Source: an uncultured Verrucomicrobiae bacterium (GTDB lineage: Bacteria; Chlamydiota; Chlamydiia; Chlamydiales; Rhabdochlamydiaceae). Taken from it: a stretch of DNA of 64,000 nucleotides. Position 1 is the stretch's first letter, and each line of letters opens with the position of its first letter. Position numbers and translations under genes: made by a program. The stretch spans positions 51,383 through 115,382 of the forward strand of contig CAWFUG010000012.1 in the NCBI GenBank assembly GCA_963818965.1, read 5' to 3'. Of this stretch, positions 1 through 64,000 are shown piece by piece. The notes beneath the pieces were generated by a model. That model was given only the letters and a program-made list of their open reading frames with translations. It was not told where the DNA came from and ran no database searches.

Positions 1-126
1 AAGGGCAAAGACCCCACCGACTTCCAAGAAGCCTTTACAAATCTCAATCAACAGCACTGTGGTGTCCACTGCTTGACTAATGAATTAGAAACGAAAATGC
101 ATGTCGCAGGCGCTACCCATCCTTAA
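1..126 (+). CDS. 3' end of a gene running into the window; possible amidinotransferase/deiminase-superfamily enzyme
   Basis: Frame 1 reads KGKDPTDFQEAFTNLNQQHCGVHCLTNELETKMHVAGATHP*; GVHCLTN resembles the C-terminal catalytic-Cys motif of arginine/agmatine deiminase-type enzymes. Confidence 0.4.
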   Translation, partial: KGKDPTDFQEAFTNLNQQHCGVHCLTNELETKMHVAGATHP

Positions 127-135
127 AAAACATCT

Positions 136-202
136 TATACCCCGCGCGCTTAGGAATGGTGCATTTGAGCGCGTGAAAGCCCCGAGATTCTGGGGTCGTA
201 TT
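136..202 (+). repeat. Partial palindromic element (arm type B)
   Basis: TATACCCCGCGCGCTTAGGAATGGTGCATTTGAGCGCGTGAAAGCCCCG is nearly identical to the arm at 24871. Confidence 0.85.
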
Positions 203-252
203 CCTCTCTTTTTTAGGGTTAAAAACCCGTTTCTGTGGTATCCTCTTTCTCT

Positions 253-870
253 ATGAAAGAGCACGATTCAGTGGATTGGCACGCGCAGTGGGAGCAGTTT
301 GCGCCCGGATTTCAAAAGGGACTAGCCCATGTAGACCTCGCGGCCTATGGGGGGCCTGTGCTGCGCATGAAGCCGGGTGCCGGCTTTGGGGATTTTTCCC
401 ATCCGACGACCCGATTAGCGCTTAGCTTGATGAGCCCAATGGCACGAGAACACCAGGTGATCGACATCGGCTGTGGTAGCGGGGTTTTGTCTGTAGCGGC
501 AGCGCTTTTGGGATCCGCTGGAGTGGTCGGAATTGACATTGAGAGCGAGGCCCTCCAACACTCTGAAGAAAATGCGCGATTGAATGGAGTGGAAGATCGG
601 GTGGCTTTCACAGCTCAGATCGATTCCCTCGACAAAAATAACGCTTATTTGATCGTGATGAATATGATCCTCTGCGAACAAAAGAGCGCCTGGGAGTCTT
701 TGCCCTTGCTCCACGATCTTAAAGCTACGATCGTCACCTCGGGGATCTTGACGCAGGATCGCGAGATCTACTTAAACCTAACGAGGGAATGGAACTGGAC
801 TTTACTTCGAGAATCTCAAGAAGGCGAGTGGTCTGGATTCACGTTCTTACAAATTAACAATCATCTATAG
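253..870 (+). CDS. prmA: Ribosomal protein L11 methyltransferase PrmA-like
   Basis: PGAGFGDFSHPTT and DIGCGSGVL SAM-binding motifs; ATG at 253 preferred over the upstream GTG. Confidence 0.8.
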   Translation: MKEHDSVDWHAQWEQFAPGFQKGLAHVDLAAYGGPVLRMKPGAGFGDFSHPTTRLALSLMSPMAREHQVIDIGCGSGVLSVAAALLGSAGVVGIDIESEALQHSEENARLNGVEDRVAFTAQIDSLDKNNAYLIVMNMILCEQKSAWESLPLLHDLKATIVTSGILTQDREIYLNLTREWNWTLLRESQEGEWSGFTFLQINNHL

Positions 871-1768
871 AAGTTGACTGACCTTCGATGTCTTCTGGAT
901 ACTCTCCAAATTCTATGCGGAGGATGTTCCATTCTGGCAAGTAATAGTCGCGTAAATAGTTGCGACAGGGGATGTAGCTGGGATGGATCCATTGATCGGG
1001 GGCGATCACGATCTTAGCGCAGTTTCGATTGAGGTAAGCCCCCCACCAAGAAAAGGTGGAAGCTCCCATGATCATGTGTTTCATTCGGGACATCAAGTAA
1101 AGATCCGCAATGTGATCGTTACCTTCAATAAAGACGACATTTTTGCACAATTGAGAAAAGTGTTTTTTACACCACTCAATCCGATCAGAGAAGACCACAA
1201 AAAGGGCATCTTCGGGGAAGTAGCCGATCGCTTCCTTGTAATAATCAAGACCTACGAAAGGATGTGTATTCGTCTCATGTTTCCAGCGCGAATAGGTGCG
1301 CACATGGAGTGCCACCGTATAGGGATGAGCGAGGAGATCTCCGTACTTGTTCTCTAAATAAGTCGTATAGACGTCAGATGGCGCAAAAAGATCTAAGATC
1401 TTTTCTCGATGGTGGTGAAAGTACTTCCACGACTGCAGATACCCGTAGAGATAGAGATCGGAAAGCTCTGGGATCGGCTCGAAACCTTGGGGAGCGGATT
1501 GAGCAAATTGGTGAGAATGGGCTCGCGGAGGTGAGGAAGCGTCGAGTCGAAAAAACATATGCTCTCGATTATGAGGGATGTTGTACCACTCTGAGTGCAA
1601 ATCGGGAAAAAAAGCGTGCACGTCGTGATCCCAAGCATAAGACTGTATTGTCGCAATCTGGAACAGCTGGTTTCCGAGTTGTCCCATGACATTTCCCGTC
1701 ACAAAGGAAGTGTTTGCGTGGCAAAAGGATAATCCGCATAGCAATAGGCAAATGAGCTCCTTGAACAT
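854..1768 (-). CDS. Alpha-1,2-fucosyltransferase (GT11) with signal-like N-terminus
   Basis: GQLGNQLF, LHVR, FSD and STFSWWGAYL GT11 motifs. Confidence 0.88.
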   Translation of the reverse strand: MFKELICLLLCGLSFCHANTSFVTGNVMGQLGNQLFQIATIQSYAWDHDVHAFFPDLHSEWYNIPHNREHMFFRLDASSPPRAHSHQFAQSAPQGFEPIPELSDLYLYGYLQSWKYFHHHREKILDLFAPSDVYTTYLENKYGDLLAHPYTVALHVRTYSRWKHETNTHPFVGLDYYKEAIGYFPEDALFVVFSDRIEWCKKHFSQLCKNVVFIEGNDHIADLYLMSRMKHMIMGASTFSWWGAYLNRNCAKIVIAPDQWIHPSYIPCRNYLRDYYLPEWNILRIEFGEYPEDIEGQSTSIDDC

Positions 1769-1783
1769 GACTCTCTCCTTTTT

Positions 1784-2698
1784 TTAACCATCATCCCAAG
1801 AAGCTGACGGACCATCGATGTCAGCGGGATACTCCCCAAATTCTATGGGGATGATTTTCCATTCGGGCAAATAATAGTCGCGTAAATAGTTGCGACAAGG
1901 GATGTAGGCGGGATGCATCCACTGATCGGGAGCGATGATGATCTTATGGCGATTTCGGTTGAGGTAAGCTCCCCACCAAGAAAAGGTCGAAGCTCCCATG
2001 ATCATGTGTTTCATTCGGGACATAAGATACAGATCGGCGATATGATCGTTGCCTTCGATAAAGACGACATTTTTGCACAATTGGGAGAAATGTTTTTTAC
2101 ACCAGTGGATCCGATCGGAGAAGACGACAAAAAGAGTGTCTTCTGGGAAGTAGCTAATCGCTTTCTTGTAATAATCCAAGCCTATAAAGCCATGTACATT
2201 CATTTCATGCTTCCAACGCGAATAGGTCCGCACATGCAGTGCCACTGTGTTGGGATGAGCGAGGAGATCTCCATATTTATTTTCTAAGTAGCTCGTATAA
2301 GCATCAGAAGGAGCAAAAAGCTCCAAGATCTTTTCTCGATGGTGGTGAAAATACCTCCACGACTGAAAATACCCACGGAGATAGAGATCGGGAAGCTCTG
2401 AAATGACATCGAAACTCAAGGGGGTCGATTGATTAAATTCGTGAGAATAGGCTCGTGGAAGCGGAGAAGCGTTGACCCGAAAGAAAATGTGTTCCCGATT
2501 ATAAGGTATGTTATACCAATCTAAGTGCAATTCAGGAAAAAAAGCAGGCACATTGTGATCCCAAGCATAAGACTGTATCGCTGCAATCGCAAATAACTGA
2601 TTCCCGAGTTGTCCCATGAGACTGCCTGTGACGAAAGAAGTGTTTGCCTGGCAAATGGACATTCCACATAGCAATAGAAAAATGAGTTTCTTGAACAC
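1784..2698 (-). CDS. Alpha-1,2-fucosyltransferase (GT11), tandem paralog
   Basis: Same motifs and closely similar to 854..1768; GTG start at 2698 (VFKKLIFLLL) aligns with MFKELICLLL. Confidence 0.88.
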   Translation of the reverse strand: MFKKLIFLLLCGMSICQANTSFVTGSLMGQLGNQLFAIAAIQSYAWDHNVPAFFPELHLDWYNIPYNREHIFFRVNASPLPRAYSHEFNQSTPLSFDVISELPDLYLRGYFQSWRYFHHHREKILELFAPSDAYTSYLENKYGDLLAHPNTVALHVRTYSRWKHEMNVHGFIGLDYYKKAISYFPEDTLFVVFSDRIHWCKKHFSQLCKNVVFIEGNDHIADLYLMSRMKHMIMGASTFSWWGAYLNRNRHKIIIAPDQWMHPAYIPCRNYLRDYYLPEWKIIPIEFGEYPADIDGPSASWDDG

Positions 2699-2768
2699 CG
2701 CTCTCTCTGCTTTAAAAATTTTAAAGAGCAGAGCATAAGTGACTAAAAACCAAAAAATCAAGAACTAT

Positions 2769-2805
2769 AAAAAAAACCTCCTCAGGTTTCCCGAGGAGGT
2801 TTTTT
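2769..2805 (-). terminator. Rho-independent terminator downstream of groEL
   Basis: AAAAAACCTCCTC...GAGGAGGTTTTTT hairpin with A and T tracts on both sides. Confidence 0.85.
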
Positions 2806-2832
2806 GAAGACAATGGAAAAGAAGGGCGATGA

Positions 2833-4518
<1,686 letters not shown>

Positions 4519-4523
4519 CTAAA

Positions 4524-4826
4524 TTATACTAAAACGCCGAGAATATCTTCTTCTGACAAGATGAGGTATTCTCCTTGATCATCTTCAGTCTTTACTTCTG
4601 TCCCTGCATAAGAGGAGAACAACACTTGATCTCCGACAGTGACGGACAGCTTCTTGAGCTCACCTTTTTCATCCCGTTTTCCAGGCCCTACCGCGAGAAC
4701 TTCTCCTTGTCTGGGTTTCTCTTTTGCCGTATCTGGAAGAATGATTCCCCCCTTACTCACTTTTTTTTCTAAGCGCTTGATAAGGACGCGATCGCCGAGA
4801 GGTTGGATGTGTTGTGTTGCTGACAT
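4524..4826 (-). CDS. groES: Co-chaperonin GroES
   Basis: [21 protein letters not shown]; directly upstream of groEL. Confidence 0.98.
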
Positions 4827-4859
4827 AATTTCTCCTTAAACTTGGATTTGAAAGTTCCC

Positions 4860-4889
4860 ATCGTAGCCTAGGGAAAAGATTCTTGTCAA
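4860..4889 (-). promoter_or_regulatory. Sigma66/70-type promoter of groES-groEL
   Basis: Minus strand TTGACA-N18-TACGAT. Confidence 0.65.
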
Positions 4890-4906
4890 GGGAATAGGGT
4901 TTGTTT

Positions 4907-4933
4907 TTAGCAAAAAAGAGCCTGGAGTGCTAA
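4907..4933. promoter_or_regulatory. CIRCE operator (HrcA site)
   Basis: Minus strand TTAGCACTC-N9-TTTTGCTAA versus consensus TTAGCACTC-N9-GAGTGCTAA, upstream of groES. Confidence 0.85.
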
Positions 4934-6166
4934 TTACTCTGAATAGAGGAGGTAGGGCTTCCTCTCCCGCCGAAACCGCTCCCGCCTCCCTTTCTGGTGC
5001 TCGATCAATTTCCAGGCAATGTACTTCTCTTTCTGGATCCATTCGAACATCTCTTCATTCCCATTCGCTTTGCAGAATAAATTTTTCTTTGCAGGATCCA
5101 AATTTTTGAGCTTTTCAGAGACTTGCTTAGGATAGAAATTTTTTAAGATCCCCAAGATCATGTATTGCGTTGTAACGGGTCGGTAGATCTTGGGATCTGT
5201 GACGAGAATCATCACGCCCTGACAATCTTTTCCTTTATAGAGACCGTAAAAGGGACGGTAATGGAAAGGGAGAAATTTGACTCCGGGGAGCTTTTGTTCA
5301 TTTAATTTTTGAGCAAAGGGGGCAGCGACAATCCACGGAGCTCCGATCACTTTGAAGGGGAGCGTGTATCCGATGCCGATGTTCACAAGGCTAATTTCCC
5401 CTAAAATACCCGAAGTGGCGTAGTAAAGAGGCGTATCGGCTTCAGGGATATGCGGACTCGTCGGAATCCACTGCAACCCCGTGTCCGCGTAACTCATCGA
5501 CCTCTTCCATCCTTTCATGGGGATGACTTTCAACTGACAGCCCACCTGGTATTTGTCATTGAAATAGCGCGCCAACTCTCCCACTGTCATCCCATGACAA
5601 TAGGGAATATCGATGTGGCCGATGAAAGAGCGCCAGTTTTCTTCCATCATCGGGCCATCGATCGTGAGTCCATTGATGGGATTGGGACGATCGAAGACGA
5701 TCACGGGAATCTGATACTTAGCTGCTTCCTCCATCATATAAAATAGAGTCGTCGTGTAGGTATAAGTGCGACATCCGATATCTTGGATGTCATAGAGGAT
5801 CACATCGATTCCCTTTAACATCTCCTGACTCGGGCGTCGGTACTTACCCTGTAGGTTGTAAACTGGAATCCCTTCTGGCCCCCACTTTTCTTTACCCTCT
5901 TCAAAGGCGTAGAAATGGCCTGTCAGCCCATGTTCAGGAGAGAAGAGAGTGACGAGTTTCAGCGCTTTGGCACAGAGATCGATCGTGGAGCGCATCTCTT
6001 TGTTCACCCCTGTGTGATTTGTCACAAGAGCGACGCGCTTACCTCTAAGCTCTTCGACCATTTTCCCTTCAAAAAACTGATCCACCCCCAACTCTACGGC
6101 ACCGTGAACCGTCGGGATGATGCTCATTAAGAGCATGAACATAAAAATCTTAAGTAGCCCACCCAT
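4934..6166 (-). CDS. DUF1343 / exo-beta-N-acetylmuramidase NamZ-family protein, exported
   Basis: LVTNHTGV, FSPEHG, DIQDIGCRTYTY, DRPNP, PTSPHIP motifs; the ORF-track extension to 6469 runs through a repeat element. Confidence 0.85.
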   Translation of the reverse strand: MGGLLKIFMFMLLMSIIPTVHGAVELGVDQFFEGKMVEELRGKRVALVTNHTGVNKEMRSTIDLCAKALKLVTLFSPEHGLTGHFYAFEEGKEKWGPEGIPVYNLQGKYRRPSQEMLKGIDVILYDIQDIGCRTYTYTTTLFYMMEEAAKYQIPVIVFDRPNPINGLTIDGPMMEENWRSFIGHIDIPYCHGMTVGELARYFNDKYQVGCQLKVIPMKGWKRSMSYADTGLQWIPTSPHIPEADTPLYYATSGILGEISLVNIGIGYTLPFKVIGAPWIVAAPFAQKLNEQKLPGVKFLPFHYRPFYGLYKGKDCQGVMILVTDPKIYRPVTTQYMILGILKNFYPKQVSEKLKNLDPAKKNLFCKANGNEEMFEWIQKEKYIAWKLIEHQKGRRERFRRERKPYLLYSE

Positions 6167-6241
6167 CTTCCACGACTCCATTCTTTTCCCAAAAATATAC
6201 GCAAGCGCTAATAATATTGGCACGGAAATACTTGAGCAGTT

Positions 6242-6408
6242 TATACTGCAATCGGTTGAAAAGCTGCAATTTGGCCATGTCAAAGCCTCAGGGTTCGACG
6301 ATTGAAAGTGGGGGTAGTATTGATGAGATACAACCCCCACTTTCAATCGTCGAACCGCGAGGACTTTCACACAAGCCAAATTGCAGCTTTTCAACCAATT
6401 GCAGTATA
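6242..6408. repeat. Full-length 167-bp palindromic MITE/RPE-like element (arm type A)
   Basis: TATACTGCAAT...ATTGCAGTATA; imperfect inverted repeat along its whole length; core shared with 24871..25037. Confidence 0.92.
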
Positions 6409-6421
6409 AAATCCCGTTCCC

Positions 6422-8551
6422 ATGCAAACGACGCAACTCAACCCAGAACAGCAAAGAGCTGTCGACCACATCGAAGGCCCCCTCCTCGTGTTAGCCGGAG
6501 CCGGTTCGGGCAAGACCCGCATCGTCACGCATCGCATTGCCCACCTGCTTGAAATTGGCGTCCCCTCTCACGAAATTTTGGGTTTGACCTTCACGAATAA
6601 GGCTGCAGATGAAATGCGCCATCGAGTGCTCCATCTCACCCATCAGTCTGTGTTGACTTGCACTTTCCACAGCCTGTGTGCGCGGATCTTGAGAGAATCG
6701 ATCGGCGTCATCGGCTATACGCGCGACTTTACCATCTACGACGAAGAGGACAGTGAAAAAGCGCTCAAGCAGTGTTTTCTCCTCGCTAACTTAAAAGAAG
6801 AAAAAGCCCAGGTCAAAAAGATACGCGCCCAAATCTCTCAAGCCAAAAACAGCCTGCTCGGGCCCGATGAGATAGAGGAAGAAGAGCCCGATTTCAAACA
6901 ACTCTATTCCCTCTATCAGCAAAAGCTAAAAGAGTACAATGCCCTCGATTTCGATGATTTGCTCTTCCTCACGGTCAAACTCTTCAAATCCTCTCCTGAA
7001 ATTCTAGAGATCTATCAACAGCGGTGGCGCTTCATCCTCATCGACGAATACCAAGACACCAACGCTGCGCAATATACGATCACAAAACTGCTCGCTGAAA
7101 AACACCACAACGTCTTTGCCGTCGGAGATCCCGACCAATCGATCTATTCGTGGCGCGGAGCCGACATCCAAAATATTTTGAACTTCGAAAAGGACTTCCC
7201 CGGCGCTGAAGTGATCCCCCTCGAACAAAATTACCGCAGCCGCAGCAACATCCTAGAAGCCGCCAATGCTTTGATCCGCCACAATGCCTCTCGCTATGAA
7301 AAAAACTTGTGGAGCGATCGCGGTCCTGGAGAAAAAATCGCCTGCCATATCGCTGAAGATGATCACAGGGAGGCAGACTTCGTTGTCAAACAGCTTTACA
7401 AGCTCCATCGAGAACGCGGCGTGCCATTACGAGACTGCGCGATCTTTTACCGCACCAATTTCCAATCCCGCATCTTTGAAGATCACCTCTTAAGAGAAAG
7501 AGTCCCTTACGTCATCGTCGGAGGCGTCTCCTTTTACCAAAGACGAGAAATCAAAGATGTTCTCAGCCTGATGCGCATGGTCCTCTCAGGAACCGACAAC
7601 CTCTCCTTCTTGCGTACGATCAATCTCCCCAAAAGAGGTTTGGGAGAAGCCACTTTAGAGAGATTGCAAGAACTCGCAGCCGAAAGAGGAGAGAGCCTCT
7701 TCGATACTTGTACGGCAATCGTCGAAGAGAGAGCCTCCTTTAAACTCAGTCAAAAGCAGGCGGAAGGGTTGAAAAACTACACCCACACCATTGCGACTTT
7801 AAGAGAGATGCTCAAACAAAATTGCACCTTGCATGAAGTAATCAGCGAGGCGATGGCGCGCTCTCGCTATTTAGAGTATCTCAAAGAAGACCCTGAGAGT
7901 TATGAAGAGAGGCGCGGTAACCTCGAAGAATTGATTAACAAAGCGCGCGAGTGGGAACAGGAAGTCGACAGTCCTACGCTCGCTCTTTTTTTAGAGGAGC
8001 TCACCCTCAAGTCTAACCCTGAAAAAGACGATGGCCTACAAGATCAAGTGCGGATGATGACGCTCCACAACGGAAAGGGGTTGGAGTTCACGGCCGTCTT
8101 CCTCGTCGGACTCGAAGAAGAACTGCTCCCCCACATCAACTCTCTCCACGAACCAGAAGCTGTCGAAGAGGAGCGCCGCCTGTGCTATGTCGGAATGACG
8201 CGCGCTAAAGAGTTTCTCTTTCTATCCGCTTCTGCTTATCGCTACCTCTTCGGCATGCCCCGCTTCATGCGGCCAAGCCGCTTCCTCAAAGAAATCCCCG
8301 AAGAATACCTCCACAAATCCCGTTCCAATGGAGTGAGTGGCTCTTGGAATGAAACAGAGACTTTAGAGGGATTCTCCTCTTCCACTTTCACAGAGGGGGA
8401 CATCGTCGCCCATAAGGACTTCGGCATGGGCATTGTACAGAAAAGCTACAACACCTCCCTAGGGCTTACTTATGACGTCTGCTTTCCCAAACTTAACGCC
8501 GTGCGTTCTCTGGTCGCTAAGTTCGCGAAACTGAGAAAGCTCGAGGAGTAG
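6422..8551 (+). CDS. uvrD: ATP-dependent DNA helicase UvrD/PcrA
   Basis: AGAGSGKT, DEYQD, GDPDQSIY, QNYRS, EERRLCYVGMTRA. Confidence 0.95.
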   Translation: MQTTQLNPEQQRAVDHIEGPLLVLAGAGSGKTRIVTHRIAHLLEIGVPSHEILGLTFTNKAADEMRHRVLHLTHQSVLTCTFHSLCARILRESIGVIGYTRDFTIYDEEDSEKALKQCFLLANLKEEKAQVKKIRAQISQAKNSLLGPDEIEEEEPDFKQLYSLYQQKLKEYNALDFDDLLFLTVKLFKSSPEILEIYQQRWRFILIDEYQDTNAAQYTITKLLAEKHHNVFAVGDPDQSIYSWRGADIQNILNFEKDFPGAEVIPLEQNYRSRSNILEAANALIRHNASRYEKNLWSDRGPGEKIACHIAEDDHREADFVVKQLYKLHRERGVPLRDCAIFYRTNFQSRIFEDHLLRERVPYVIVGGVSFYQRREIKDVLSLMRMVLSGTDNLSFLRTINLPKRGLGEATLERLQELAAERGESLFDTCTAIVEERASFKLSQKQAEGLKNYTHTIATLREMLKQNCTLHEVISEAMARSRYLEYLKEDPESYEERRGNLEELINKAREWEQEVDSPTLALFLEELTLKSNPEKDDGLQDQVRMMTLHNGKGLEFTAVFLVGLEEELLPHINSLHEPEAVEEERRLCYVGMTRAKEFLFLSASAYRYLFGMPRFMRPSRFLKEIPEEYLHKSRSNGVSGSWNETETLEGFSSSTFTEGDIVAHKDFGMGIVQKSYNTSLGLTYDVCFPKLNAVRSLVAKFAKLRKLEE

Positions 8552-8692
8552 GTCCTCCCCTAAATAAAATTTTAATTATCTACGCCCAACTTTTCAGCTC
8601 ATTTGGGCAGACATAGCTCTGAGAGGAGTTTTTTTAATAAGAACTCTAGATCAATATGTTACATTACACCTCAGACATGTTTACTATTTAAA

Positions 8693-8721
8693 TTGACATA
8701 TAGTGTAATATAAACTATAAC
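8693..8721 (+). promoter_or_regulatory. Orphan sigma70-type promoter
   Basis: TTGACA-N17-TATAAC, followed by GGAG and an ATG at 8765. Confidence 0.6.
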
Positions 8722-8805
8722 ATAACTAAAAAGCGAAAAATCGCTTCTAAAAACGGAGATTTATATGTTACCCGTAGCAAGAACACCCCCAACTCCGCAA
8801 CCAGG

Positions 8806-8888
8806 GGAAATACTACCCTCATTTCCGATCGTCGAACCCCGGGGCTTTGACATGGCCCAATCCCGATTCTTGAGTCACGTTCGGTATA
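8806..8888 (-). repeat. Half palindromic element (arm type C) forming the 3' end of the GT9 gene
   Basis: Minus strand TATAC-22 nt-ATTGGGCCATGTCAAAGCCCCGGGGTTCGACGATCGGAAATGAGGGTAGTATTTCC. Confidence 0.88.
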
Positions 8889-9799
8889 ACCACAGCTTGA
8901 AAAGCTTGGATGACGCGCCGGACGCTGATCCAGCGCTTCCACTGCTTATCGCGCCAACGCAGCCCCTTGAGATTGGGAATCCACGCAGAGGGTGTAACGA
9001 CCTTGCCTGGGGCCCATGCAGGGCGCCAGAATTGAGAGGCTTGCCGGCTGCGGCAAATGGTCACGGTAGGAAGCCCAAGGCAAGAGGCGAGGTGTCCGAT
9101 CCCCGAATCGTTTCCGATCATGTATCCCGATTCACACACCATGCGGGCCATGTCTGATAAGGTAGGAAGATCAGGGGCCTCGATTCCCCACCGCACCCGT
9201 TCTTCTTGAGTCAGCAATAAAAGGGGCTCAAACCCTTTTTTTTCTAGCTTGCTTTTTAGTGCGAGGTATTTCTCTTTCGGCCAATTTTTCCCCTCTCGGG
9301 AACTCTCTGGATGGAAGATAATTCTGCTTAAGTGTTTTCTCGGTAAGACCCCTTCTGGAACGCAGATCCCATTCGAGCGCGTCACCACCTTCAATCCTAA
9401 ACCTTCGCTGCAAAATCGAAGGAGATTCTCCACAAAGGTTCGGTGTCCTTCGAAGCGCCCTCCTGACCAGTAAGCATAGTCGCGTCTTTTCGTCGCAATC
9501 GGATTGAGAACGATTGTCTTTTCAGGGTAGTGCTTTTGGCAATAAGAGAGGACCGCTTGCATCTTTTCAGACTTTTCATAGATGACAAAATAGCGATCGT
9601 ATTCTGCGAGCAGGGTTTCGAGTGCGTTTACGGAAGGCAAAGCTAAGAGCGGAAGATGGGGAAACCACTCCTGCAATCCCTGCAAAAAGGGGTGGTAAGT
9701 CGTGACAGAATAACCATTGAGGTGGAGATTATTGGAGAGAACAAGAGCAATAAGTCCATCTCCCAATCCCATACAACTGAAAACAGCGCATCTTTTCAT
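8819..9799 (-). CDS. Glycosyltransferase family 9 (heptosyltransferase-like)
   Basis: GLGD, KNWP and GNDSGIGHLA motifs. Confidence 0.85.
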   Translation of the reverse strand: MKRCAVFSCMGLGDGLIALVLSNNLHLNGYSVTTYHPFLQGLQEWFPHLPLLALPSVNALETLLAEYDRYFVIYEKSEKMQAVLSYCQKHYPEKTIVLNPIATKRRDYAYWSGGRFEGHRTFVENLLRFCSEGLGLKVVTRSNGICVPEGVLPRKHLSRIIFHPESSREGKNWPKEKYLALKSKLEKKGFEPLLLLTQEERVRWGIEAPDLPTLSDMARMVCESGYMIGNDSGIGHLASCLGLPTVTICRSRQASQFWRPAWAPGKVVTPSAWIPNLKGLRWRDKQWKRWISVRRVIQAFQAVVIPNVTQESGLGHVKAPGFDDRK

Positions 9800-9852
9800 G
9801 CCTCGGATATATACCATACTTCTCGCTACAGTTCAATGCAGAGAAAAATTTA

Positions 9853-9916
9853 TTGACGTGCAAAAAGAGCCGCGCATACAATTCTCTGCGCGAGAACCTA
9901 CGAAAGGTTCTCGCGC
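9853..9916 (+). promoter_or_regulatory. Promoter followed by a 5'-leader hairpin
   Basis: TTGACG-N18-TACAAT, then a perfect 12-bp stem GCGCGAGAACCT/AGGTTCTCGCGC at 9888-9916; AAGGAG RBS before ATG 9945. Confidence 0.55.
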
Positions 9917-9944
9917 TACAAAATCTCTATAAAGGAGAAGTCTT

Positions 9945-10301
9945 ATGAAATACTGTCTTTCTTTTCTATTATGTGTCTCTCTGTGGATCAATTGTTTTGC
10001 AGGCTGTCCTTGTTCAAAAGGCAAAGGGAAAGTGCGCTTTTCCGAGTGTCCAAAGACCTATGTCACACCTGATCAAATCGATTTGCATGAGGATGGAATT
10101 TTCGTGCGGATTAACGATAGAATCGTCCAAACAGAGAGCCTTAGCACCGATACCCAAGGAGTCTATTTTCAAAATGTAAAAGATGGTTGTGGCCCCTCCC
10201 AGTGGAGATGCTTCCGCGTCTTAAGTAACGGAATGGTCTGTGAGACGTGTAACTGGGACTGGAACTATAGCTGTTCTTATTGTGGAAAAGACAAACGATG
10301 A
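9945..10301 (+). CDS. Small exported Cys-rich protein
   Basis: Signal-like N-terminus, C-terminal CxxC pairs, good RBS. Confidence 0.75.
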   Translation: MKYCLSFLLCVSLWINCFAGCPCSKGKGKVRFSECPKTYVTPDQIDLHEDGIFVRINDRIVQTESLSTDTQGVYFQNVKDGCGPSQWRCFRVLSNGMVCETCNWDWNYSCSYCGKDKR

Positions 10302-11503
10302 ACATTTCTGGACTTGCGACGGGAAAAAATTTGGCTTTTTGGGGAAAGATCGATTGTACTCAATCCTTTTCCCATTCGATCGATAAAATTGCACTGGGTG
10401 CACTGAAGGCTGGGTCGTATCTCACCGATCCAGTCTGTAGAGTTAGAGAATGTTATCAGCGCATGCGCTATGTCGATACGTGTAATCCTGAGGCAACTCC
10501 GCTTTGGAATGCGATCCAAAAGGTGTCTCTTTGTATCGGGATGCTGGGATGGTTTTCCCTTTCTCTTTTTTCGACGTTGCCTGGGATGGCCTTAAGAACT
10601 TTGGGCTCTTATCTCATGAGAAATTCCTTCCTCTATATGCAGGGAGATGCACAGGAAAAGAAATTGCCCTCAAATGGCTCTTTTTCCTTACTCTCCTGGA
10701 ATATCTGTGGAGTCAATGCGGGCTATTCCATCACGGATGGCGGTGTTTTGCCTTGGCGCTTTCGGATCGATGCCATCCTGGATAAGATGATACAAAAAAA
10801 GGCCGATGTCAACTGCCTGTATGAGGTCTTCGATATCAATACCGCCACTTACATTTGTGAAAAATTAAAACAAAAAGGCTATAATCACTTCTATTTCAAC
10901 ATCGGGCCCAAAGTCATCGGCGTCCCCTCTGGAATCTTGGTTGCGAGTAAATTTAAGGTTCAAAACCCTGAATTCACCCCCTTTCCCCAAGAGACCCTTC
11001 TGGGGCTGGCAAAACATTCCGCAAAAGGAGACTTCGCGTTCGATCTCGCAAGCCGAGGGCACAGCTTTGCGAGAATCCACGCTACCCATCTTCTCAATTC
11101 AAAAGAGCCCCAATTTCCTAAAGCAGAAGAGATCGAAGCGAGAAGGCAACAGATGAAAATCATCGTCAATAAAATGAAGAAAACCAAAAAACGGTGTGTC
11201 GAAGTCGTAACAGGAGATCTCAATTTAGATGGTAAAGAACGTCGTTCCGCGTTCTGGAACAACCTGTTTTCCGGAAGAGATTTCTTCCACGGTCATAAAA
11301 CCTGGGGCGGAGAGAAATGCACGGCTCAGTTCCGTCCCTCCCATCCCTTAAATTTAGATCATACGATGGTCCTCAAAAAAACCGCGCGCTCCATCTGCAC
11401 TAAGCTTGTGAAAACGGGCTTTGATCGTGGCGTTTTGAAGCCAGAGGCCCTTTCCGACCACGGGGGATTGGCCAGCAAGATTCGCGTAAGAAAAGGCGCC
11501 TAA
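10298..11503 (+). CDS. Endonuclease/exonuclease/phosphatase (sphingomyelinase-like) family protein
   Basis: LLSWNI, CLYEVFD, GDLNLD, LDH, LSDH motifs; ATGA overlap with the upstream gene. Confidence 0.8.
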   Translation: MNISGLATGKNLAFWGKIDCTQSFSHSIDKIALGALKAGSYLTDPVCRVRECYQRMRYVDTCNPEATPLWNAIQKVSLCIGMLGWFSLSLFSTLPGMALRTLGSYLMRNSFLYMQGDAQEKKLPSNGSFSLLSWNICGVNAGYSITDGGVLPWRFRIDAILDKMIQKKADVNCLYEVFDINTATYICEKLKQKGYNHFYFNIGPKVIGVPSGILVASKFKVQNPEFTPFPQETLLGLAKHSAKGDFAFDLASRGHSFARIHATHLLNSKEPQFPKAEEIEARRQQMKIIVNKMKKTKKRCVEVVTGDLNLDGKERRSAFWNNLFSGRDFFHGHKTWGGEKCTAQFRPSHPLNLDHTMVLKKTARSICTKLVKTGFDRGVLKPEALSDHGGLASKIRVRKGA

Positions 11504-11521
11504 AAACAACTTTTAGGCGCC
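11495..11521. terminator. Hairpin between convergent genes
   Basis: GGCGCCTAAAA-N5-TTTTAGGCGCC. Confidence 0.5.
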
Positions 11522-11535
11522 AGGTTATTAGGGGC

Positions 11536-11907
11536 TTATCCCCACCGACAAGCCTCGTCAAAACCTGAGGCTTGAACGGCTATTGTCATTTTTTTCTGTT
11601 CCAATCCTTCGAGCTGAGTGCTGCACAGAAGTCTACCTCCTGTGGTTTTACTCACAACCTCGTTGATCTTTTTTAACTCTTCGCAGCAACGCGTTAAGCT
11701 CCAGTCTGGAGAGACCCTAATCTCCCAGGGAAAATGAAACACATCTTTTCCCTTTAAGACAGAGCTTACCTCTGTCAAACAAACACGGACAGCGCAGCTC
11801 CAATCCTTGCAGACAAGGCGAAACCGAAGATTTTGCGGATCTGTTTTACGCACGATTTCCCAGACCATTTCTGGGGGTAAATTTGAAAAAGTAACTTGAC
11901 TACTCAT
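11536..11907 (-). CDS. F-box domain protein (candidate effector)
   Basis: FSNLPPEMVWEIV...RLVCKDW F-box consensus; GGAG RBS. Confidence 0.75.
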   Translation of the reverse strand: MSSQVTFSNLPPEMVWEIVRKTDPQNLRFRLVCKDWSCAVRVCLTEVSSVLKGKDVFHFPWEIRVSPDWSLTRCCEELKKINEVVSKTTGGRLLCSTQLEGLEQKKMTIAVQASGFDEACRWG

Positions 11908-12009
11908 ATAAAAAATCTCCTAAATAAAAAATTTAAATAAAAACTATGCAGCCCAAAAAATAGGGGGATGCAAAAAAACAAACTTAAAAACTAAAGAAAA
12001 AAGGGAATA

Positions 12010-12108
12010 TTAATAGATATAATAAGAACGGAAGGAAGGAACAGAAACGAACAGAGCGCGATCTGACAGAGCAGAAAGCAACGGTTTAAAGTTTAACTGA
12101 ACACACAT
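12010..12108 (-). CDS. Putative 32-aa small ORF
   Basis: AGGAGG RBS 5 nt before ATG; MCVQLNFKPLLSALSDRALFVSVPSFRSYYIY*. Confidence 0.4.
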   Translation of the reverse strand: MCVQLNFKPLLSALSDRALFVSVPSFRSYYIY

Positions 12109-12300
12109 AAATACCTCCTATGGTTGTGCTCACGACAGTGATTCTATCAAACAGGGAGTGTTTTTTTACAGAAAAATCTTCCTCACTTCGAATAGCAATA
12201 ACATCTATCTGAAAGTAAGCATTTTAAGAATACTTATAAATATGTAGACAAAATAAAATAAATTAATTATACAAACAAATAAAACAAAACAGTAAGAGCT

Positions 12301-13653
12301 ATGAGCCGGTTTTATTTAGGACAGGAAATAAAAACTTCGTTGCAACAAAGTCAGCAACTAATGATGAATTTAGCGATGAGACAGGCTCTTCACGTCCTTC
12401 AACTGCCCCAAATAGAGCTCGCCGAGTGGTTAGTACAAGAGATTGAAGCCAATCCGATTTTAGAAATCGACTTCCCCGAGGAGCCGTTTAAGGAATCCCT
12501 AAACCAGGGTTCCTATCTCTTATCCGATAAGGTCCAACAAGAGGCTGAGAGGCGTAAAAGGGACCATCAGGAGAGCATGCTCAAGGCAAACGTCTCTCTG
12601 TACGAACATTTAATGCAACAAGCGCCCCTCGTCTTTGAAAATGCGGCAGATCTACAGCTAGCGGAGTGGATCATCGGCCATTTAAATGAAAAAGGGTTCT
12701 TAGACGTTCCCCTTTCTGAGCTCGCAGGACCCGTTCCCTTGTGCCGGTTAGAGGCGATTTTAAAGCAGGTCCAGACTTTCGATCCTCCAGGCATCGCTGC
12801 CACTTCTTTAAGAGAATCTCTACTCCTCCAGCTCGATCTATCTCTTAAAAAAGCCCCCCTTGCCAAAAAGATCCTCTCTGAGCATTTCGATGATCTACTT
12901 CACAATCGACTCTCCAGTATTGCCAAACACCTCAAGGAGGATGTGGCGCAAATCGCAAAGGTGATTAAAGAAGATATACTTCCGCTCGATCTCCATCCGG
13001 GATATCGGTTTTCAGCCCAGCCTATCTCAGCGATCGTCCCCGATCTCTTTTTTCTCCACCACGATGGCAAATGGAAGGTGGAGGTCAACACCTCTTATCT
13101 TCCGAGCTTTCATATCGCACACACCTATTCCCAGGCGCTGCAAAACAGCTCTTTAAAAAAAGAGGAGCTCTTTTACCTCCGCAGGCAGCTAACAGGGGGG
13201 AGATGGTTAAAGAAAATCGTCCGCCGCAGGAGTGAGACGTTAATCGCTATCGGCAATTTCATCTTAAAGACGCAAATGCCCTTTTTTAATCATGAGTCAA
13301 AGAGCTTGATTTCGATAACCATGCAACAAGCAGCTTCTGAACTTGACATTCACGAATCTACTGTCGCACGGGCTGTCGGGAACAAATACGTCGCCTGTCC
13401 AGAGGGGCTTTTTTCCTTAAGAGCCTTCTTCAGTCAAGGCATCTCGACACAAAGTGGAGAAAAGATGTCCAACCACTCCGCTAAAGAGATTCTCAAAAAG
13501 ATGATCGCAGTAGAAGATCGGCACGCCCCCCTTTCTGATGAAGCTCTTTCGCTTCAATTCAAAAAACGGGGGATCCATTGCGCGCGCCGAACCGTCGCCA
13601 AATACCGCTCTACCCTCAGGATCGCCCCCGCCTCACAGCGTAAAAAATTCTAG
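12301..13653 (+). CDS. rpoN: RNA polymerase sigma-54 factor
   Basis: RpoN box ARRTVAKYR; HESTVARA helix-turn-helix. Confidence 0.95.
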   Translation: MSRFYLGQEIKTSLQQSQQLMMNLAMRQALHVLQLPQIELAEWLVQEIEANPILEIDFPEEPFKESLNQGSYLLSDKVQQEAERRKRDHQESMLKANVSLYEHLMQQAPLVFENAADLQLAEWIIGHLNEKGFLDVPLSELAGPVPLCRLEAILKQVQTFDPPGIAATSLRESLLLQLDLSLKKAPLAKKILSEHFDDLLHNRLSSIAKHLKEDVAQIAKVIKEDILPLDLHPGYRFSAQPISAIVPDLFFLHHDGKWKVEVNTSYLPSFHIAHTYSQALQNSSLKKEELFYLRRQLTGGRWLKKIVRRRSETLIAIGNFILKTQMPFFNHESKSLISITMQQAASELDIHESTVARAVGNKYVACPEGLFSLRAFFSQGISTQSGEKMSNHSAKEILKKMIAVEDRHAPLSDEALSLQFKKRGIHCARRTVAKYRSTLRIAPASQRKKF

Positions 13654-14412
13654 GAAAATCTGACGCCAACGGATGCTGTGAAGGGTGGTCTCTTCTTTTT
13701 GGTAGGAGAGCATCGCTTCGAGAATTTCAGAAGAGGAAGCTTTTGCAAATTTCTGAATTTCTGCGTCTGTAAGACGGATAGCCATAGACAGAGGGTCTTT
13801 TCCTTCTCTAATGATCTCTTTTAAATTTGCCAGACACTTCTGAAAAGTTCTTTGTAGAACAAAAAGTCTTAACGAACATCCCGCGATAAAGAGAATGGGT
13901 AAAAAGAGAAAATAAAAGCCTCCTATATCCCAGTCGAAGAGAATTTCTGTTAGAGCCAAGGACCAACTGAAGAGGACGAAAGAGAGGAAAACTTTCGGTT
14001 CATAAGTTTTGAGAAAAAGAGGCCCTAAATAGCGCCTGATGGGATGAGAGGCAGTTTGATACGCCAAAATCTCTTCAAAATAGGGTTCCTCAAACCCCAT
14101 CCGCACTGCATGGACCATTTCATGGGCGAGGACTGAGCTTTTGGAGTGTCTGGGATGGATCTGAATCTGACAGTCGATCTTTCCCTGTTCCAACTCTTCG
14201 ATCCACGTCGCTGCTGCCTCCCAAAGATGGAGATTTTTAGAGCTCTTTTGGATCTTAATCCAGTGGGGGGTCATTTGGAAAAGAGAGGGAACAAGCGCGT
14301 CTGAAGAAATAGAACCACTCTCCGCGCGTTGCAAAAACCCAGAAACTGATTCTCTCGGGCCGGGGAAAATCCCATATTCTCCCCACCTCAATAGCTCCCT
14401 GTCTGAAATCAC
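13633..14412 (-). CDS. Membrane protein with HExxH motif
   Basis: LAHEMVHA and two hydrophobic segments; coupled to the GT32 operon. Confidence 0.65.
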   Translation of the reverse strand: MISDRELLRWGEYGIFPGPRESVSGFLQRAESGSISSDALVPSLFQMTPHWIKIQKSSKNLHLWEAAATWIEELEQGKIDCQIQIHPRHSKSSVLAHEMVHAVRMGFEEPYFEEILAYQTASHPIRRYLGPLFLKTYEPKVFLSFVLFSWSLALTEILFDWDIGGFYFLFLPILFIAGCSLRLFVLQRTFQKCLANLKEIIREGKDPLSMAIRLTDAEIQKFAKASSSEILEAMLSYQKEETTLHSIRWRQIFLEFFTL

Positions 14413-15518
14413 TCTTCACCTGGTTGGAACCGATTCGACTCCGCTATCTTGCGAGAGATGCACCTGTTTATCCAAACGCCTAATCCGATCAAACCGATGA
14501 AATTCAAGACGACACTCATTCCAAGATAGAGCAGCAACCGGTTACTTTTTTTGCTGAGGAGCATCAGCCGCTCGCGCACCATCTTTTCAAAGGGGGACTC
14601 CGTCTCATGCCACGTACCGGCATACTTGTGCTGCGCATAGATCGCCAGCTCCTCTTTAGGAGCGTCGAAGAAGTAGGCGGGAAAGACGATATCGCGATTA
14701 CCGTCTTGGTTGTTCGCTTCTCGAAATGCCTCTGCGAACAGCCAAAAGGTGCGGTGCAATACGCGATTGAGCGTCGTATCGCGATCGACCCCAGGATAGT
14801 CCGCTTGAATCTGATCCCATTTCTCTGCGACAGAGTGTCTATAGGCCTGCAAAATGGGGTGATGAGGACGCGCGCCGATGAGATTATTCGTCGTATGCAC
14901 ACAAGAGGACAAGCTGCTCGTATGCGGCATATCGATGCCGCAGTAAAAATCAAAAGTCTCATTGAGAGGCGCGAACGATTTTAAGCATTTGACATCGTGA
15001 TCGACATACACTCCCCCCTCTTGGTAGAGAATCACGCAACGGAGCAGATCTGATTTCTCTGCATAATTATCCGCCTTTGCAAAGCAACCCTGCAAGTCGT
15101 CCAACTCTAAATCATGCACCCACCTCAGCTGCATCCCAGGACACGGCAAAGGGCGAGCCTGATCGGTCCAAAAACAAAAGGTCCAATCGGGATTTTTCGC
15201 CATCCACGTCCGCACATTTTCCACCGACTCCAAAGGGAAAGGACGAGGGCCCAACCAGATGAAGTGGACGACTTTGGGAATATGCATCTCTTTGTGTGAA
15301 AGAGACAGCAACCCCTTGTTTGAATCGTAGATCCCCTCATAAAGCCTAAGCGCTTCAAAATCCTGTTTAGTTTGCACATACTGCCAAGAGGGGAGCTCCT
15401 TTCCCGTAAGACTTGCAAAATCATCGGAAGAGGGTTTCTGGTACGTCTTTTTCTTAGCGCATCCAAATCCCAAAAACAAACAAGCCAAGATTAATAGCCT
15501 TACGATCAATAGTCTCAT
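14409..15518 (-). CDS. GT32-like (DXD) glycosyltransferase with lipoprotein-like signal and C-terminal TM
   Basis: IPKVVHFIWLG, SDLLR, GGVYVDHD. Confidence 0.85.
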   Translation of the reverse strand: MRLLIVRLLILACLFLGFGCAKKKTYQKPSSDDFASLTGKELPSWQYVQTKQDFEALRLYEGIYDSNKGLLSLSHKEMHIPKVVHFIWLGPRPFPLESVENVRTWMAKNPDWTFCFWTDQARPLPCPGMQLRWVHDLELDDLQGCFAKADNYAEKSDLLRCVILYQEGGVYVDHDVKCLKSFAPLNETFDFYCGIDMPHTSSLSSCVHTTNNLIGARPHHPILQAYRHSVAEKWDQIQADYPGVDRDTTLNRVLHRTFWLFAEAFREANNQDGNRDIVFPAYFFDAPKEELAIYAQHKYAGTWHETESPFEKMVRERLMLLSKKSNRLLLYLGMSVVLNFIGLIGLGVWINRCISRKIAESNRFQPGEE

Positions 15519-16540
15519 GTGCGTCTCCTCAGAAGCGTGCAGAAAAAAATGAGGTTCATCCCCACTAGTACTTTGAGAAAGAGTGCCAAGTTTTTATTTT
15601 TTTGAGCAACTTTTCCCAAAGATTTTTCCACTTTTTTTTCGAAAAGGGATTTTTTGTCCTTAGACTCATCCCACGCTGTCGCATAAAAATGCTGCGAGTA
15701 AAGAGAAGGAATTCCCGACTTTGAGAAAAAATAGGCAGCCGGCAATAGGATATCGACATTGCCTTTCTGGTCGATCGTCTCAAATAGAGAGTCTGAGAGC
15801 GCGATGTAAGTGCGTTGCATGACGACCTCAGCGCGGGAATAATCATCTCTTCCTCGGTACCGCGCCCCAATCGCATCCCATCTTTCTGCAATGAGATCGA
15901 GCACTTTTTCCACAGTCGGGTGGTGGGAGCGGGAACCGATCACTCCATTGCCGCAGGTGATGTTCCTGCCGACAAAGGGCTCGTGGGGCGTCTCTAGACA
16001 ACAAAATAAGTCAAAACCCCGATGCATCCCCTCAAAAGGACGCAGACAGTTGGCATCGTGATCGACATAGACACCCCCTTGATCATAGAGAATCTCATAT
16101 CGCAGAATGTCTGATTTTTCTCCCCAATTCGCAGACTCCTCATAACATCTCTCGAGTTTGGCAAAGGAAAAATCGGAGACCAAAATCGTCTCCATTCCCT
16201 CACAGGGAGGTTCCCTCTCTCGATCTGTCCAAAATTTCACCTTCCACTCTGGATTTTGAGCGATCCAGGTACGGACGTTTTCAACTGATTGGGGCGGAAA
16301 AGAGCGAGGCCCTAGCCAAATGAAATGGATGACAGGGGGGATCTTATAAGATGTGGCTTCTGAAAACTGCTCCTTTTCGTTCTTCTCATACAGCGCTTTT
16401 GCTAGCTGGAGAAATGCGAGATCTTTAGGCTGCGATACAAAGCGAAAATGGGGCGTCTCTTTCCCCATGAGCTGGTAGAAATCCTCAGACTCTCCAAAGA
16501 GCGCGGCCAGCGGAAAAAGCAAAAGGAGAAGTGTTTTCAC
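15515..16540 (-). CDS. GT32-like (DXD) glycosyltransferase
   Basis: IPPVIHFIWLG, SDILRY, GGVYVDHD. Confidence 0.85.
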   Translation of the reverse strand: MKTLLLLLFPLAALFGESEDFYQLMGKETPHFRFVSQPKDLAFLQLAKALYEKNEKEQFSEATSYKIPPVIHFIWLGPRSFPPQSVENVRTWIAQNPEWKVKFWTDREREPPCEGMETILVSDFSFAKLERCYEESANWGEKSDILRYEILYDQGGVYVDHDANCLRPFEGMHRGFDLFCCLETPHEPFVGRNITCGNGVIGSRSHHPTVEKVLDLIAERWDAIGARYRGRDDYSRAEVVMQRTYIALSDSLFETIDQKGNVDILLPAAYFFSKSGIPSLYSQHFYATAWDESKDKKSLFEKKVEKSLGKVAQKNKNLALFLKVLVGMNLIFFCTLLRRRT

Positions 16541-17497
16541 TTAAAACCTCCTCTTTCTAAAAAAAAGGATCCCAAGACAGAGATTAAAACCCGTTAACCC
16601 CAAAATGATCCCCAAATTCTGCGTCTGATCCTTTGTTATCCGCAACAACAGCTCTTCTACCTTCATTTCTGCCTCAGAACTGCGCGTGTACCACGTGCCT
16701 AAATGGCTGTGTCGCGCGTACTGACCTTCCCCCTTCTCTTGTAAACTGAAGAAATGGGGAGGAAATACGACATCACAGCGCCCTTCCTGGCCGTGCGATT
16801 CTCTGATCCCCATATCCAGCGCGCGAAAACTGCGGTGCTGCACGCGATTGAAAAGAGCAGAAGAGTCTCCTCCTGGATATACCCTCTCCAATCGATCCCA
16901 TTCCCTCTGGAGCCATTCGATCGCCGATCTCAAAATGGGATGAGACGGTGCAGCACCGACGAGATGGGGGGAAGGGTTAACCGAAGAGCTCAAGACAGTA
17001 GTACCGAAACGCTCCATGCCGCAAAAAAAATCGCAAGATGTCTGAATCGGATCAATGGCTCGCAAACACTCTACATCGTGGTCAACGTAGACACCGCCTT
17101 CGCTCGAAAGGACAGCGTAGCGCAATAAAAGCGAACGCTCCCCGAAGTTGTCGCACTGAAAGTATTGATCTTCCAGTCTCGTTAAAGGAAAATCTTTAAA
17201 GAAGAGTGTCTTTGCCCCCAAACCGGAAAGAGCCTCTTTCCCATCTGTCCAAAATTTAACTGTCCAATCGGGATGCAAGCGGATCCAGCCCTGGATATTT
17301 TTCACCGAATCAGAGGTTAAAGGCTTGGGGCCCAACCAGATAAAGTGAAGTGTCTTCGGGATGGTTCCTCTTTCTGGTCCCTCTTTTTGTCTTAAACTAT
17401 TGTAGAACTCCAGTCGCTGTACATCTTCAAGTGTCTGTATATAATCGGCATGGACACAAAAAGAAAGCGTCAAAAAAAGAATAATAAAACGTTTCAT
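16541..17497 (-). CDS. GT32-like (DXD) glycosyltransferase
   Basis: IPKTLHFIWLG, GGVYVDHD; signal peptide and C-terminal TM. Confidence 0.85.
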   Translation of the reverse strand: MKRFIILFLTLSFCVHADYIQTLEDVQRLEFYNSLRQKEGPERGTIPKTLHFIWLGPKPLTSDSVKNIQGWIRLHPDWTVKFWTDGKEALSGLGAKTLFFKDFPLTRLEDQYFQCDNFGERSLLLRYAVLSSEGGVYVDHDVECLRAIDPIQTSCDFFCGMERFGTTVLSSSVNPSPHLVGAAPSHPILRSAIEWLQREWDRLERVYPGGDSSALFNRVQHRSFRALDMGIRESHGQEGRCDVVFPPHFFSLQEKGEGQYARHSHLGTWYTRSSEAEMKVEELLLRITKDQTQNLGIILGLTGFNLCLGILFFRKRRF

Positions 17498-17523
17498 AGG
17501 CCTTGAGATTACATCCAAACAAT

Positions 17524-18498
17524 TTAATAAACAACATTTTCATTTCTTAAGATCTCATTCATCCTAGCGTTCACCCAATCAAAATCGAACTGTTTCTCTT
17601 TAAACTGCAAATAGTGGTCTCGGATGGCCACATTCAATATGAGCGCCGTATTTGTATACCACTGATTGTCCCATAGGGCTAAATGGGTATACAGAGTCAG
17701 ATAGTCATAAGGGTCTTGAGAAATTTTGTACGGAAACTCCTTGAGATTATGGACGAGATCTTGTCTGACAAAGGTGAGATTTCCCGTATAGGAAACAGGG
17801 ATATACCCCTTCGTAAGACCTAGTCGCACTGTTGAGATAAAACTAGAACCTGCGCCCACTTTTCCTGGGAACCATTCCCGCAGCGGATCGATGCGGTACT
17901 CTTTTTGGGGAGCGCTTGGAAGCTCTTCAATAATAGGATCTCTATAGGGATTTGTCTCAATGATGACAATTTTCGGAGAAAATTCAGTTAACTTTTCCCA
18001 GACGTAATAGTCGTCACAATCGATATCAATGGAGAGAATGTCTAGGTCATAAGGCAATTGTCCTCTTTTGAGCCAGGCATTCAGATCGTTTTTAGCATCT
18101 TTGTAATCTACAGCCCCTTGAAAGACCCGTACATTGGGAAAATCCCGATAATTAATTGCACACTCTTGCGCTTTAGATGCATCTAATTCAATGGCTATCC
18201 CAGTGAAGCCATAATTTTTAATCAAGTTGTAGGTATTGCTAGAGTAGATCCCGTTATGGGCGCCAAACTCACAAAAAGTTCCCCGCGTGATGTGCAGCTC
18301 TGCTAACAGCTGTTGTAAAATCCCGTCCTCCCCATTTTGGGGGTAGATGTTCTTGCAATATTGATGATATGTGTTGTCCGGTAACTCATAGTGAAACGGG
18401 AGGATATTATCTGTCGGAAAAGGGTCGAACAGTGCTGAGTGGACACCAATGACTGCACCTAAAACCACTACAAAAAAAAATCGAATTACGCTTGTCAT
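17524..18498 (-). CDS. FkbM-like SAM-dependent methyltransferase, exported
   Basis: QNGEDGIL, FCEFGA, LSIDIDCDD motifs. Confidence 0.7.
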   Translation of the reverse strand: MTSVIRFFFVVVLGAVIGVHSALFDPFPTDNILPFHYELPDNTYHQYCKNIYPQNGEDGILQQLLAELHITRGTFCEFGAHNGIYSSNTYNLIKNYGFTGIAIELDASKAQECAINYRDFPNVRVFQGAVDYKDAKNDLNAWLKRGQLPYDLDILSIDIDCDDYYVWEKLTEFSPKIVIIETNPYRDPIIEELPSAPQKEYRIDPLREWFPGKVGAGSSFISTVRLGLTKGYIPVSYTGNLTFVRQDLVHNLKEFPYKISQDPYDYLTLYTHLALWDNQWYTNTALILNVAIRDHYLQFKEKQFDFDWVNARMNEILRNENVVY

Positions 18499-18575
18499 CT
18501 ATTTCCCTCTAGAAAAAATTTGAAAGAGTATTAGAGCCTAAACTGCCAAGAACAGTCAAGGAAAAATTTCATTAA

Positions 18576-18646
18576 GACAGCGCCCGGTCAGGAATTGCGA
18601 ATTTGAATTTTTGATCAGCTCCTGCAATTCCTCACCGGGCGCAGTA
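18576..18646. repeat. Internally deleted palindromic element (arm type E)
   Basis: GCGCCCGGTCAGGAATTGCGAATTTG...GCAATTCCTCACCGGGCGCAGTA; the arm matches the copy at 42682..42764. Confidence 0.75.
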
Positions 18647-18793
18647 GGGATTCTTCAGGAGGAAAACGGCGTACCGCCACAGAATTCTCTTGATTTTGTG
18701 GGGTATTCCCTTTAATCTGCCATTTTTGCGTGTTTTTTATACCTCGTTTTTATACAACTAATCGTGTACTTCTCACCATTGAGGAATTAGTAA

Positions 18794-21387
18794 ATGGCCA
18801 AGACACTTCATCATCGTCGAGTCTCCTTCAAAAATGAAGACCCTAAAAAAATTTTTGGGGCCCAATTATATTTTTGAATCTTCGATCGGGCATATCCGAG
18901 ACCTGCCTCAAAAGGGTTTTGGGATCGATGTCGAAAACGATTTTGAACCCACCTATGCCATCCTGCCCGACAAGAAAGACGTGATCGCTAAACTAAAAAA
19001 AGCGGCTAGCCAAGTCGATATGGTCTACCTTTCCCCTGACCCCGACCGCGAAGGAGAAGCCATCGCGTGGCACATCGCCTCAATCCTCCCTAGTGGAACG
19101 AAATACCAACGGGTCACTTTCAATGCCTTCACTAAAGAGTCGGTATTAGAAGCTTTAAAACATCCGCGCGAGATCGATCAGTCCCTCGTCGACGCACAAC
19201 AGGCGCGCCGTCTTCTAGACAGGATCGTAGGCTACAAAATCTCCCCGATTCTAACCCGCAGAGTACAAGGGGCGCGCGATGGGGGCCTTTCCGCTGGAAG
19301 GGTGCAATCGGTCGCTCTTAAACTCGTCGTCGATCGAGAAAAAGAGATCGAAGCCTTCGTCCCTGTCGAATACTGGAATATCCAAGCCTCTCTTCAAGGG
19401 AAGAAAAATCAGAATTCCTTTTTCGCGTTTCTCCATTCTGTAAATGGGAAAAAGGTGGAAAAGGAAGCTATTCCTGGAAAAGAGTGCTTTCTCATTTCCG
19501 ACGAGAAGACGGCACGAGAGGTCGTCGAAAAATTACAAAATTCTAGCTATACCGTCCAATCGGTTGAAAAAAAGGAAAAGAAACGCAACCCCGTTGCCCC
19601 CTTTATCACTTCGACGCTCCAGCAAGAAGCGAGCCGCCACTATGGATTTTCCGCATCCCGTACGATGAATATCGCTCAAGGGCTCTACGAAGGGATCGAT
19701 TTGGGCAACGTGGGAACAGAGGGTTTGATCACCTATATGCGTACCGATTCTGTCCGGATCGCGCCTGAAGTGCTTCCGCTCGCTCGTGCCTACATCCAAA
19801 AAACTTATGGAAAAGAGTTCCTCCCCGCCGAAGGAAAGCAGTATCTTCGAAAAAGAGCGCTCAAGATGCGCACGAAGCGATCCGGCCAACAAACTTGGAA
19901 CACTCCCCTGAAAAAATCAAAGAATACCTCACCGTCGATCAGTTCAAACTCTACCAATTGATCTGGAGGCGTTTTTTAGCCTCGCAGATGAATCCTGCGA
20001 TTTACGACACAGTCTCTTGTGACATCAGACAAATCAAGACATGATGCTCCGAGCGACGGGATCTGTCATCAAGTTCTCTGGGTTTTTAGCTGTCTACGAA
20101 GAAAAAGAAGATAGGACGGAAGGAGAAGAAAAGGAGGGACAAGATAAGATTTTACCTCCTCTAGACGAAGGGCAATTGCTCCAACTGCTCGAGGTCCAAT
20201 CGGATCAGGCCTTTACGCGTCCCCCTCCCCGTTTTACAGAAGCTTCGCTGGTAAAAGAGCTAGAAAAATCGGGAATCGGGCGCCCGTCGACCTACGCGTC
20301 GATCATGGGTAAGATCCAGAGCCGTGACTACACGACAAAGGAAAAAGGGACACTCAAACCCACAGAGTTAGGATGCGTCATCGCGCGGATGCTCGAAGAT
20401 AGCTTCCCGATGATCATGGATGTCGGATTTACAGCAGCGATGGAAGATGAGCTCGAGTTCGTGGCTGAGCATCAAAGAGAGTGGAAGGAAATCATCCGCG
20501 ACTTTTGGAAAAAATTCATCCCCTTCGTCGAAACGGCGGAAAAGGATGCGTTCGTCCCAAAGTCGAAACAGATATCACTTGTCCCGACTGCGGCCACAAA
20601 TTGCAAAAAATCTGGTCTCGTAGGAAATATTTCTACGGCTGCTCCAACTTATCCAGAATGTAAATTCACAGCTCCTATAGAAGCGCTCGATTTCAAAAAA
20701 GAAGATTACGATCCCAATTTCGATTGGGATCAGCACTGTCCCAAATGCGGCAGCGCCATGAAAGTGCGGTACGGACGATTTGGCGCGTTTTTAGGGTGCA
20801 CGAACTACCCTGAATGTCGCGGGATCGTCAATATCCCCAAAAAAGATGACATCCCCGCAAAAGAGATGCCGACTTGCCCCGCATTGGGTTGTGATGGGAA
20901 GATGGCCCAGAGGCGTTCGCGCTTTGGAAAACCCTTCTTCTCCTGTTCGAATATCCCGATTGCGACGTCATCGTCAATAACCTCGAAGACCTAGAAGAGA
21001 AGTACCAAGACCACCCTAAAACACCCTATGTCGCTAAACCTAAAAAAGGGGGAAAGAAAGGCGCCGCTACAAAAGCAGAAAAGGGAAAAACAAAAGCTAA
21101 AACAAAGCTAAAGCGGGCACCAAAGCTAAAGCAAAACCCAAAACTGCTGCAAAAAAACAAGCAGGGTAAAACTCTCTCCCGAACTACAAAAAATCGTCGG
21201 AGAAGCAGAGCTTTCACGCCCTGAAGTGGTAAAAAAAGTCTGGGACTACATCAAAGAACATAAGTGCCAAGACCCAAAAAAGAAGCGGATGATCGTGCCC
21301 GATGAAAACCTAGCCAAAGTCTTCGGCTCCAAAACACCGATCGATATGCTTCAACTCGCCGGCATCTTGAGCAAACATCTCGGGTAA
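18794..21387 (+). CDS. topA: DNA topoisomerase I with zinc ribbons and C-terminal SWIB-like domain; several single-base frameshifts
   Basis: IIVESP, DPDREGE, SAGRVQS, ITYMRTDS, GIGRPSTY; C-terminal VVKKVWDYIKEH; split over several frames. Confidence 0.92.
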
Positions 21388-21412
21388 AAATGAGGGGATA
21401 GTGCGTTGTGAA

Positions 21413-23155
21413 TTATTTTTTTGGCAAGGATTTTGACAAATCTAAGGCCAATCGGGCATAAAAGGCACCTACATAACTCGGCAATAAAGCGATCGATTCT
21501 TGGATAGAACGTTCGAATCGCTCATCCAGTAACCAATTGAATTCGATAGGCATTGCAGGCTGTAGAACAAACTGCGTAGTTACATCGGCGTCAAGCAGTT
21601 CCACATGAGCAACCAACAGCGCACAAGGGGGAAGGGTTGTCAGAGGCCCATAGCCTAGAGAGGGGTGAATAAATAGCATCCGTTTTTCCCCAATGCACAT
21701 TCCTTGTAATCCCTGTTGGAAACCCTGAATTGTCTCTGACAAATGGATCCACGTATCATTATTCGCAAACAGGATATTTCCAGAAATGTCTTCAATGACA
21801 TACTTGAGACGCACGTGATTCACACCTTCTATACTTTTGCCAGAACCTTCTTGCACTATTTTGGCATAGAGATGATCGGGAACTACAACCCAAACTGTTT
21901 GGTCTTTAGACAGGTTCATGCATTCATTTTGGGCAGCTAAAAAATTGTCTTTAGCTTTTTGCAGGCCCCGAAGCATTTCCCGCGAGGCGCTCATCATGGG
22001 TGGGGGGGACGGTAAAGAAGAAGATGCAATGAGTGCTTGTCTAAACATTTTTTCGTCTTGTGCGTCTGTAAAACGACGCGCTACTCCTTCTAAAATGTAC
22101 GACCATGTCGCCTCTGTATTTTCTATGAAAGACCATACCGATTTTTGTACGGGGGACCGATTGCAGGTGATGCGGGGTTTCTTACCCCCGATGATCTCTA
22201 GAACTTTTTCTAGCAGATGATTCTCTCTGAGCAATGCTTTGGTTTGCTTTTGCGCTTTTTGTAGAGAATGAAAGAGCACATGATTAGGATCTCCCCCCTT
22301 AAACGCATTAAAAATAAAACGAGGTTGCTCCGTGTACAGGGATTCGGGGAGCTGTTCTGATTTTGACTTTAGGGTAGAAATTTCATCTTGGATTGCATCG
22401 AACCCAAAACCCGGACGCAGAGAACTCGCTTTCCTTCTAAATAAAGAATCGTTCCCTCCTGCATGTTCCAAATAATATGTTCCATACATCCACCAACTAT
22501 CTTCTCCTTGCAAAAGCGTACTTTTGGGCAAGAAAGGCGCATTGTCTTTAGAGATGGACAAACGATCAATCGTTTCTAAACGTCCGCCGACAATGCTATT
22601 ATGAGAGCCGAAGCCCAAAATAATTCCTATTAGAGTGAGATCATCCTGTAGCACATCCATAAACCGTTCATTAGAATAGGCCAATTTGTTAACCAGTTCG
22701 TCAACCTCAACCGCTGACCCTAAGACATATCTGAATAAGTGGATATTTTCACAAATAACCTCTCTCAATTTGGGCAGATGGATAAATTGCACTTCGAACC
22801 CGCAGACCCTATCTTCCTTTTCGATGACAGGGATGGCCTTGAGGGCAAATCGATCTTGCTGCGAACACAACTTGTTCCATATTTGAATAGCTTCACGCAC
22901 CAAAACCGTTTTCTTAAACTCATTCTCTGAAACTTCCAAATCTCTCATAGGAAATACATCCAGAGGATAAAACTGTCTTATCGATAATGGTTTTACTCCA
23001 TTCAAAACATAGCCATATTCTTCTTCGAGGATGGTCATCTTAAAGAACAAGTCCAACACTTCGTAATCCCTGCGTTCTTGCACATGGATACATACAGGGT
23101 TAGCAAACAGCCCATACCCGTTCACAAGACAAAAAACTGCCAAAATCCAACGCAT
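21413..23155 (-). CDS. Exported protein with C-terminal FKBP-type PPIase domain
   Basis: IQGFQQGLQGMCIGEKRMLFIHPSLGYG FKBP signature; signal-like N-terminus. Confidence 0.75.
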   Translation of the reverse strand: MRWILAVFCLVNGYGLFANPVCIHVQERRDYEVLDLFFKMTILEEEYGYVLNGVKPLSIRQFYPLDVFPMRDLEVSENEFKKTVLVREAIQIWNKLCSQQDRFALKAIPVIEKEDRVCGFEVQFIHLPKLREVICENIHLFRYVLGSAVEVDELVNKLAYSNERFMDVLQDDLTLIGIILGFGSHNSIVGGRLETIDRLSISKDNAPFLPKSTLLQGEDSWWMYGTYYLEHAGGNDSLFRRKASSLRPGFGFDAIQDEISTLKSKSEQLPESLYTEQPRFIFNAFKGGDPNHVLFHSLQKAQKQTKALLRENHLLEKVLEIIGGKKPRITCNRSPVQKSVWSFIENTEATWSYILEGVARRFTDAQDEKMFRQALIASSSLPSPPPMMSASREMLRGLQKAKDNFLAAQNECMNLSKDQTVWVVVPDHLYAKIVQEGSGKSIEGVNHVRLKYVIEDISGNILFANNDTWIHLSETIQGFQQGLQGMCIGEKRMLFIHPSLGYGPLTTLPPCALLVAHVELLDADVTTQFVLQPAMPIEFNWLLDERFERSIQESIALLPSYVGAFYARLALDLSKSLPKK

Positions 23156-23502
23156 TATTTTAGATTCCATAACTTACAATGACGTACATAGTAAATGCAT
23201 CCCTGTCTATGACATAATTGACATCCACCGCAAAGATTATGACCCATTTGACAATACCCAGCAGACGCCACTTGAACTCTCCACTGATTTCCACTCCTTT
23301 GCAAGGCCTGCACAGGGAATGAATGGTCATCAATCACAACCATCATTTCATCATTTTCAAAATATAAATCTTGAGTGGAGACAACGAAGCTCGTCTCATG
23401 AGTATGAAGTTCTACTTCTTCTGAAGCCGCGCATTGCTCCATATGACCTAAGCCAAACAAACTGACAAACCCTAAACAAGCCACATAAATCAACTCTCTC
23501 AT
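23155..23502 (-). CDS. Small exported Cys/His-rich protein
   Basis: Signal peptide; CQMGHNLCGGCQLCHRQGC tail; GGAGG RBS; stop/start overlap with the FKBP gene. Confidence 0.75.
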   Translation of the reverse strand: MRELIYVACLGFVSLFGLGHMEQCAASEEVELHTHETSFVVSTQDLYFENDEMMVVIDDHSFPVQALQRSGNQWRVQVASAGYCQMGHNLCGGCQLCHRQGCIYYVRHCKLWNLK

Positions 23503-23530
23503 CTTAGACCTCCAAGGTACGAAGTTATTG

Positions 23531-23544
23531 TATACCCAACTTTT
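23531..23544. repeat. Terminal remnant of a type D element
   Basis: TATACCCAACTTTT is the reverse complement of 57580..57593. Confidence 0.45.
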
Positions 23545-23545
23545 C

Positions 23546-24868
23546 TTAGACAGCCGTTATAGCAACTGTTTTCTTTTTTGCAAAGTTTCTCCCCGAAGCC
23601 AATACATACCCGACGCCGAGGGCCATATGCAGCCAGACGTAGTTGCGGAAGAGGCCTTGATTGAATTGCAGGCAGAAGAGCATGACGAGTAAAGAGAGGA
23701 ACAGGGCAAAAATTTCGATCCTCTGTTCCAAGGGGATCTCCCGGGTGAGTGCATTGCGAAAGAGGGAATAGATCGCATAGAGAAAGGCACCCCAGGCACA
23801 AAATCCCAAAAGACCGAGGCTTCCCAGAAGTTCAAAGAGAACATTTTTCGGATCGAGCAGGGTAAACTGCTCGATAGCGGGATTGTCCAATACCGCTTTT
23901 TCAAAGAGATACAGGTTTTGCAAGTAGACGAGGGGACCGACACCTCCTAACCCCACGCCGAAAAGAGGGTGGGCGCAAAAGATGTGCCACGCATTTACAA
24001 TCGCCTCCCAGCGCTCTAAGAAAGATCCTTGCGCCAGTCCAATAGCGAAGAACTTGTAAAAGGTCGTTACAAAAAGCTGATAGAAACAGAGAGCAAACCC
24101 AGCGAACAATCCAAAAAAGATCCATCCCATCCGCACTGTCTTCTGAACTAATCCAGCAATAAAGGGGCGCATCCACGCACCACGCGCGAGAAAAGGGAAT
24201 GCGATGAGAAAAAACACATACCCAAAAAGGGCGCCTGTAGACGTCGATGCGATGAGTAAAAAATTGACTAGAAGGAGGGGCACGAGCGTTTTTAAGCGAA
24301 AAAAAGAGCCTTCTTGCAACACTTTTTTCGTGTTGTAATACATGACAGGGGCGATCGCATACAGCGCATAATAGGAAGGTTCATAAGAGAGCCCCTGCCC
24401 GCGAGCGATGAAACCGAGCACTCTCTGGCGCACCAGAGGATCTTCAAAACCAAAAAAAGAAAAGACAAATTGCAATGCTGCATAAGAGCCGATGCATAAA
24501 AAACTGCCGAAATAGAGTTTTAAAATTTTTTGCCGATCGAAGAAAAACATCCATTGTATAGGCAATAAGAAGAAGAGTAGTACGGTAACACCGTTTGCTA
24601 CGACGTATCCCAAAGAACGGGAGAAGCATGGGCTGAAGAAGGAAGAGATCAGTTGGGAGAAGAAAAGAAAGAAAAGAGGGTAGATCACTCGTTTTGGAAA
24701 AAAACAGCACTGGCTCGAAAAAAAGGTGAGGGGGAGTAGGAGCAACGCGAGGATATGATTGAGCTTCGGCTTAAAGAGATAGACCTCTACAAAGAGCAAT
24801 TCTGCAGAGACCGTGAGGAAATAAAGAAAAATCAGTCCATAAAAAAATATGTTGGGGCCTGTCGTCAA
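23546..24868 (-). CDS. O-antigen ligase/polymerase-like membrane protein
   Basis: Many TM segments, EPSYYA and HPLFGVGLGG; start uncertain (TTG at 24868 lies inside a repeat arm). Confidence 0.75.
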   Translation of the reverse strand: MTTGPNIFFYGLIFLYFLTVSAELLFVEVYLFKPKLNHILALLLLPLTFFSSQCCFFPKRVIYPLFFLFFSQLISSFFSPCFSRSLGYVVANGVTVLLFFLLPIQWMFFFDRQKILKLYFGSFLCIGSYAALQFVFSFFGFEDPLVRQRVLGFIARGQGLSYEPSYYALYAIAPVMYYNTKKVLQEGSFFRLKTLVPLLLVNFLLIASTSTGALFGYVFFLIAFPFLARGAWMRPFIAGLVQKTVRMGWIFFGLFAGFALCFYQLFVTTFYKFFAIGLAQGSFLERWEAIVNAWHIFCAHPLFGVGLGGVGPLVYLQNLYLFEKAVLDNPAIEQFTLLDPKNVLFELLGSLGLLGFCAWGAFLYAIYSLFRNALTREIPLEQRIEIFALFLSLLVMLFCLQFNQGLFRNYVWLHMALGVGYVLASGRNFAKKKTVAITAV

Positions 24869-25168
24869 GTTATACCCCGTGTGCTTAGGAATGGTGCATT
24901 TGAGCGCGTCAAAGCCCCGGGGTTCGACGATCGGAAATGGGGGTTGTATTTCATCAGTACTACCCCCATTTCCGATCGTCGAATCCCGGGAGCTTTCACG
25001 CGGCTCAAATACACCATTCCTAAGCACACGGGGTATAAACTTCTGTCGATTTTCGGGTTCTTTTGGAGGGGTAATATACGCATGTTGATATTACCCCTCC
25101 CAAAAGAATCGAAAATTGGCCAAAATAATCCCGAAAATCGACCAAGCTCAATTTGATGGCAGGCCCTA
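24853..25168. repeat. Second palindrome type (GGGCCTG termini) interrupted by the 167-bp element
   Basis: Left arm GGGCCTGTCGTCAAGTTA|AACTTCTGTCGATTTTCGGG pairs with right arm CCCGAAAATCGACCAAGCTCAATTTGATGGCAGGCCC; inner hairpin GGAGGGGTAATAT...ATATTACCCCTCC. Confidence 0.75.
24871..25037. repeat. Full-length 167-bp palindromic element (arm type B)
   Basis: TATACCCCGTGTGCTTAGGAATGGTG...CACCATTCCTAAGCACACGGGGTATA. Confidence 0.92.
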
Positions 25169-26554
25169 AATCCTTTCATAGATGTCACTTAAGCGTACGA
25201 TGTCATCCTCGCCGACATACTCTCCGACTTGCACCTCGATGAGCTCTAAGGGGACTTTACCTGGGTTTTCCAATCGGTGGACTTGCGATTTCGAGATATA
25301 GATCCCTTCATTTTCGTGGATCAATTGCTCTTCTTCTCCAATTGTGACTTTCGCTGTGCCTTTGACCACAACCCAGTGCTCGCTGCGGTGGTAGTGCATC
25401 TGCAAACTGAGGCGCTGTTGAGGGAGCACGACGATCCGTTTGATCTTATAGCGCTCCCCTTCTTCGAGAACGGTGAAGCTTCCCCAAGGGCGGTGGCTCG
25501 TCACATGTTCTGAGGACTCTTTTGCATTTTTCTCTTTGAGCGCATCGACGAGTTGTTTGACTCTCTGCGACTCCCCTTTTTTGCCGATAAAAAGCGCATC
25601 ATCTGTCTCGATGATCAAGAGATCTTCGAGGCCGATCGTCGCGATCAATCGCTTTCCGCCTAAAATCAGACACTGTTTCGTGTCGATGTCTAGGATATTT
25701 CCTCTTTTCACATTGAGATTCTCATCTTTTTCCAAAGCATCGTAGACACTGTCCCAAGAGCCGATATCTGACCAATTGATTTCGAGGGGGATGACGAATG
25801 CACGTGCCGTTTTCTCCAAAAGGGCGTAGTCGATCGAGATGTCTGGCATCTCTCCGAAGTGGGAGAGCATCTCTTGAAAAGAGTTGGAATAGTGCTTCAT
25901 GATCTCAGGACAAAATTGTTCCATCTCTTTTAAAAAAGAAGAGATCTGAAAGAAAAAGATCCCTGAATTCCAGAGATAAGAGCCGCTCTCGACGTATTCT
26001 TTTGCACGAGCATAATCGGGTTTTTCGACAAAAGCTTCGACCTTTGCGGGGGTGTTTATTTGTGGATTTTCTACCTTGATGTAGCCGTAACCTGTCTCCG
26101 GTTTTTGGGGACGGATGCCGAAGACCATGTGATGGCCCAATCGCGCGTTTTCTTCTGCTTCTTTGAGTGTTTGTAAAAAGAGGTCTTCTGGGAAAATGAG
26201 GTGGTCAGAAGAGGAGACGAGAAAACACTCAGAGGGGTCGACCCCACACTTTTCTTCGAGGTATTTGACTCCTAAACAGATCGCAGGTGCTGTGTTTTTG
26301 CGATCGGGCTCGATGAGGATCTGCTTTTCTAGAGTGGGATCGAGAAGACTCACCTGGGATTTAACGAGGTGAAAATAATTTTGGTTAGTGATGATGAGGA
26401 GATCGGACGGGGGAACTAAAAGCAGATAGCGCTGGATCGTCTTTTGCAAAAGGGAGTACTTCTCGCCAAAATGCAAAAACTGCTTAGGAAAGGATTGACG
26501 CGAAATCGGCCACAAGCGCGTTCCGCTGCCGCCGGCAAGAATGATGATTTTCAT
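25166..26554 (-). CDS. manC: Mannose-1-phosphate guanylyltransferase/mannose-6-phosphate isomerase
   Basis: LAGGSGTRLWPISR, PETGYGYI, RPWG cupin domain. Confidence 0.95.
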   Translation of the reverse strand: MKIIILAGGSGTRLWPISRQSFPKQFLHFGEKYSLLQKTIQRYLLLVPPSDLLIITNQNYFHLVKSQVSLLDPTLEKQILIEPDRKNTAPAICLGVKYLEEKCGVDPSECFLVSSSDHLIFPEDLFLQTLKEAEENARLGHHMVFGIRPQKPETGYGYIKVENPQINTPAKVEAFVEKPDYARAKEYVESGSYLWNSGIFFFQISSFLKEMEQFCPEIMKHYSNSFQEMLSHFGEMPDISIDYALLEKTARAFVIPLEINWSDIGSWDSVYDALEKDENLNVKRGNILDIDTKQCLILGGKRLIATIGLEDLLIIETDDALFIGKKGESQRVKQLVDALKEKNAKESSEHVTSHRPWGSFTVLEEGERYKIKRIVVLPQQRLSLQMHYHRSEHWVVVKGTAKVTIGEEEQLIHENEGIYISKSQVHRLENPGKVPLELIEVQVGEYVGEDDIVRLSDIYERI

Positions 26555-27641
26555 GATGTTCCTCCCATTTTCTTTCGACTAGTGCTTTCCATTCTAATTG
26601 AAATCTCTTTCGATTAAAGTAGGCAGCGTGTCTTTGCAACACTTTTGGATCGAACTCTTTTTTCTCGAACGCTCGGATCGCATCGATTAAAGAAGCCAGA
26701 CTCTGCTCTTTAAAGAAAATGCCTGTCTTTCCTTCGACGACCGTTTCCAAGGCACCCCCCTTTCCAAAAGCAATGACAGGAGTTCCCGCTGCCTGCGCCT
26801 CGAGGACGACGATCCCAAAATCTTCTTCCGCCGCAAAAATAAATCCCTTGGCGCGCGCTAAATAATCATGAACCACCGCATCGCTCTGGCGTCCTAAGAG
26901 CTCCACATTCATACCTGCCTTTGCCCGGATCTTCTTCATCTCAGGCCCATCCCCGATCACGACGAGGCGTTTATCAGGAAGATGAGAAAATGCTTCGACG
27001 ATGAGATCGATTTTCTTATAAGGGACCATCCGAGACACTGTGAGATAGAAAGAATCTTTTTTCTCTCGGAAAGGGATCAGGTGCGTGTCGACTGGAGGAT
27101 AGATGACCTCTGCTTTTCTTCCGTAATTTTTCTCGATTCGGCGTGCGATGTAATGGGAGATCGCTATAAAGGAATCGACTCGAGAGACGGAAGCGCTATC
27201 CCATAGGCGTAAATAGTGAAGAGCCATTTTAGCAGGTAACTTTTGCCATTTAGAAATACCTGCGAGATAGCTATGCGTCAAGTCCCAAGCGTAGCGCATT
27301 GGCGTGAAGCAATAGCAAAGGTGCAATTGCTCTGAATGGGTCAATGCTCCCTTAGCAACCGCATGCGATGTCGACAAGACCACATCGTATTCTCTTAAAT
27401 CGAATTGCTCAATTGCAAGGGGAAAGAAGGGAAGATAATGGCGATAGAATTGCTTGGAAAAGGGACATTTTTGCAAAAAAGAGGTGTGGATTTTTTGATT
27501 GAAAACGCAGGCGGGAGGGACAGCTTTGGGATCGTGAACGAGCGTGTAAATGGGTGCAGGGAATGACTCGACGAGCGCCGAAAGTACTCTTTCTCCCCCT
27601 CCCAAAGTGGTCAACCAATCGTAGACATGGGCCATTTTCAT
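26484..27641 (-). CDS. Glycosyltransferase family 4 (mannosyltransferase-like)
   Basis: DWLTTLGGGERV, EEDFGIVVLEAQAAG. Confidence 0.88.
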   Translation of the reverse strand: MKMAHVYDWLTTLGGGERVLSALVESFPAPIYTLVHDPKAVPPACVFNQKIHTSFLQKCPFSKQFYRHYLPFFPLAIEQFDLREYDVVLSTSHAVAKGALTHSEQLHLCYCFTPMRYAWDLTHSYLAGISKWQKLPAKMALHYLRLWDSASVSRVDSFIAISHYIARRIEKNYGRKAEVIYPPVDTHLIPFREKKDSFYLTVSRMVPYKKIDLIVEAFSHLPDKRLVVIGDGPEMKKIRAKAGMNVELLGRQSDAVVHDYLARAKGFIFAAEEDFGIVVLEAQAAGTPVIAFGKGGALETVVEGKTGIFFKEQSLASLIDAIRAFEKKEFDPKVLQRHAAYFNRKRFQLEWKALVERKWEEHHENHHSCRRQRNALVADFASILS

Positions 27642-28733
27642 TGCTGCACCAATTGTTCGATGACTCTCAGGTGCGCATCCGCGCAACGCTTCCACTCATA
27701 TTTGTGGCTCTGCTCCTCTCCCTTTATTTTTAAGGCATCTCTGAGAGGAGGACTCTGAAGGACTTTCTCAATAGCAGAGACGATCGTCTCAGGAGAATGG
27801 GGATCGATGTAAAGCACAGAGTCTCCACATACCTCTGGCAAAGCCCCCTTGCACGAGGCGATGACAGGGCAGCCCAAATGCATCGCCTCGATAGGAGGAA
27901 ATCCAAACCCCTCATAAAGAGAGGGGAAAATCAGGTGCGATCGCGCGCCGATAAGCGAGGGAGAGAAAGGAATCTGAGACATTTTCTAAGAAATGGATCT
28001 GATTTTGTAACCCGTGATCGGAAAAAAGAGCGGCGCGATCCTCCACATGCCTCAATCCCTCATTTTTTCCGATGATGACCAGATCGATCTTTTCTGAATG
28101 AGAAAGGGTTCTAAAAGCCTGTAAGAGAGCCTTTAGGTTTTTATGGGGTTTTAAACTGCCCACAAAAAGGAGAAATTTTTCAGGAAGCGCAGGAAAGCTA
28201 TGCTGCATCGCGCTCTTTTCTCGAAATCCCCGATGATTTCCCCCTGAATAGATCACTTCGATTTTCCCCTCTTTCACAGCGACGTATTTCTCCAACTCAT
28301 TTTTAGAAAAATGGGAGACGGTGACGATTTTATCTGCATAACGGACAGCAGAGCGCATCATCTGACGAGCATACCATTTTTCCATGGGCGTGAGCAAATG
28401 ATAAAAGGCCAAATGGTAGACATCGTGAATCGTCGTCATCCGCTTGCGCGCCCGAATGCGGCCGAGAGGAATATTGTAATGAGTCGACCAAAAGAGATCG
28501 CAAGGAGGAATGTTTCGCGGAAGAACCCACTGCTCTTTTAAAGAATAGATCGGCGCATCGATCACGATCGGTTCAATCCCATCCCAATCCCTTTTCTGAC
28601 TCAAGAGATGGTTTCTATGGACCAAAGCGAAGATTTTTAGGCTAGCTTGTTTTAAATAGTAGAGGAGATTGTCGATATAGGTCCCAATCCCTCCACAACC
28701 CAATAAGCGCGCATCGATACAGATCGTCTTCAT
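27638..28733 (-). CDS. Glycosyltransferase family 4, split by a frameshift near 27950
   Basis: GGIGTY and KPHKN in one frame; PSLYEGFGFPPIEAM in another. Confidence 0.8.
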
Positions 28734-29968
28734 TTTGAGTATACGACTAATTCATCAAAAACCTGAAGATACCTCTCGGCCGCCATATCCCACGTGTAAC
28801 GACACATCGCTTTTCGCGAATGGATTGCATTTTCGCGCATCAGCTCTGGATTGTCGAGAAGGTAAGCGATCTTATCCGCCATGTCGTAAATAGTGTGTGG
28901 ATCAAAGACCGCTGCTTTGACATCGTGAAAGCGCAGGTGCTCTAGAAAAGGAGCGAGATTCGACATCGCGACGGGAACTCCCCGAATCCACGCGTCAAAT
29001 CCCGGGCAATTGCCCCCTTCGTAAAGGGAAGGATTAACGACCATCCTAGCTCCCTGAATCAACGCTTCGATCTCTGTATGTGTCACATAACCGAGCCCAA
29101 AGACATCCTGAGGAACAGATCCCCTCTCCATTCCTTCGACACAGGCTTTTCCATTATAGCTCTCTGTCCCAGAACCGACGAAAACAAGTGATGGAGCATA
29201 GCCTCTTTTTTTTAACTCTGCAAAAGCAGACATCAACATCCCTGAATTTTTATGGACCGAATGGTTCGTCGGCACGAGGAGATACTCTTTGGAGAGGTTG
29301 AATTTTTTCAGGACAGCTCGCACTGTCTCTTCAGAAAGAGGCTCTGGACTCGCTGGGGCTGCCACTTCGATGATGCGCGCTTTGTCCTTTGCTTCGGGGT
29401 AAAATTTCTCTAATTCAGAGCGCATGTATTCGGTCAAGACGATCGGCGTCATCTTCTCGAGAAGAATCGGCGTCTCTCGCATTAAAAATTCATAAACCCA
29501 AGGGGCCAGCGGACCTGCTCCAAAAAAGTAACGGAAATTAAAATCGTGAAAAATCCCCACCATGGGACACTCTAAATGAGGACACTTGAGGTGGAAAGGC
29601 CAAGTGAAAAGAGCGAGGTCATATCCCTTGATTTTCTCCTCTAACTCCTTGTGCAACTGCCCAGAAAAGCCATAGGAAAAGTGGGAAACCCACCTTTCAA
29701 ACTTCCTCTGTAAAAGCGAGATAATATGCCGACTTCCCCGAATTTTGAAGATGTCTTTTCCCGCTAAAGCCATCGAAGAGAGCGTCTTCAACTCAATCCC
29801 TGCACTTTCAGCGAGCCCTTCAAGCCCTTCTCGCTCAATGCCATGTTTTGCTCCGTAAAAAGTGATCTCTAAATCAGGTCTCACTCTTTTTAAAGCAGCG
29901 AGAAGAGAGCGCACGACGCGCGCACCACCGCCAGGGTTGATGATATGATCGATGACTGCAATTTTCAT
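28730..29968 (-). CDS. Glycosyltransferase family 4
   Basis: HKN and NPSLYEGG motifs. Confidence 0.82.
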   Translation of the reverse strand: MKIAVIDHIINPGGGARVVRSLLAALKRVRPDLEITFYGAKHGIEREGLEGLAESAGIELKTLSSMALAGKDIFKIRGSRHIISLLQRKFERWVSHFSYGFSGQLHKELEEKIKGYDLALFTWPFHLKCPHLECPMVGIFHDFNFRYFFGAGPLAPWVYEFLMRETPILLEKMTPIVLTEYMRSELEKFYPEAKDKARIIEVAAPASPEPLSEETVRAVLKKFNLSKEYLLVPTNHSVHKNSGMLMSAFAELKKRGYAPSLVFVGSGTESYNGKACVEGMERGSVPQDVFGLGYVTHTEIEALIQGARMVVNPSLYEGGNCPGFDAWIRGVPVAMSNLAPFLEHLRFHDVKAAVFDPHTIYDMADKIAYLLDNPELMRENAIHSRKAMCRYTWDMAAERYLQVFDELVVYSK

Positions 29969-31375
29969 GTAATTCTAATTTCTTTTGCTACTCGTATAGG
30001 CACACAACTTAACCCAAGAATGGAAAAAAAGACAATCCTAAGTTTGGCATTTTCAAGCAAGTACATGTCGCAGCCCCCGATTAAAATCAGCCCGAGGAGT
30101 AGAGAGATAAAAAGGCTCCTTTCTAAACTCTTAGGCGCTTTGAAAAGTTTTACCAACAAATCCCCTAAAAAGAGTAGAAAACACGCTGCCCCTAAGATTC
30201 CCGTTTCTGCGAGAATGAGGAGAAAAATATTGTGGACTTTGTAAATTAGTCCGGTCGGTCCTGTGTATTTCTCAATGTGAAATTGAAAATTATTAAAGCC
30301 CACTCCCAACCAGGGATGTTCTTTTTCCATTGCGATTGCAGCCTTCTGGTAGGTAACCCTCTCCTGATCTGCCATCTGAACATGAGATGTGTAATTGACA
30401 ATGCCGCCCCGCGCAAAGATCTGCGCAGAGAAAAGAAAAAAACAGACCCCAGCGCTACAAACGAGGATCGAAAATAACTGCACGATTTTTTTAGGAGCTT
30501 CTCTAACCCACAAAAACGACAAAACCGCCGTTGCCACAATCAATGCTAAAAGAGCAGAACGAGAATAAGTAGTTACAAGGGTGAAGCATTGCAAAAAAAT
30601 ACCAGCGCCTAAAAACAGCGCACAGGCCCTTCTCGTTTCACTCAAGTAAAGGTAAAAAGTGAACAGAAGGGAGATGAATAAAAAACCGCCAAACGCATTA
30701 GGGTGGTAAAACGTCGAACAGGAGCGCAGAAGAGAGGGAAATTGCGCAGCTGTCGCGAAATACCCATCGAAAAACCACCGTTTTTGGGAAGGGTTTAAGA
30801 ACAAAAAGCCCCGAGTGGTGCTCTCTCCCAAACCCCTTAAGCCCACCTCTGTTTGTAAGAAAATACTGTCCAATGCCAATCAGAGAGACGATACACGCTG
30901 CACCTAGAAAGATCCAGGCGATCCGACGGATCAGAGAAACTCCTTCCTGCGGAGAAAAGCTGATACGCAAGGCAAAAAAAAGGAGAAAAGATAGAGAGAA
31001 CTTCAAGAGCCAAACGTACTGAAAGAGATGCCCACCCCATTCCGACATTACGATGGAAAAGGCGCTTACCGCTAAAAATAAAGAGAGAAACTTCGAGGAC
31101 CCCTCCCAAAAAAGTAAACGCAACGAAACCCGAAATCGAAACAACAAAAGAAAAAGAATTCCTAAGAGAAAAAAATCGGAATACTCCAAGGTCAACGTCT
31201 TAGAAAATGCGCTGGGAAAAGAGATCTCTGCCGCATACATCTTCTTAAAAAATGCTTTTCCCAGTCCCCTTTGTCGGTGTTGAAACGGAAAGAGAAGAAA
31301 GAGCGCCAAAAACAAAAAGGAGAGGCCTCTCCCGAATCGCGACTCTGGAATGTATCTTTGCAAAAATCCCTTCAT
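29965..31375 (-). CDS. O-antigen ligase family protein, split by a frameshift near 30850
   Basis: HPNAFG, TYSRSA, GVGFNNF, VHNIFLLILAETG. Confidence 0.8.
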
Positions 31376-33355
31376 TCTAAAATCCTCAGCGTTTCGTAGT
31401 GCTGCATGAGATCGCGGAAGTGAGCAGCATCTTCAAAACGCAGCTCCTTGGCACATTTGCGCATCTCTGTCTCACACTCTTTAATCTTCTCTTCGATCTC
31501 AGCTGCGGTCAAATGAGAAGGGCTTTTAGCCTCTTCTTGAAGCACAGCTGCCGCTTCTCCAAATGTTTCCACAAGACCTTCTACGCGCTCTCTTTTGGCA
31601 CTACGCGGCGTGATCCCATGCTTTTCATTGTAGGCCATGCTGGACCGAACGACGCTGCCCTGTGACTTCGATCGTCTTTGTGATCGAAGGGGTCATTCTA
31701 TCTGCGTACATGATCACTCGCCCATGGACATTGCGCGCCGCTCTTCCACAGGTCTGGATGAGTGCCGTGTAGGAGCGCAAAAAACCCTCTTTATCGGCAT
31801 CGAGAATGCAGACAAGGGAGACCTCAGGCAGATCTAGGCCCTCTCTCAACAGATTGATCCCCACTAAGACGTCGAAGAGCCCCTTGCGCAAGTCATTGAG
31901 AATCTGCACCCGTTCGAGCGTTTCGATATCGGAATGCAAATACTTCGCTCTCACCCCGATTTCATTGAGGTATTTCGTGAGATCCTCAGAGAGTTTTTTC
32001 GTCAGCGTCGTCACGAGGACCCGGGCATTTTTTTCCGTTTCAAGGCGAATTTGCTCTAGACAGTCGTCGATTTGATTAGTCGCTGGTCTCACTTCGATCA
32101 TCGGGTCGAGAAGTCCTGTGGGACGGATGATCTGCTCAGCGACATCTCCATGAGCCTCGTGCACTTCCCATTCTCCTGGCGTCGCAGAGACGTAGACGAC
32201 CTGTTTGAATTTGCGATAACTCTCTTCGAACTTCAAAGGGCGGTTGTCGAAAGCAGAGGGGAGGCGAAAGCCAAATGTGACAAGAGACTCCTTCCGCGCA
32301 CGGTCTCCATTGTACATCGCGTGCAATTGAGGTAGCGTCTGATGAGACTCATCGATGAAAATCAGAAAATCCTCTGGGAAATAATCGAGCAAGCAGGGGG
32401 GAGGGTCTCCAGGAAGGCGGCCGCTAAAATGGCGAGAATAATTCTCGATCCCTTTGCAAAATCCGATCTCTTTGATCATTTCGAGATCGTAAAACGTCCG
32501 TTGCCGAATCCGCTGCATCTCAACCAGCTGATTTTCTTTCTCAAAAAAAGCGATGCGCTCTTTTAATTCCGCTCGAATCGTCTCTAAAGCGTTTAAGCGC
32601 ACTGACTCTGGTGTGACGTGGTGGGATCCCGGATAGATCGTAATTGTTTCCAAGCGCCGCTTTACCCTTCCCGTCAGCGGATCGATCTCGCTGAGCCTCT
32701 CGATCTCATCCCCGAAAAATTCGATCCGATAGCCCAAAGACTCCTCATAGGCCGGCATCACCTCAAGGACATCCCCCCTTCCGCGAAACGTCGCTCGCAT
32801 CAAATCGAAATCATTGCGCTTGTAATGCATTTCGACGAGGTGGAGGAGCACCTCATCCCGCCGCCTCTTCTGCCCTACCGCCAAAGAAAGGAGCATCTGG
32901 CTGTAGTATTCAGGCAGTCCCAAGCCGTAAATGCAAGAGACAGAGGCCACGATGATCACATCCTCTCTCTCGATCAATGAGCGGGTCGCACTCAAGCGCA
33001 TCCGATCGATCTGATCGTTGATCGCGAGATCCTTTTCGATATAGGTATCCGTGCGAGCGATATAGGCTTCTGGCTGGTAGTAATCGTAGTAAGAAACGAA
33101 ATATTCGACCGCGTTTTCAGGGAAAAACGCTTTGAACTCCTGATACAATTGGGCAGCTAGCGTTTTGTTATGCGCGATGATCAACGTGGGGCGGTTCACG
33201 CGAGCGATCACATTGGCCATGGTGAACGTCTTTCCCGATCCCGTAACACCCAAAAGCACTTGCGCTTTTTTTTTCTGTTCGAGCCCCGTGACGAGCTTCT
33301 CGATGGCACCGGGCTGGTCTCCACAGGGCAAAAAATCAGTTCTTAAGTGAAACAA
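31372..33355 (-). CDS. uvrB: Excinuclease ABC subunit B; frameshift near 31635 separates the C-terminal UVR domain
   Basis: [39 protein letters not shown] in the second frame. Confidence 0.95.
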
Positions 33356-33356
33356 A

Positions 33357-34583
33357 TTATTTCCAAGGATTGGTATTAATTCCCATCATGCTGGCGATTT
33401 GAACGGCCATGATCAGAAGGGCAAAGAGAAAAATCGCCACCAAAGAGACCCTTCCTCCCGGTAACGCGTAAGAAGTGCTGATCTTCTTGCGATAACGCCC
33501 GACCCAGATCGTCGCAACAGGGAGAAATCCGAATAAAATGGTCGTACATATCCCCCCAGCAAAATTCAATGCTTTAAAAAACAGCTGCGGATAGATCGCC
33601 GACAAAATCAATGGAGGAAGCAGTGCCGTCATACACAAAATGCCACTTTCCTCCTTCTTGTAGCTGAGCTTAAAACCATCTGCCAAAAAATGGACAAGGC
33701 CGAGCGCCTGTGCCAGAAAGGAGGTGAGAAGGGCGAAAAACGCAAGCCCCTGAGAAAAGGTGCGCACCCAGGGGGACCCGAGTATCATCGCAATCGATTG
33801 CGATGCCTCTCGGTCCGTTTTCAGACTCATGAGCAATCCATTTTCTCCTTCTAAAGGAACGATCCCTAGAACGAGGAGCTCCCAAATCAGATAGATCGCC
33901 AAGACCATTAAACTCCCACCGAGAATCGTGACGCGGATCCGCTTGAGATCCCCTTTGAGATAATGGCTCAAACTCGGAATCATGTTGTGAAACCCAAAGG
34001 CAATCACAAGTAGAGGGAGGGCCGAAAGGGCATAAGAGGGATCTGATCGAGTCAAAAGCGGCATCTCGATGTATTGCGACCCAATCAAGACGAGGAGGAG
34101 GAAAAATCCGATTTTGCCGATCATCAAACCGCGATTGAAGAGATCGACTCGACGTGTTCCCAAATAGATCACCCAGCCAAACAATAGCACGAAAAATAAA
34201 GCGCCTAAAGAGGGGGGCAAATCGATCTGGAATGTCAATTTAAAAAACGTATGACAAAGCCCCCCGATCCCTGAGACGTAGGCGACGAGAAGCGCATAGA
34301 AAAGAAAGAGGTAGGTCACCCAACAGGTCCGTTTCCCCCAATTGCCTAATGAGTAGGAGAAAATCGAAAGCAAATTGACCTTTTGGGAAGAAAACCAAGC
34401 ATTGGCTTCGACAACCAGAAACGCTGTCGCCGTCATAAAGAGCCATCCTAAAAAGAGGAGTCCCAAAGAGGGGAAAAAGCCGGAGAGTCCGGTTACGATC
34501 GGCAAACCGAGCATCCCTGCACCGATACAGCTCCCTGCGATCAGCAGGACCCCTCCAAAAACGCTCCCCTTTCTCTCGCTCAC
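33357..34583 (-). CDS. tyrP: Aromatic amino acid (TyrP/Mtr family) permease
   Basis: [26 protein letters not shown]. Confidence 0.8.
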
Positions 34584-36235
34584 TTGTACTCTAGCCTCTT
34601 TTCTACGATCCGGATCTCTTGTCCCAGACGTCCCAATTCATATCCCTCGTAGTCGACGAATTTGAAGAATTTCTCAAAACAGGGAAATACTTTAGAGATT
34701 TGTTTCGCAAACTCTTGCGCGATAAACCGATAGGTCGGATGACCGGCCGGCGAAGAGCGCAATTCGCAAAGCCACTGTAGAGCGCGTAAATTCACATGGA
34801 AATACCAATGCATGTTGTAAGCCATCGGCACAGCATATTGCGCTTCTTCTGGCAATTCCTCTGCGATCGATTCGTACACCTTTTTCGCCTCATCCATCGC
34901 TTCGCGATACTTAGACTCGAGATCCGTATTTAAAATTTCCGTTGGAATGAAATACCCAAAATCACATGTCAATAGCTGCCGCTCTTGCGTGAGCATCCGG
35001 TGACGCTGTAAGTCTCGATAGACCCCAAAATCGGCAACCACTTCAAATGTAAAAGTCGCATGTTCTAAAGCCCGAGGAGATTTGTGCCGCCTATTTTCGC
35101 GGAAATTCGCCGCTGAATCGAGGATCCGATTGAGCTCCTCCTCAGACAATTGTCGACACAGCTCTTGAGTTTCATAGAGCCCCGCCTGAGAATGCTCAAA
35201 GAGAAGAGCTGCTGCGACTTTATAGGGTGCCTCGCTGTCGTAATTGATCAGCCGTACTCCAGGATTTTCCATCTTGCCGACAGAAGAAGCATGCCGATCC
35301 GACAAGAGTTTGATATCATTCGACATCTGTTCTGAATATTGAGCAAAGGCACGTTGGTACTTGTGCGCAGGATCTCCTCGACGAATGAAAGAAGGGATCA
35401 CCTTCGAGAGCTCCTGAAAAGACTTCCGGCCGATGTCCTGCATTTCGACGAGATTGTGAGCATTGAGCTTCTGAATCAAACACTCGAAAAAGCGCCCGTT
35501 CCCATACACACCCATATTCGTCAACGCACTCGCAGGTAAAAGTCCTCGCAAACAATCGAGCACTTTTGCGCGCAGCGCTGCCGTATAAGCGATCTTCGAG
35601 ACATCGTGTTCTCTCGGTGTCTTCTTCTCCATGAGATCCATCAAAGGAGGGACGAGCGCCGAGTAGGTTTCAAAGAGAAAATTGCACGTCTTTAAATAGG
35701 CCTCTCGATAAGCAGAGGTCATCAAGATCGGCTCTCGATAGAAGAGATACTCCCCATTGACCTTCTGATCGAAATAGATATAGCGGGTCGACTTTTCCAA
35801 GGGAGATCCCCCGATCCGACAGTCTTCGATGATCTTCGCTGCGATCATCGAGACATTTTCGATCGCCAAATGCGCTCCACCCAATTCCCCAATCGAGTCA
35901 TCTCCATACCCATCGAGGATCCGGTCGTAGAAATTCTGCGCCTTCTTGATCGCCATGATCTGATCTTCGAGATCGACATCTTCCGCTTCCTTCACCATCT
36001 GCGCTCCAGAAATCGCGCTGAAAGCCGTCTCCTCATTCAAAATAAAATCTTTGAGCAATAAAGAGCGTAGCCCTAAGCTCGACCGCGAGTACCGGGAAAA
36101 CAAAGCTCCCTTAATTACCTCTGGCAAGTTGCGCAGCGCAAAGATATTGCCAGAAGTATTCGTCACATACCGCTGTAAAATTTTGATCTGGCTCTCGTTG
36201 AATTCTTCATATTCTTCAATCATTCCCTGACCCAT
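34580..36235 (-). CDS. thyX: FAD-dependent thymidylate synthase, large two-domain chlamydial type
   Basis: SRYSRS, EKSTRY, RDLQRHR; start around 36223-36235. Confidence 0.85.
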   Translation of the reverse strand: MGQGMIEEYEEFNESQIKILQRYVTNTSGNIFALRNLPEVIKGALFSRYSRSSLGLRSLLLKDFILNEETAFSAISGAQMVKEAEDVDLEDQIMAIKKAQNFYDRILDGYGDDSIGELGGAHLAIENVSMIAAKIIEDCRIGGSPLEKSTRYIYFDQKVNGEYLFYREPILMTSAYREAYLKTCNFLFETYSALVPPLMDLMEKKTPREHDVSKIAYTAALRAKVLDCLRGLLPASALTNMGVYGNGRFFECLIQKLNAHNLVEMQDIGRKSFQELSKVIPSFIRRGDPAHKYQRAFAQYSEQMSNDIKLLSDRHASSVGKMENPGVRLINYDSEAPYKVAAALLFEHSQAGLYETQELCRQLSEEELNRILDSAANFRENRRHKSPRALEHATFTFEVVADFGVYRDLQRHRMLTQERQLLTCDFGYFIPTEILNTDLESKYREAMDEAKKVYESIAEELPEEAQYAVPMAYNMHWYFHVNLRALQWLCELRSSPAGHPTYRFIAQEFAKQISKVFPCFEKFFKFVDYEGYELGRLGQEIRIVEKRLEYK

Positions 36236-36350
36236 TTTTCCATGTATGCTTTCATGCATGCTTTCTAGAAAAATACCCGAACGGGCGATTTTTGGCATGA
36301 CCCAAATTTTTCCAGTCGAGAAGAAATTTGATTTATTATATCCCTGAGTC

Positions 36351-37232
36351 ATGAAACTCCCACACCTAAGCCTCGCCCTTTTAGTCGTTTTTATTTGGGG
36401 AATGAACCTCATCGTCGCCCGTTGGGCACTGAACGATTTTCCTCCCCTTTTCTTGGTTTTCAGCCGATTTTTTTTGGTGAGCATTCCGGCTATTTTCTTC
36501 ATAAAACGACCAAAGGTCCACTGGAGGCTCCTTTTCTCCTATGCAATGTTCATGTTTCTCCTCACCTTTTCCCTCTCCTTCTTTGGAATCCAACAAGGTG
36601 TCGCCCCCGACTTAGCCTCGATCCTCCTGCAATCCCAAGCCTTCTTCACGGTGTTCATCGGCTGGGCTTTTTTAAAGGAAAAAATCCACATCTGGCAACT
36701 GCTCGGAGGGTTAGTCGGATTAGCGGGCATCGCCTTTATCGGAGTAAAAACGCAAGGAACTGCGACAACAGAAGGAGTCGTTCTCATCATGCTCGGGGCT
36801 CTGACTTGGGGGATCGGCAATGGGATTACAAAAAAAATACGCACTGCTAATTTCGTCAGTGTGATCGTCTGGGCGGCATGCCTCTGCACTCCTCTCTCAT
36901 TCCTCCTCTCTTATTTTTTAGAAGGCCCTGAGAAAATCTCCACCTCCCTACAAAATTTAAACCTGGCCGATATAGGAGTCCTCCTCTACCTCTCCTACGG
37001 TTCCATCCTACTGACCTTCATCTGTTGGAGTTACCTGTTGCGCAGTTACCCACTGGCGACGATCTCCCCACTGACATTTGCCTGCCCCCTCATTGCAATG
37101 GCAGGCGCCACCCTCTTTCTGGGAGAGCCCCTCGAATCCTGGAAACTCATCGCCGCCGGCGTCATCCTCTTTGGCCTCGCCATCGACTTCGTCGGGACCC
37201 GCTTCTTTTTGCCCAAGACTGAAAAGTTTTAA
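36351..37232 (+). CDS. EamA/DMT family exporter
   Basis: IWGMN, LQSQAFFT, about 10 TM segments. Confidence 0.85.
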   Translation: MKLPHLSLALLVVFIWGMNLIVARWALNDFPPLFLVFSRFFLVSIPAIFFIKRPKVHWRLLFSYAMFMFLLTFSLSFFGIQQGVAPDLASILLQSQAFFTVFIGWAFLKEKIHIWQLLGGLVGLAGIAFIGVKTQGTATTEGVVLIMLGALTWGIGNGITKKIRTANFVSVIVWAACLCTPLSFLLSYFLEGPEKISTSLQNLNLADIGVLLYLSYGSILLTFICWSYLLRSYPLATISPLTFACPLIAMAGATLFLGEPLESWKLIAAGVILFGLAIDFVGTRFFLPKTEKF

Positions 37233-37289
37233 GTTGAAAATTTCATGTAATCCCAAATAAGCTATGCCCAAAACTGATAATGGGTCACC

Positions 37290-38303
37290 ATGTCCACACT
37301 TCTCCCCGCAACATCTCCTCTTCTCAGAGAGCTCTTGTCACGACCGCGACGCAACCGTAAAACAATCGCGATCCGCTCGCTCGTTGAAGAGACTACCCTC
37401 AAGCCACAAGATCTCGTCGCTCCTTTTTTCGTCATCGCCGGTCACGAAAGAAGAGAAGCAATCCCCACCATGCCGGGGATCGAGCGTCTCTCGATCGATC
37501 TCTTGCTAAAAGAAGCGGAAGCGCTGCACAAAAGTGGGATCCTCGCCATCGGCCTGTTTCCCGTTGTCCCCGCAGATAAGAAAGACCCCCAAGGCTCTTA
37601 TGCTCTCAATCCTGAAGGGATCATCCCACAAGCCGTGCGCCTTCTCAAAAAAGAGATTCCCTCTCTCTGCGTTATCACAGATATCGCTCTCGACCCCTTC
37701 ACAAGTCATGGACACGATGGAATGGTCAACGAAGCAGGCGAAGTGTTGAATGATGAGACGGTCTCGATTTTGGAGCAGATGGCACTCGTGCTCGCAGAGG
37801 CGGGCACAGATATCGTAGCCCCAAGCGACATGATGGACGGCAGAATCCAAGCGATCCGCCGGTATCTCGATCGCCACCACCACAAAAACACGAGCATTTT
37901 GTCCTATGCTGCAAAATACGCCTCTGCCCTCTATGGCCCTTTTCGAGACACGATCGGCTCCCACCTCAAATTCGGCGACAAAAAGGGATACCAGATGAAC
38001 CCCGCCAACATCCGAGAAGCGCTCTGGGAAGGAGCCTTAGATGAAGCAGAAGGTGCCGACATGCTCATGGTCAAGCCCGCCCTGTTTTACCTCGACGTCA
38101 TCGCCAAACTAAAAGAGCAATCGCGCCTTCCCATCTGCGCCTACCACGTCAGTGGAGAATACGCCATGGTCATGGCAGCAGAAGAGCGAGGCATGCTCGA
38201 CGCCTCTCGCGTCTTCCTGGAAGGCCTCATCAGCATCAAACGCGCCGGCGCCGACTTCATCTTCACATACGCGACAGCGCGCGTGCTTCCTCTGCTGCGT
38301 TAG
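37290..38303 (+). CDS. hemB: Porphobilinogen synthase
   Basis: RPRRNR, APSDMMDGR, YGPFRD, MVKPA. Confidence 0.96.
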   Translation: MSTLLPATSPLLRELLSRPRRNRKTIAIRSLVEETTLKPQDLVAPFFVIAGHERREAIPTMPGIERLSIDLLLKEAEALHKSGILAIGLFPVVPADKKDPQGSYALNPEGIIPQAVRLLKKEIPSLCVITDIALDPFTSHGHDGMVNEAGEVLNDETVSILEQMALVLAEAGTDIVAPSDMMDGRIQAIRRYLDRHHHKNTSILSYAAKYASALYGPFRDTIGSHLKFGDKKGYQMNPANIREALWEGALDEAEGADMLMVKPALFYLDVIAKLKEQSRLPICAYHVSGEYAMVMAAEERGMLDASRVFLEGLISIKRAGADFIFTYATARVLPLLR

Positions 38304-38388
38304 AGATGCTGCGATTTAAGCTATTTTTAACTTGCGCGTATGAGCACCTATAATTAGACTGCTCCGCCAATAACATTCCAAGGAAATT

Positions 38389-38586
38389 ATGTTAGCTCTT
38401 GCGGCACTGATGTATGCCGCAGCTGAGGTCCGTAAAGAAACAGCAAAAGAAATAGGAGAACTTCAAGCAGCGCTTTACGCGATTTACAGTCGGCACAAAA
38501 ACTTCATTGTCGTACCTGGGGATATGACTCCCAAGGAAAGGGCTGATTTTATTCTCGAACACATCGCCAGGATGGAAGCCCAGTAA
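38389..38586 (+). CDS. Small hypothetical protein
   Basis: 65-aa ORF with AAGGA RBS. Confidence 0.45.
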   Translation: MLALAALMYAAAEVRKETAKEIGELQAALYAIYSRHKNFIVVPGDMTPKERADFILEHIARMEAQ

Positions 38587-38624
38587 TCCAAGTGGGCGGG
38601 GTATAGCTTCTAGTGAAACATCTA

Positions 38625-40016
38625 TTAGGTCATCTCTTGACCGTCACTGGATTTTAGTCTTAAAAAGATAAACGCTGATGAGCAAACAATACAACCCATG
38701 ACGAGAAAAGCATAGCGGAATGGAATGGGGTCATTGAATACAAGCTGATGATCCCAACCCACAAAAAATTGTAGCACCAGCGCGCTCAGCGTGATTCCCA
38801 AACCCATTGAGAGCTGTTGTAATGTACTAGAAATACTCGTTGCATGGCTCATCTCGACTTCGGGCACATCTACGTAATACAAAAGATTCATCCCCAAAAA
38901 CTGCAATGAAGCGATTACTCCATTAATAAAAACTAACGACACAATAAAAGCCGCATCAATTTTTGTGATTAACGAAAAAGAACTTATGGTTACACCTGTT
39001 AGTAACGAGGTAGTAGCCAATATCTTTCGGAATCCCCATCGATGTAAGATGCTTCTATTCATGAACTTCATACTGATCATCCCTACCGCCCAGCCACATG
39101 TGAGAAGCCCTGAATGAAACGGCGACACCCCGTAACCAATCTGAAAAAACAACGGCAGTAAAAAAGAGAGCCCACTCAGACCCAATCGACTCCACAAATT
39201 GCCCACTGCAGCAACCAAAAAGGTACGTAGGGAAAACAGCTTTAAATTGAGTACCGGATATTTGGTTTTTCGATAATGCCCATAAAATATCAAAAAGCCC
39301 AGTACTGATCCTACAAAAACCAAGATCCTTAAAAGTCTCGATACAGCGACTGTATCCACTGCTTCAAACACAAAAAAAAGTCCTGCTAAACTCGAGCCAA
39401 AAAGAAGAAAACCTATCGCATCAAACGGACGTAAGAGTTGACTTTTGGTGTTTTTCATATAACGGAGCGCAGTGAAAACGCCTAAAAGCCCAATGGGAAC
39501 ATTGACGTAAAAAATCCATGGCCACGAATAATAGGTGGTAATAAATCCACCGATCACAGGACCTAATAGAGGGCCGATCAATGGAGGTGTCGTCATAAAG
39601 TTTGTAGCGCGAACCAATTCAGATTTGTGAAAAGTGCGCAACATGATTAAACGTCCCACTGGCATCATAAATGATCCGCCCACCCCCTGTAAAATACGAG
39701 AGATCACTAACTCTGACAGGGACTGGGCCATTCCACATCCGATAGAACTGAGGGTGAATATAGATAATGCGAAAATAAAAGTTTTTTGCGTTCCCCATCT
39801 ATCTGCCACCCAACCGCTGATAGGAATAAATAAAGCGAGACTTAATAGATAACTGGTCAAAGCCAACTTTAACTGAACCGGATCGACTCCAAAGCTTAAA
39901 GCCATGTCAGGGATGGCTGTACCAATGATCGTAATATCCAATGTCTCCATGAACAAAGCTGTAGCAATGATCCATGGAATGACTTTTTTAGCACTGGTAT
40001 TATCGTTTACTGTCAC
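38625..40016 (-). CDS. DHA2-type MFS transporter
   Basis: FMETLDITI, SGWVADRWG, WIFYVNVPIG. Confidence 0.9.
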   Translation of the reverse strand: MTVNDNTSAKKVIPWIIATALFMETLDITIIGTAIPDMALSFGVDPVQLKLALTSYLLSLALFIPISGWVADRWGTQKTFIFALSIFTLSSIGCGMAQSLSELVISRILQGVGGSFMMPVGRLIMLRTFHKSELVRATNFMTTPPLIGPLLGPVIGGFITTYYSWPWIFYVNVPIGLLGVFTALRYMKNTKSQLLRPFDAIGFLLFGSSLAGLFFVFEAVDTVAVSRLLRILVFVGSVLGFLIFYGHYRKTKYPVLNLKLFSLRTFLVAAVGNLWSRLGLSGLSFLLPLFFQIGYGVSPFHSGLLTCGWAVGMISMKFMNRSILHRWGFRKILATTSLLTGVTISSFSLITKIDAAFIVSLVFINGVIASLQFLGMNLLYYVDVPEVEMSHATSISSTLQQLSMGLGITLSALVLQFFVGWDHQLVFNDPIPFRYAFLVMGCIVCSSAFIFLRLKSSDGQEMT

Positions 40017-40102
40017 AAAAATCCCCTTCCCAAAGGAAGAACGTCTTGATACAACGTCGTTACATAAAAATTAACAGGCTCTAATGTCCTGCTAATTTTA
40101 TT

Positions 40103-40175
40103 TATACCACAGTCGGCTTGAAACTTCGAATTTGGACAGCGCGAAAGCTCCTGCGATTGAGGTGGAAGGGGTATA
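40103..40175. repeat. Deleted palindromic element (arm type F)
   Basis: TATAC-22 nt-ATTTGGACAGCGCGAAAGC...GGGGTATA. Confidence 0.65.
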
Positions 40176-40186
40176 GATCCTGCTTG

Positions 40187-40666
40187 TCAAATTCCCGATT
40201 CTTCAAGGTGTTTCGGTATCATCCCCTCATTTAAAGATAAGTCTAGAGAGGCTTTCGTCCATGAGGAGGGTGACACAAAGTCATGTATCGTAATGGCGAT
40301 GTCGGTGAGAGGACAGCAAATACGGGTTACAGCAGGATGATGGTAAAATACATTTGTCTGGGGTCCTAGTTCAAATAGGGCGGGATCTTCACTATGAAGA
40401 AAGATCTTCTTTCCAGTTGCGATCGCAAACCCCAACTCGAGATGCGTTCCGTATCCTCCAGGGAGAAGGACAACGACAAAATCAGTTTTTGAAATACCTT
40501 CTAATTCGAGAACCGCGACTTCCCGCAACCGCTCTTTGCTGACCGATTTTACGCTTCCATGTACTGTCCAGTCATAGGCAATTTCGTGGCCTAGCGTCTT
40601 CAGCGCCTCTCTCACTAGATTATGGGCGGCCATTCTCAAAAGAGATGTTGCAATGTAATATTTCAT
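40187..40666 (-). CDS. Nucleoside 2-deoxyribosyltransferase-like protein
   Basis: YYIA, YDWT, GTHLELGFA. Confidence 0.65.
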   Translation of the reverse strand: MKYYIATSLLRMAAHNLVREALKTLGHEIAYDWTVHGSVKSVSKERLREVAVLELEGISKTDFVVVLLPGGYGTHLELGFAIATGKKIFLHSEDPALFELGPQTNVFYHHPAVTRICCPLTDIAITIHDFVSPSSWTKASLDLSLNEGMIPKHLEESGI

Positions 40667-40763
40667 GTAACTCCTAAAGCTCGTAACGGTTCAATGACTT
40701 GCATTGAAAAAATAAGTCTATCGATGATCAGAAATTTTTCCTAATCAAAAATTGAAAAATCGG

Positions 40764-40872
40764 TACCATGCTCCGCGCGCTATAGGAATGGTGCGAGGGG
40801 GTATAAAAACTGTTCTTTTCTTTGGAGGTAAATTTTGGTAAGGTCCACATGTTATACCCCGCGCGTTTAGAA
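40764..40872. repeat. Two degenerate type B fragments
   Basis: CCGCGCGCTATAGGAATGGTGC...GGGGTATA (ending 40805) and TATACCCCGCGCGTTTAGAA (from 40853). Confidence 0.65.
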
Positions 40873-40916
40873 AGGCTAGGTCATTGTTATGGAAATGGGG
40901 AAATAGGATTGGACTC

Positions 40917-42320
40917 ATGATTTCTGCACTTAACAATTTGAACTTTTATATATTTGCTGCAGTGATCGGACTTTTACTTGGCGTGGGTATCTATAAAACA
41001 AGACATATCCAGTTAGAATCCTCATATCTTTTTGCAGAAAGAAAGACCTCCTGGGGTGCTCTCACTGCAACCTTAGTAATGACTGAGTTCAATAGCGCAA
41101 CGCTCCTCTCTTTTTGTTCTTTGGGATATGTGGCTGGATTTTGGGCGCTCATTTTACCTGCCATTTTTCTTATCGGACTCTTGTTTTATGCCTTAACGGT
41201 AGCAGAAAAATGGAAACGTTTCGATGGCTTTTCTGTCGCAGGGTTTTTCAGAGAGAAATATGGAAACAAGATAGGTGTTTTTGCAAGTTCATTGCTTTTG
41301 CTATCGATGCTTGGATTTAGCGCCGCTTACATTAAATCTCTTGCCCTTTTATTTCAGCCTCTTTTCCCTCAGCTTAATCTTTGGATTATCAGCGCAACTC
41401 TTGTAGGAACAATCCTAGCAATGATGCTAAAAGGCGGTCTTACTGCCATTATCCGTACGGATATATTAAGCTTTTTCATGACATTGTTATTTATACCTCT
41501 GATGATTTTTTTTGTTTGGAACCTGCCAACAGAAGAAATTCTTCCATTTTCTTTAGCGCAAGGGCAGGAAATTTTGCCGATCCATTTTGTCTTTTCTTTG
41601 ACTATTTTAACGATGTTTACCTATATTTTAGCCCCTTGGTACGGACAAAAAATTTTTGCTGCTCAATCTGCTAAGACTGCTTACTGGGCAGTTTTTTCAG
41701 CAGCAGTTTTTGTCTTTTTCTTGTACGGAGCAGCGATCTTTGCAACAGCTCTTCTCAAACAAAAGGGAATAGAATGTTCTTCTGCCGAGCAAGCTTTGCC
41801 ACAATTGATTAATCAATTCTTCCCGCTAGGGTTTAAAGGTTTCGCTTTTGCGATCCTCTTCACTACTTCAGCGACCACCTTGACGGGGGTCTGGAGTGCC
41901 ATGACGGCAATGCTCATAGGGGATTTTCTTAAACCAAAAATCGCCAGTCGCAATCGACCTATTTGGATAACAACATGTTTTGCTGTGCTTTCTTACCTTT
42001 TAGCTAATTCCTTAGTCGACCATGTTTTTGATAAGCTGATTTTAGCTAACATTCCTGTAGCGGCCCTCTCTTTTGGATTGCTTGCGGGCTTTTATTGGCA
42101 GAAAGTAACCCGCCTCGGCGTCTATTTAAGCATCATAGTGGGATGTATGTGTGGAGTAGGTTCCTACCTCCGATTCGGCGAATCAGGAGGGTACACCTGG
42201 TATTGGGCTGTCTATGGAATCCCGCTTTCATTTTTGGCTGGAGTTATAGGCTCTTACGGAAGTTTAAAGCTGCGGAATCGATACAATAGCGATCTCCCGT
42301 CGGTGGAGGGCCATCTTTAA
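40917..42320 (+). CDS. Sodium:solute symporter family protein
   Basis: Multi-TM protein, GGLTAIIRTD motif. Confidence 0.75.
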   Translation: MISALNNLNFYIFAAVIGLLLGVGIYKTRHIQLESSYLFAERKTSWGALTATLVMTEFNSATLLSFCSLGYVAGFWALILPAIFLIGLLFYALTVAEKWKRFDGFSVAGFFREKYGNKIGVFASSLLLLSMLGFSAAYIKSLALLFQPLFPQLNLWIISATLVGTILAMMLKGGLTAIIRTDILSFFMTLLFIPLMIFFVWNLPTEEILPFSLAQGQEILPIHFVFSLTILTMFTYILAPWYGQKIFAAQSAKTAYWAVFSAAVFVFFLYGAAIFATALLKQKGIECSSAEQALPQLINQFFPLGFKGFAFAILFTTSATTLTGVWSAMTAMLIGDFLKPKIASRNRPIWITTCFAVLSYLLANSLVDHVFDKLILANIPVAALSFGLLAGFYWQKVTRLGVYLSIIVGCMCGVGSYLRFGESGGYTWYWAVYGIPLSFLAGVIGSYGSLKLRNRYNSDLPSVEGHL

Positions 42321-43380
42321 ATAGATCTCCAAGATGTCCATTGCACCGACTGCATTTAGCTTCCTTACCTGAAGAAAAAGGGTTCCATTTTGATTCAAGG
42401 GTTACGTTTTCAGGACAAATAGGAGCCTTAAAACTGGGCCATCCAGTGCCCGAGTCAAACTTTGCCGCTGAACTGAAAAGAGGAAGGGCGCAACCAGCAC
42501 ACTCATAAATGCCCGCCTTTTTGTTGTCGAAATAGGCATTTTTAAAGGGAGCTTCTGTTCCCCCTTTTCTTAAAATCTTAAATTGTTCGGGCGTGAGTTT
42601 CTCTTTCCATTGTTCTTCTGTCAGAATGAGTTTTTTTCCATCAAATCGATAATTTGAAGGGCAATCGCTAATTTTTTGTAAGGAAATACAGGCCCCCTTT
42701 TCGATCGTGGAGTCCCGGGGCTTTGACGCGCTCAAATTCGCAATTCTTGACCGGGCGCAGGATAAGAGAGAAATTTTGGATGAGCCCCACACTTCTTTGA
42801 GTCTTTTATCCCTTCCACAACGCATTCGATAAAATTTATATTTAATCGGGTTTTTTTTATAATATTTCTGGTGATATTCTTCGGCAGGGTAAAACGTGTT
42901 TATAGGCAGGATTTCTACTAAAATAGGCTTTACTTGATTCGCTTTAATTAACTCTTCTTTTGAGGCTTCTGCTTCCCTTTTTTGGGTGTCTGTCGAATAA
43001 AAGATCACTGGGCGGTATTGATCTCCGGTATCGCAAAATTGCCCGTCATTACGTGTGGGATCAATATTATGCCAATAAAAATCTAGCAATTGAGCATAGG
43101 TGACTTTTCGGGGATCAAACACTACACGTACAGATTCTAAATGGCCAGTTCCTCCTGCAGACACTTCCTCATAGGTCGGATTTTTAGTATTTCCACCAGC
43201 ATATCCAGCAGTAGTAGATATCACCCCTGGGACTCGATCAAAATCATGCTGAAGACACCAAAAACATCCACCTGCGAAAATCGCTGTCTCCGTGTTTTCG
43301 GAACTAAATAAATTCGAAGTCATTAAAAACATTCCAATGACAATCTTGACAAACAATCTAGGATATGAGAATACGATCAT
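42244..43380 (-). CDS. msrAB: Fused methionine sulfoxide reductase MsrA-MsrB, probably exported
   Basis: FAGGCFWC, AEEYHQ, SGTGWPSF, RYCIDS; exact start uncertain. Confidence 0.92.
   Translation of the reverse strand: MIVFSYPRLFVKIVIGMFLMTSNLFSSENTETAIFAGGCFWCLQHDFDRVPGVISTTAGYAGGNTKNPTYEEVSAGGTGHLESVRVVFDPRKVTYAQLLDFYWHNIDPTRNDGQFCDTGDQYRPVIFYSTDTQKREAEASKEELIKANQVKPILVEILPINTFYPAEEYHQKYYKKNPIKYKFYRMRCGRDKRLKEVWGSSKISLLSCARSRIANLSASKPRDSTIEKGACISLQKISDCPSNYRFDGKKLILTEEQWKEKLTPEQFKILRKGGTEAPFKNAYFDNKKAGIYECAGCALPLFSSAAKFDSGTGWPSFKAPICPENVTLESKWNPFSSGKEAKCSRCNGHLGDLFKDGPPPTGDRYCIDSAALNFRKSL
42682..42764 (-). repeat. Half palindromic element (arm type E) in frame in the MsrA-MsrB linker
   Basis: Minus strand TATCC-22 nt-ATTTGAGCGCGTCAAAGCCCCGGGACTCCACGATCGAAAAGGGGGCCTGTATTTCC. 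Confidence 0.88.
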
Positions 43381-43409
43381 AATCTTGTTATTAACGCATG
43401 AAGTGGGCA

Positions 43410-44777
43410 ATGTCAATATCAAATTTCTATTCTCTTGTAGTTATTGGAGCGGGCGCCGGAGGGCTTGTCGTTGCAATTGGATTTGCAAAAGCTGGTAAAA
43501 AGGTTCTCCTTATCGAAAATGGGAATTATGGCGGCGACTGCACAAATTTCGGATGTATTCCAAGTAAAACGCTCATTGGTCTTGCTGAGCATCAAAAAAA
43601 AGACCTTTCTTTCGTGCGTCAAATTGTCCAGGAAGTCAGGGCTCATGAAGAACCAGTATCACTAAATAAACTCGGCGTCGAAACATTAACAGCACAAGCA
43701 TCTTTTCTTGAACCTCACGTAATTCTCGCAAAAGAGAAGTCTGGAAAAACGGTTCAAGTTCAGGCCAAAAAAATTGTAATTGCGACGGGTTCTTCTCCTC
43801 AAATCCCTCCTATTCCAGGTCTTAATGAAACCCCTTTTCTGACTAATGAAAGCATTTTCAATCTCGAACAGATACCCAAGAGTTTGATAGTTTTAGGAGG
43901 AGGACCCATTGGATCTGAGCTTGCGCAAGCATTTCAGCGTTTAGGTACTGCGGTCCATTTGATTCACTCACATTCAGAAATTTTAGCGAGAGAATCAAAA
44001 GAAGCTAGTAACATCCTTATTGAACAGTTTAGAAAAGAGGGGATGACTCTTCATTTAAATTCTAAAATTGAGAGGATTGAATATAAATCCTCTAGCTTTA
44101 AGGTGGTATTATCTGACAAAACTGTCGAAGCGGAAAGGCTTCTTGTCGCTACAGGTAGAAAACCTCACATAAACGAGCTTCAATTAGAAAAAGCGGGAGT
44201 GGCTTTTACTGATAAAGGAGTGATTGTAGATGCCTTTGGAAGAACCTCTCAAAAACATATCTTTGCCATTGGCGATGCTACAGGGCCTCCCTTTTTTACT
44301 CATCTGGCGGAGAGTCGAGGTCGAACTGTATTAACAACGTTGCTGCTATCTCCCTTTTTTAAAAAGAAAATCGATCGACAAGCGATTCCCCGTGTTACTT
44401 ACACTGATCCTGAGATTGCTTCCATTGGCTTATCAGAAGAGGAAGCTTTTGAAACATATGGGCAAAAAAAGATTGCGGTGTACTTAGTTCCTATGTCGGA
44501 AGTCGACCGCGCCATTACGCAGGGCCGCACTGAAGGTTTTGTGAAAATTGTCACCAAGCGGTGGAGTAGCCATATTTTAGGCGCTACCATCATTTGCCCT
44601 CGTGCGGGGGAGATGCTCAGCGAGATCTCTCTTGCTATGTTCGCCAAAATTCCTTTGCGTAAATTGGCTGGATTAATCCATCCCTATCCGACGTATAGCC
44701 TTGCCATCCGTCGTGCAGCCGACAAGTGGCTCTCTCAAACAATCCTCTCATTTATTAGGACGTTATGCAAAAAATAA
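43410..44777 (+). CDS. Pyridine nucleotide-disulfide oxidoreductase (mercuric reductase-like)
   Basis: GAGAGG, GGDCTNFGCIPSK, GGGPIG, HPYPT; no C-terminal Cys-Cys. Confidence 0.88.
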   Translation: MSISNFYSLVVIGAGAGGLVVAIGFAKAGKKVLLIENGNYGGDCTNFGCIPSKTLIGLAEHQKKDLSFVRQIVQEVRAHEEPVSLNKLGVETLTAQASFLEPHVILAKEKSGKTVQVQAKKIVIATGSSPQIPPIPGLNETPFLTNESIFNLEQIPKSLIVLGGGPIGSELAQAFQRLGTAVHLIHSHSEILARESKEASNILIEQFRKEGMTLHLNSKIERIEYKSSSFKVVLSDKTVEAERLLVATGRKPHINELQLEKAGVAFTDKGVIVDAFGRTSQKHIFAIGDATGPPFFTHLAESRGRTVLTTLLLSPFFKKKIDRQAIPRVTYTDPEIASIGLSEEEAFETYGQKKIAVYLVPMSEVDRAITQGRTEGFVKIVTKRWSSHILGATIICPRAGEMLSEISLAMFAKIPLRKLAGLIHPYPTYSLAIRRAADKWLSQTILSFIRTLCKK

Positions 44778-45463
44778 AAAAATGGATCCCTCTCTTGGTT
44801 ATCGTCATTTTAATGCTGATTGCCTATTTTTCAGGAATCCTTCATTACTTTTCCTTTACCAATCTACAGATGCATAGACATACAATTGTTGCCTTTGTTA
44901 CCGAACATTGGGTTGTATCCCCACTTCTGTTTATTTTTCTCTACATCATTGTTGCCGCCCTCTCCCTTCCAGTGGGTGTTTTTCTTTCGCTTCTGGGAGG
45001 ATTTCTATTTATTCAACCTTTTAGCACTCTCTATATTGTAATCGGAGCTACGATCGGAGCTAGTCTTATTTTCTTAGCGGCAAGGACGGCCATTGGAGAT
45101 TTTTTAAAACAAAAAGCGAGCAGGTTCCTGCCGAAAATCGAAGCCGGTTTTCGTGAAAATGGGGTGAGTTATCTTCTTTTTTTACGTCTAGTCCCCCTCT
45201 TCCCTTTCTGGCTGGTTAATTTAGCTCCAGCCTTCCTGGGCATCCCCTTAAGAACATTTGTTTGGACCACTTTTGTCGGAATCATTCCAGGAGCTTTCGT
45301 ATTTGCCCAAGCTGGAGCGGGTCTTGGGGCCATTTTAGATTCTAATCAAGGATTTTCAATCGGTGGTATTTTTAACTGGCAGGTTAAAATTGCCTTGATT
45401 GCACTGGGTGTTTTTGCTCTAATCCCTATTTTGGTTAAAAAAATACGAAAAAATGCTCGATAA
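44765..45463 (+). CDS. TVP38/TMEM64 (DedA/VTT) membrane protein
   Basis: LRLVPLFPFWLVN signature. Confidence 0.9.
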   Translation: MQKIKKWIPLLVIVILMLIAYFSGILHYFSFTNLQMHRHTIVAFVTEHWVVSPLLFIFLYIIVAALSLPVGVFLSLLGGFLFIQPFSTLYIVIGATIGASLIFLAARTAIGDFLKQKASRFLPKIEAGFRENGVSYLLFLRLVPLFPFWLVNLAPAFLGIPLRTFVWTTFVGIIPGAFVFAQAGAGLGAILDSNQGFSIGGIFNWQVKIALIALGVFALIPILVKKIRKNAR

Positions 45464-45613
45464 TCGTCTTTTCTTGCTTATATCTACCCCCCTCTTCGAC
45501 AACTCAATCCCGGGGCTTTGGCGCGGCCCTACGGCCAACTTTTGAGTCCACTTGGGTATACGTTTGCAGCTCTTGTCTTTTTAACAACTGTTCTTCGGAT
45601 TAAAAATTTTTGA
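45453..45613 (+). pseudogene. Possible remnant of a CDP-alcohol phosphatidyltransferase (YnjF-like) gene
   Basis: MLDNRL start overlapping the DedA gene end and a TFAALVFLTTVLRIKNF* end, separated only by a half element. Confidence 0.4.
45481..45560 (-). repeat. Half palindromic element (arm type D)
   Basis: Minus strand TATACCCAAGTGGACTCAAAAGTTGGCCGTAGGGCCGCGCCAAAGCCCCGGGATTGAG...GGGGGGTAGATA. Confidence 0.85.
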
Positions 45614-45637
45614 AACAGGTGGGCCGGGCGGAGTATA

Positions 45638-46060
45638 TCATTGTAGCGAGCGGATTGACTTTAAGACTTCTTTGCGAGAAGCGTCGACTTGCATGCTTAC
45701 CCGATTGGCAGCCTCTTCACTCGTTTTTAGATTATTAGCCTCTTCGCCCCATACCGCGACAAGCTTTTGGATTGTTTTGGGCACTGGCTCTGGCATTAAC
45801 TGGGAAAGATCGCTGGCTAGAGCAATATATCCCCAACCGAGAAAGGGATTCCCTAACATATTATCCGATTGGAAATAGGCATAATTAACAACCACTTGCA
45901 ACTGCCCTAAATTTTTTAGGATTTCAATCCCGGCCACTCTTAAGTTTTGGTTTTTTTCAGAGATCTCAGATCGCCATGCAGTGAAAACAAAAGCAGAAAA
46001 AATAGTTAGCAGGCTAAAAACAGATATGACATTATTGAATTGTGTTTTAAATAACTTCAT
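45638..46060 (-). CDS. Hypothetical protein with N-terminal TM; last gene of the MNIO operon
   Basis: Starts 3 bp after the doxX-family stop, same strand. Confidence 0.7.
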   Translation of the reverse strand: MKLFKTQFNNVISVFSLLTIFSAFVFTAWRSEISEKNQNLRVAGIEILKNLGQLQVVVNYAYFQSDNMLGNPFLGWGYIALASDLSQLMPEPVPKTIQKLVAVWGEEANNLKTSEEAANRVSMQVDASRKEVLKSIRSLQ

Positions 46061-46063
46061 TAT

Positions 46064-46534
46064 TCAAGGCATCTTCTTGGTTTTGTTGGCTCCTGTAAGC
46101 CAATAATCGAAAGATATTTTGCCAGGGCCAAAACAAAATACAATCAGCACAGCATAGATAAAAAGAAAGGCTGTATCACTAAAAAAGAGAGAAGGATCGA
46201 GCTTTGAAATCAATGTGGATAGGGCTTCGCGGCTTGCTGTTATATAAGCAATGCATAACACAAAGAACAGAGGGATCGCGACAATACGTGAAAAAAGACC
46301 GAGCAATAATAAGCTTCCTCCAAGAAACTCTGTGCTACCGGCTAAAAGAGCATTAAGATAGGGCAGCGGGATACCGAGCGAGTGAAAATAATCAGCAATG
46401 GAGCTTAAGTGAGAGAGCTTTCCTATGCCAGTAATTAGAAATTGATATCCCCAATATAAACGAATAATGAGAAGAAGAAAAGAAGACATGGAATTGCCTA
46501 TTGCCGTCACCTGTGTCCAGAAAAGTTTAAGCAT
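46064..46534 (-). CDS. DoxX family membrane protein
   Basis: RLYWG, GKL, EFLGG..LLLGLFSR, GPGKISFD. Confidence 0.9.
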   Translation of the reverse strand: MLKLFWTQVTAIGNSMSSFLLLIIRLYWGYQFLITGIGKLSHLSSIADYFHSLGIPLPYLNALLAGSTEFLGGSLLLLGLFSRIVAIPLFFVLCIAYITASREALSTLISKLDPSLFFSDTAFLFIYAVLIVFCFGPGKISFDYWLTGANKTKKMP

Positions 46535-46543
46535 ATGTACTCC

Positions 46544-47380
46544 TTAATAATTTTCAGAAAAACTAAGCCAATCTCTTAATGAAATAATCTGAAACCATTC
46601 AACAATGTTATCGCAAGCAGTAAGTTGCGGAATGAGATCAATAAGCTTAGCTCCTTCTTGAAAGCGGCTTAACAATTCAAATCGAGCCTTTGAAATTTCT
46701 TCGTAAAAATCTTTTTCGTTTTTGCGAAAAAGAACAAAAGATGCTTTTTTACGTTTCTTTTTAATTTGAGGGAGATCGTGCGTTTGCCAGTAAATAGGTG
46801 GATGTTCTAAAAGTTGAGTGCGAAAGGTGAAAAAATCGACATCGAATTCAAAAAGCATGACAAAAGGTTGCAGATACAATATTTCACTACCGGCCTTGTC
46901 GAGTGTATTAGGATCGATTTTAGGCAGTATTTCGGTGAAAATAAGACGCTCATAAGCTAGATCGAGAGAAGCGAGCGCCAAAACTAAAGAAGCATTTTTT
47001 TCTTGATAATTCTTTTTAAGCCAATCTGGAATGTTCGATCCAATTCGAGAGAGAAACCAGTCCTGCGGAGGGCAATCTAAGAGATACGGCTCGGCGATCA
47101 AACGATTAAACTCCTCATATCCAAAAAGATGAACGAGGCTAGGGTAAAGTTCTTGTATGATTGTGATCAGTCGCCACCAATATTGTTGATGGTAGATTCC
47201 CATCCTCTCTTCACTTTTCAATTGAGGGCTAGATGCAATTCGCCCGCGAATATCCTCTATGAGATGACCTTGGTAGATAGGAAGATTTGCTGAGTCACAT
47301 TCTTGAAGAGGAGAAGTGATGATCTTTGCAAACCATGTTTGCATATCCAGAAGTGTGTTAGGGCAAGAAGATTCAATCAT
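46544..47380 (-). CDS. DUF2063 (HvfC/BufC-like) MNIO partner protein
   Basis: ERMGIYHQQYWWRL...YPSL N-terminal pattern; overlaps the DUF692 gene. Confidence 0.8.
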   Translation of the reverse strand: MIESSCPNTLLDMQTWFAKIITSPLQECDSANLPIYQGHLIEDIRGRIASSPQLKSEERMGIYHQQYWWRLITIIQELYPSLVHLFGYEEFNRLIAEPYLLDCPPQDWFLSRIGSNIPDWLKKNYQEKNASLVLALASLDLAYERLIFTEILPKIDPNTLDKAGSEILYLQPFVMLFEFDVDFFTFRTQLLEHPPIYWQTHDLPQIKKKRKKASFVLFRKNEKDFYEEISKARFELLSRFQEGAKLIDLIPQLTACDNIVEWFQIISLRDWLSFSENY

Positions 47381-48200
47381 AGATAACTTGCTTTTGGTAT
47401 GCTTTGGCCTTCAGTGCCTCTTTCCAGGTATCTTCAAAAGAAATAAAGCGATCATCCCATTCTAGGAGAGTTGAGACCCCTTTTGTCTTTGGGTAAACTT
47501 CCTTATAAATCTCCCAAACTTCATCTCGAACCGGATAATCGTGTGTGTCCAAGATATAACGTTCATAATCGCTATGGCCAGCTATATGGATCTGAACAAC
47601 GCGATCGAGTGGTAAATTGGAATAATAGTCTTTGGGATCATATCCTTCATTACGGCTTGAAACGTAAATGTTATTCACATCAAGCATCATTGAGATATCT
47701 GCTTTCTCAACAACGGCTGTATAGAATTCCCATTCAGTCATCTCATCATTTGTGAAATTGGCATTGGAGGAAAGATTTTCTAGAGCAAAGGGAATTTCTA
47801 AGAAATCTTGGATGATTCTCGCTCTTTCCGCGACGTAATTGGCAACTTCCATCCTTCGCGGCAAAGGCAGAAGATCGTGGAAACGGGCTCCTGGTAATCT
47901 GCCCCAGCACAAGTGATCTGACAGCCAGGGGGTTTTTGTTTTAACAGCAAGAGCTTTTAATTTTTTTAGATACTCCCAGTCGAGAGGAGCTGCGCTCCCA
48001 ATGGCAAGGCTAACCCCGTGCATAACCACGGGGTAGCGATCTAGAATCCTTTCTAAATTTCTGAGTGGCATTCCGCCACCCATGAAATTTTCGCTAATGA
48101 TTTCGAACCAATCAACAGGGGGCCATGCCGCAAAAATTTCTCTAAAATGGACGGGTCGTAAACCGACGCCAATTCCTAAATTGGGAATTTGTTTGCACAT
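47373..48200 (-). CDS. DUF692 multinuclear non-heme iron oxidase (MNIO)
   Basis: GVGLR, EIISENF, HGVSL, SDHLCW, LEN, LDVNN, IHIAGH, DTH, LLEWD. Confidence 0.93.
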   Translation of the reverse strand: MCKQIPNLGIGVGLRPVHFREIFAAWPPVDWFEIISENFMGGGMPLRNLERILDRYPVVMHGVSLAIGSAAPLDWEYLKKLKALAVKTKTPWLSDHLCWGRLPGARFHDLLPLPRRMEVANYVAERARIIQDFLEIPFALENLSSNANFTNDEMTEWEFYTAVVEKADISMMLDVNNIYVSSRNEGYDPKDYYSNLPLDRVVQIHIAGHSDYERYILDTHDYPVRDEVWEIYKEVYPKTKGVSTLLEWDDRFISFEDTWKEALKAKAYQKQVIYD

Positions 48201-48264
48201 GGCATGACCCTAAATGGATGGTTAAAAATCTATATAACACTTCAGTGCTTTTTGAAGCATTATT

Positions 48265-48531
48265 TCACATGCCACTTTTGCCTTTACAGCTACTATGACC
48301 AGTACAGTCGCTTTTACCCGTGCAACCGTTTTTCCCTTTGCACCCCGTTTTTCCTGTGCAATCACTCTTACCTGTACAGCCACTTTTGCCCTTGCAGGTG
48401 GTTTTTGAGCTGCAGCTACTTTTACCTGAGCCTGAAGCACCCATTCCGTTTGTTGAATTGGAACAGCCAGAAATAGCGCTGCCAATTATAAGCCCTGCCA
48501 TAGCCAATTTAAGAACATTTGTTGCCTTCAT
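48265..48531 (-). CDS. Cys-repeat lipoprotein; putative MNIO-modified RiPP precursor
   Basis: AAAGGAG RBS, lipobox-like ISG-C23, Cys at residues 40, 46, 52, 58, 64, 70, 76, 82. Confidence 0.85.
   Translation of the reverse strand: MKATNVLKLAMAGLIIGSAISGCSNSTNGMGASGSGKSSCSSKTTCKGKSGCTGKSDCTGKTGCKGKNGCTGKSDCTGHSSCKGKSGM
48271..48426 (-). repeat. 18-bp period degenerate tandem repeat encoding GKxxCx units
   Basis: GKSSCS SKTTCK GKSGCT GKSDCT GKTGCK GKNGCT GKSDCT GHSSCK. Confidence 0.85.
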
Positions 48532-48574
48532 AGTGTTAGATCTCCTTTAATTTCGATCTTCCAACTGATAGATA

Positions 48575-48597
48575 AATAAAAGATGTTTTATTGTCAA
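48575..48597 (-). promoter_or_regulatory. -35 box with adjoining inverted repeat upstream of the MNIO operon
   Basis: TTGACA (48592-48597, minus strand) and AATAAAA-GATG-TTTTATT (48575-48592). Confidence 0.45.
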
Positions 48598-48740
48598 ACT
48601 ATGGTTGTGAAGACTGTTGTATGAGCTTAGCAATGAGCGATGTCCATCCAGTTTGATGAACAATGCCATCGCTACGAATCATGAAATGAAAATAGAATTA
48701 GATCGCAAGAATTGAGGGTTATCTATCAGGCAGTATAACT

Positions 48741-48789
48741 TATACCCAAGTGGACTCAAAAATTGGCCATAGGGCCGCGTCAAAGCTCC
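48741..48789 (+). repeat. Type D element arm supplying the stop of the 604-aa gene
   Basis: TATACCCAAGTGGACTCAAAAATTGGCCATAGGGCCGCGTCAAAGCTCC. Confidence 0.85.
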
Positions 48790-50594
48790 ACCTTCTCCAG
48801 AAACTCTCCCCAGGGAGTGTCTTCGCAATCGAGTTGGAATTGATCCATGATTCTATTTCGATCTTCTTCGGGGCAGTCGGCGGAGAATTTAAAGTTTGTC
48901 AGTTCTAAATCTGTATTATAATCGAGGAACCCTAAGTTTCCGCTAACTTTAAAATGAACTAAAAATGATGCTTTCAGCTTCTCTTCTTTGACGATGTGGA
49001 AAGATTTGATGTGATCGACGCAGAATCCCACTCTATCCGCTTGGATGTCATACCGAGCCAGAACATCCCGGCCTAAGATCAAACGATGATCCACAGAATT
49101 ATTGGGATGCAATCCAGGACATAAGACTAATTTAAAAAACCAGAAACACATGGAAAATCTATAGTAGATTAGCGCGTTTAATAAGGGGAGCGTTGGAATG
49201 AGTTCTCTTTTTTTCTGTAAATTACCTACGCACTGATAAAAACCGATTAAAAGATCAGCCACAGCTTCCCCATTTTTCGATTTAAAATCTGAGTTACTCA
49301 AGAGGAGAGTGGAGATCAATGATTCGTACGGTCTCATCCGATTGAAAAAATCGGAAAGAGCCGTTTTTTTCCCCATCTCTTCAAAGAAACGGGAAAACCT
49401 GGCCTTTTCCGATTGTTTTTTAAATGCTTTTTTGAGGCATTTGGCGATAGAGCATTTGAGTTTTTTTTCCTCTGCTTTCTCTATAAACATTTTCTCTTGG
49501 AATAATTTGCGTTGCTCTTCTACGGAAAGGGGGGAGGAGAGCTTCAGCCTCTCTTGCATTTGAGCGACGAACCATTCGAAAAAATAATCAGATCGATCCG
49601 CTTCTTGAGAGATCCCTACGCTTTCATAATTGGGAATAATCAGATTTTCTGCATTGAAACAAATCGAGTTTTTTGGAGGAGGATCGTCAGAATAAAAACT
49701 ACGAAAAGTCATTGCAAATTCTCCTGCATTGGGGAAATAAGCAACTGGTGTCATAATGCTCTCACCATTGCCAGTAGGTCGAATGCTCATTCCGTGCTCT
49801 TCAAACCCCTGTTTAAATGAAAATCGCGTCTTTAAGAGGGATGCTCTCTTCCTCTCCATAGGAGATCCATCGATATGAAGCCTTAGCTTACTCCGGATTA
49901 TGTCCCCCTTATCTCCTCCTGCCTTTTGAAGGAGAATTCCCCCCTTTTCTTTCTCCATTATCTCATACAGGAGCTGTGCTTGTGGTTTTTCTAACTTTTC
50001 GTACCGATTCAAAAACTGAGTCGGATTCGCCTCTTTGGAAAAGTCGCCGAGAAACTGGTGCTCTTCGAGTTCAGACAATAATTCTGCAGCTTTTGTCACT
50101 CGCGCTAAAATCCCTGAACATTCCAGTGCATGCGTATAAACAGTGGCGATGGAGGTTTTAATTTCCTCTTCGGAAAGGGAGGTCTCTCCCACCGTTTTTA
50201 CAATCTGATCTTTTAATTTCTTTTCCCATTCTGGATAAGGAAGCACAGAAATATCGATAAAGCAAAGGAATGAGGACAAGGGAACGCGCACAAACTTTAA
50301 AGCGGGACTGCTCTTCAAGGGTTCGATACGTCTTGAAGAGGCGCTTCTCGATCGACGCTCCCGCTTACAACAAGATTCACTCGCCGCTAAATCTTTCAGG
50401 AATAGTCGAGGTATCTGATGGGATGAAGCAGCAGGCGTTATTTTGTCAGATCTGGGGGAGACAGAACGGGTCCGTAGCAAAGGACGCTCTCCTGGTGCGG
50501 TCGTAGTCTGCTCTGGGGAATGCTCTCTCGAGCTCTCTCGAGATGTCGGAGTTAGAATTATTGTCGTCGTCGTGGTCGGCGTAACACCTGCCAT
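48780..50594 (-). CDS. Hypothetical protein with Ser/Thr/Pro-rich disordered N-terminus (candidate effector)
   Basis: 604-aa ORF with GGAG RBS; no family recognised. Confidence 0.7.
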   Translation of the reverse strand: MAGVTPTTTTTIILTPTSRESSREHSPEQTTTAPGERPLLRTRSVSPRSDKITPAASSHQIPRLFLKDLAASESCCKRERRSRSASSRRIEPLKSSPALKFVRVPLSSFLCFIDISVLPYPEWEKKLKDQIVKTVGETSLSEEEIKTSIATVYTHALECSGILARVTKAAELLSELEEHQFLGDFSKEANPTQFLNRYEKLEKPQAQLLYEIMEKEKGGILLQKAGGDKGDIIRSKLRLHIDGSPMERKRASLLKTRFSFKQGFEEHGMSIRPTGNGESIMTPVAYFPNAGEFAMTFRSFYSDDPPPKNSICFNAENLIIPNYESVGISQEADRSDYFFEWFVAQMQERLKLSSPLSVEEQRKLFQEKMFIEKAEEKKLKCSIAKCLKKAFKKQSEKARFSRFFEEMGKKTALSDFFNRMRPYESLISTLLLSNSDFKSKNGEAVADLLIGFYQCVGNLQKKRELIPTLPLLNALIYYRFSMCFWFFKLVLCPGLHPNNSVDHRLILGRDVLARYDIQADRVGFCVDHIKSFHIVKEEKLKASFLVHFKVSGNLGFLDYNTDLELTNFKFSADCPEEDRNRIMDQFQLDCEDTPWGEFLEKVEL

Positions 50595-50609
50595 AATGCT
50601 CCCTAAAAT

Positions 50610-52757
50610 TTAGTAATTATAACGCTCTTCTTCCAAAGTCCAATAGAGTTGTTTCCCCGTGAGCGCACGCGCGCCTACATCTCTCAACCAAGCAGCCATC
50701 GCATAGCCGATGTAATTGCGACTGCTCTGTCTTAAGCACATGTCGAGGGGAATGGAAAAGGCGAATCCCTTGTCGTAATAAGTGTGTCCATTGACGTGGT
50801 CGTGCCCATTTGTGATCGTATACCAAAGAGAAAAGCGCAAGCCACTTTTGAAGTATCTACCGACCGCTAAACGCACTCCCTTGTCTTTAGCCAAAAACTG
50901 ACCTGCGCTTAAGAGAAAGTCGAGATGGAGCGGCTTGAAGTCATAATACAAATCGAGAAAATACTGGATTCCCGTGAAGGGGACCTTTACGTACTCATGT
51001 CCACGCAATTGTAAAGTCGTCCGACTGAATTTCACTCCCTGATAATGCCGCTTCTTCACCGCAGCGAATTCCACTCCCACCGCCCAATTTGAGTTCACTG
51101 GGTAGTAGAGCAACTCCGTCGCTCCCCCTCCATAGGCAGGTTCGAAATAGCCACCGGCCAATCGGTAGAAAAAACCTTTTCCCAAACTCCAGCTTCTTTG
51201 CAAAAAAGCCTGCTCCAAAGAGACGGAATTTGTTTTAAAATACTTGAGACTGTCGGTTCTTACGATCAACAATTTTGAAGGATTGAGCCGATCGGGCCCG
51301 CCGATCCCCTGCATGAGAGACTTAATCGAATAGCCCATTTGTAATTTGTAATAGACCTGATTGAAGAGATACCCTTCAGGAGAGGCGATCGCACTGATGT
51401 TGTATTTGAACTTTCCCGTCGTGCTTCCAAAAAAGGTCAAAAGGCGCGGACGGATGGTAAAGGTCCAGATCGGTCGCTGCCGTTGAAAAATCTGAGGTTG
51501 CTCATAGGGGCTCGGTTCTATAGGAGCCTCTCGCATCGGAGCTAAGGTCTCCAGCTCAAAATCGGTGATCCAACCGCGATGCCACCTCTGTAAATCCTCA
51601 AACCGGTAGCGATACGATTGACAGGGGAGAGCATCCGCTTCGATGACGACAGTGACCCACTTCACATCTTCTGGCAAAAGAGCGGCGAGGACGTGCTGCA
51701 CGCGTTCCCGCACGATGCTTTCTTCTCGGTATCGATTGTTGACGATTTTTAACCACGCCTCCTTCTCATTGCCTTCTCCATAGATGAGAAATGCCGTGTA
51801 CAGATCGAGACCTTGATCACTTAATGCATAGGCGATCTCCTGCGCAAAATCCCGTTCGGTCCGCACTAACCCCAAAGGCTCGTGGTCGACGGGTGACTGA
51901 TAAGTCCCCGGATCCCCCACCTTAGAAAATAAGCCCGTCGTCGTCCCGATCGGATACCGCAATGAAGCAGAACCTGCGAGCTCTGTCCCCCGAACAGAAC
52001 TCAAAGAGAGTTGTAAGGTATCCCATCCGACAAAAGAGATCCCTCCATTGACCCGCGATTTGACCTTTCTTCCCGATGGATGCTCATGAGGGTGTTTTTT
52101 GTAATTGATCGCATCGTATTCGAGCAAAAAGGAGAGATCTTTTAAAAAGGGGAGCTTCTGCTCTCTAAAGGGCGTCCAAACGGCTCCTCCAAAAAATCCC
52201 TTGATCCGTCCTTTACCCCAACCGAGCGTGCACTCGAGATTCCAGTCAAAAAATTGTTTTGTCGCTACGATATACTGCGCATTGAACCGCTTTGTGCCCA
52301 AAAAATCCTCTGCTCCTACAGCGATTTCAGGCATCCCAGCGTACCCGTCCCGGGGCGTTAAAACCCCCAGCTTCACATTCCCGATCCGCTCCGCATCATC
52401 GCCAAACCCTTCGTGCCCAAAATTTTTCTCGATCATCCCCTTATAAACGCGGTAATTCAAAACGAGCTCCAAACGCTGAAATACCTCGAAGTTCAAGCCG
52501 TAAACATCATAGGGCTTCACGATCGCTCCACCGAACGCGATCATGCCCGAAGGAGCCATCCGCGCAGAAGGCATGTTGAAATACCCCCCAATCATCGCGT
52601 AGTTGTAGAAAAAAGGGAGAGTCTTTTTGAGATCTTTGTCGATCTGAGCGACCAGCTCCAAATCCTCAAAAAGTCGCGTTTCCTCGGGATAAGGATTCAA
52701 GCAAAACAAGACGGAGGGAAAAAGGAAAATCGCTGCAAAAAGAGATTGTTTGTGCAC
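50610..52757 (-). CDS. YjbH-domain outer-membrane protein
   Basis: GGYFNMPSARM, GYFEPAYGG, GQFLAKDKG, DKGFAFSIP. Confidence 0.8.
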   Translation of the reverse strand: MHKQSLFAAIFLFPSVLFCLNPYPEETRLFEDLELVAQIDKDLKKTLPFFYNYAMIGGYFNMPSARMAPSGMIAFGGAIVKPYDVYGLNFEVFQRLELVLNYRVYKGMIEKNFGHEGFGDDAERIGNVKLGVLTPRDGYAGMPEIAVGAEDFLGTKRFNAQYIVATKQFFDWNLECTLGWGKGRIKGFFGGAVWTPFREQKLPFLKDLSFLLEYDAINYKKHPHEHPSGRKVKSRVNGGISFVGWDTLQLSLSSVRGTELAGSASLRYPIGTTTGLFSKVGDPGTYQSPVDHEPLGLVRTERDFAQEIAYALSDQGLDLYTAFLIYGEGNEKEAWLKIVNNRYREESIVRERVQHVLAALLPEDVKWVTVVIEADALPCQSYRYRFEDLQRWHRGWITDFELETLAPMREAPIEPSPYEQPQIFQRQRPIWTFTIRPRLLTFFGSTTGKFKYNISAIASPEGYLFNQVYYKLQMGYSIKSLMQGIGGPDRLNPSKLLIVRTDSLKYFKTNSVSLEQAFLQRSWSLGKGFFYRLAGGYFEPAYGGGATELLYYPVNSNWAVGVEFAAVKKRHYQGVKFSRTTLQLRGHEYVKVPFTGIQYFLDLYYDFKPLHLDFLLSAGQFLAKDKGVRLAVGRYFKSGLRFSLWYTITNGHDHVNGHTYYDKGFAFSIPLDMCLRQSSRNYIGYAMAAWLRDVGARALTGKQLYWTLEEERYNY

Positions 52758-52885
52758 ACACTTCTTTAGGTAAAAAAGAGAGCACTAAGTTAAAGCGAAA
52801 TTTTGTTTTTGGCAAGATTTTCCCTAGAGGAAAACGACAACTTAATGCCATAATCCTTCATCTTTCCTCTCCTCGAAGGGCTACC

Positions 52886-53725
52886 ATGGCAATCAATCCT
52901 ATCTCTAATCGTTATTACGCCCCTTTGTCCCACCTACACCGGATGACGACCTCCCTTGCCTACACGGCTGCTTACACCATCCTGGGCCTCGCTATGCGCA
53001 TTTTAAGGGTTGCGGAAATGCAAACAAAATATGAGCTCCTCAGCGATTTCTACAGTGCCCGGGCATCCGGGGGATGCAACTACCGCCGCCGCATTTTTGG
53101 CGAATTTTCGATCAATCCTTCTGTCAATCGAGAGAAAGTAGATACACTCATTTGCTCCACGAACCAAGACAAGCTCAATGCCCTCTTTAAGAAAAAAGCG
53201 GGCCATATGCCCTCATCGATCGGTTTGAAAAAAAGTAAACTCTCCCTAAAAAAAGCGACGAGAGGCATCTGTCTCTCCGCTTCTTTAAAATTTTTAAAAA
53301 AATATTTCGAGAGGATCAAAAAAGAAAAGGATCCTCAAAAAGTCATCGCCTCATTGAGCGAAAAGTTCAAAGAGGGCGTTTCAGAAAAGACAGCGCTCAT
53401 CAACCAATTGCAAGAAGCTGAAAGTTTCTCTTCGCGCGTGACTAAGGCAGAAAAAATACAAGCGACAGCGAATCTCTATCGTTTAAACGTCCAATCTGTA
53501 AAATCCCATGGACGACAGAACCCTCGACACCTAAAAGACGGGGGATATATCGTTGCTATAGTGGACGATGGCCCCATTGGTCACGCCTGCGCCTATATCA
53601 AACACAAAAAACAGCATTTTCTCTTCGATCCCGATATCGCCACCTTTGCCCTTCCCAAAGACCTAAAAAAGACCCCCCTATGCGAGAGCGGAGAAAAAGC
53701 GTTCTTCTTTAAAGTATATCCGTAG
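52886..53725 (+). CDS. YopT-like (C58) cysteine protease, candidate effector
   Basis: GICLSAS, GHACAY, FLFDPD give a Cys-His-Asp triad pattern. Confidence 0.65.
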   Translation: MAINPISNRYYAPLSHLHRMTTSLAYTAAYTILGLAMRILRVAEMQTKYELLSDFYSARASGGCNYRRRIFGEFSINPSVNREKVDTLICSTNQDKLNALFKKKAGHMPSSIGLKKSKLSLKKATRGICLSASLKFLKKYFERIKKEKDPQKVIASLSEKFKEGVSEKTALINQLQEAESFSSRVTKAEKIQATANLYRLNVQSVKSHGRQNPRHLKDGGYIVAIVDDGPIGHACAYIKHKKQHFLFDPDIATFALPKDLKKTPLCESGEKAFFFKVYP

Positions 53726-53793
53726 TGACTTAAAAGTTGGCCGTGAGGCACCGTCAAAGCCCCACGGCCAACTTTTAACCTCACTTGGGTATA
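53715..53793. repeat. Internally deleted type D element overlapping the YopT-like stop
   Basis: TTAAAAGTTGGCCGTG...GTCAAAGCCCCACGGCCAACTTTTAA...CACTTGGGTATA. Confidence 0.8.
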
Positions 53794-53901
53794 AGCATCA
53801 CCATAAAAAGAAAAATTAAACGAACCCCTTATTGAAGATAAATAGAGTACGTCCTATACTCAGACGCAAGCTTCTCTATATTTTTGAAATAAGGACTGTT
53901 C

Positions 53902-56058
53902 ATGGGTTACGTTAAGGATTTCAAGACACACATCGCCAATCATGATTACCCCGGATTTTTAAAATTGTGGGAGGAGTATTGCTCTGGAGACGAGCTCGAG
54001 GTCGAAGAGATCTGCGAAATCCTCCGCTCAGTGAAAAATTCTGAGCTAGGAGATCCTTTTGGTCGGCATGTCGATCGGATCCTGCCCCTTTGGAATACCG
54101 TCGCAGACCCCGATGAGTCCCATGAGATCCTCAAACTAATCATCGACATCCAAACGAGCAATCAAAAACACCTCTTCGATCTCGCCCTCCACGATCTGCA
54201 AACGCGCTATTCCCACCATAAGAACTTTAACGATAAGATCCGTCTCATTGGGCTGCGTGGAAAAGAGAATTTTCAAGGAGCGATTAGCGCTTTCGAACTC
54301 CTCTCTCACATGGAAAAGGGAAACTTCGTCTTTCATACAGGAGGATGGGGAGTCGGTGAGATCATCGATGTTTCTCTCGTGCGCGAACAGCTCACGCTCG
54401 AATTCGATTACGTCCCTGGCAAAAAAGAGGTCTCCTTTGCAACAGCCTTCAAAACATTGATCCCAATCCCCAAAGATCACTTCCTCGCTCTGCGCTTTGG
54501 CAGTCCCGACCTCTTGGAGCAGAAGGCAAAGGAGAATCCCGTTGAAATCATGCGCATGCTCCTACGCGACTTAGGACCAAAGACAGCGGCTGAAATCAAA
54601 GAAGAGCTCTGCGACCTAGTGATCCCCGCTGCAGAATGGACCCGTTGGTGGCAAAATGCGCGCGGAAAAGTCAAAAAAGACACGATGATCGAAACACCTG
54701 AAGAGATCCGCGAACCCTTCCGCCTGCGCAAAACAGGAGTTTCTCATGAAGAGCGCCTCCAGAAAATCTTGGAGAAGAAACCAGATGCCAATACGCTGAT
54801 CCAAATGGTTTACACATTCTTGCGCGACTTCCCTGAGATCCTCAAAAACACCGAATTCAAAGAGACATTAATTAACAAACTCACTCAGATGCTCTCCTTT
54901 GAAGAAGTGAGTGAAACACAAAAACTTCAACTCCACTTCTTCCTCCAAGACTTAAACGGGATCAAAGAACATCCTCCCATTGTAGCTGCCGTGCAATCCT
55001 TCAAATCGATCGAAGAAGCTGTTAATGCCATCGAAGTGCTGAGCCACAAAAAACGGCTCCTCGTCGAAACACGCAAAAATCGCAGCGAGTGGAAAGAAAT
55101 ATTCCTCTCCCTCCTCTTCAAACTCGATCAATCTCCCCTCCGAGATTACGTCCTCTCTGAGCTCATCGCAGACAAGGTGGATGAAGAACTCACAACAAAA
55201 CTAAAAAATCTCTACACTCACCCGCTCCAACATCCTGACACCTTCCTATGGTACTTCCAAAAAGTCCAAGGAAAAGGGAACATCCCCTTCAACGATTCTG
55301 AAGGAAAGCTCCGTTTCTTTGAAGGACTCTTGATCCTCCTCAGTCAAATCGAAAACGATCCCTCTGAGAGAGAGACCGTCAAGAAGATCTATGGCATCCT
55401 CTCAGAAGGGCGTTATGCCATCGTTCGCCAAATGATGAAACTGGCAACAGCGGAAGAAGTAAAAGAGTTCCTCCTCCTGATCTCCAAGTGCCATTCTTTG
55501 ACAGACCACGACCAAAAGATCTTCCACTCCCTCGCAGAAGTCGCGCACCCCTCTCTTGCTAAAGTAACCAAAAAACGAGGAAAAGAGGAACCAGAGATAG
55601 AAATCCTCTGGACGACAGCAGAAGGCTACCAATCCCTTCAAAAAAGGATCCAACAAGTCGCCACCGTCGAAACTGTAGAAAACGCGAAAGAAATCGAAGT
55701 GGCAAGAAGCCACGGAGACCTAAGAGAAAACGCTGAATTTAAAGCCGCGCTAGAGCGCCGCGATCGCCTCCAGTCAGAGATGAAAATGCTCTCCGATCAA
55801 TTGAATCACGCTCGGGTCATTACGAAAGATGACATCTCCACCGACGAAGTCGGCATCGGCGCCATCGTCGCCTGCGAAAATAAAAAAGGAGAAGCAGTCT
55901 TTTACACACTGCTCGGACCTTGGGATGCAAACCCTGAGGAAAACATCCTCGCCTTCCAATCCAAGCTCGCGCAGTCGATGAAAGGCAAAAAAGTGGGAGA
56001 AACATTTACATTTCAAGGCGAAGAGTATACGATTACGGGAATCAAGAGCTTCCTTTAA
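53902..56058 (+). CDS. greA: Transcription elongation factor GreA, long chlamydial form
   Basis: HGDLRENAEF in the C-terminal domain; long N-terminal extension. Confidence 0.92.
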   Translation: MGYVKDFKTHIANHDYPGFLKLWEEYCSGDELEVEEICEILRSVKNSELGDPFGRHVDRILPLWNTVADPDESHEILKLIIDIQTSNQKHLFDLALHDLQTRYSHHKNFNDKIRLIGLRGKENFQGAISAFELLSHMEKGNFVFHTGGWGVGEIIDVSLVREQLTLEFDYVPGKKEVSFATAFKTLIPIPKDHFLALRFGSPDLLEQKAKENPVEIMRMLLRDLGPKTAAEIKEELCDLVIPAAEWTRWWQNARGKVKKDTMIETPEEIREPFRLRKTGVSHEERLQKILEKKPDANTLIQMVYTFLRDFPEILKNTEFKETLINKLTQMLSFEEVSETQKLQLHFFLQDLNGIKEHPPIVAAVQSFKSIEEAVNAIEVLSHKKRLLVETRKNRSEWKEIFLSLLFKLDQSPLRDYVLSELIADKVDEELTTKLKNLYTHPLQHPDTFLWYFQKVQGKGNIPFNDSEGKLRFFEGLLILLSQIENDPSERETVKKIYGILSEGRYAIVRQMMKLATAEEVKEFLLLISKCHSLTDHDQKIFHSLAEVAHPSLAKVTKKRGKEEPEIEILWTTAEGYQSLQKRIQQVATVETVENAKEIEVARSHGDLRENAEFKAALERRDRLQSEMKMLSDQLNHARVITKDDISTDEVGIGAIVACENKKGEAVFYTLLGPWDANPEENILAFQSKLAQSMKGKKVGETFTFQGEEYTITGIKSFL

Positions 56059-56069
56059 GGACAACCCTT

Positions 56070-56687
56070 ATGAAACAGATCCTCATCATCGCCAGCAAAA
56101 ATGTGCACAAAATCCGGGAATTTCGCTCGATGCTCAAGAAATTCCCCACCCTCGATCTCCTTACCCTCAACGATTTTCCCACCTATTCACCCCCTGGAGA
56201 AACGGGAGCCTCTTTCGAAGAAAATGCCATCCTCAAAGCAACCCATGCGGCAAAAGAGTTGCAGCACTGGGCGATTGCCGACGACTCCGGCCTCGTCGTC
56301 CCCGCATTAAAAGGCGCACCCGGCATCTTCTCACAACGCTATGCAGGAGCCAACGCCTCCGATAAAGAAAATCGCAAAAAGCTCCTCGCCGATATGCAAC
56401 ATATCGAAGAACCCCATCGACAAGCCTACTTCGAGTGCTGGATCGCCCTCGCCACCCCAGAAGGACTCAAAAAGACGACAAAAGGCGTTTCTGAGGGAGT
56501 CATTACAGAAAAAGAAAGGGGAAGCCTCGGCTTTGGCTACGATAGCATTTTCATTAAGCACGAATACGGAAAGACATTCGCCGAACTCGAAGAAGAGACA
56601 AAAAACCGCATCTCTCACCGCCGAAAAGCGCTAGACAAAATCAGCCCTTTCCTAGAATCGATGCTCGAAAAAGAATGTCTTATTTGA
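56070..56687 (+). CDS. rdgB: dITP/XTP pyrophosphatase
   Basis: ADDSGL, GFGYD, SHR. Confidence 0.93.
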   Translation: MKQILIIASKNVHKIREFRSMLKKFPTLDLLTLNDFPTYSPPGETGASFEENAILKATHAAKELQHWAIADDSGLVVPALKGAPGIFSQRYAGANASDKENRKKLLADMQHIEEPHRQAYFECWIALATPEGLKKTTKGVSEGVITEKERGSLGFGYDSIFIKHEYGKTFAELEEETKNRISHRRKALDKISPFLESMLEKECLI

Positions 56688-56700
56688 GTGCCGTATTTGA

Positions 56701-57201
56701 ATGCATTATCTAGTCGATGGCTATAATCTCCTATTTCGATTCCTAAAAGCGAATCCTCTGGAAAAGACGCGCCAAGCAATGATAGAAGAGCTCAACACAG
56801 CTGTTTCTGAATTAAATCTCTCCGTGACCCTCGTCTTCGATGGGGGAAAAGATTCCCTCCCACCCACTCTAAGACACCACTTCAAAGCAATCGAGCTCAT
56901 CTACACCACAGGCGACGCATCTGCAGATCACTACATCCTCGAAACCGTCCAAGAGGCCCACCAGCCCAAAAATCTGACCATCATCACCAACGACCGCGAA
57001 CTTTCCTCCCGCTGCAAACGAGAAGGTGCCGCAATCCTCCCCATCGACACCTTCATCGCCTTCCTCACCCACAAACGCCAAAAGAAAATCAAAAGAACTC
57101 CCCGCCCCGACTTTCCCTTTGCCGACTCGCAAAAAGAACTAAAGCGCCTTCTTACTCTCTTCGAAGAGCGCCTCAAAGAACACGAGGAGGACCTTTTCTA
57201 A
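56701..57201 (+). CDS. NYN/YacP-like ribonuclease
   Basis: LVDGYN, VFDG, ADHYI, TNDREL. Confidence 0.85.
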   Translation: MHYLVDGYNLLFRFLKANPLEKTRQAMIEELNTAVSELNLSVTLVFDGGKDSLPPTLRHHFKAIELIYTTGDASADHYILETVQEAHQPKNLTIITNDRELSSRCKREGAAILPIDTFIAFLTHKRQKKIKRTPRPDFPFADSQKELKRLLTLFEERLKEHEEDLF

Positions 57202-57555
57202 ATGAAATGCAAAGCCTTCATCCCTCTTATTTTTCTCATCTCTTCTCTTTCCGCCACAGATCTTACATCCCAAAGCTACCTCTACGACAATGAAGGAGAG
57301 CCCCGCTTCATCAAGATCTACATAGACTCACCCACCCCCCGCAACAAACGCCGCACCACGTCCCTTCAAGCCGGCCTCCAGCAGATTTTAAACCGCATGG
57401 CCCAAGAAGACCCAACCGGCCGCTACATCGTAGTCCCCCTCAAGAAGAAAAAGGGCAAAGACACAGACGAAAGCGTATGGGAATGTCCCTACTGCGGCAA
57501 GTCGAACCACGCCTTCGAAAACAGATGCACGAAAAAAAGCTGCTCCCTACACTGA
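57202..57555 (+). CDS. Small exported protein with C-terminal zinc ribbon
   Basis: Signal peptide; WECPYCGKSN...C....C. Confidence 0.7.
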   Translation: MKCKAFIPLIFLISSLSATDLTSQSYLYDNEGEPRFIKIYIDSPTPRNKRRTTSLQAGLQQILNRMAQEDPTGRYIVVPLKKKKGKDTDESVWECPYCGKSNHAFENRCTKKSCSLH

Positions 57556-57562
57556 TTCCCTC

Positions 57563-57593
57563 TATACCCAAGTGGACTTAAAAGTTGGGTATA
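57563..57593. repeat. Minimal type D element
   Basis: TATACCCAAGTGGACTTAAAAGTTGGGTATA. Confidence 0.75.
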
Positions 57594-57719
57594 TGCTGAA
57601 TTTTGTTCGCGCGTTAGCCCTGTAAGAAGCTTGGGTATACACTCATTTTTTATATTCACATTGCCATAAAATTTTTCTCTGTTATAGGATGCTGCAGCAA
57701 AACTAAGGAGGCTTTTTTT

Positions 57720-59174
57720 ATGATGAATCGCACTCGTTTTACATCCCTGTCGACCGCTGGAGTTTTACTTTTCCATAACATTTTAGGAATCTCTTCCGAA
57801 ATTACTCCTGTCACACCAGAAGAAATTGAATCATACGTTGCTGCCACAATGCAGGACATCCAAACTTCCTATGAAGAAATCATGAATATCCCCACGAACA
57901 AAAAGACATTCGCGAACACCTTAAGAGCTTGGGTTCAACTGAAAAAGGCATGGGAAAATGCCATGGAGACCCTGTATCCTTGCAAAAATACTCTGCCGAT
58001 TATCGATCTCGATTACAAAACCCAAAAAGACATTTTTCAGAATGCGGACTTACAAGATGCTGTAATGTTATACGCATTTAATCCATCGGATGAGGAAACA
58101 TTGGATTTTCACCAACGCTATATCTTGCAGTATCTTCAAGATCAATCACCACACTGCAACCCTATCTACGTGCATCTCACGGGTTCTACTGAGAATAAAA
58201 GTGCCAGAGATAAGCCACTTTCCCTTCTCAATCTAACCCCAAATGATAGTGCAATAGTTTCTATGGAAAGTCTTTTAGATAAAATCCTGAATGCTGACGC
58301 AGATATCGTGTGCCTAGAGGAACGCATTGACATCGATAGGGTGGACGATTTCTATCAGGGTCTTAAAGCGCGTTACGCTCATTTTTATACGAGAATAGAT
58401 GTGGGTGGATTCCGCTTCTCAGATACCGCCGTGGGATTCTTGATCGCCAGCAAATATCCTATTGAACAGCCCAGATATACCTCATTTGGAGATTCAGATA
58501 GCGAAGATGGCTTTATCGATTTTATTGTCAAAGATGGGGGAACTCCTCTAGGGCATGTGTATGCGGCTCAACTGGAATCGCTAGATGCTAAAGGGCCGAC
58601 CTTCTTGAGAGTTGCTCAGCTCCATCAAATTCTAAAAGCCATGGATTTAGAATATCGGGGAGAAATCCCTTTTCTTCTCTGTGGAGATCTAGGAATCACG
58701 AAACAGTCAAATCAAGAAGAACAAGCCATCCTAAATTCTTATTTTTCTACCGGACAGGAGGAAAATGCAGATGAACCTAGCGCGCTACTTCTATGCTTCC
58801 CTACCTCGAGCTCTCATTTCCAGATCCACACTTCTCCTCTATCTTTATCGGATCATCACAACGCTTCACTGAGTATCATTGGATTCCCAAAAGAGCAACA
58901 AGCGTCTGTCTTCAAGACAAACAAAAGAGTGTTATTTGATGAAAAAATGATCATCTTCTGTGAAGCAGGCGAAGGAAATGATAAATCTTGGGTCGATGTT
59001 TCTGCAGGTGCATCGAGCGATGACTATGGAAATGAAAGTGCCTGGGGAGGCGGTAGCTATACATTCCCCAATGGGGCTGAAGTTTCTGTCAGAGGTAAGG
59101 TGTCAAAAGATGCGAGTGGAAATACCTCTCGGGGTGTTGAAGGTCACTTAAGTTTTCCCATAGGAGGAAGGTGA
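57720..59174 (+). CDS. Exported protein with a degenerate endonuclease/exonuclease/phosphatase domain and Gly-rich C-terminal tail
   Basis: ADIVCLEE, IASKYPI, LCGDL, LSDH; AAGGAGG RBS. Confidence 0.7.
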   Translation: MMNRTRFTSLSTAGVLLFHNILGISSEITPVTPEEIESYVAATMQDIQTSYEEIMNIPTNKKTFANTLRAWVQLKKAWENAMETLYPCKNTLPIIDLDYKTQKDIFQNADLQDAVMLYAFNPSDEETLDFHQRYILQYLQDQSPHCNPIYVHLTGSTENKSARDKPLSLLNLTPNDSAIVSMESLLDKILNADADIVCLEERIDIDRVDDFYQGLKARYAHFYTRIDVGGFRFSDTAVGFLIASKYPIEQPRYTSFGDSDSEDGFIDFIVKDGGTPLGHVYAAQLESLDAKGPTFLRVAQLHQILKAMDLEYRGEIPFLLCGDLGITKQSNQEEQAILNSYFSTGQEENADEPSALLLCFPTSSSHFQIHTSPLSLSDHHNASLSIIGFPKEQQASVFKTNKRVLFDEKMIIFCEAGEGNDKSWVDVSAGASSDDYGNESAWGGGSYTFPNGAEVSVRGKVSKDASGNTSRGVEGHLSFPIGGR

Positions 59175-60052
59175 AAATAAAAAACATCATTATTAGTTCA
59201 GCACTTCTCCTTTTTATAGGAATTGGACTCTTTATAGGGAAAACTTTTTATTCCAAGCAACGGTATGTCCGTATGTTTGTGACATTCGGACGTACCGAAC
59301 TGCCGTGCGTTGATATTCATATTCAAGGAAAAACCTATTCCGTACTTGTCAATTTGAGCAGCTGTGTTCCGCTCACCCTCAGTAAAGATGTTTTATCATC
59401 CATCCACAAAGAAACTTGCGAACCTACCCTATTCCAAGATTCCGAAGGAAATAAAATCGAATCTTCCACCTTTTTGGTCTCAGAAGTCAAAATGGGAGAT
59501 CTCACTTTTAAGGATGTTAGAATCGCAGAGGGGGGTGAAAAGTTGAAGATGGGCCAGCGAGTGGGCGAAATAGGATTGCCCTTATTAAAACAAAATAATT
59601 TAGTACTCGACTTCCCCCATTCTACAATCATCGCCTGTAACCATAGGAAAAAACTTAAAGAAATCGGTTACTCCGTTGAAGAGATGATTCCAGTTCCTTT
59701 CGAAATCGTAGAGCGCGCAGGAGGGATTCTCCTCCCTGTCCTCACTGATTTGGGCGCCGTAAAACTCGCTCTGAGTACGGGGATGACTCTGAACCTCATC
59801 AGGTCATCCCTTCTCCAAGAAAACGGTGCGCAAAGACCTATGACTATCGAGATGGATGGAAAGAATTGGGACCAATTACAGAGCGCCGCCTTTATCATCG
59901 GCGGGGAAAATTGGGGGAGTCAAAATCTCTACCTTCAGGATTTCCCCTCTGATCTGCGAGAATTTAATGGTGTCATCGGGATGGATTTTTTGAGTAAACA
60001 TATTCTCTATCTCGACTTCGAAAATCAAAAGGTTTACATCGATCGTGATTAA
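59171..60052 (+). CDS. Two-lobed retropepsin-like protein with degenerate catalytic motifs
   Basis: VNLSS and LSTG where its neighbour has LDLGA and IDTG; GEIG and GVIGMDFL retained. Confidence 0.7.
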   Translation: MKIKNIIISSALLLFIGIGLFIGKTFYSKQRYVRMFVTFGRTELPCVDIHIQGKTYSVLVNLSSCVPLTLSKDVLSSIHKETCEPTLFQDSEGNKIESSTFLVSEVKMGDLTFKDVRIAEGGEKLKMGQRVGEIGLPLLKQNNLVLDFPHSTIIACNHRKKLKEIGYSVEEMIPVPFEIVERAGGILLPVLTDLGAVKLALSTGMTLNLIRSSLLQENGAQRPMTIEMDGKNWDQLQSAAFIIGGENWGSQNLYLQDFPSDLREFNGVIGMDFLSKHILYLDFENQKVYIDRD

Positions 60053-60956
60053 AAGACTGATCCTTTTTTCGCTTCTCCTCCTGGGCAGCACCAGTTTCTT
60101 CTGTTTCAATCACCCGGCTAGCCAAACCATCCCCGTATCATTTGATCTGCTTAATCTACCTGTAATCAATATACAAATTGAGGAGGACTCCTATTCTTTA
60201 GTTCTCGATCTCGGCGCTGGTAACCATATGAGCTTAGATGATGAGATTTTGCAGAAGATACAAAAGCGTCCTTATGGAGTAGTTCGATTTAAAGACCTAA
60301 AAGGCAATAACTATAAATCAGAAAATTATTTGATTCCTCAAATCAAAATCGGTAACGTCCGTTTTGCTGAGGTCCTTGCCCAATCAGAAAACGATGCCTT
60401 TAATCATAACACCATTTTACGAAGAGGACAGCACCTCTCCTCCCAAATGGGATCTATTGGAAGGGCTTTGCCCAGCGGACAGCCCCCCCACCAAAAAATG
60501 GGGTCTATTGGAAGGCCTTTGCTCAAACGATATAATTTGCTTTTAGACTTTCCTCATTCCAGCATCGCCCTTGTCGAGCGCCCTACTAAAAAAGCAGCAC
60601 AGTTTACTCAGCAAATGCATGTCGTTCCGTTTGAGATGACCCCCTCGGGGATCACCATAAAAATTACAACCGATCTCGGCGAAAAAAAATTTCTAATCGA
60701 TACCGGTACTTCTTGGAATCTCGTGAGATCTTCTCTATATGATTTAGAAAAAGATCACAAAAACTCGTCCAATCTCGATTATTTTTCGACTCCTTTCTTT
60801 GAGATCGAAGGGAAAAATTTTGGCCCCACAACTTTACATCTTTTAGATATTTCCCCCGACATAGAGGACTTCGATGGAATTCTTGGGATGACTTTCCTCC
60901 GTCGCCATACGGTGTATATCGATTTCCCAAAAAGATTACTCCACATCTCTGAATGA
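60045..60956 (+). CDS. Two-lobed retropepsin-like aspartic protease
   Basis: LDLGA, IDTGT, DGILGMTFL. Confidence 0.8.
   Translation: MIKRLILFSLLLLGSTSFFCFNHPASQTIPVSFDLLNLPVINIQIEEDSYSLVLDLGAGNHMSLDDEILQKIQKRPYGVVRFKDLKGNNYKSENYLIPQIKIGNVRFAEVLAQSENDAFNHNTILRRGQHLSSQMGSIGRALPSGQPPHQKMGSIGRPLLKRYNLLLDFPHSSIALVERPTKKAAQFTQQMHVVPFEMTPSGITIKITTDLGEKKFLIDTGTSWNLVRSSLYDLEKDHKNSSNLDYFSTPFFEIEGKNFGPTTLHLLDISPDIEDFDGILGMTFLRRHTVYIDFPKRLLHISE
60426..60527 (+). repeat. 51-bp in-frame tandem duplication
   Basis: GGACAG...ATGGG(A/G)TCTATTGGAAGG at 60426 and again at 60477. Confidence 0.85.
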
Positions 60957-61023
60957 GACGGCACATTGACTTTTTTTGCTCCTGAGGGCACCCTCTTCGC
61001 TGAAAAATGTTTCGAGGACTCCT

Positions 61024-61889
61024 ATGCTAATTGCACAAATTTCAGATACGCATATCGTGGCCAAACACAAGCATTGGCTGGATCAGCCCCGTACACAAAT
61101 TAATCGGCGGCTTTCCCGAGTCATCGAGTATCTCAATGCCCTCGATCCTGCTCCAGATGTCGTCCTTCTTACAGGAGATTTAACGGATGAAGGAGACACG
61201 TCTGCATACCATTACTTAAGAGAATTGATTAGCCCTCTCAAGATCCCCCTGTATGTTGTTCCCGGCAATCACGACTTACGAGAAGAAATGCGCTCCGCAT
61301 TTATCGATGAGTCTTATATGCCTAAGCAGCGGTTCATTCATTATGCAATAGAGGATTATCCCGTACGGTTGATCGGCCTGGATATGTCGTAGAAGGGAAG
61401 TCTTCTGGAGAACTATGCGAAGAACGGTTTTTCTGGCTCGAGGAAACTCTGAAATCAGCACCTGAAAAACCCACGCTAATTTTCATGCACCACCCTCCCA
61501 TCAAGACGGGATTTAAATTATTCGATAATATCATCTGTTCAGCTCCTCCTAAATTTGAAATGCTCATGAGAGAACATAAAAACCTTTTAGGAATTATCTC
61601 AGGCCATTACCACCATCTTTGTATGAGCTCATTTGGCGGCAAGCCCTGTTTTATCGCTCCCAGCGTAGCACCTGTGCATCATATCGCTCATCCCGATGAT
61701 GATTGTGTTACAGCCCTAGAACTCGAAGACCCAGCTATTACTCTGCATTTGTATCAGGAAGGAAATCCATTGCTCAGTCATGTGAAACGAATTAAAGAAA
61801 AATACGATCGCATCGATTGGAAAATAATCAAACAGAGGCGTGTTGCACAAGAGCTAATTGAAAAAACAGATGAGTTATTAAAAACTTAA
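61024..61889 (+). CDS. CpdA/GpdQ-like metallophosphoesterase, split by a frameshift near 61385
   Basis: ISDTH, TGDL, PGNHD; MHHPP, SGHYH in the second frame. Confidence 0.85.
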
Positions 61890-62768
61890 ACAGCCGTTTC
61901 AAGAAAGTGACGATTAAACTGGTAAATGCGCGCATGGGAACTGTTCCATGTGCCACGCTTGACCGTAAAACCAACGGTTGCAATTGCTTTACTCAGACGT
62001 AAGAGAGGCATCATCGCCTCATAATCAGGGACAGGCCGAATACTCGCATAGCCCGCAACAAAAGCTTTTCTACTCTTAGGATCGATCAGCCACTCCCCGT
62101 GCTCCATAGGGACAAAATCTTCTTGAGCAAAGCCCGCGCGAGCAGATGCCCAATCGATGATTCCCTGGAGTTTTCCTTCATAGACGATCATATTGCCGGG
62201 TCTAAAATCGCGATGCACGATGCAAGGGCCATCGCCTAAAACTAAAAGATGCACATGTGCATCATAATAGCGACGGCAGCGTTCCACAAGCGCTTTGGGC
62301 AAATGCCCGCGACACTCCTCAAGACCCTCTCAAATTTCAAGGTGTAATCGATGCGTGGGTCTGCATTTAATTTCTTTGGCTCTATTAAATCGCCGTAACC
62401 AACAACTCGGTTGAGGTGAAGGGTTGCAAGCAATGCTCCCAATTCCTGAGCCAATGAAATGTCGATCTCGAGACCTTAGCCAATGACCCAGGGAGGTATT
62501 CCATCAAGATCGCGCCATGGATCTTTTCTTCCGGTGGCACGACCTGGATGATTTGTGGCACTGGAAGTACAGCATTCAAGTATGTTAGACAATACACCTC
62601 GCGCAAATAATCTTTGCTGCGTGCGCTTATCTTTAAAATGAGCTGTGTCCCATTGGGCAGGGCAACTCGATAAACAACAGCCACCATCGCCTCTTCATGA
62701 TCGATCCGTGAAAAGGTCGTATCTTGAAGATTAAGGCGTTCTTTATACAAAGACAGAAAATCATCCAT
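61886..62768 (-). CDS. Aminoglycoside phosphotransferase/choline kinase-like protein with two frameshifts
   Basis: ILKI, LMEYLPG, HRDFRPGN, IIDW spread over three frames. Confidence 0.8.
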
Positions 62769-62784
62769 GCATTGCCTTTCCAAA

Positions 62785-62804
62785 TTTGAGTCCACTTGGG
62801 TATA
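62785..62804 (-). repeat. Type D element terminus
   Basis: TTTGAGTCCACTTGGGTATA is identical to 45541..45560. Confidence 0.75.
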
Positions 62805-62855
62805 TAGACAAAAAGAAATACCTCATGCTACAATATATGCTATTTAACATTAATA

Positions 62856-63599
62856 ATGGTTGTTTTTATGGCTTTCTATTTACCCCCAGTAGATTACGCT
62901 CCCCCTCAACAAGGCTACGTGAATATTATCTTTGTCAGTAGCGCTACTGCCGCAAAACCTGCGTTACCAGAAGGAGTCGCTCTCTCTTCTGAAGATGATA
63001 CAAAATTTTTAATGGGGACCGATGATTATCCCTTAAGCGAACAGGGGCAAATTGAGGCTGCACGTTTCAGAGATGCCATTAACAGCGTTTCAGAACTCAG
63101 CATCGCGCGCATCTACAGTTCCTCCCTGCTAAAATCACGCGAAACAGCACAACCACTGGCGATGAGCAGAGATCTCGAGATCATTGTCGATGATCGGCTC
63201 AAGGAGATAAGCAAAGGGGCCATTCAGAGCAGCTACAAAAGCGCCTACAGCGCCAACGAACAATACCAAAAATACAAAAAGCTCACCGTTCAGGAGCAGT
63301 ATTTTGAACCGATGGGAGAAGGCGGGGAAACAAAAGAGCATTGCACCAAGCAGATGATTGGATTTCTCAATGATCTCTGCAAAGAGTCCAGTCTCAATGG
63401 AAAAACGATAGTAGTCTTTACTCACGGAACACCTCTTAAAGTGCTCTATACCCTGAGCATGGAAGAGAATAGAGAAGCGATCACTCATCCTGAAAATTTA
63501 AGAGAATATCTCCACAAATTCCTTCCTCTAGATGACCCGAAAAAATGCGAAGCGATCCAGTATCAGCTCAACATAAGAACGAACCGCATTGACGTTTAA
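62856..63599 (+). CDS. Histidine phosphatase-fold protein
   Basis: DYPLSEQG, YSSSLLKSRETA, LKEISKG, VFTHG; N-terminal RHG absent. Confidence 0.7.
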   Translation: MVVFMAFYLPPVDYAPPQQGYVNIIFVSSATAAKPALPEGVALSSEDDTKFLMGTDDYPLSEQGQIEAARFRDAINSVSELSIARIYSSSLLKSRETAQPLAMSRDLEIIVDDRLKEISKGAIQSSYKSAYSANEQYQKYKKLTVQEQYFEPMGEGGETKEHCTKQMIGFLNDLCKESSLNGKTIVVFTHGTPLKVLYTLSMEENREAITHPENLREYLHKFLPLDDPKKCEAIQYQLNIRTNRIDV

Positions 63600-63668
63600 C
63601 GCCAAGCTTCAATTTAATGAAACGGGAATTACAACTGCAAATTACCCTCGGTTAAAAAAATAACATCC

Positions 63669-63949
63669 CTACAAGATCTCGAACGCATGCAATTGCGTCT
63701 CCTGAGGTGCAAAAGAGACGGAGATCTCCTGAATGGAATCTTTGGGAAAAGCCTCAGATAATCGCGTCAAAAAGAGTTGCAACGTCTCCCGAGCGCCTTG
63801 AGCGCAGTCGCTACGGTCCCATCGGAAAGATTGCGGACAGTGCCGACGAGATGGAGCGCATCTGCCAATCGCTTCGTCGTAGCGCGAAAACCCACTTTCT
63901 GCACTCTTCCGCTCACCACTGCATGGAGTTCCCAGTTTTTACTCATCAT
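63669..63949 (-). CDS. acyP: Acylphosphatase with a frameshift near 63810
   Basis: GRVQKVGFR, GTVRNLSDGTV; an alternative frame continues CAQG...AFEIL*. Confidence 0.8.
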
Positions 63950-64000
63950 CGTTAGAGGTCACTCCAGTTTTTCGACCCACAGGGCCATTAAAGGCGGCTG

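Follow-up and report, generated by a model that had tools for sequence, protein, structure and literature searches.

A palindromic MITE of Chlamydiota whose hairpin core is found with ends resembling those of several insertion sequence families

Background

Two palindromes of 167 bp, both beginning with TATAC and ending with GTATA, are located at positions 6242-6408 and 24871-25037 of the window, the 64,000-nucleotide stretch of Rhabdochlamydiaceae DNA analysed here. They pose three questions: what kind of element they represent, what keeps the arms of each copy complementary, and what moves them. Review text describes the origin and the mobiliser of most bacterial palindromic repeats as unknown (PMC2229807). 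The usual account treats a MITE as what deletion leaves of an insertion sequence (IS), bound to a single IS family. According to the sequence-only reading, the palindromes belong to a chlamydial family of TA-flanked MITEs in which length and fold are conserved but arm sequence is not, and which is mobilised in trans. The comparisons below support this proposal, movement in trans being deduced. The host genome (G000) has 2.24 Mb in 12 contigs and is 88% complete.

Results

The two full copies and their target site

Both copies were confirmed as self-complementary units of equal length. Each folds into a single long hairpin, with energies of -120.1 kcal/mol for copy 1 (z -20.7) and -142.7 kcal/mol for copy 2 (z -22.5); none of 200 shuffled sequences folded as well in either case.

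Copy 1 (6242-6408, no strand assigned) consists of a 163-bp element at 6244-6406 between two TA copies. It precedes a UvrD/REP-family helicase gene by 13 bp and is also upstream of a divergent namZ-like gene (neighbours named by Pfam). Its left outer arm, an IS630-type terminal inverted repeat, occupies 6244-6271 on the plus strand and is mirrored at about 6379-6406; beyond the first five bases it is identical to the best sampled IS630 end at 14 of 23 positions, and similar ends are present at two other loci (L073 and L075). The short form of the conserved core word, a variant of AAAGCCCCGGGG, is at 6282-6293 (plus strand). Its pairing partner is the long form at 6355-6367; the duplex contains a bulge of one base and mismatches between identical bases. 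The orientation of the central loop (6322-6326, no strand assigned) relative to the bulge is opposite to that in copy 2 (copies C12_57624 and C12_76253, respectively, in the genome-wide loop comparison).

Copy 2 (24871-25037, no strand assigned) is a 163-bp element at 24873-25035, again between two TA copies, and is flanked by two minus-strand genes, one manC-like and the other O-antigen-ligase-like. The short core word is at 24911-24922 (plus strand), the long form at 24985-24996 and the loop at 24951-24955. Two changes private to this copy, at arm positions 10 and 12, are each present on both arms. A short inverted repeat with 29-nt arms is found 11 bp from copy 2, at 25049-25116.

The target site was defined from tandem copies and from a second, unrelated palindromic repeat family of about 150 bp (C1:58125, C9:411808 and some 30 other sites of the genome), which often adjoins the MITE and serves as its target. 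Tandem copies of the MITE overlap by one TA. Thirty-two of 33 listed sites in the second repeat are empty and one is filled, the filled site having one extra TA; these sites are paralogous, whereas the sequence-only reading had suggested a search for orthologous empty ones. Thus the sequences indicate that the element proper is 163 bp long (TAC...GTA) and is accompanied by a TA duplication. Another filled site, at C12:47355, holds a derivative of the window's family (family B below). A sequence like the short inverted repeat at 25049-25116 follows a copy of the second repeat at C8:338103. An orthologous empty site for copy 1 was not obtained in five relatives, in all of which the gene order upstream of the helicase differs, and no copy was found upstream of the orthologous helicase gene in these five. 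In the whole genome, eight of 53 full copies lie in frame inside a long ORF, and 45 are not spanned by a long ORF.

Fragments in the window

Thirteen further positions had been listed as fragments of the same family. The list stands in part: eight positions (136, 8806, 18576, 40103, 42682, 45481, 48741 and 53715) match the family profile at E<0.001, two are weak, and three (23531, 40764 and 62785) do not match the profile.

Half elements were found on the minus strand at 8807-8888 (E 4e-16), where the IS630-type arm is a different one, at 45484-45560 (E 4e-16) and at 42682-42763 (E 3e-19). The last of these is inserted in frame into a fused msrA-msrB gene (42244-43422, minus strand), where it lies in the linker between the MsrA and MsrB domains; the orthologue in one relative (G023) does not contain it, and the protein is about 27 residues shorter at that spot. 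On the plus strand there are a left-half fragment at 136-200 (E 4e-12), a left-arm fragment at 48741-48789 (E 4e-8) and a decayed, internally deleted copy at 18578-18632 (E 1.7e-4). A 79-bp internally deleted hairpin with both ends is present at 53715-53793 (no strand assigned, E 7e-4). At 40103-40175 (no strand assigned) a family-B left arm is joined to a family-A right end (E 1e-11 and 0.0017 with the respective profiles), and a family-C arm follows at 40174-40219 (profile C, E 1.6e-7). The weak candidates are a 23-base end fragment at 40853-40875 (plus strand, E 0.23, repeat family D14) and a 31-bp mini derivative with both ends at 57563-57593 (no strand assigned, E 0.07, repeat families D10 and I21). 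As for the positions lacking a profile match, 23531 is only a 9-base end match, arm words are visible by eye at 40764, and a right-end fragment is located at 62785-62804 (minus strand, repeat family D3).

The window also contains tandem paralogous genes at 854-2761 and 14409-18498. Two copies are 87% alike over 300 nt, and there is a series of genes of similar size whose repeats are spaced by about 1 kb.

Families and distribution

The genome contains 79 TATA-ended hairpins of all lengths. Fifty-three are full-length (163-172 bp) and fall into family B, that of the window (34 copies), family A (18 copies) and family C (one copy). The profile search produced 177 loci in the genome and none in the reversed genome, and BLAST matches were found in 16 of 40 relatives, from five families of the order; the expectation of copies outside the window is thereby satisfied. 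Six arm types were found in family B, as had been estimated from the window, and eight when families A and C are included.

Families A and C are also TA-flanked hairpin MITEs with IS630-type ends, and their cores do not match the family-B profile. The 18 copies of family A, about 170 bp long (e.g. C1:74566-74735), are near-identical, with outer arms about 99% alike; this expansion is a recent burst. A family-C example is C1:121725-121888, and families A and C are also represented in the window at 40152-40219. The family-B element itself is 163-166 bp long and multi-copy, and contains no transposase gene. Together with its terminal inverted repeats and target-site duplication, these features give it the testable properties of a MITE.

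Two peculiar derivatives were noted in the genome. A 47-bp end-to-end deletion derivative recurs at C1:81144, C8:205413, C9:46280, C9:92330 and C9:192787, reflecting either repeated deletion or mobility of the mini form. In the region C4:10150-12720 (L013), at least 2.5 kb is duplicated as a mirror image: identical ORFs are found on the two strands, and element halves mark the bounds; the duplication may be an assembly artefact or a product of fold-back amplification.

The family had not been recognised as a described one. Within the window, no match attained the gathering score of any Rfam family. At six loci only sub-threshold Rfam matches were observed, mostly to microRNA-precursor and snoRNA models. 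The family profiles were also compared with two stretches of E. coli which presumably contain ERIC-like copies. One 19-base word in one of them was found (L053:356-374, E 0.04, 3 bits). Homology to the 127-bp ERIC consensus is not supported by this word, whose likeness to the core word is probably due to chance and possibly to a common binding site.

The core pattern was found in at least 121 stretches in GTDB, and most of the 80 titles listed are those of Chlamydiota. It had no matches in viral contigs and none in plasmids. Among the record titles of genomes carrying the element are Chlamydia trachomatis, Acidobacteriota, Verrucomicrobiae and archaeon (L084, L086, L087, L118); they look like submitter labels at odds with genome size or protein identity. 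The records titled Acidobacteriota or Verrucomicrobiae are probably mislabelled chlamydiae, since their proteins reach identities of 78% (324 aa) and 95% (84 aa) with those of the present genome and their genomes have 1.7-2.1 Mb. One record titled Anaerolineae (L150) is a chance match to the pattern and contains no hairpin.

Conservation of the core

The core had been described as fixed. This did not hold: invariance is confined to two short words and the flanks of the loop, and since these words are the search pattern, their phylum-wide invariance is partly by construction. The inner stem has 81% identity between copies in this genome and about 60% across the phylum, and it covaries in the same way as the outer arms.

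The median longest perfect stem is 23 bp, and only one of 56 clusters contains a perfect palindrome. This rarity fits selection against perfect palindromes, in which hairpin nucleases may have a role; no match to SbcC over the cut-off was found in this 88%-complete genome. In 35 of the 56 clusters the net insertion adds a number of bases divisible by three, and the mean number of open frames per cluster is 0.95, compared with 0.42 in a mirrored-shuffle null, the clusters being non-independent in both counts. Because of these lengths and open frames, the eight in-frame copies among 53 and the in-frame half copy in msrA-msrB, frame neutrality may help the element to persist. Candidate reasons for the persistence of the core words, the bulge and the length of 160-166 bp are interruption of the palindrome, a protein site and a frame-preserving length.

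Complementarity of the arms

The outer 33 bp are 97.8% complementary within copies but 62.8% identical between copies, which puts numbers on the earlier observation that arms dissimilar between copies match within each copy. Private changes were counted in sibling groups of four or more, covering 26 of the 34 family-B copies. Thirteen are present on both arms and 15 on one, whereas 0.16 symmetric changes are expected. Full copies were chosen for arm symmetry, which biases this count towards symmetric changes, but such a bias cannot plausibly account for an 80-fold excess. The inner stem has seven symmetric and eight one-sided private changes.

The central loop is found in the two orientations relative to the asymmetric bulge in a ratio of 16:17, and three family-B and two family-A loop types have an identical sequence in both orientations. 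The bulge is absent in one copy. The covariation check proposed in the sequence-only reading, done across 42 elements, revealed two-sided changes in 41 of 53 predicted pairs and few one-sided G-U changes. This pattern is a better fit to DNA copying than to selection for paired RNA.

Homogenised arms together with inverted spacers are the signature of template switching between inverted repeats (PMC8604942; PMC5941160), the latter paper dealing with arm correction in proteobacteria. In the chlamydial element, the arms likely stay complementary because they appear to copy each other. As the whole element is a palindrome, we strongly infer that either arm can act as the template for its partner, template switching during replication being the most likely route. 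Recombination between copies can be an alternative source of the loop flips and of hybrids.

Outer arms and IS630 ends

The transposase of an IS630 element from a relative (DDE_3; L045) was used as a query, and relatives of it were found in 46 of 400 genomes of the phylum. Thirty-six ends were picked and four of them dropped as mis-picked, leaving 32 sampled chlamydial ends. These ends resemble the MITE arms. Over 23 positions beyond the first five bases, the 48 distinct arms of this genome have a mean of 13.4 matches to the best IS630 end; the corresponding means are 9.4 when the arms are shuffled and 9.9 at 3879 genomic TATAS sites. Matches of at least 15/23 were observed for 17 of the 48 arms, as opposed to 0.15% of the shuffled arms and 60 of the 3879 TATAS sites. 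The GC-rich arms, including those of window copy 2, have 10-13/23 matches to the sampled ends; thus their exact IS630 partner is not in the sample. All 88 arms from other genomes have their best match among the ends of one IS630 class (IS630a). At four loci (L065, L067, L073, L080) IS630 copies stand in tandem with MITE ends, with one TA in common.

The absence of a transposase from the window extends to the genome, in so far as it is 88% complete: no intact IS630 or Y1 transposase was found, and the DDE_3, Y1_Tnp, DUF4096 and ISAzo13 profiles had no match. The only trace of IS630 is a small remnant at C9:237740-237878. In family f20 (30 genomes of about 1.0-1.4 Mb), the IS630 query, DUF4096, ISAzo13 and three end patterns were unmatched in the 29-30 genomes scored. 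The presence of DDE_3 as a predictor of copy number was rejected, as the two do not track each other among 41 genomes; DDE_3 is unmatched in G000, G007, G017, G020, G023 and G032. As for an autonomous parent in this genome, the half elements that face inward at C4 and C11 enclose, by inspection, no transposase-like ORF.

Comparison of the sequences thus identifies the arms as IS630-type ends in this genome, and the similarity of the ends suggests that an IS630 transposase moves the element in trans.

One core with several kinds of ends

Core hits with flanks were listed at 117 distinct sites, of which 77 have symmetric classifiable ends; the remaining 40, decayed, hybrid or due to chance, were left unclassified. 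IS630-type ends account for 44 of the 77 classified listed matches and CTAG-type ends for 17. GGG/GGA ends with a 3-bp TWA duplication are present in 11 and ACTCACC ends in three. CTTGAC ends with TTAA were found once (and three more times in a separate search), and GAGGG ends with TCA once.

Cognate IS candidates were found for most of these ends. The IS630-type ends correspond to L045/L062. The GGG/GGA ends match ISAzo13 elements (L392/L404/L398; the ISAzo13 profile has matches in nine of 251 genomes); IS5 had been tried for the TWA|GGG ends, no such IS was found, and ISAzo13 fitted instead. The ACTCACC ends flank a 1155-bp IS701-family element (L305) with six end pairs in one genome (G144), and the CTTGAC ends flank another IS701-type gene (L414). 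The GAGGG ends match elements with a DUF4096 transposase, which we take to be IS5 (L226/L227); this class rests on one MITE. The CTAG-type ends weakly resemble a single candidate, an IS630 of another lineage (L039), and pattern searches for IS with such ends retrieved MITEs only.

With the ends of their own IS class the MITE arms have 14-17.5 of 20 bases in common, against 4-10.5 with those of the other classes, the exception being the CTAG class (9.1); as the end classes were defined by start motifs, the own-class match is partly by construction. In this second IS630 class (9.1/20), 17 of 34 arms have the best match in their own class, which is represented by one sampled IS with one end one base off. 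One IS701 end is matched exactly over 14 bases, the element having been found with the MITE's own 14-mer, and a second at 17-18 of 20 positions. The target duplications go with the ends: TA; 3-bp TWA/TNA; 3-5 bp; TTAA. They are evidence independent of the start-motif definition.

The inner cores are as similar between end classes (identity 0.59-0.66; 0.44-0.49 for the first IS701 class, IS701a) as within them (0.57-0.61). The outer arms are at background between classes (0.18-0.42). On the core tree, constructed from 56 core clusters and 107 columns and having many open forks, the end class changes 15 times, the minimum being five and the mean for shuffled classes 20.7; thus the end classes are still clustered on the tree. 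The starred branches force at least seven end-class changes for IS630a. Hybrids with two end classes were observed (L137 and the second element of L309), and one genome (G409) contains three end classes. Taken at the level of sequence comparison, one core appears with the ends and the matching target duplications of IS630, ISAzo13, IS701 and IS5, with one clear and one tentative lineage of IS630, two lineages of IS701 and one case of IS5.

The core profile had no match at E<=1 in a sample of 16 whole IS of four families, and thus the core is not a deletion remnant of these IS. Identical end types also bound unrelated hairpin cores of 160-180 bp. At least ten other Chlamydiota hairpin MITEs of 160-185 bp share end types with the family (L241, L289, L294, L310, L317, L326, L331, L332, L357, L011), and the core profile matches neither ten such MITEs nor families A and C. 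The Chlamydiota hairpin MITEs, all of comparable length, thus combine various cores with various ends in the manner of a matrix. A 27-bp outer arm is common to the core of the present family (L321) and an unrelated one (L317). Since the end types bound other cores and this arm is shared, the donors of ends may often be other MITEs.

Discussion

The element is a non-autonomous MITE composed of outer arms and a hairpin core, in which one arm is probably copied onto the other and the ends are probably exchanged between IS families. The outer arms of about 20-30 bp would serve as transposase end sites, recognised in trans by an IS630 transposase in this genome and by DDE transposases elsewhere, and would enclose an imperfect hairpin core. 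Arm copying would make new mutations symmetric, flip the loop and yield internally deleted mini-copies. A foreign end would be acquired on one side, either when elements insert in tandem or within one another or by recombination with a different MITE or IS; arm-to-arm copying would then mirror this end, creating a symmetric element that a different transposase could move. The order of these steps, one-sided capture and then mirroring, is deduced. The core would thus represent the lineage and the ends its replaceable adapters.

It is unlikely that ends and loops were shuffled only by recombination between copies, with selection for matching ends keeping the symmetry and no arm copying. Many hybrids and tandem arrays are known, a symmetric inner hairpin is replaceable from another copy in either orientation, and one outer arm is common to different cores. 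However, private changes on both arms are some 80 times more numerous than independent mutation would produce, and mirrored private changes were likewise counted in the inner stem, where there is no end site. Drift offers another account of the end classes, as gradual derivatives of one ancestral end that came to resemble several IS families by convergence. Arm copying would change both ends in one step, the IS630 arm types form a continuum, and length is conserved across classes. We nevertheless regard drift as very improbable: it leaves aside the exact 14-base match to one IS701 end and the near match to the other, the change of target duplications with the ends, and the background identity of outer arms between classes. 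It also predicts intermediates, whereas there are sharp junctions to complete foreign ends, as in L137.

The core could alternatively be kept as a functional RNA hairpin acting in mRNA processing or stability, as proposed for ERIC and Correia, the covariation then being due to selection on RNA pairing. The fold is very stable, most predicted pairs covary, the majority of full copies are outside long ORFs, and effects of ERIC and NEMIS on mRNA stability are described (PMC2229807, PMC3184786). On the other hand, nearly all changes are two-sided Watson-Crick changes, and the commonest substitution mismatches are same-base ones (172), unpairable on either strand, compared with 162 of the wobble type and 65 GA/CT. 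Further, the copies are lineage-specific insertions, as seen upstream of the helicase gene in the five relatives. Any RNA effect on neighbours may be a side effect, and the exchange of ends would be left unexplained. A role of this kind as the reason for the core thus seems improbable. A REP/REPIN-like element moved by a tyrosine transposase (HUH, RAYT/TIRYT) would also be palindromic and reach a high copy number, and repeat families associated with TIRYT are described (PMC3733652). This reading is hardly tenable, as Y1_Tnp (PF01797) has no match in G000 or in the high-copy relatives G007, G017 and G020, target duplications and DDE-type ends are present, and only one of 15 Y1 loci, in a high-copy genome, has element fragments nearby.

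The preferred reading, a MITE with copied arms and exchanged ends, can be compared with known systems. RUP of Streptococcus pneumoniae is non-coding and has TA ends, and its mobilisation in trans by IS630-Spn1 was proposed from end similarity (PMC2229807), the same argument as used here; however, it has 107 bp and one partner IS, whereas the chlamydial element is a near-complete palindrome of 163-166 bp with the ends of four IS families. ERIC/IRU/RU-1, named MITEEc1_IS630 in ISfinder (PMC11602168), shares the TATAC...GTATA ends, the TA duplication, the long stem-loop and in-frame fusions, but is 127 bp long, and exchange of ends is not mentioned for it in the relevant part of the source (PMC2759123). 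The Rickettsia palindromic elements (RPE) are similar by description, being palindromes of about 150 bp inserted in frame into genes of an intracellular bacterium, as are the in-frame full copies and the msrAB half copy here. The accounts of RPE name no mobiliser and list the target duplication as unknown (PMC10969869, PMC2229807), whereas in the chlamydial element both were identified by comparison. YPAL/RU-2 of Yersinia resembles the element in its length of 167-168 bp, hairpin and target duplication (PMC2759123, PMC2229807), but does not have TA ends (PMC2229807, Table 1), and its printed sequence, unaligned, is unlike by eye. The IS982-derived MITE of Cardinium cOegib is likewise a symbiont MITE kept by a transposase in trans; as presented in the source, it derives from a defective copy of one parent IS in one strain (PMC9769881), whereas the chlamydial core occurs in many chlamydial families and in no sampled IS.

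In the open papers covered, we found no description of this family or of a bacterial MITE core with the ends of several IS families. The term chlamyd is absent from the main text of PMC11602168 and PMC10969869, the catalogue of the former possibly holding such elements unnamed, and the term MITE is absent from the Rhabdochlamydia genome paper (PMC9723776).

The ordinary part of the finding is a TA-flanked element which, in this genome, would depend on IS630. Its unusual part is a core that appears to have repeatedly changed transposase family by exchange of ends. What is new is a core with no detectable IS parent, paired with the ends of four IS families and accompanied by hybrids and signs of arm copying. 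A further-reaching reading, to which we give even chances, is that the heritable unit is a selfish core belonging to no transposon, which uses its own symmetry as a copier and has moved many times between IS630, ISAzo13, IS701 and IS5, as have other cores of 160-180 bp. If true, this would be a general route by which long palindromic bacterial repeats with no known parent IS originate and survive. One practical consequence is that a single lineage is divided among several families when MITEs are classified by their ends. A core combined with such varied ends offers a testable route for a non-autonomous element to outlive its transposase, and specific transposase-MITE pairs can be named. The data suggest that the core survives by changing its ends and making use of any transposase at hand.

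Follow-up and report, generated by a model that had tools for sequence, protein, structure and literature searches.

A bufferin-2-related gene cluster with a predicted lipoprotein precursor carrying eight regularly spaced cysteines in a chlamydial genome

The stretch of DNA analysed here (64,000 nucleotides, hereafter the window) belongs to a Rhabdochlamydiaceae-like genome, in line with the chlamydial host proposed in the first-pass annotation, and it encodes on its minus strand a cluster that is probably related to that of bufferin 2, a Cys-Lys captophorin, and that would make a lipid-anchored copper-binding peptide. The genes and their order, the intact motifs of the enzyme, a conserved lipobox and a selected cysteine array are established in this work. 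The membrane-anchored, multivalent metal-binding peptide that had been put forward earlier is retained as the best reading of these data, the product being predicted from the genes. In this reading, the core cysteines would be converted to 5-thiooxazoles by the MNIO, an iron enzyme, and the precursor would be lipidated and then capture copper at the cell envelope. Bufferins, for their part, have been reported to slow killing by an amoeba (PMC11626156), in favour of this reading.

The gene cluster and its enzymes

The five genes are tightly linked, and their open reading frames, all on one strand, kept the limits first assigned to them. From the precursor to the last gene, the successive junctions are a gap of 64 nt, an overlap of 8 nt, and gaps of 9 and 3 nt. 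The features are as follows.

48592-48597, minus strand: TTGACA, 66 nt ahead of the start of the precursor gene, candidate -35 hexamer (housekeeping-type promoter); putative function
48542-48547, minus strand: AAGGAG, ribosome-binding site of the precursor gene, as read from the sequence
48265-48531, minus strand: precursor gene, 88 aa, with lipoprotein signal, Gly/Ser linker and eight-Cys core
48463-48531, minus strand: signal peptide (residues 1-22) and lipobox ISG-Cys23, with Ser at +2
48277-48420, minus strand: core, residues 38-85, predicted modification sites (eight Cys, period 6)
47373-48200, minus strand: MNIO (DUF692) maturase of the bufferin type, 275 aa (PF05114, 323 bits)
46544-47380, minus strand: DUF2063 partner (PME1 / BufC-HvfC type), 278 aa (PF09836, 54 bits, cut-off 27)
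46064-46534, minus strand: DoxX membrane protein (BufD/HvfX type), 156 aa (PF07681, 67 bits)
45638-46060, minus strand: 140-aa protein, lineage-limited accessory gene, no Pfam or NCBIfam family

Profile searches with Pfam and NCBIfam models matched the bufferin layout that had been recognised at first reading, and the order precursor, MNIO, DUF2063, followed by DoxX, is the core order described for bufferins (PMC12452194). Among five NCBIfam models for MNIO enzymes, the best was BufB (NF050167), with 294.9 bits against a cut-off of 310, a narrow miss; the scores were 222 for HvfB (cut-off 360), 58.6 for ChrH (cut-off 600) and 34.4 for MbnB (cut-off 325). The His, Asp and Glu motif residues agree with those of the solved structure 3BWW. 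The motif of the present enzyme is E247-W-D249-D250, and 3BWW has E-R-D-F at the same place; the enzyme carries an Asp at the site of Phe250 of FonB, a position that was matched by the motif and by 3BWW and not by alignment with FonB. This Asp has been reported to mark the Cys-Lys enzymes and is modelled in contact with the substrate Lys (PMC13097082). The same association was seen among 146 distinct loci: 120 carry the Asp, and their precursors are of the CxG-xx-C type in 94, of the GxCG type in 3 and tied in 1, with none found in 22; the precursors of the 12 loci with E-R-D-x are GxCG in 11 and CxG-xx-C in 0, with none found in the remaining one. In the nearest non-chlamydial relatives of this MNIO, a precursor of the CKG type lies ahead of the enzyme gene in 67 of 68 loci.

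A DUF2063 homologue follows the MNIO gene in 79 of 80 related loci; the protein gave no match among solved structures. The DoxX protein reached 75.8 bits on the HvfX model (cut-off 80) and has a homologue within 5 kb of the MNIO gene in 57 of the 80 loci; DoxX is dispensable in Caulobacter (PMC11626156). The last gene had been described as encoding a membrane protein, and it does have one N-terminal hydrophobic stretch, but no further one; no match was found among solved structures, and in the ESM Atlas it scored 0.97-0.98 against unnamed clusters, mostly from Pseudomonadota. This gene adjoins an MNIO cluster in the related loci L184 and L185 and in two GenBank records of metagenome-assembled genomes, it occurs in 10 other Chlamydiota genomes with an MNIO cluster alongside in none of them, and it was not found at any of 150 other MNIO loci (L001-L150). 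Its absence from the 80 related loci and its presence in 1 of 128 genomes of the family had pointed to a pure passenger, an idea revised in view of the linkage in near relatives. On its distribution, the gene is a lineage-limited accessory rather than a core component, and together with DoxX it would have an accessory role.

The cluster lies within a low-GC stretch at approx. 39-50 kb of the window (GC 0.37-0.43 versus 0.475 for the genome), which also encodes MsrAB and a MerA/RclA-like flavoprotein oxidoreductase. The genome, which is 88% complete, encodes a copper-type P1B ATPase. A composite mobile element was considered because a 53-nt inverted repeat exactly brackets the operon, but this sequence belongs to a repeat present at 79 sites in the genome, and its two termini point towards the operon and do not enclose it; the idea was rejected.

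Regarding regulation, TTGACA is found upstream in five of nine clade loci, the window included (L119, L001 and L139 were counted by eye), at 66-67 nt in L185, L119 and L001 and at 83 nt in L139. The consensus scan missed this hexamer, and a good -10 box was not found upstream of the precursor. Beyond TTGACA, no shared operator was found in the upstream regions of eight clade precursors, and neither a regulator nor an operator responsive to copper was identified, which weighs against the best reading. As noted at first reading, no ECF sigma/anti-sigma pair adjoins the cluster within the window, and the lone match in the genome to the sigma70-ECF model is a frame of 564 aa, as long as a primary sigma factor would be.

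The precursor peptide

The precursor has Cys residues at positions 23, 40, 46, 52, 58, 64, 70, 76 and 82. The strict period of six residues ascribed to the eight core Cys is exact throughout, a regularity with a chance of 4.6e-9 that was reproduced by none of 200,000 shuffles. The description of these units as eight of the xxCxGK type holds strictly for six, but the remaining two are SSCSSK and SDCTGH. The underlying repeat is one of 18 residues with three Cys (CKG, CTG, CTG), as the self-identity of its amino acids, 0.73 for a lag of 18 and 0.55 for a lag of 6, indicates. The residue that follows the core Cys is Lys in three cases, all of them CKG motifs, Thr in four and Ser in one; this composition, together with the finding that the turnover of FonB is governed by the residues that flank the Cys (PMC13097082), speaks against the best reading. 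The unlipidated chain from Cys23 to Met88 has a monoisotopic mass of 6278.65 Da.

Homologues of the precursor were detected at E<=0.001 (n=8). Against a profile built from 67 Buf2-like cores of Acidobacteriota and Verrucomicrobiota, the core scored 67.8 bits, a value matched by none of 2000 full shuffles and none of 2000 shuffles with the Cys fixed; by this profile comparison the core is homologous to the Buf2-like cores. The core differs from that of L185 over 45 codons by 9 synonymous and 0 amino-acid differences, and from that of L119 over 42 codons by 17 and 5, respectively; judged from these codons, it is under purifying selection. The precursor probably arose from a Buf2-like core by loss of the folded scaffold and expansion of the 18-residue unit. 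Two AlphaFold2 runs gave mean pLDDT values of 46.5 and 45.6 and were uninformative on a beta-solenoid. In the ESM Atlas the top score was 0.87, to unnamed clusters of low recognition, which is a lead only, and matches to collagen-like proteins fell far below the cut-off and reflect the Gly at every third residue.

The lipobox-like ISG-C23 noticed at first reading fits a PROSITE-type lipobox pattern, Cys23 is invariant in all 13 aligned homologues, and all eight MNIO-clade precursors have a lipobox. Lgt, LspA and Lnt are encoded in the genome, each scoring above its curated cut-off. Modification and lipidation are compatible, since lipidation has been demonstrated for the MNIO-modified peptide NedA (PMC13056109).

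Alternative readings

The modification could follow a pattern, so that only Cys46, Cys64 and Cys82, the Cys-Lys sites, are converted and thiols or disulfides persist at the Cys-Thr and Cys-Ser sites; this would yield either a mixed thiooxazole-thiolate ligand or a disulfide-braced one, with a period of 18 residues. One CKG and two CTG sites per 18-residue unit agree with this proposal, as do the motif CTG[KR][SAT]DC, which is present twice in six of eight clade members, and the modelled contact between the specificity-site Asp and the substrate Lys (PMC13097082). Nevertheless, the four central Cys of Caulobacter Buf2 are all modified, each losing 4.03 Da (PMC11626156), even though different residues follow the central Cys in BufA2-type precursors such as that of L132, and we regard patterned modification as unlikely.

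A second alternative accepts a modified and lipidated peptide and sees its main role in the scavenging of other soft metals or of oxidants from the host, within a stress island. Given that MsrAB and the MerA/RclA-related flavoprotein share the low-GC island, a function in general oxidative stress or stress from other metals fits equally well, and MerC fusions connect some bufferins with mercury (PMC12452194). On the other hand, those close relatives that have been characterised select copper, and buf2 is induced by it (PMC11626156), and the stress neighbours are poorly kept, with MsrAB homologues near the MNIO gene in 2 of the 80 loci and the MerA-like protein in 1; there is little likelihood that copper is not the main target.

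A more elaborate proposal, quite improbable in our judgement, is that these chlamydiae converted a bufferin into an array that lacks the scaffold and is tethered by its lipid, each 18-residue unit having one thiooxazole and two sites left as thiolate or disulfide. Displayed at the outer membrane, such an array would hold several copper ions and shield the cell from the host phagocyte, and the 140-aa membrane protein would be dedicated to assisting it.

Finally, the lipoprotein might not be an MNIO substrate at all, and instead be a Cys-rich envelope protein with disulfide cross-links or a disulfide-laddered beta-solenoid, presumably resembling chlamydial OmcA or the insect antifreeze proteins with 12-residue repeats. 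A chlamydial protein of 88 aa with a lipobox and many Cys, one every six residues as suits a disulfide ladder, is consistent with this, as are the seven of the best 30 profile matches that have no MNIO within approx. 1.5 kb; but the precursor immediately precedes the MNIO gene in 8/8 clade loci and in L185, 23 of those 30 matches adjoin an MNIO, the core is homologous to Buf2-like cores and the precursor has no Pfam match to OmcA (Chlam_OMP3, PF03503, at E<=0.1) or to antifreeze proteins, which together make this reading very improbable indeed. A genome-wide search for OmcA was blank, although neither it nor the one for OmcB had a working positive control.

Relation to known systems and to other chlamydiae

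The closest characterised system is bufferin 2 of Caulobacter vibrioides (bufA2B2C2; BUF_6/12Cys; NF050166 and NF050167), one of the Cys-Lys captophorins (PMC11626156, PMC12452194, PMC13097082). The likeness includes the gene order, BufB as the best model, the Asp at the Cys-Lys site, the CKG-type core and a cluster devoid of a sigma gene; moreover, an MNIO and PME1 (DUF2063) pair and multiple Cys-Lys motifs are present, as in captophorins of this type, and lipoprotein signals occur in approx. 16% of the BUF_6/12Cys family. In contrast, bufferin 2 has six or twelve Cys with a 6,6,7,6,13 spacing and a scaffold disulfide between the first and the last Cys, whereas the present precursor has eight core Cys spaced strictly by six, no C-terminal scaffold, no final long-spaced Cys and Cys-Thr at half (4/8) of its core sites. 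On the BufA2 model (NF050166, cut-off 60) it scored 17.1 bits and its eight homologues 10-31, with 67-80 bits for the positive controls (the precursors P0096, P0120 and P0134 and that of L132). This low score and the narrow miss on BufB speak against the best reading.

Several traits thought at first to set this cluster apart did not hold. A lipoprotein is predicted for approx. 16% of Buf2 precursors (PMC12452194) and a lipidated form, lipo-NedA, has been demonstrated (PMC13056109); the repeat count is approached by P0096, a true BufA2 (74 bits, cut-off 60) with seven Cys at period 6, and EGKCG precursors have up to 58 Cys (PMC12452194); Buf2 clusters lacking a sigma gene were already published; and the downstream gene is kept by near relatives and by none of the 150 other MNIO loci. 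Likewise, the oxazolone-thioamide, offered as one option for the product, was weakened because the product of oxazolin has been reassigned to 5-thiooxazole (PMC13097082).

DAG-RiPPs, represented by lipo-NedA of Neisseria dentiae, also combine a lipoprotein signal and repeated Cys motifs on an MNIO substrate, and lipo-NedA is proposed to retain copper at the membrane (PMC13056109). The predicted lipobox on the MNIO-adjacent precursor and the presence of Lgt, LspA and Lnt correspond to this class; nevertheless, NedA has three EGKCG (Lys-Cys) motifs, and in the present system the precursor has CxG units, eight in number, and the enzyme is of the Cys-Lys type. Oxazolin (HvfABC), fontiphorin (FonABC, with seven modification sites in FonA) and the EGKCG captophorins share with this cluster an unstructured, multi-site repeat precursor and the MNIO, PME1 and DoxX genes; unlike the oxazolin/EGKCG group, the present system has no EGKCG, has Asp and not Phe after the catalytic Asp, and scores far below the HvfB cut-off. 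In the CxxxxC precursors (cluster X, PMC13056109; CxxxxC family, PMC12452194) the Cys are five apart, and here the core Cys are always six apart. The ChrH (chryseobasin) and MbnB (methanobactin) subfamilies are more distant, with scores far below both cut-offs.

Cultured members of the phylum have the same two enzymes: undescribed MNIO-DUF2063 pairs of Protochlamydia, Parachlamydia, Neochlamydia and Waddlia appear in the supplementary material of PMC12452194 and PMC13097082. In a published table, an MNIO is listed in five of eight Parachlamydiales rows, and none of those five is assigned a precursor family. Most of the chlamydial precursors that we examined have five or six Cys inside a longer helical protein, in contrast to the bare repeat of the present subfamily; in two of the eight MNIO-clade precursors the core is limited to three Cys, a point against the best reading. 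The sole new element is the plain eight-Cys repeat, found in a few related chlamydiae and missed by the present family models.

Systems of this type, together with their chemistry and the forms that have a lipid anchor, entered the literature in 2024-2026, which leaves a modest gain. The patterned outer-membrane shield, if true, would provide the first example, in an obligate intracellular bacterium, of a metal defence based on a modified peptide, and it would be a pattern of modification new to Cys-Lys MNIOs. If the best reading holds, that of a bufferin-2-related, lipid-anchored copper-binding peptide, it would provide a substrate for chlamydial MNIO enzymes that have been tabulated in print with no precursor, and such a short and regular eight-site peptide would allow a direct test of Cys-Thr modification by Cys-Lys enzymes and of the copper capacity of a tethered array. 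Of 401 Chlamydiota genomes, 139 carried MNIO clusters, with none in the genomes of two families (0/30 and 0/35), so that copper handling may differ between chlamydial lineages and their hosts.

The MNIO operon and its low-GC surroundings

The five genes that the first-pass annotation had grouped on one strand, i.e., the precursor, the MNIO enzyme, the DUF2063 partner, DoxX and a 140-aa protein, were all found on the minus strand within the limits then claimed. In this order, they are separated by 64 nt, an overlap of 8 nt, 9 nt and 3 nt. The profile searches proposed at that stage confirmed PF05114 (323 bits), DUF2063 (54 bits) and DoxX (67 bits), each over the Pfam cut-off. The GC content of the operon is 0.409 versus 0.475 for the genome, and it sits within a low-GC stretch of approx. 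11 kb.

Features of the low-GC island (window coordinates)
approx. 39000–50000: island, GC 0.37–0.43 versus 0.475, with an MFS transporter, a nucleoside deoxyribosyltransferase-like gene, a sodium:solute symporter, MsrAB, a MerA/RclA-like flavoprotein, a VTT protein and the MNIO operon
40884–42320: sodium:solute symporter
45484–45560: MITE-like repeat copy
45638–48531, minus strand: MNIO operon
48265–48276, minus strand: C-terminus of the precursor
48741–48789: MITE-like repeat copy

In three other chlamydial genomes (L120, L123 and L133), close homologues of the symporter (59–69%) are found at a distance of 2–4 kb from MNIO clusters; in two of the three, the MNIO is of the other type. The MITE-like repeat occurs at 79 places in the window's own genome; full copies have 168–170 nt, long inverted arms and TATA ends, and the operon is flanked by half-copies whose termini point toward it.

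The 140-aa protein belongs to no known family in Pfam or NCBIfam and has no solved relative; 13 homologues (45–92%) were detected. Its gene follows DoxX in L185, a locus with an MNIO 88% identical to that of the window, and ahead of a different precursor type in L184; likewise, in two MAG records the accession of the protein is consecutive with those of MNIO, DUF2063 and DoxX. The gene was not found in the collected loci L001–L150, no MNIO is visible in three further loci that carry it (L183, a 1.2-kb contig, L186 and L187), and in 10 other Chlamydiota genomes it is far from any MNIO (for one of these, G392, no MNIO is listed). The gene is best described as an accessory limited to this lineage; given its linkage in two gene orders, it may have a helper role.

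The precursor and its family

As previously described, the precursor has 88 residues, Cys23 within the lipobox-like sequence ISG-C, and eight Cys from position 40 to 82 at a spacing of six. This array has a chance value of 4.6e-9 and was matched by 0 of 200,000 shuffles. The reading of eight xxCxGK-type units holds for six of them, while the other two deviate; the true repeat is of 18 residues (CKG-CTG-CTG), with a self-identity of 0.73 for a shift of 18 residues, against 0.55 and 0.53 for shifts of 6 and 12.

Judged from its codons, the precursor gene is real and under selection: the comparison with L185 revealed 9 synonymous and 0 amino-acid differences in the last 45 codons, and that with L119 gave 17 synonymous and 5 amino-acid differences in 42 codons. 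The linker from the lipobox to the core varies freely among homologues. The exact precursor sequence is absent from a collection of 15 billion proteins in which the MNIO sequence is present. Most homologues carry a basic helical C-terminal tail (KKRE-A-A type), which is missing in the window precursor and in L185, L119, L002, L113 and L125; therefore, the tail is dispensable for the cluster being kept.

On the BufA2 model the precursor scored 17.1 bits against a cut-off of 60, so that by this model it is not a member. It is nonetheless related, by profile comparison, to Buf2-like cores: a profile of 67 cores located upstream of 68 Acidobacteriota or Verrucomicrobiota MNIOs (commonest spacing 6,6,7,6,6) gave 67.8 bits with composition correction off, versus maxima of 55.4 in 2000 full shuffles and 65.8 in 2000 Cys-fixed shuffles. 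The 19-residue three-Cys unit of these cores would match the 18-residue unit of the window.

With a profile of the precursor subfamily, 344 of 1.84 billion proteins were retrieved at E<=0.001. In the best 150 of the 344, seed sequences included, the spacing was Buf2-like (6,6,7-9,6,6) in 88, canonical BufA2 in 6 and of other patterns in 37; a run of at least five Cys at period 6 was present in 19, 10 of these with a lipobox. These runs, together with a matched protein (P0096) that has seven Cys at period 6 and passes the BufA2 cut-off with 74 bits, indicate that strict six-residue arrays arise repeatedly in the family. Another match, P0034, is a lipoprotein in which eight Cys at period 6 are fused to a thioredoxin domain; this suggests that such arrays are tied to thiol-redox proteins of the envelope.

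Enzyme type and relatives

Of five NCBIfam MNIO models, BufB fitted the window enzyme best, with 294.9 bits, below the cut-off of 310; in the alignment, the His, Asp and Glu residues of the enzyme's motifs correspond to those of 3BWW, a solved MNIO structure. In Cys-Lys enzymes such as BufB2, Asp replaces Phe250 of the fontiphorin enzyme FonB, adjoining the catalytic Asp249 (PMC13097082). The window enzyme has E247-W-D249-D250 where 3BWW has E-R-D-F; D249/D250 were equated with the FonB site by motif, the alignment being with 3BWW. In a control table of 146 distinct MNIO loci, whose kinship makes it a check of consistency instead of a statistic, Asp occupied the site in 120 (CxG-xx-C precursor in 94, GxCG in 3, a tie in 1, none found by pattern in 22), E-R-D-x was present in 12 (GxCG in 11, CxG-xx-C in 0, none in 1) and the motif was other or unread in 14.

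Among the best 80 of 577 MNIO loci, 11 of the 12 closest (70–84% identity) are labelled Chlamydiae and the following 68 (55–59%) are Acidobacteriota or Verrucomicrobiota; a protein 95.6% identical to the window MNIO carries the name Rhabdochlamydiaceae, which makes this family the probable source. In a quick tree (94 of 147 distinct sequences, with 15 of the 68 loci from outside the chlamydiae; branch support by SH-aLRT only; flags on long branches; characterised enzymes not among its sequences), the window MNIO belongs to an 8-row clade (99) nested in a nearly all chlamydial clade of 65 rows (99). A lipobox precursor with 3 to 9 core Cys lies directly upstream in all eight, and six of these precursors contain CTG[KR][SAT]DC twice. 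The L002 contig bears an Acidobacteriota label; both its MNIO and its precursor nest within the chlamydial clade, and it is possibly mis-binned.

Proposed function and distribution in Chlamydiota

PMC12452194 defines the four-gene core of bufferin clusters, and indicates that sigma genes occur in Buf1 and not in Buf2 clusters, that lipoprotein signals are predicted in ~16% of Buf2, and that hundreds of precursors with 1–18 Cys are unclassified; of the eight Parachlamydiales rows searched in its supplement 2, five have MNIO and DUF2063 with the precursor unassigned. DAG-RiPPs were named, and a lipidated, modified NedA shown, in PMC13056109. The supplement of PMC13097082 includes 16 chlamydial MNIO-PME1 pairs and lacks the string CTGKSDC, and full-text searches covering few subscription journals did not turn up any work on the product of a chlamydial MNIO. 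The window cluster would work like that of bufferin 2, yet its precursor falls outside BufA2; as far as sequence can test, it fits the definitions of both Cys-Lys captophorins and DAG-RiPPs.

By analogy, the product is probably an MNIO/DUF2063-modified, lipidated, copper-binding peptide. In the cytoplasm, MNIO and DUF2063 would turn core Cys into 5-thiooxazoles; the peptide would then be exported and lipidated at Cys23, and the tethered array would bind copper. We infer all of these chemical steps. For Buf2 of Caulobacter, PMC11626156 reports a loss of 4.03 Da at each of the four central Cys, a probable disulfide between the outer two, and induction of buf2 by copper. According to the same paper, bufferin 1 binds a single Cu, for which a 2N2S shell is the best fit, DoxX can be dispensed with, and killing by Dictyostelium is slowed by bufferins. 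Genes for Lgt, LspA, Lnt and a copper-type P1B ATPase are present in the window's genome (88% complete), each over cut-off; the sole sigma70-ECF match in this genome, a frame of 564 aa, is probably the primary sigma factor. Upstream of the precursor gene there is a TTGACA hexamer, 66 nt from the start codon; in four relatives this distance is 66, 66, 67 and 83 nt. No clear -10 box was seen near the hexamer.

Cys-Lys is present at only three of the eight core sites, FonB turnover is controlled by flanking residues (PMC13097082), the operon has redox genes as neighbours, and a search for a copper regulator gave none; all four points count against the proposed mechanism. Modification of the Cys-Lys sites alone is considered unlikely, and equally so a non-copper role of the peptide. 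That the precursor, encoded beside MNIO and DUF2063, is an unmodified envelope lipoprotein, akin to chlamydial OmcA or to insect antifreeze proteins, is highly improbable.

Of the 401 Chlamydiota genomes searched, 139 have PF05114. In the window's family the count is 16 of 89 and in another it is 45 of 46, and two further families have none among 30 and 35 genomes, respectively. Matches to the subfamily profile came from 67 of 400 genomes and were strong in only 6 (E<1e-17; the window and several seeds among them), and 23 of the 30 best genome matches adjoin an MNIO. Most other chlamydial precursors have five or six Cys within a longer protein. The common type (L003–L006, L081–L110, L165, L168, L172) shows spacing 6,6,7,6[,6] in a longer, helical protein whose C-terminal tail is basic; two such precursors often stand in tandem, and some have N-terminal GCG-rich extensions. 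A second MNIO clade (35–40% identity, E-R-D-x; L111, L115–L118, L120, L121, L123, L124, L126, L136, L149) has long Sec precursors with EGKCG, EGSCG or GSCG motifs, i.e., oxazolin-type clusters in chlamydiae; the same-genus genome G355 has MNIO of E-R-D-x type only. Five divergent copies of the MNIO occur in chlamydial genome G304 (L127–L131); one of them contains an internal TGA, and each is preceded by a short precursor of only 2–3 Cys. What is new, on the sequences compared, is a small subfamily of chlamydial precursors in which an 18-residue repeat is lipid-anchored and lacks a scaffold; this subfamily may already be in the table of MNIO-associated lipoproteins of PMC13056109. It is plausible that the operon was gained by a putative transfer among chlamydiae.
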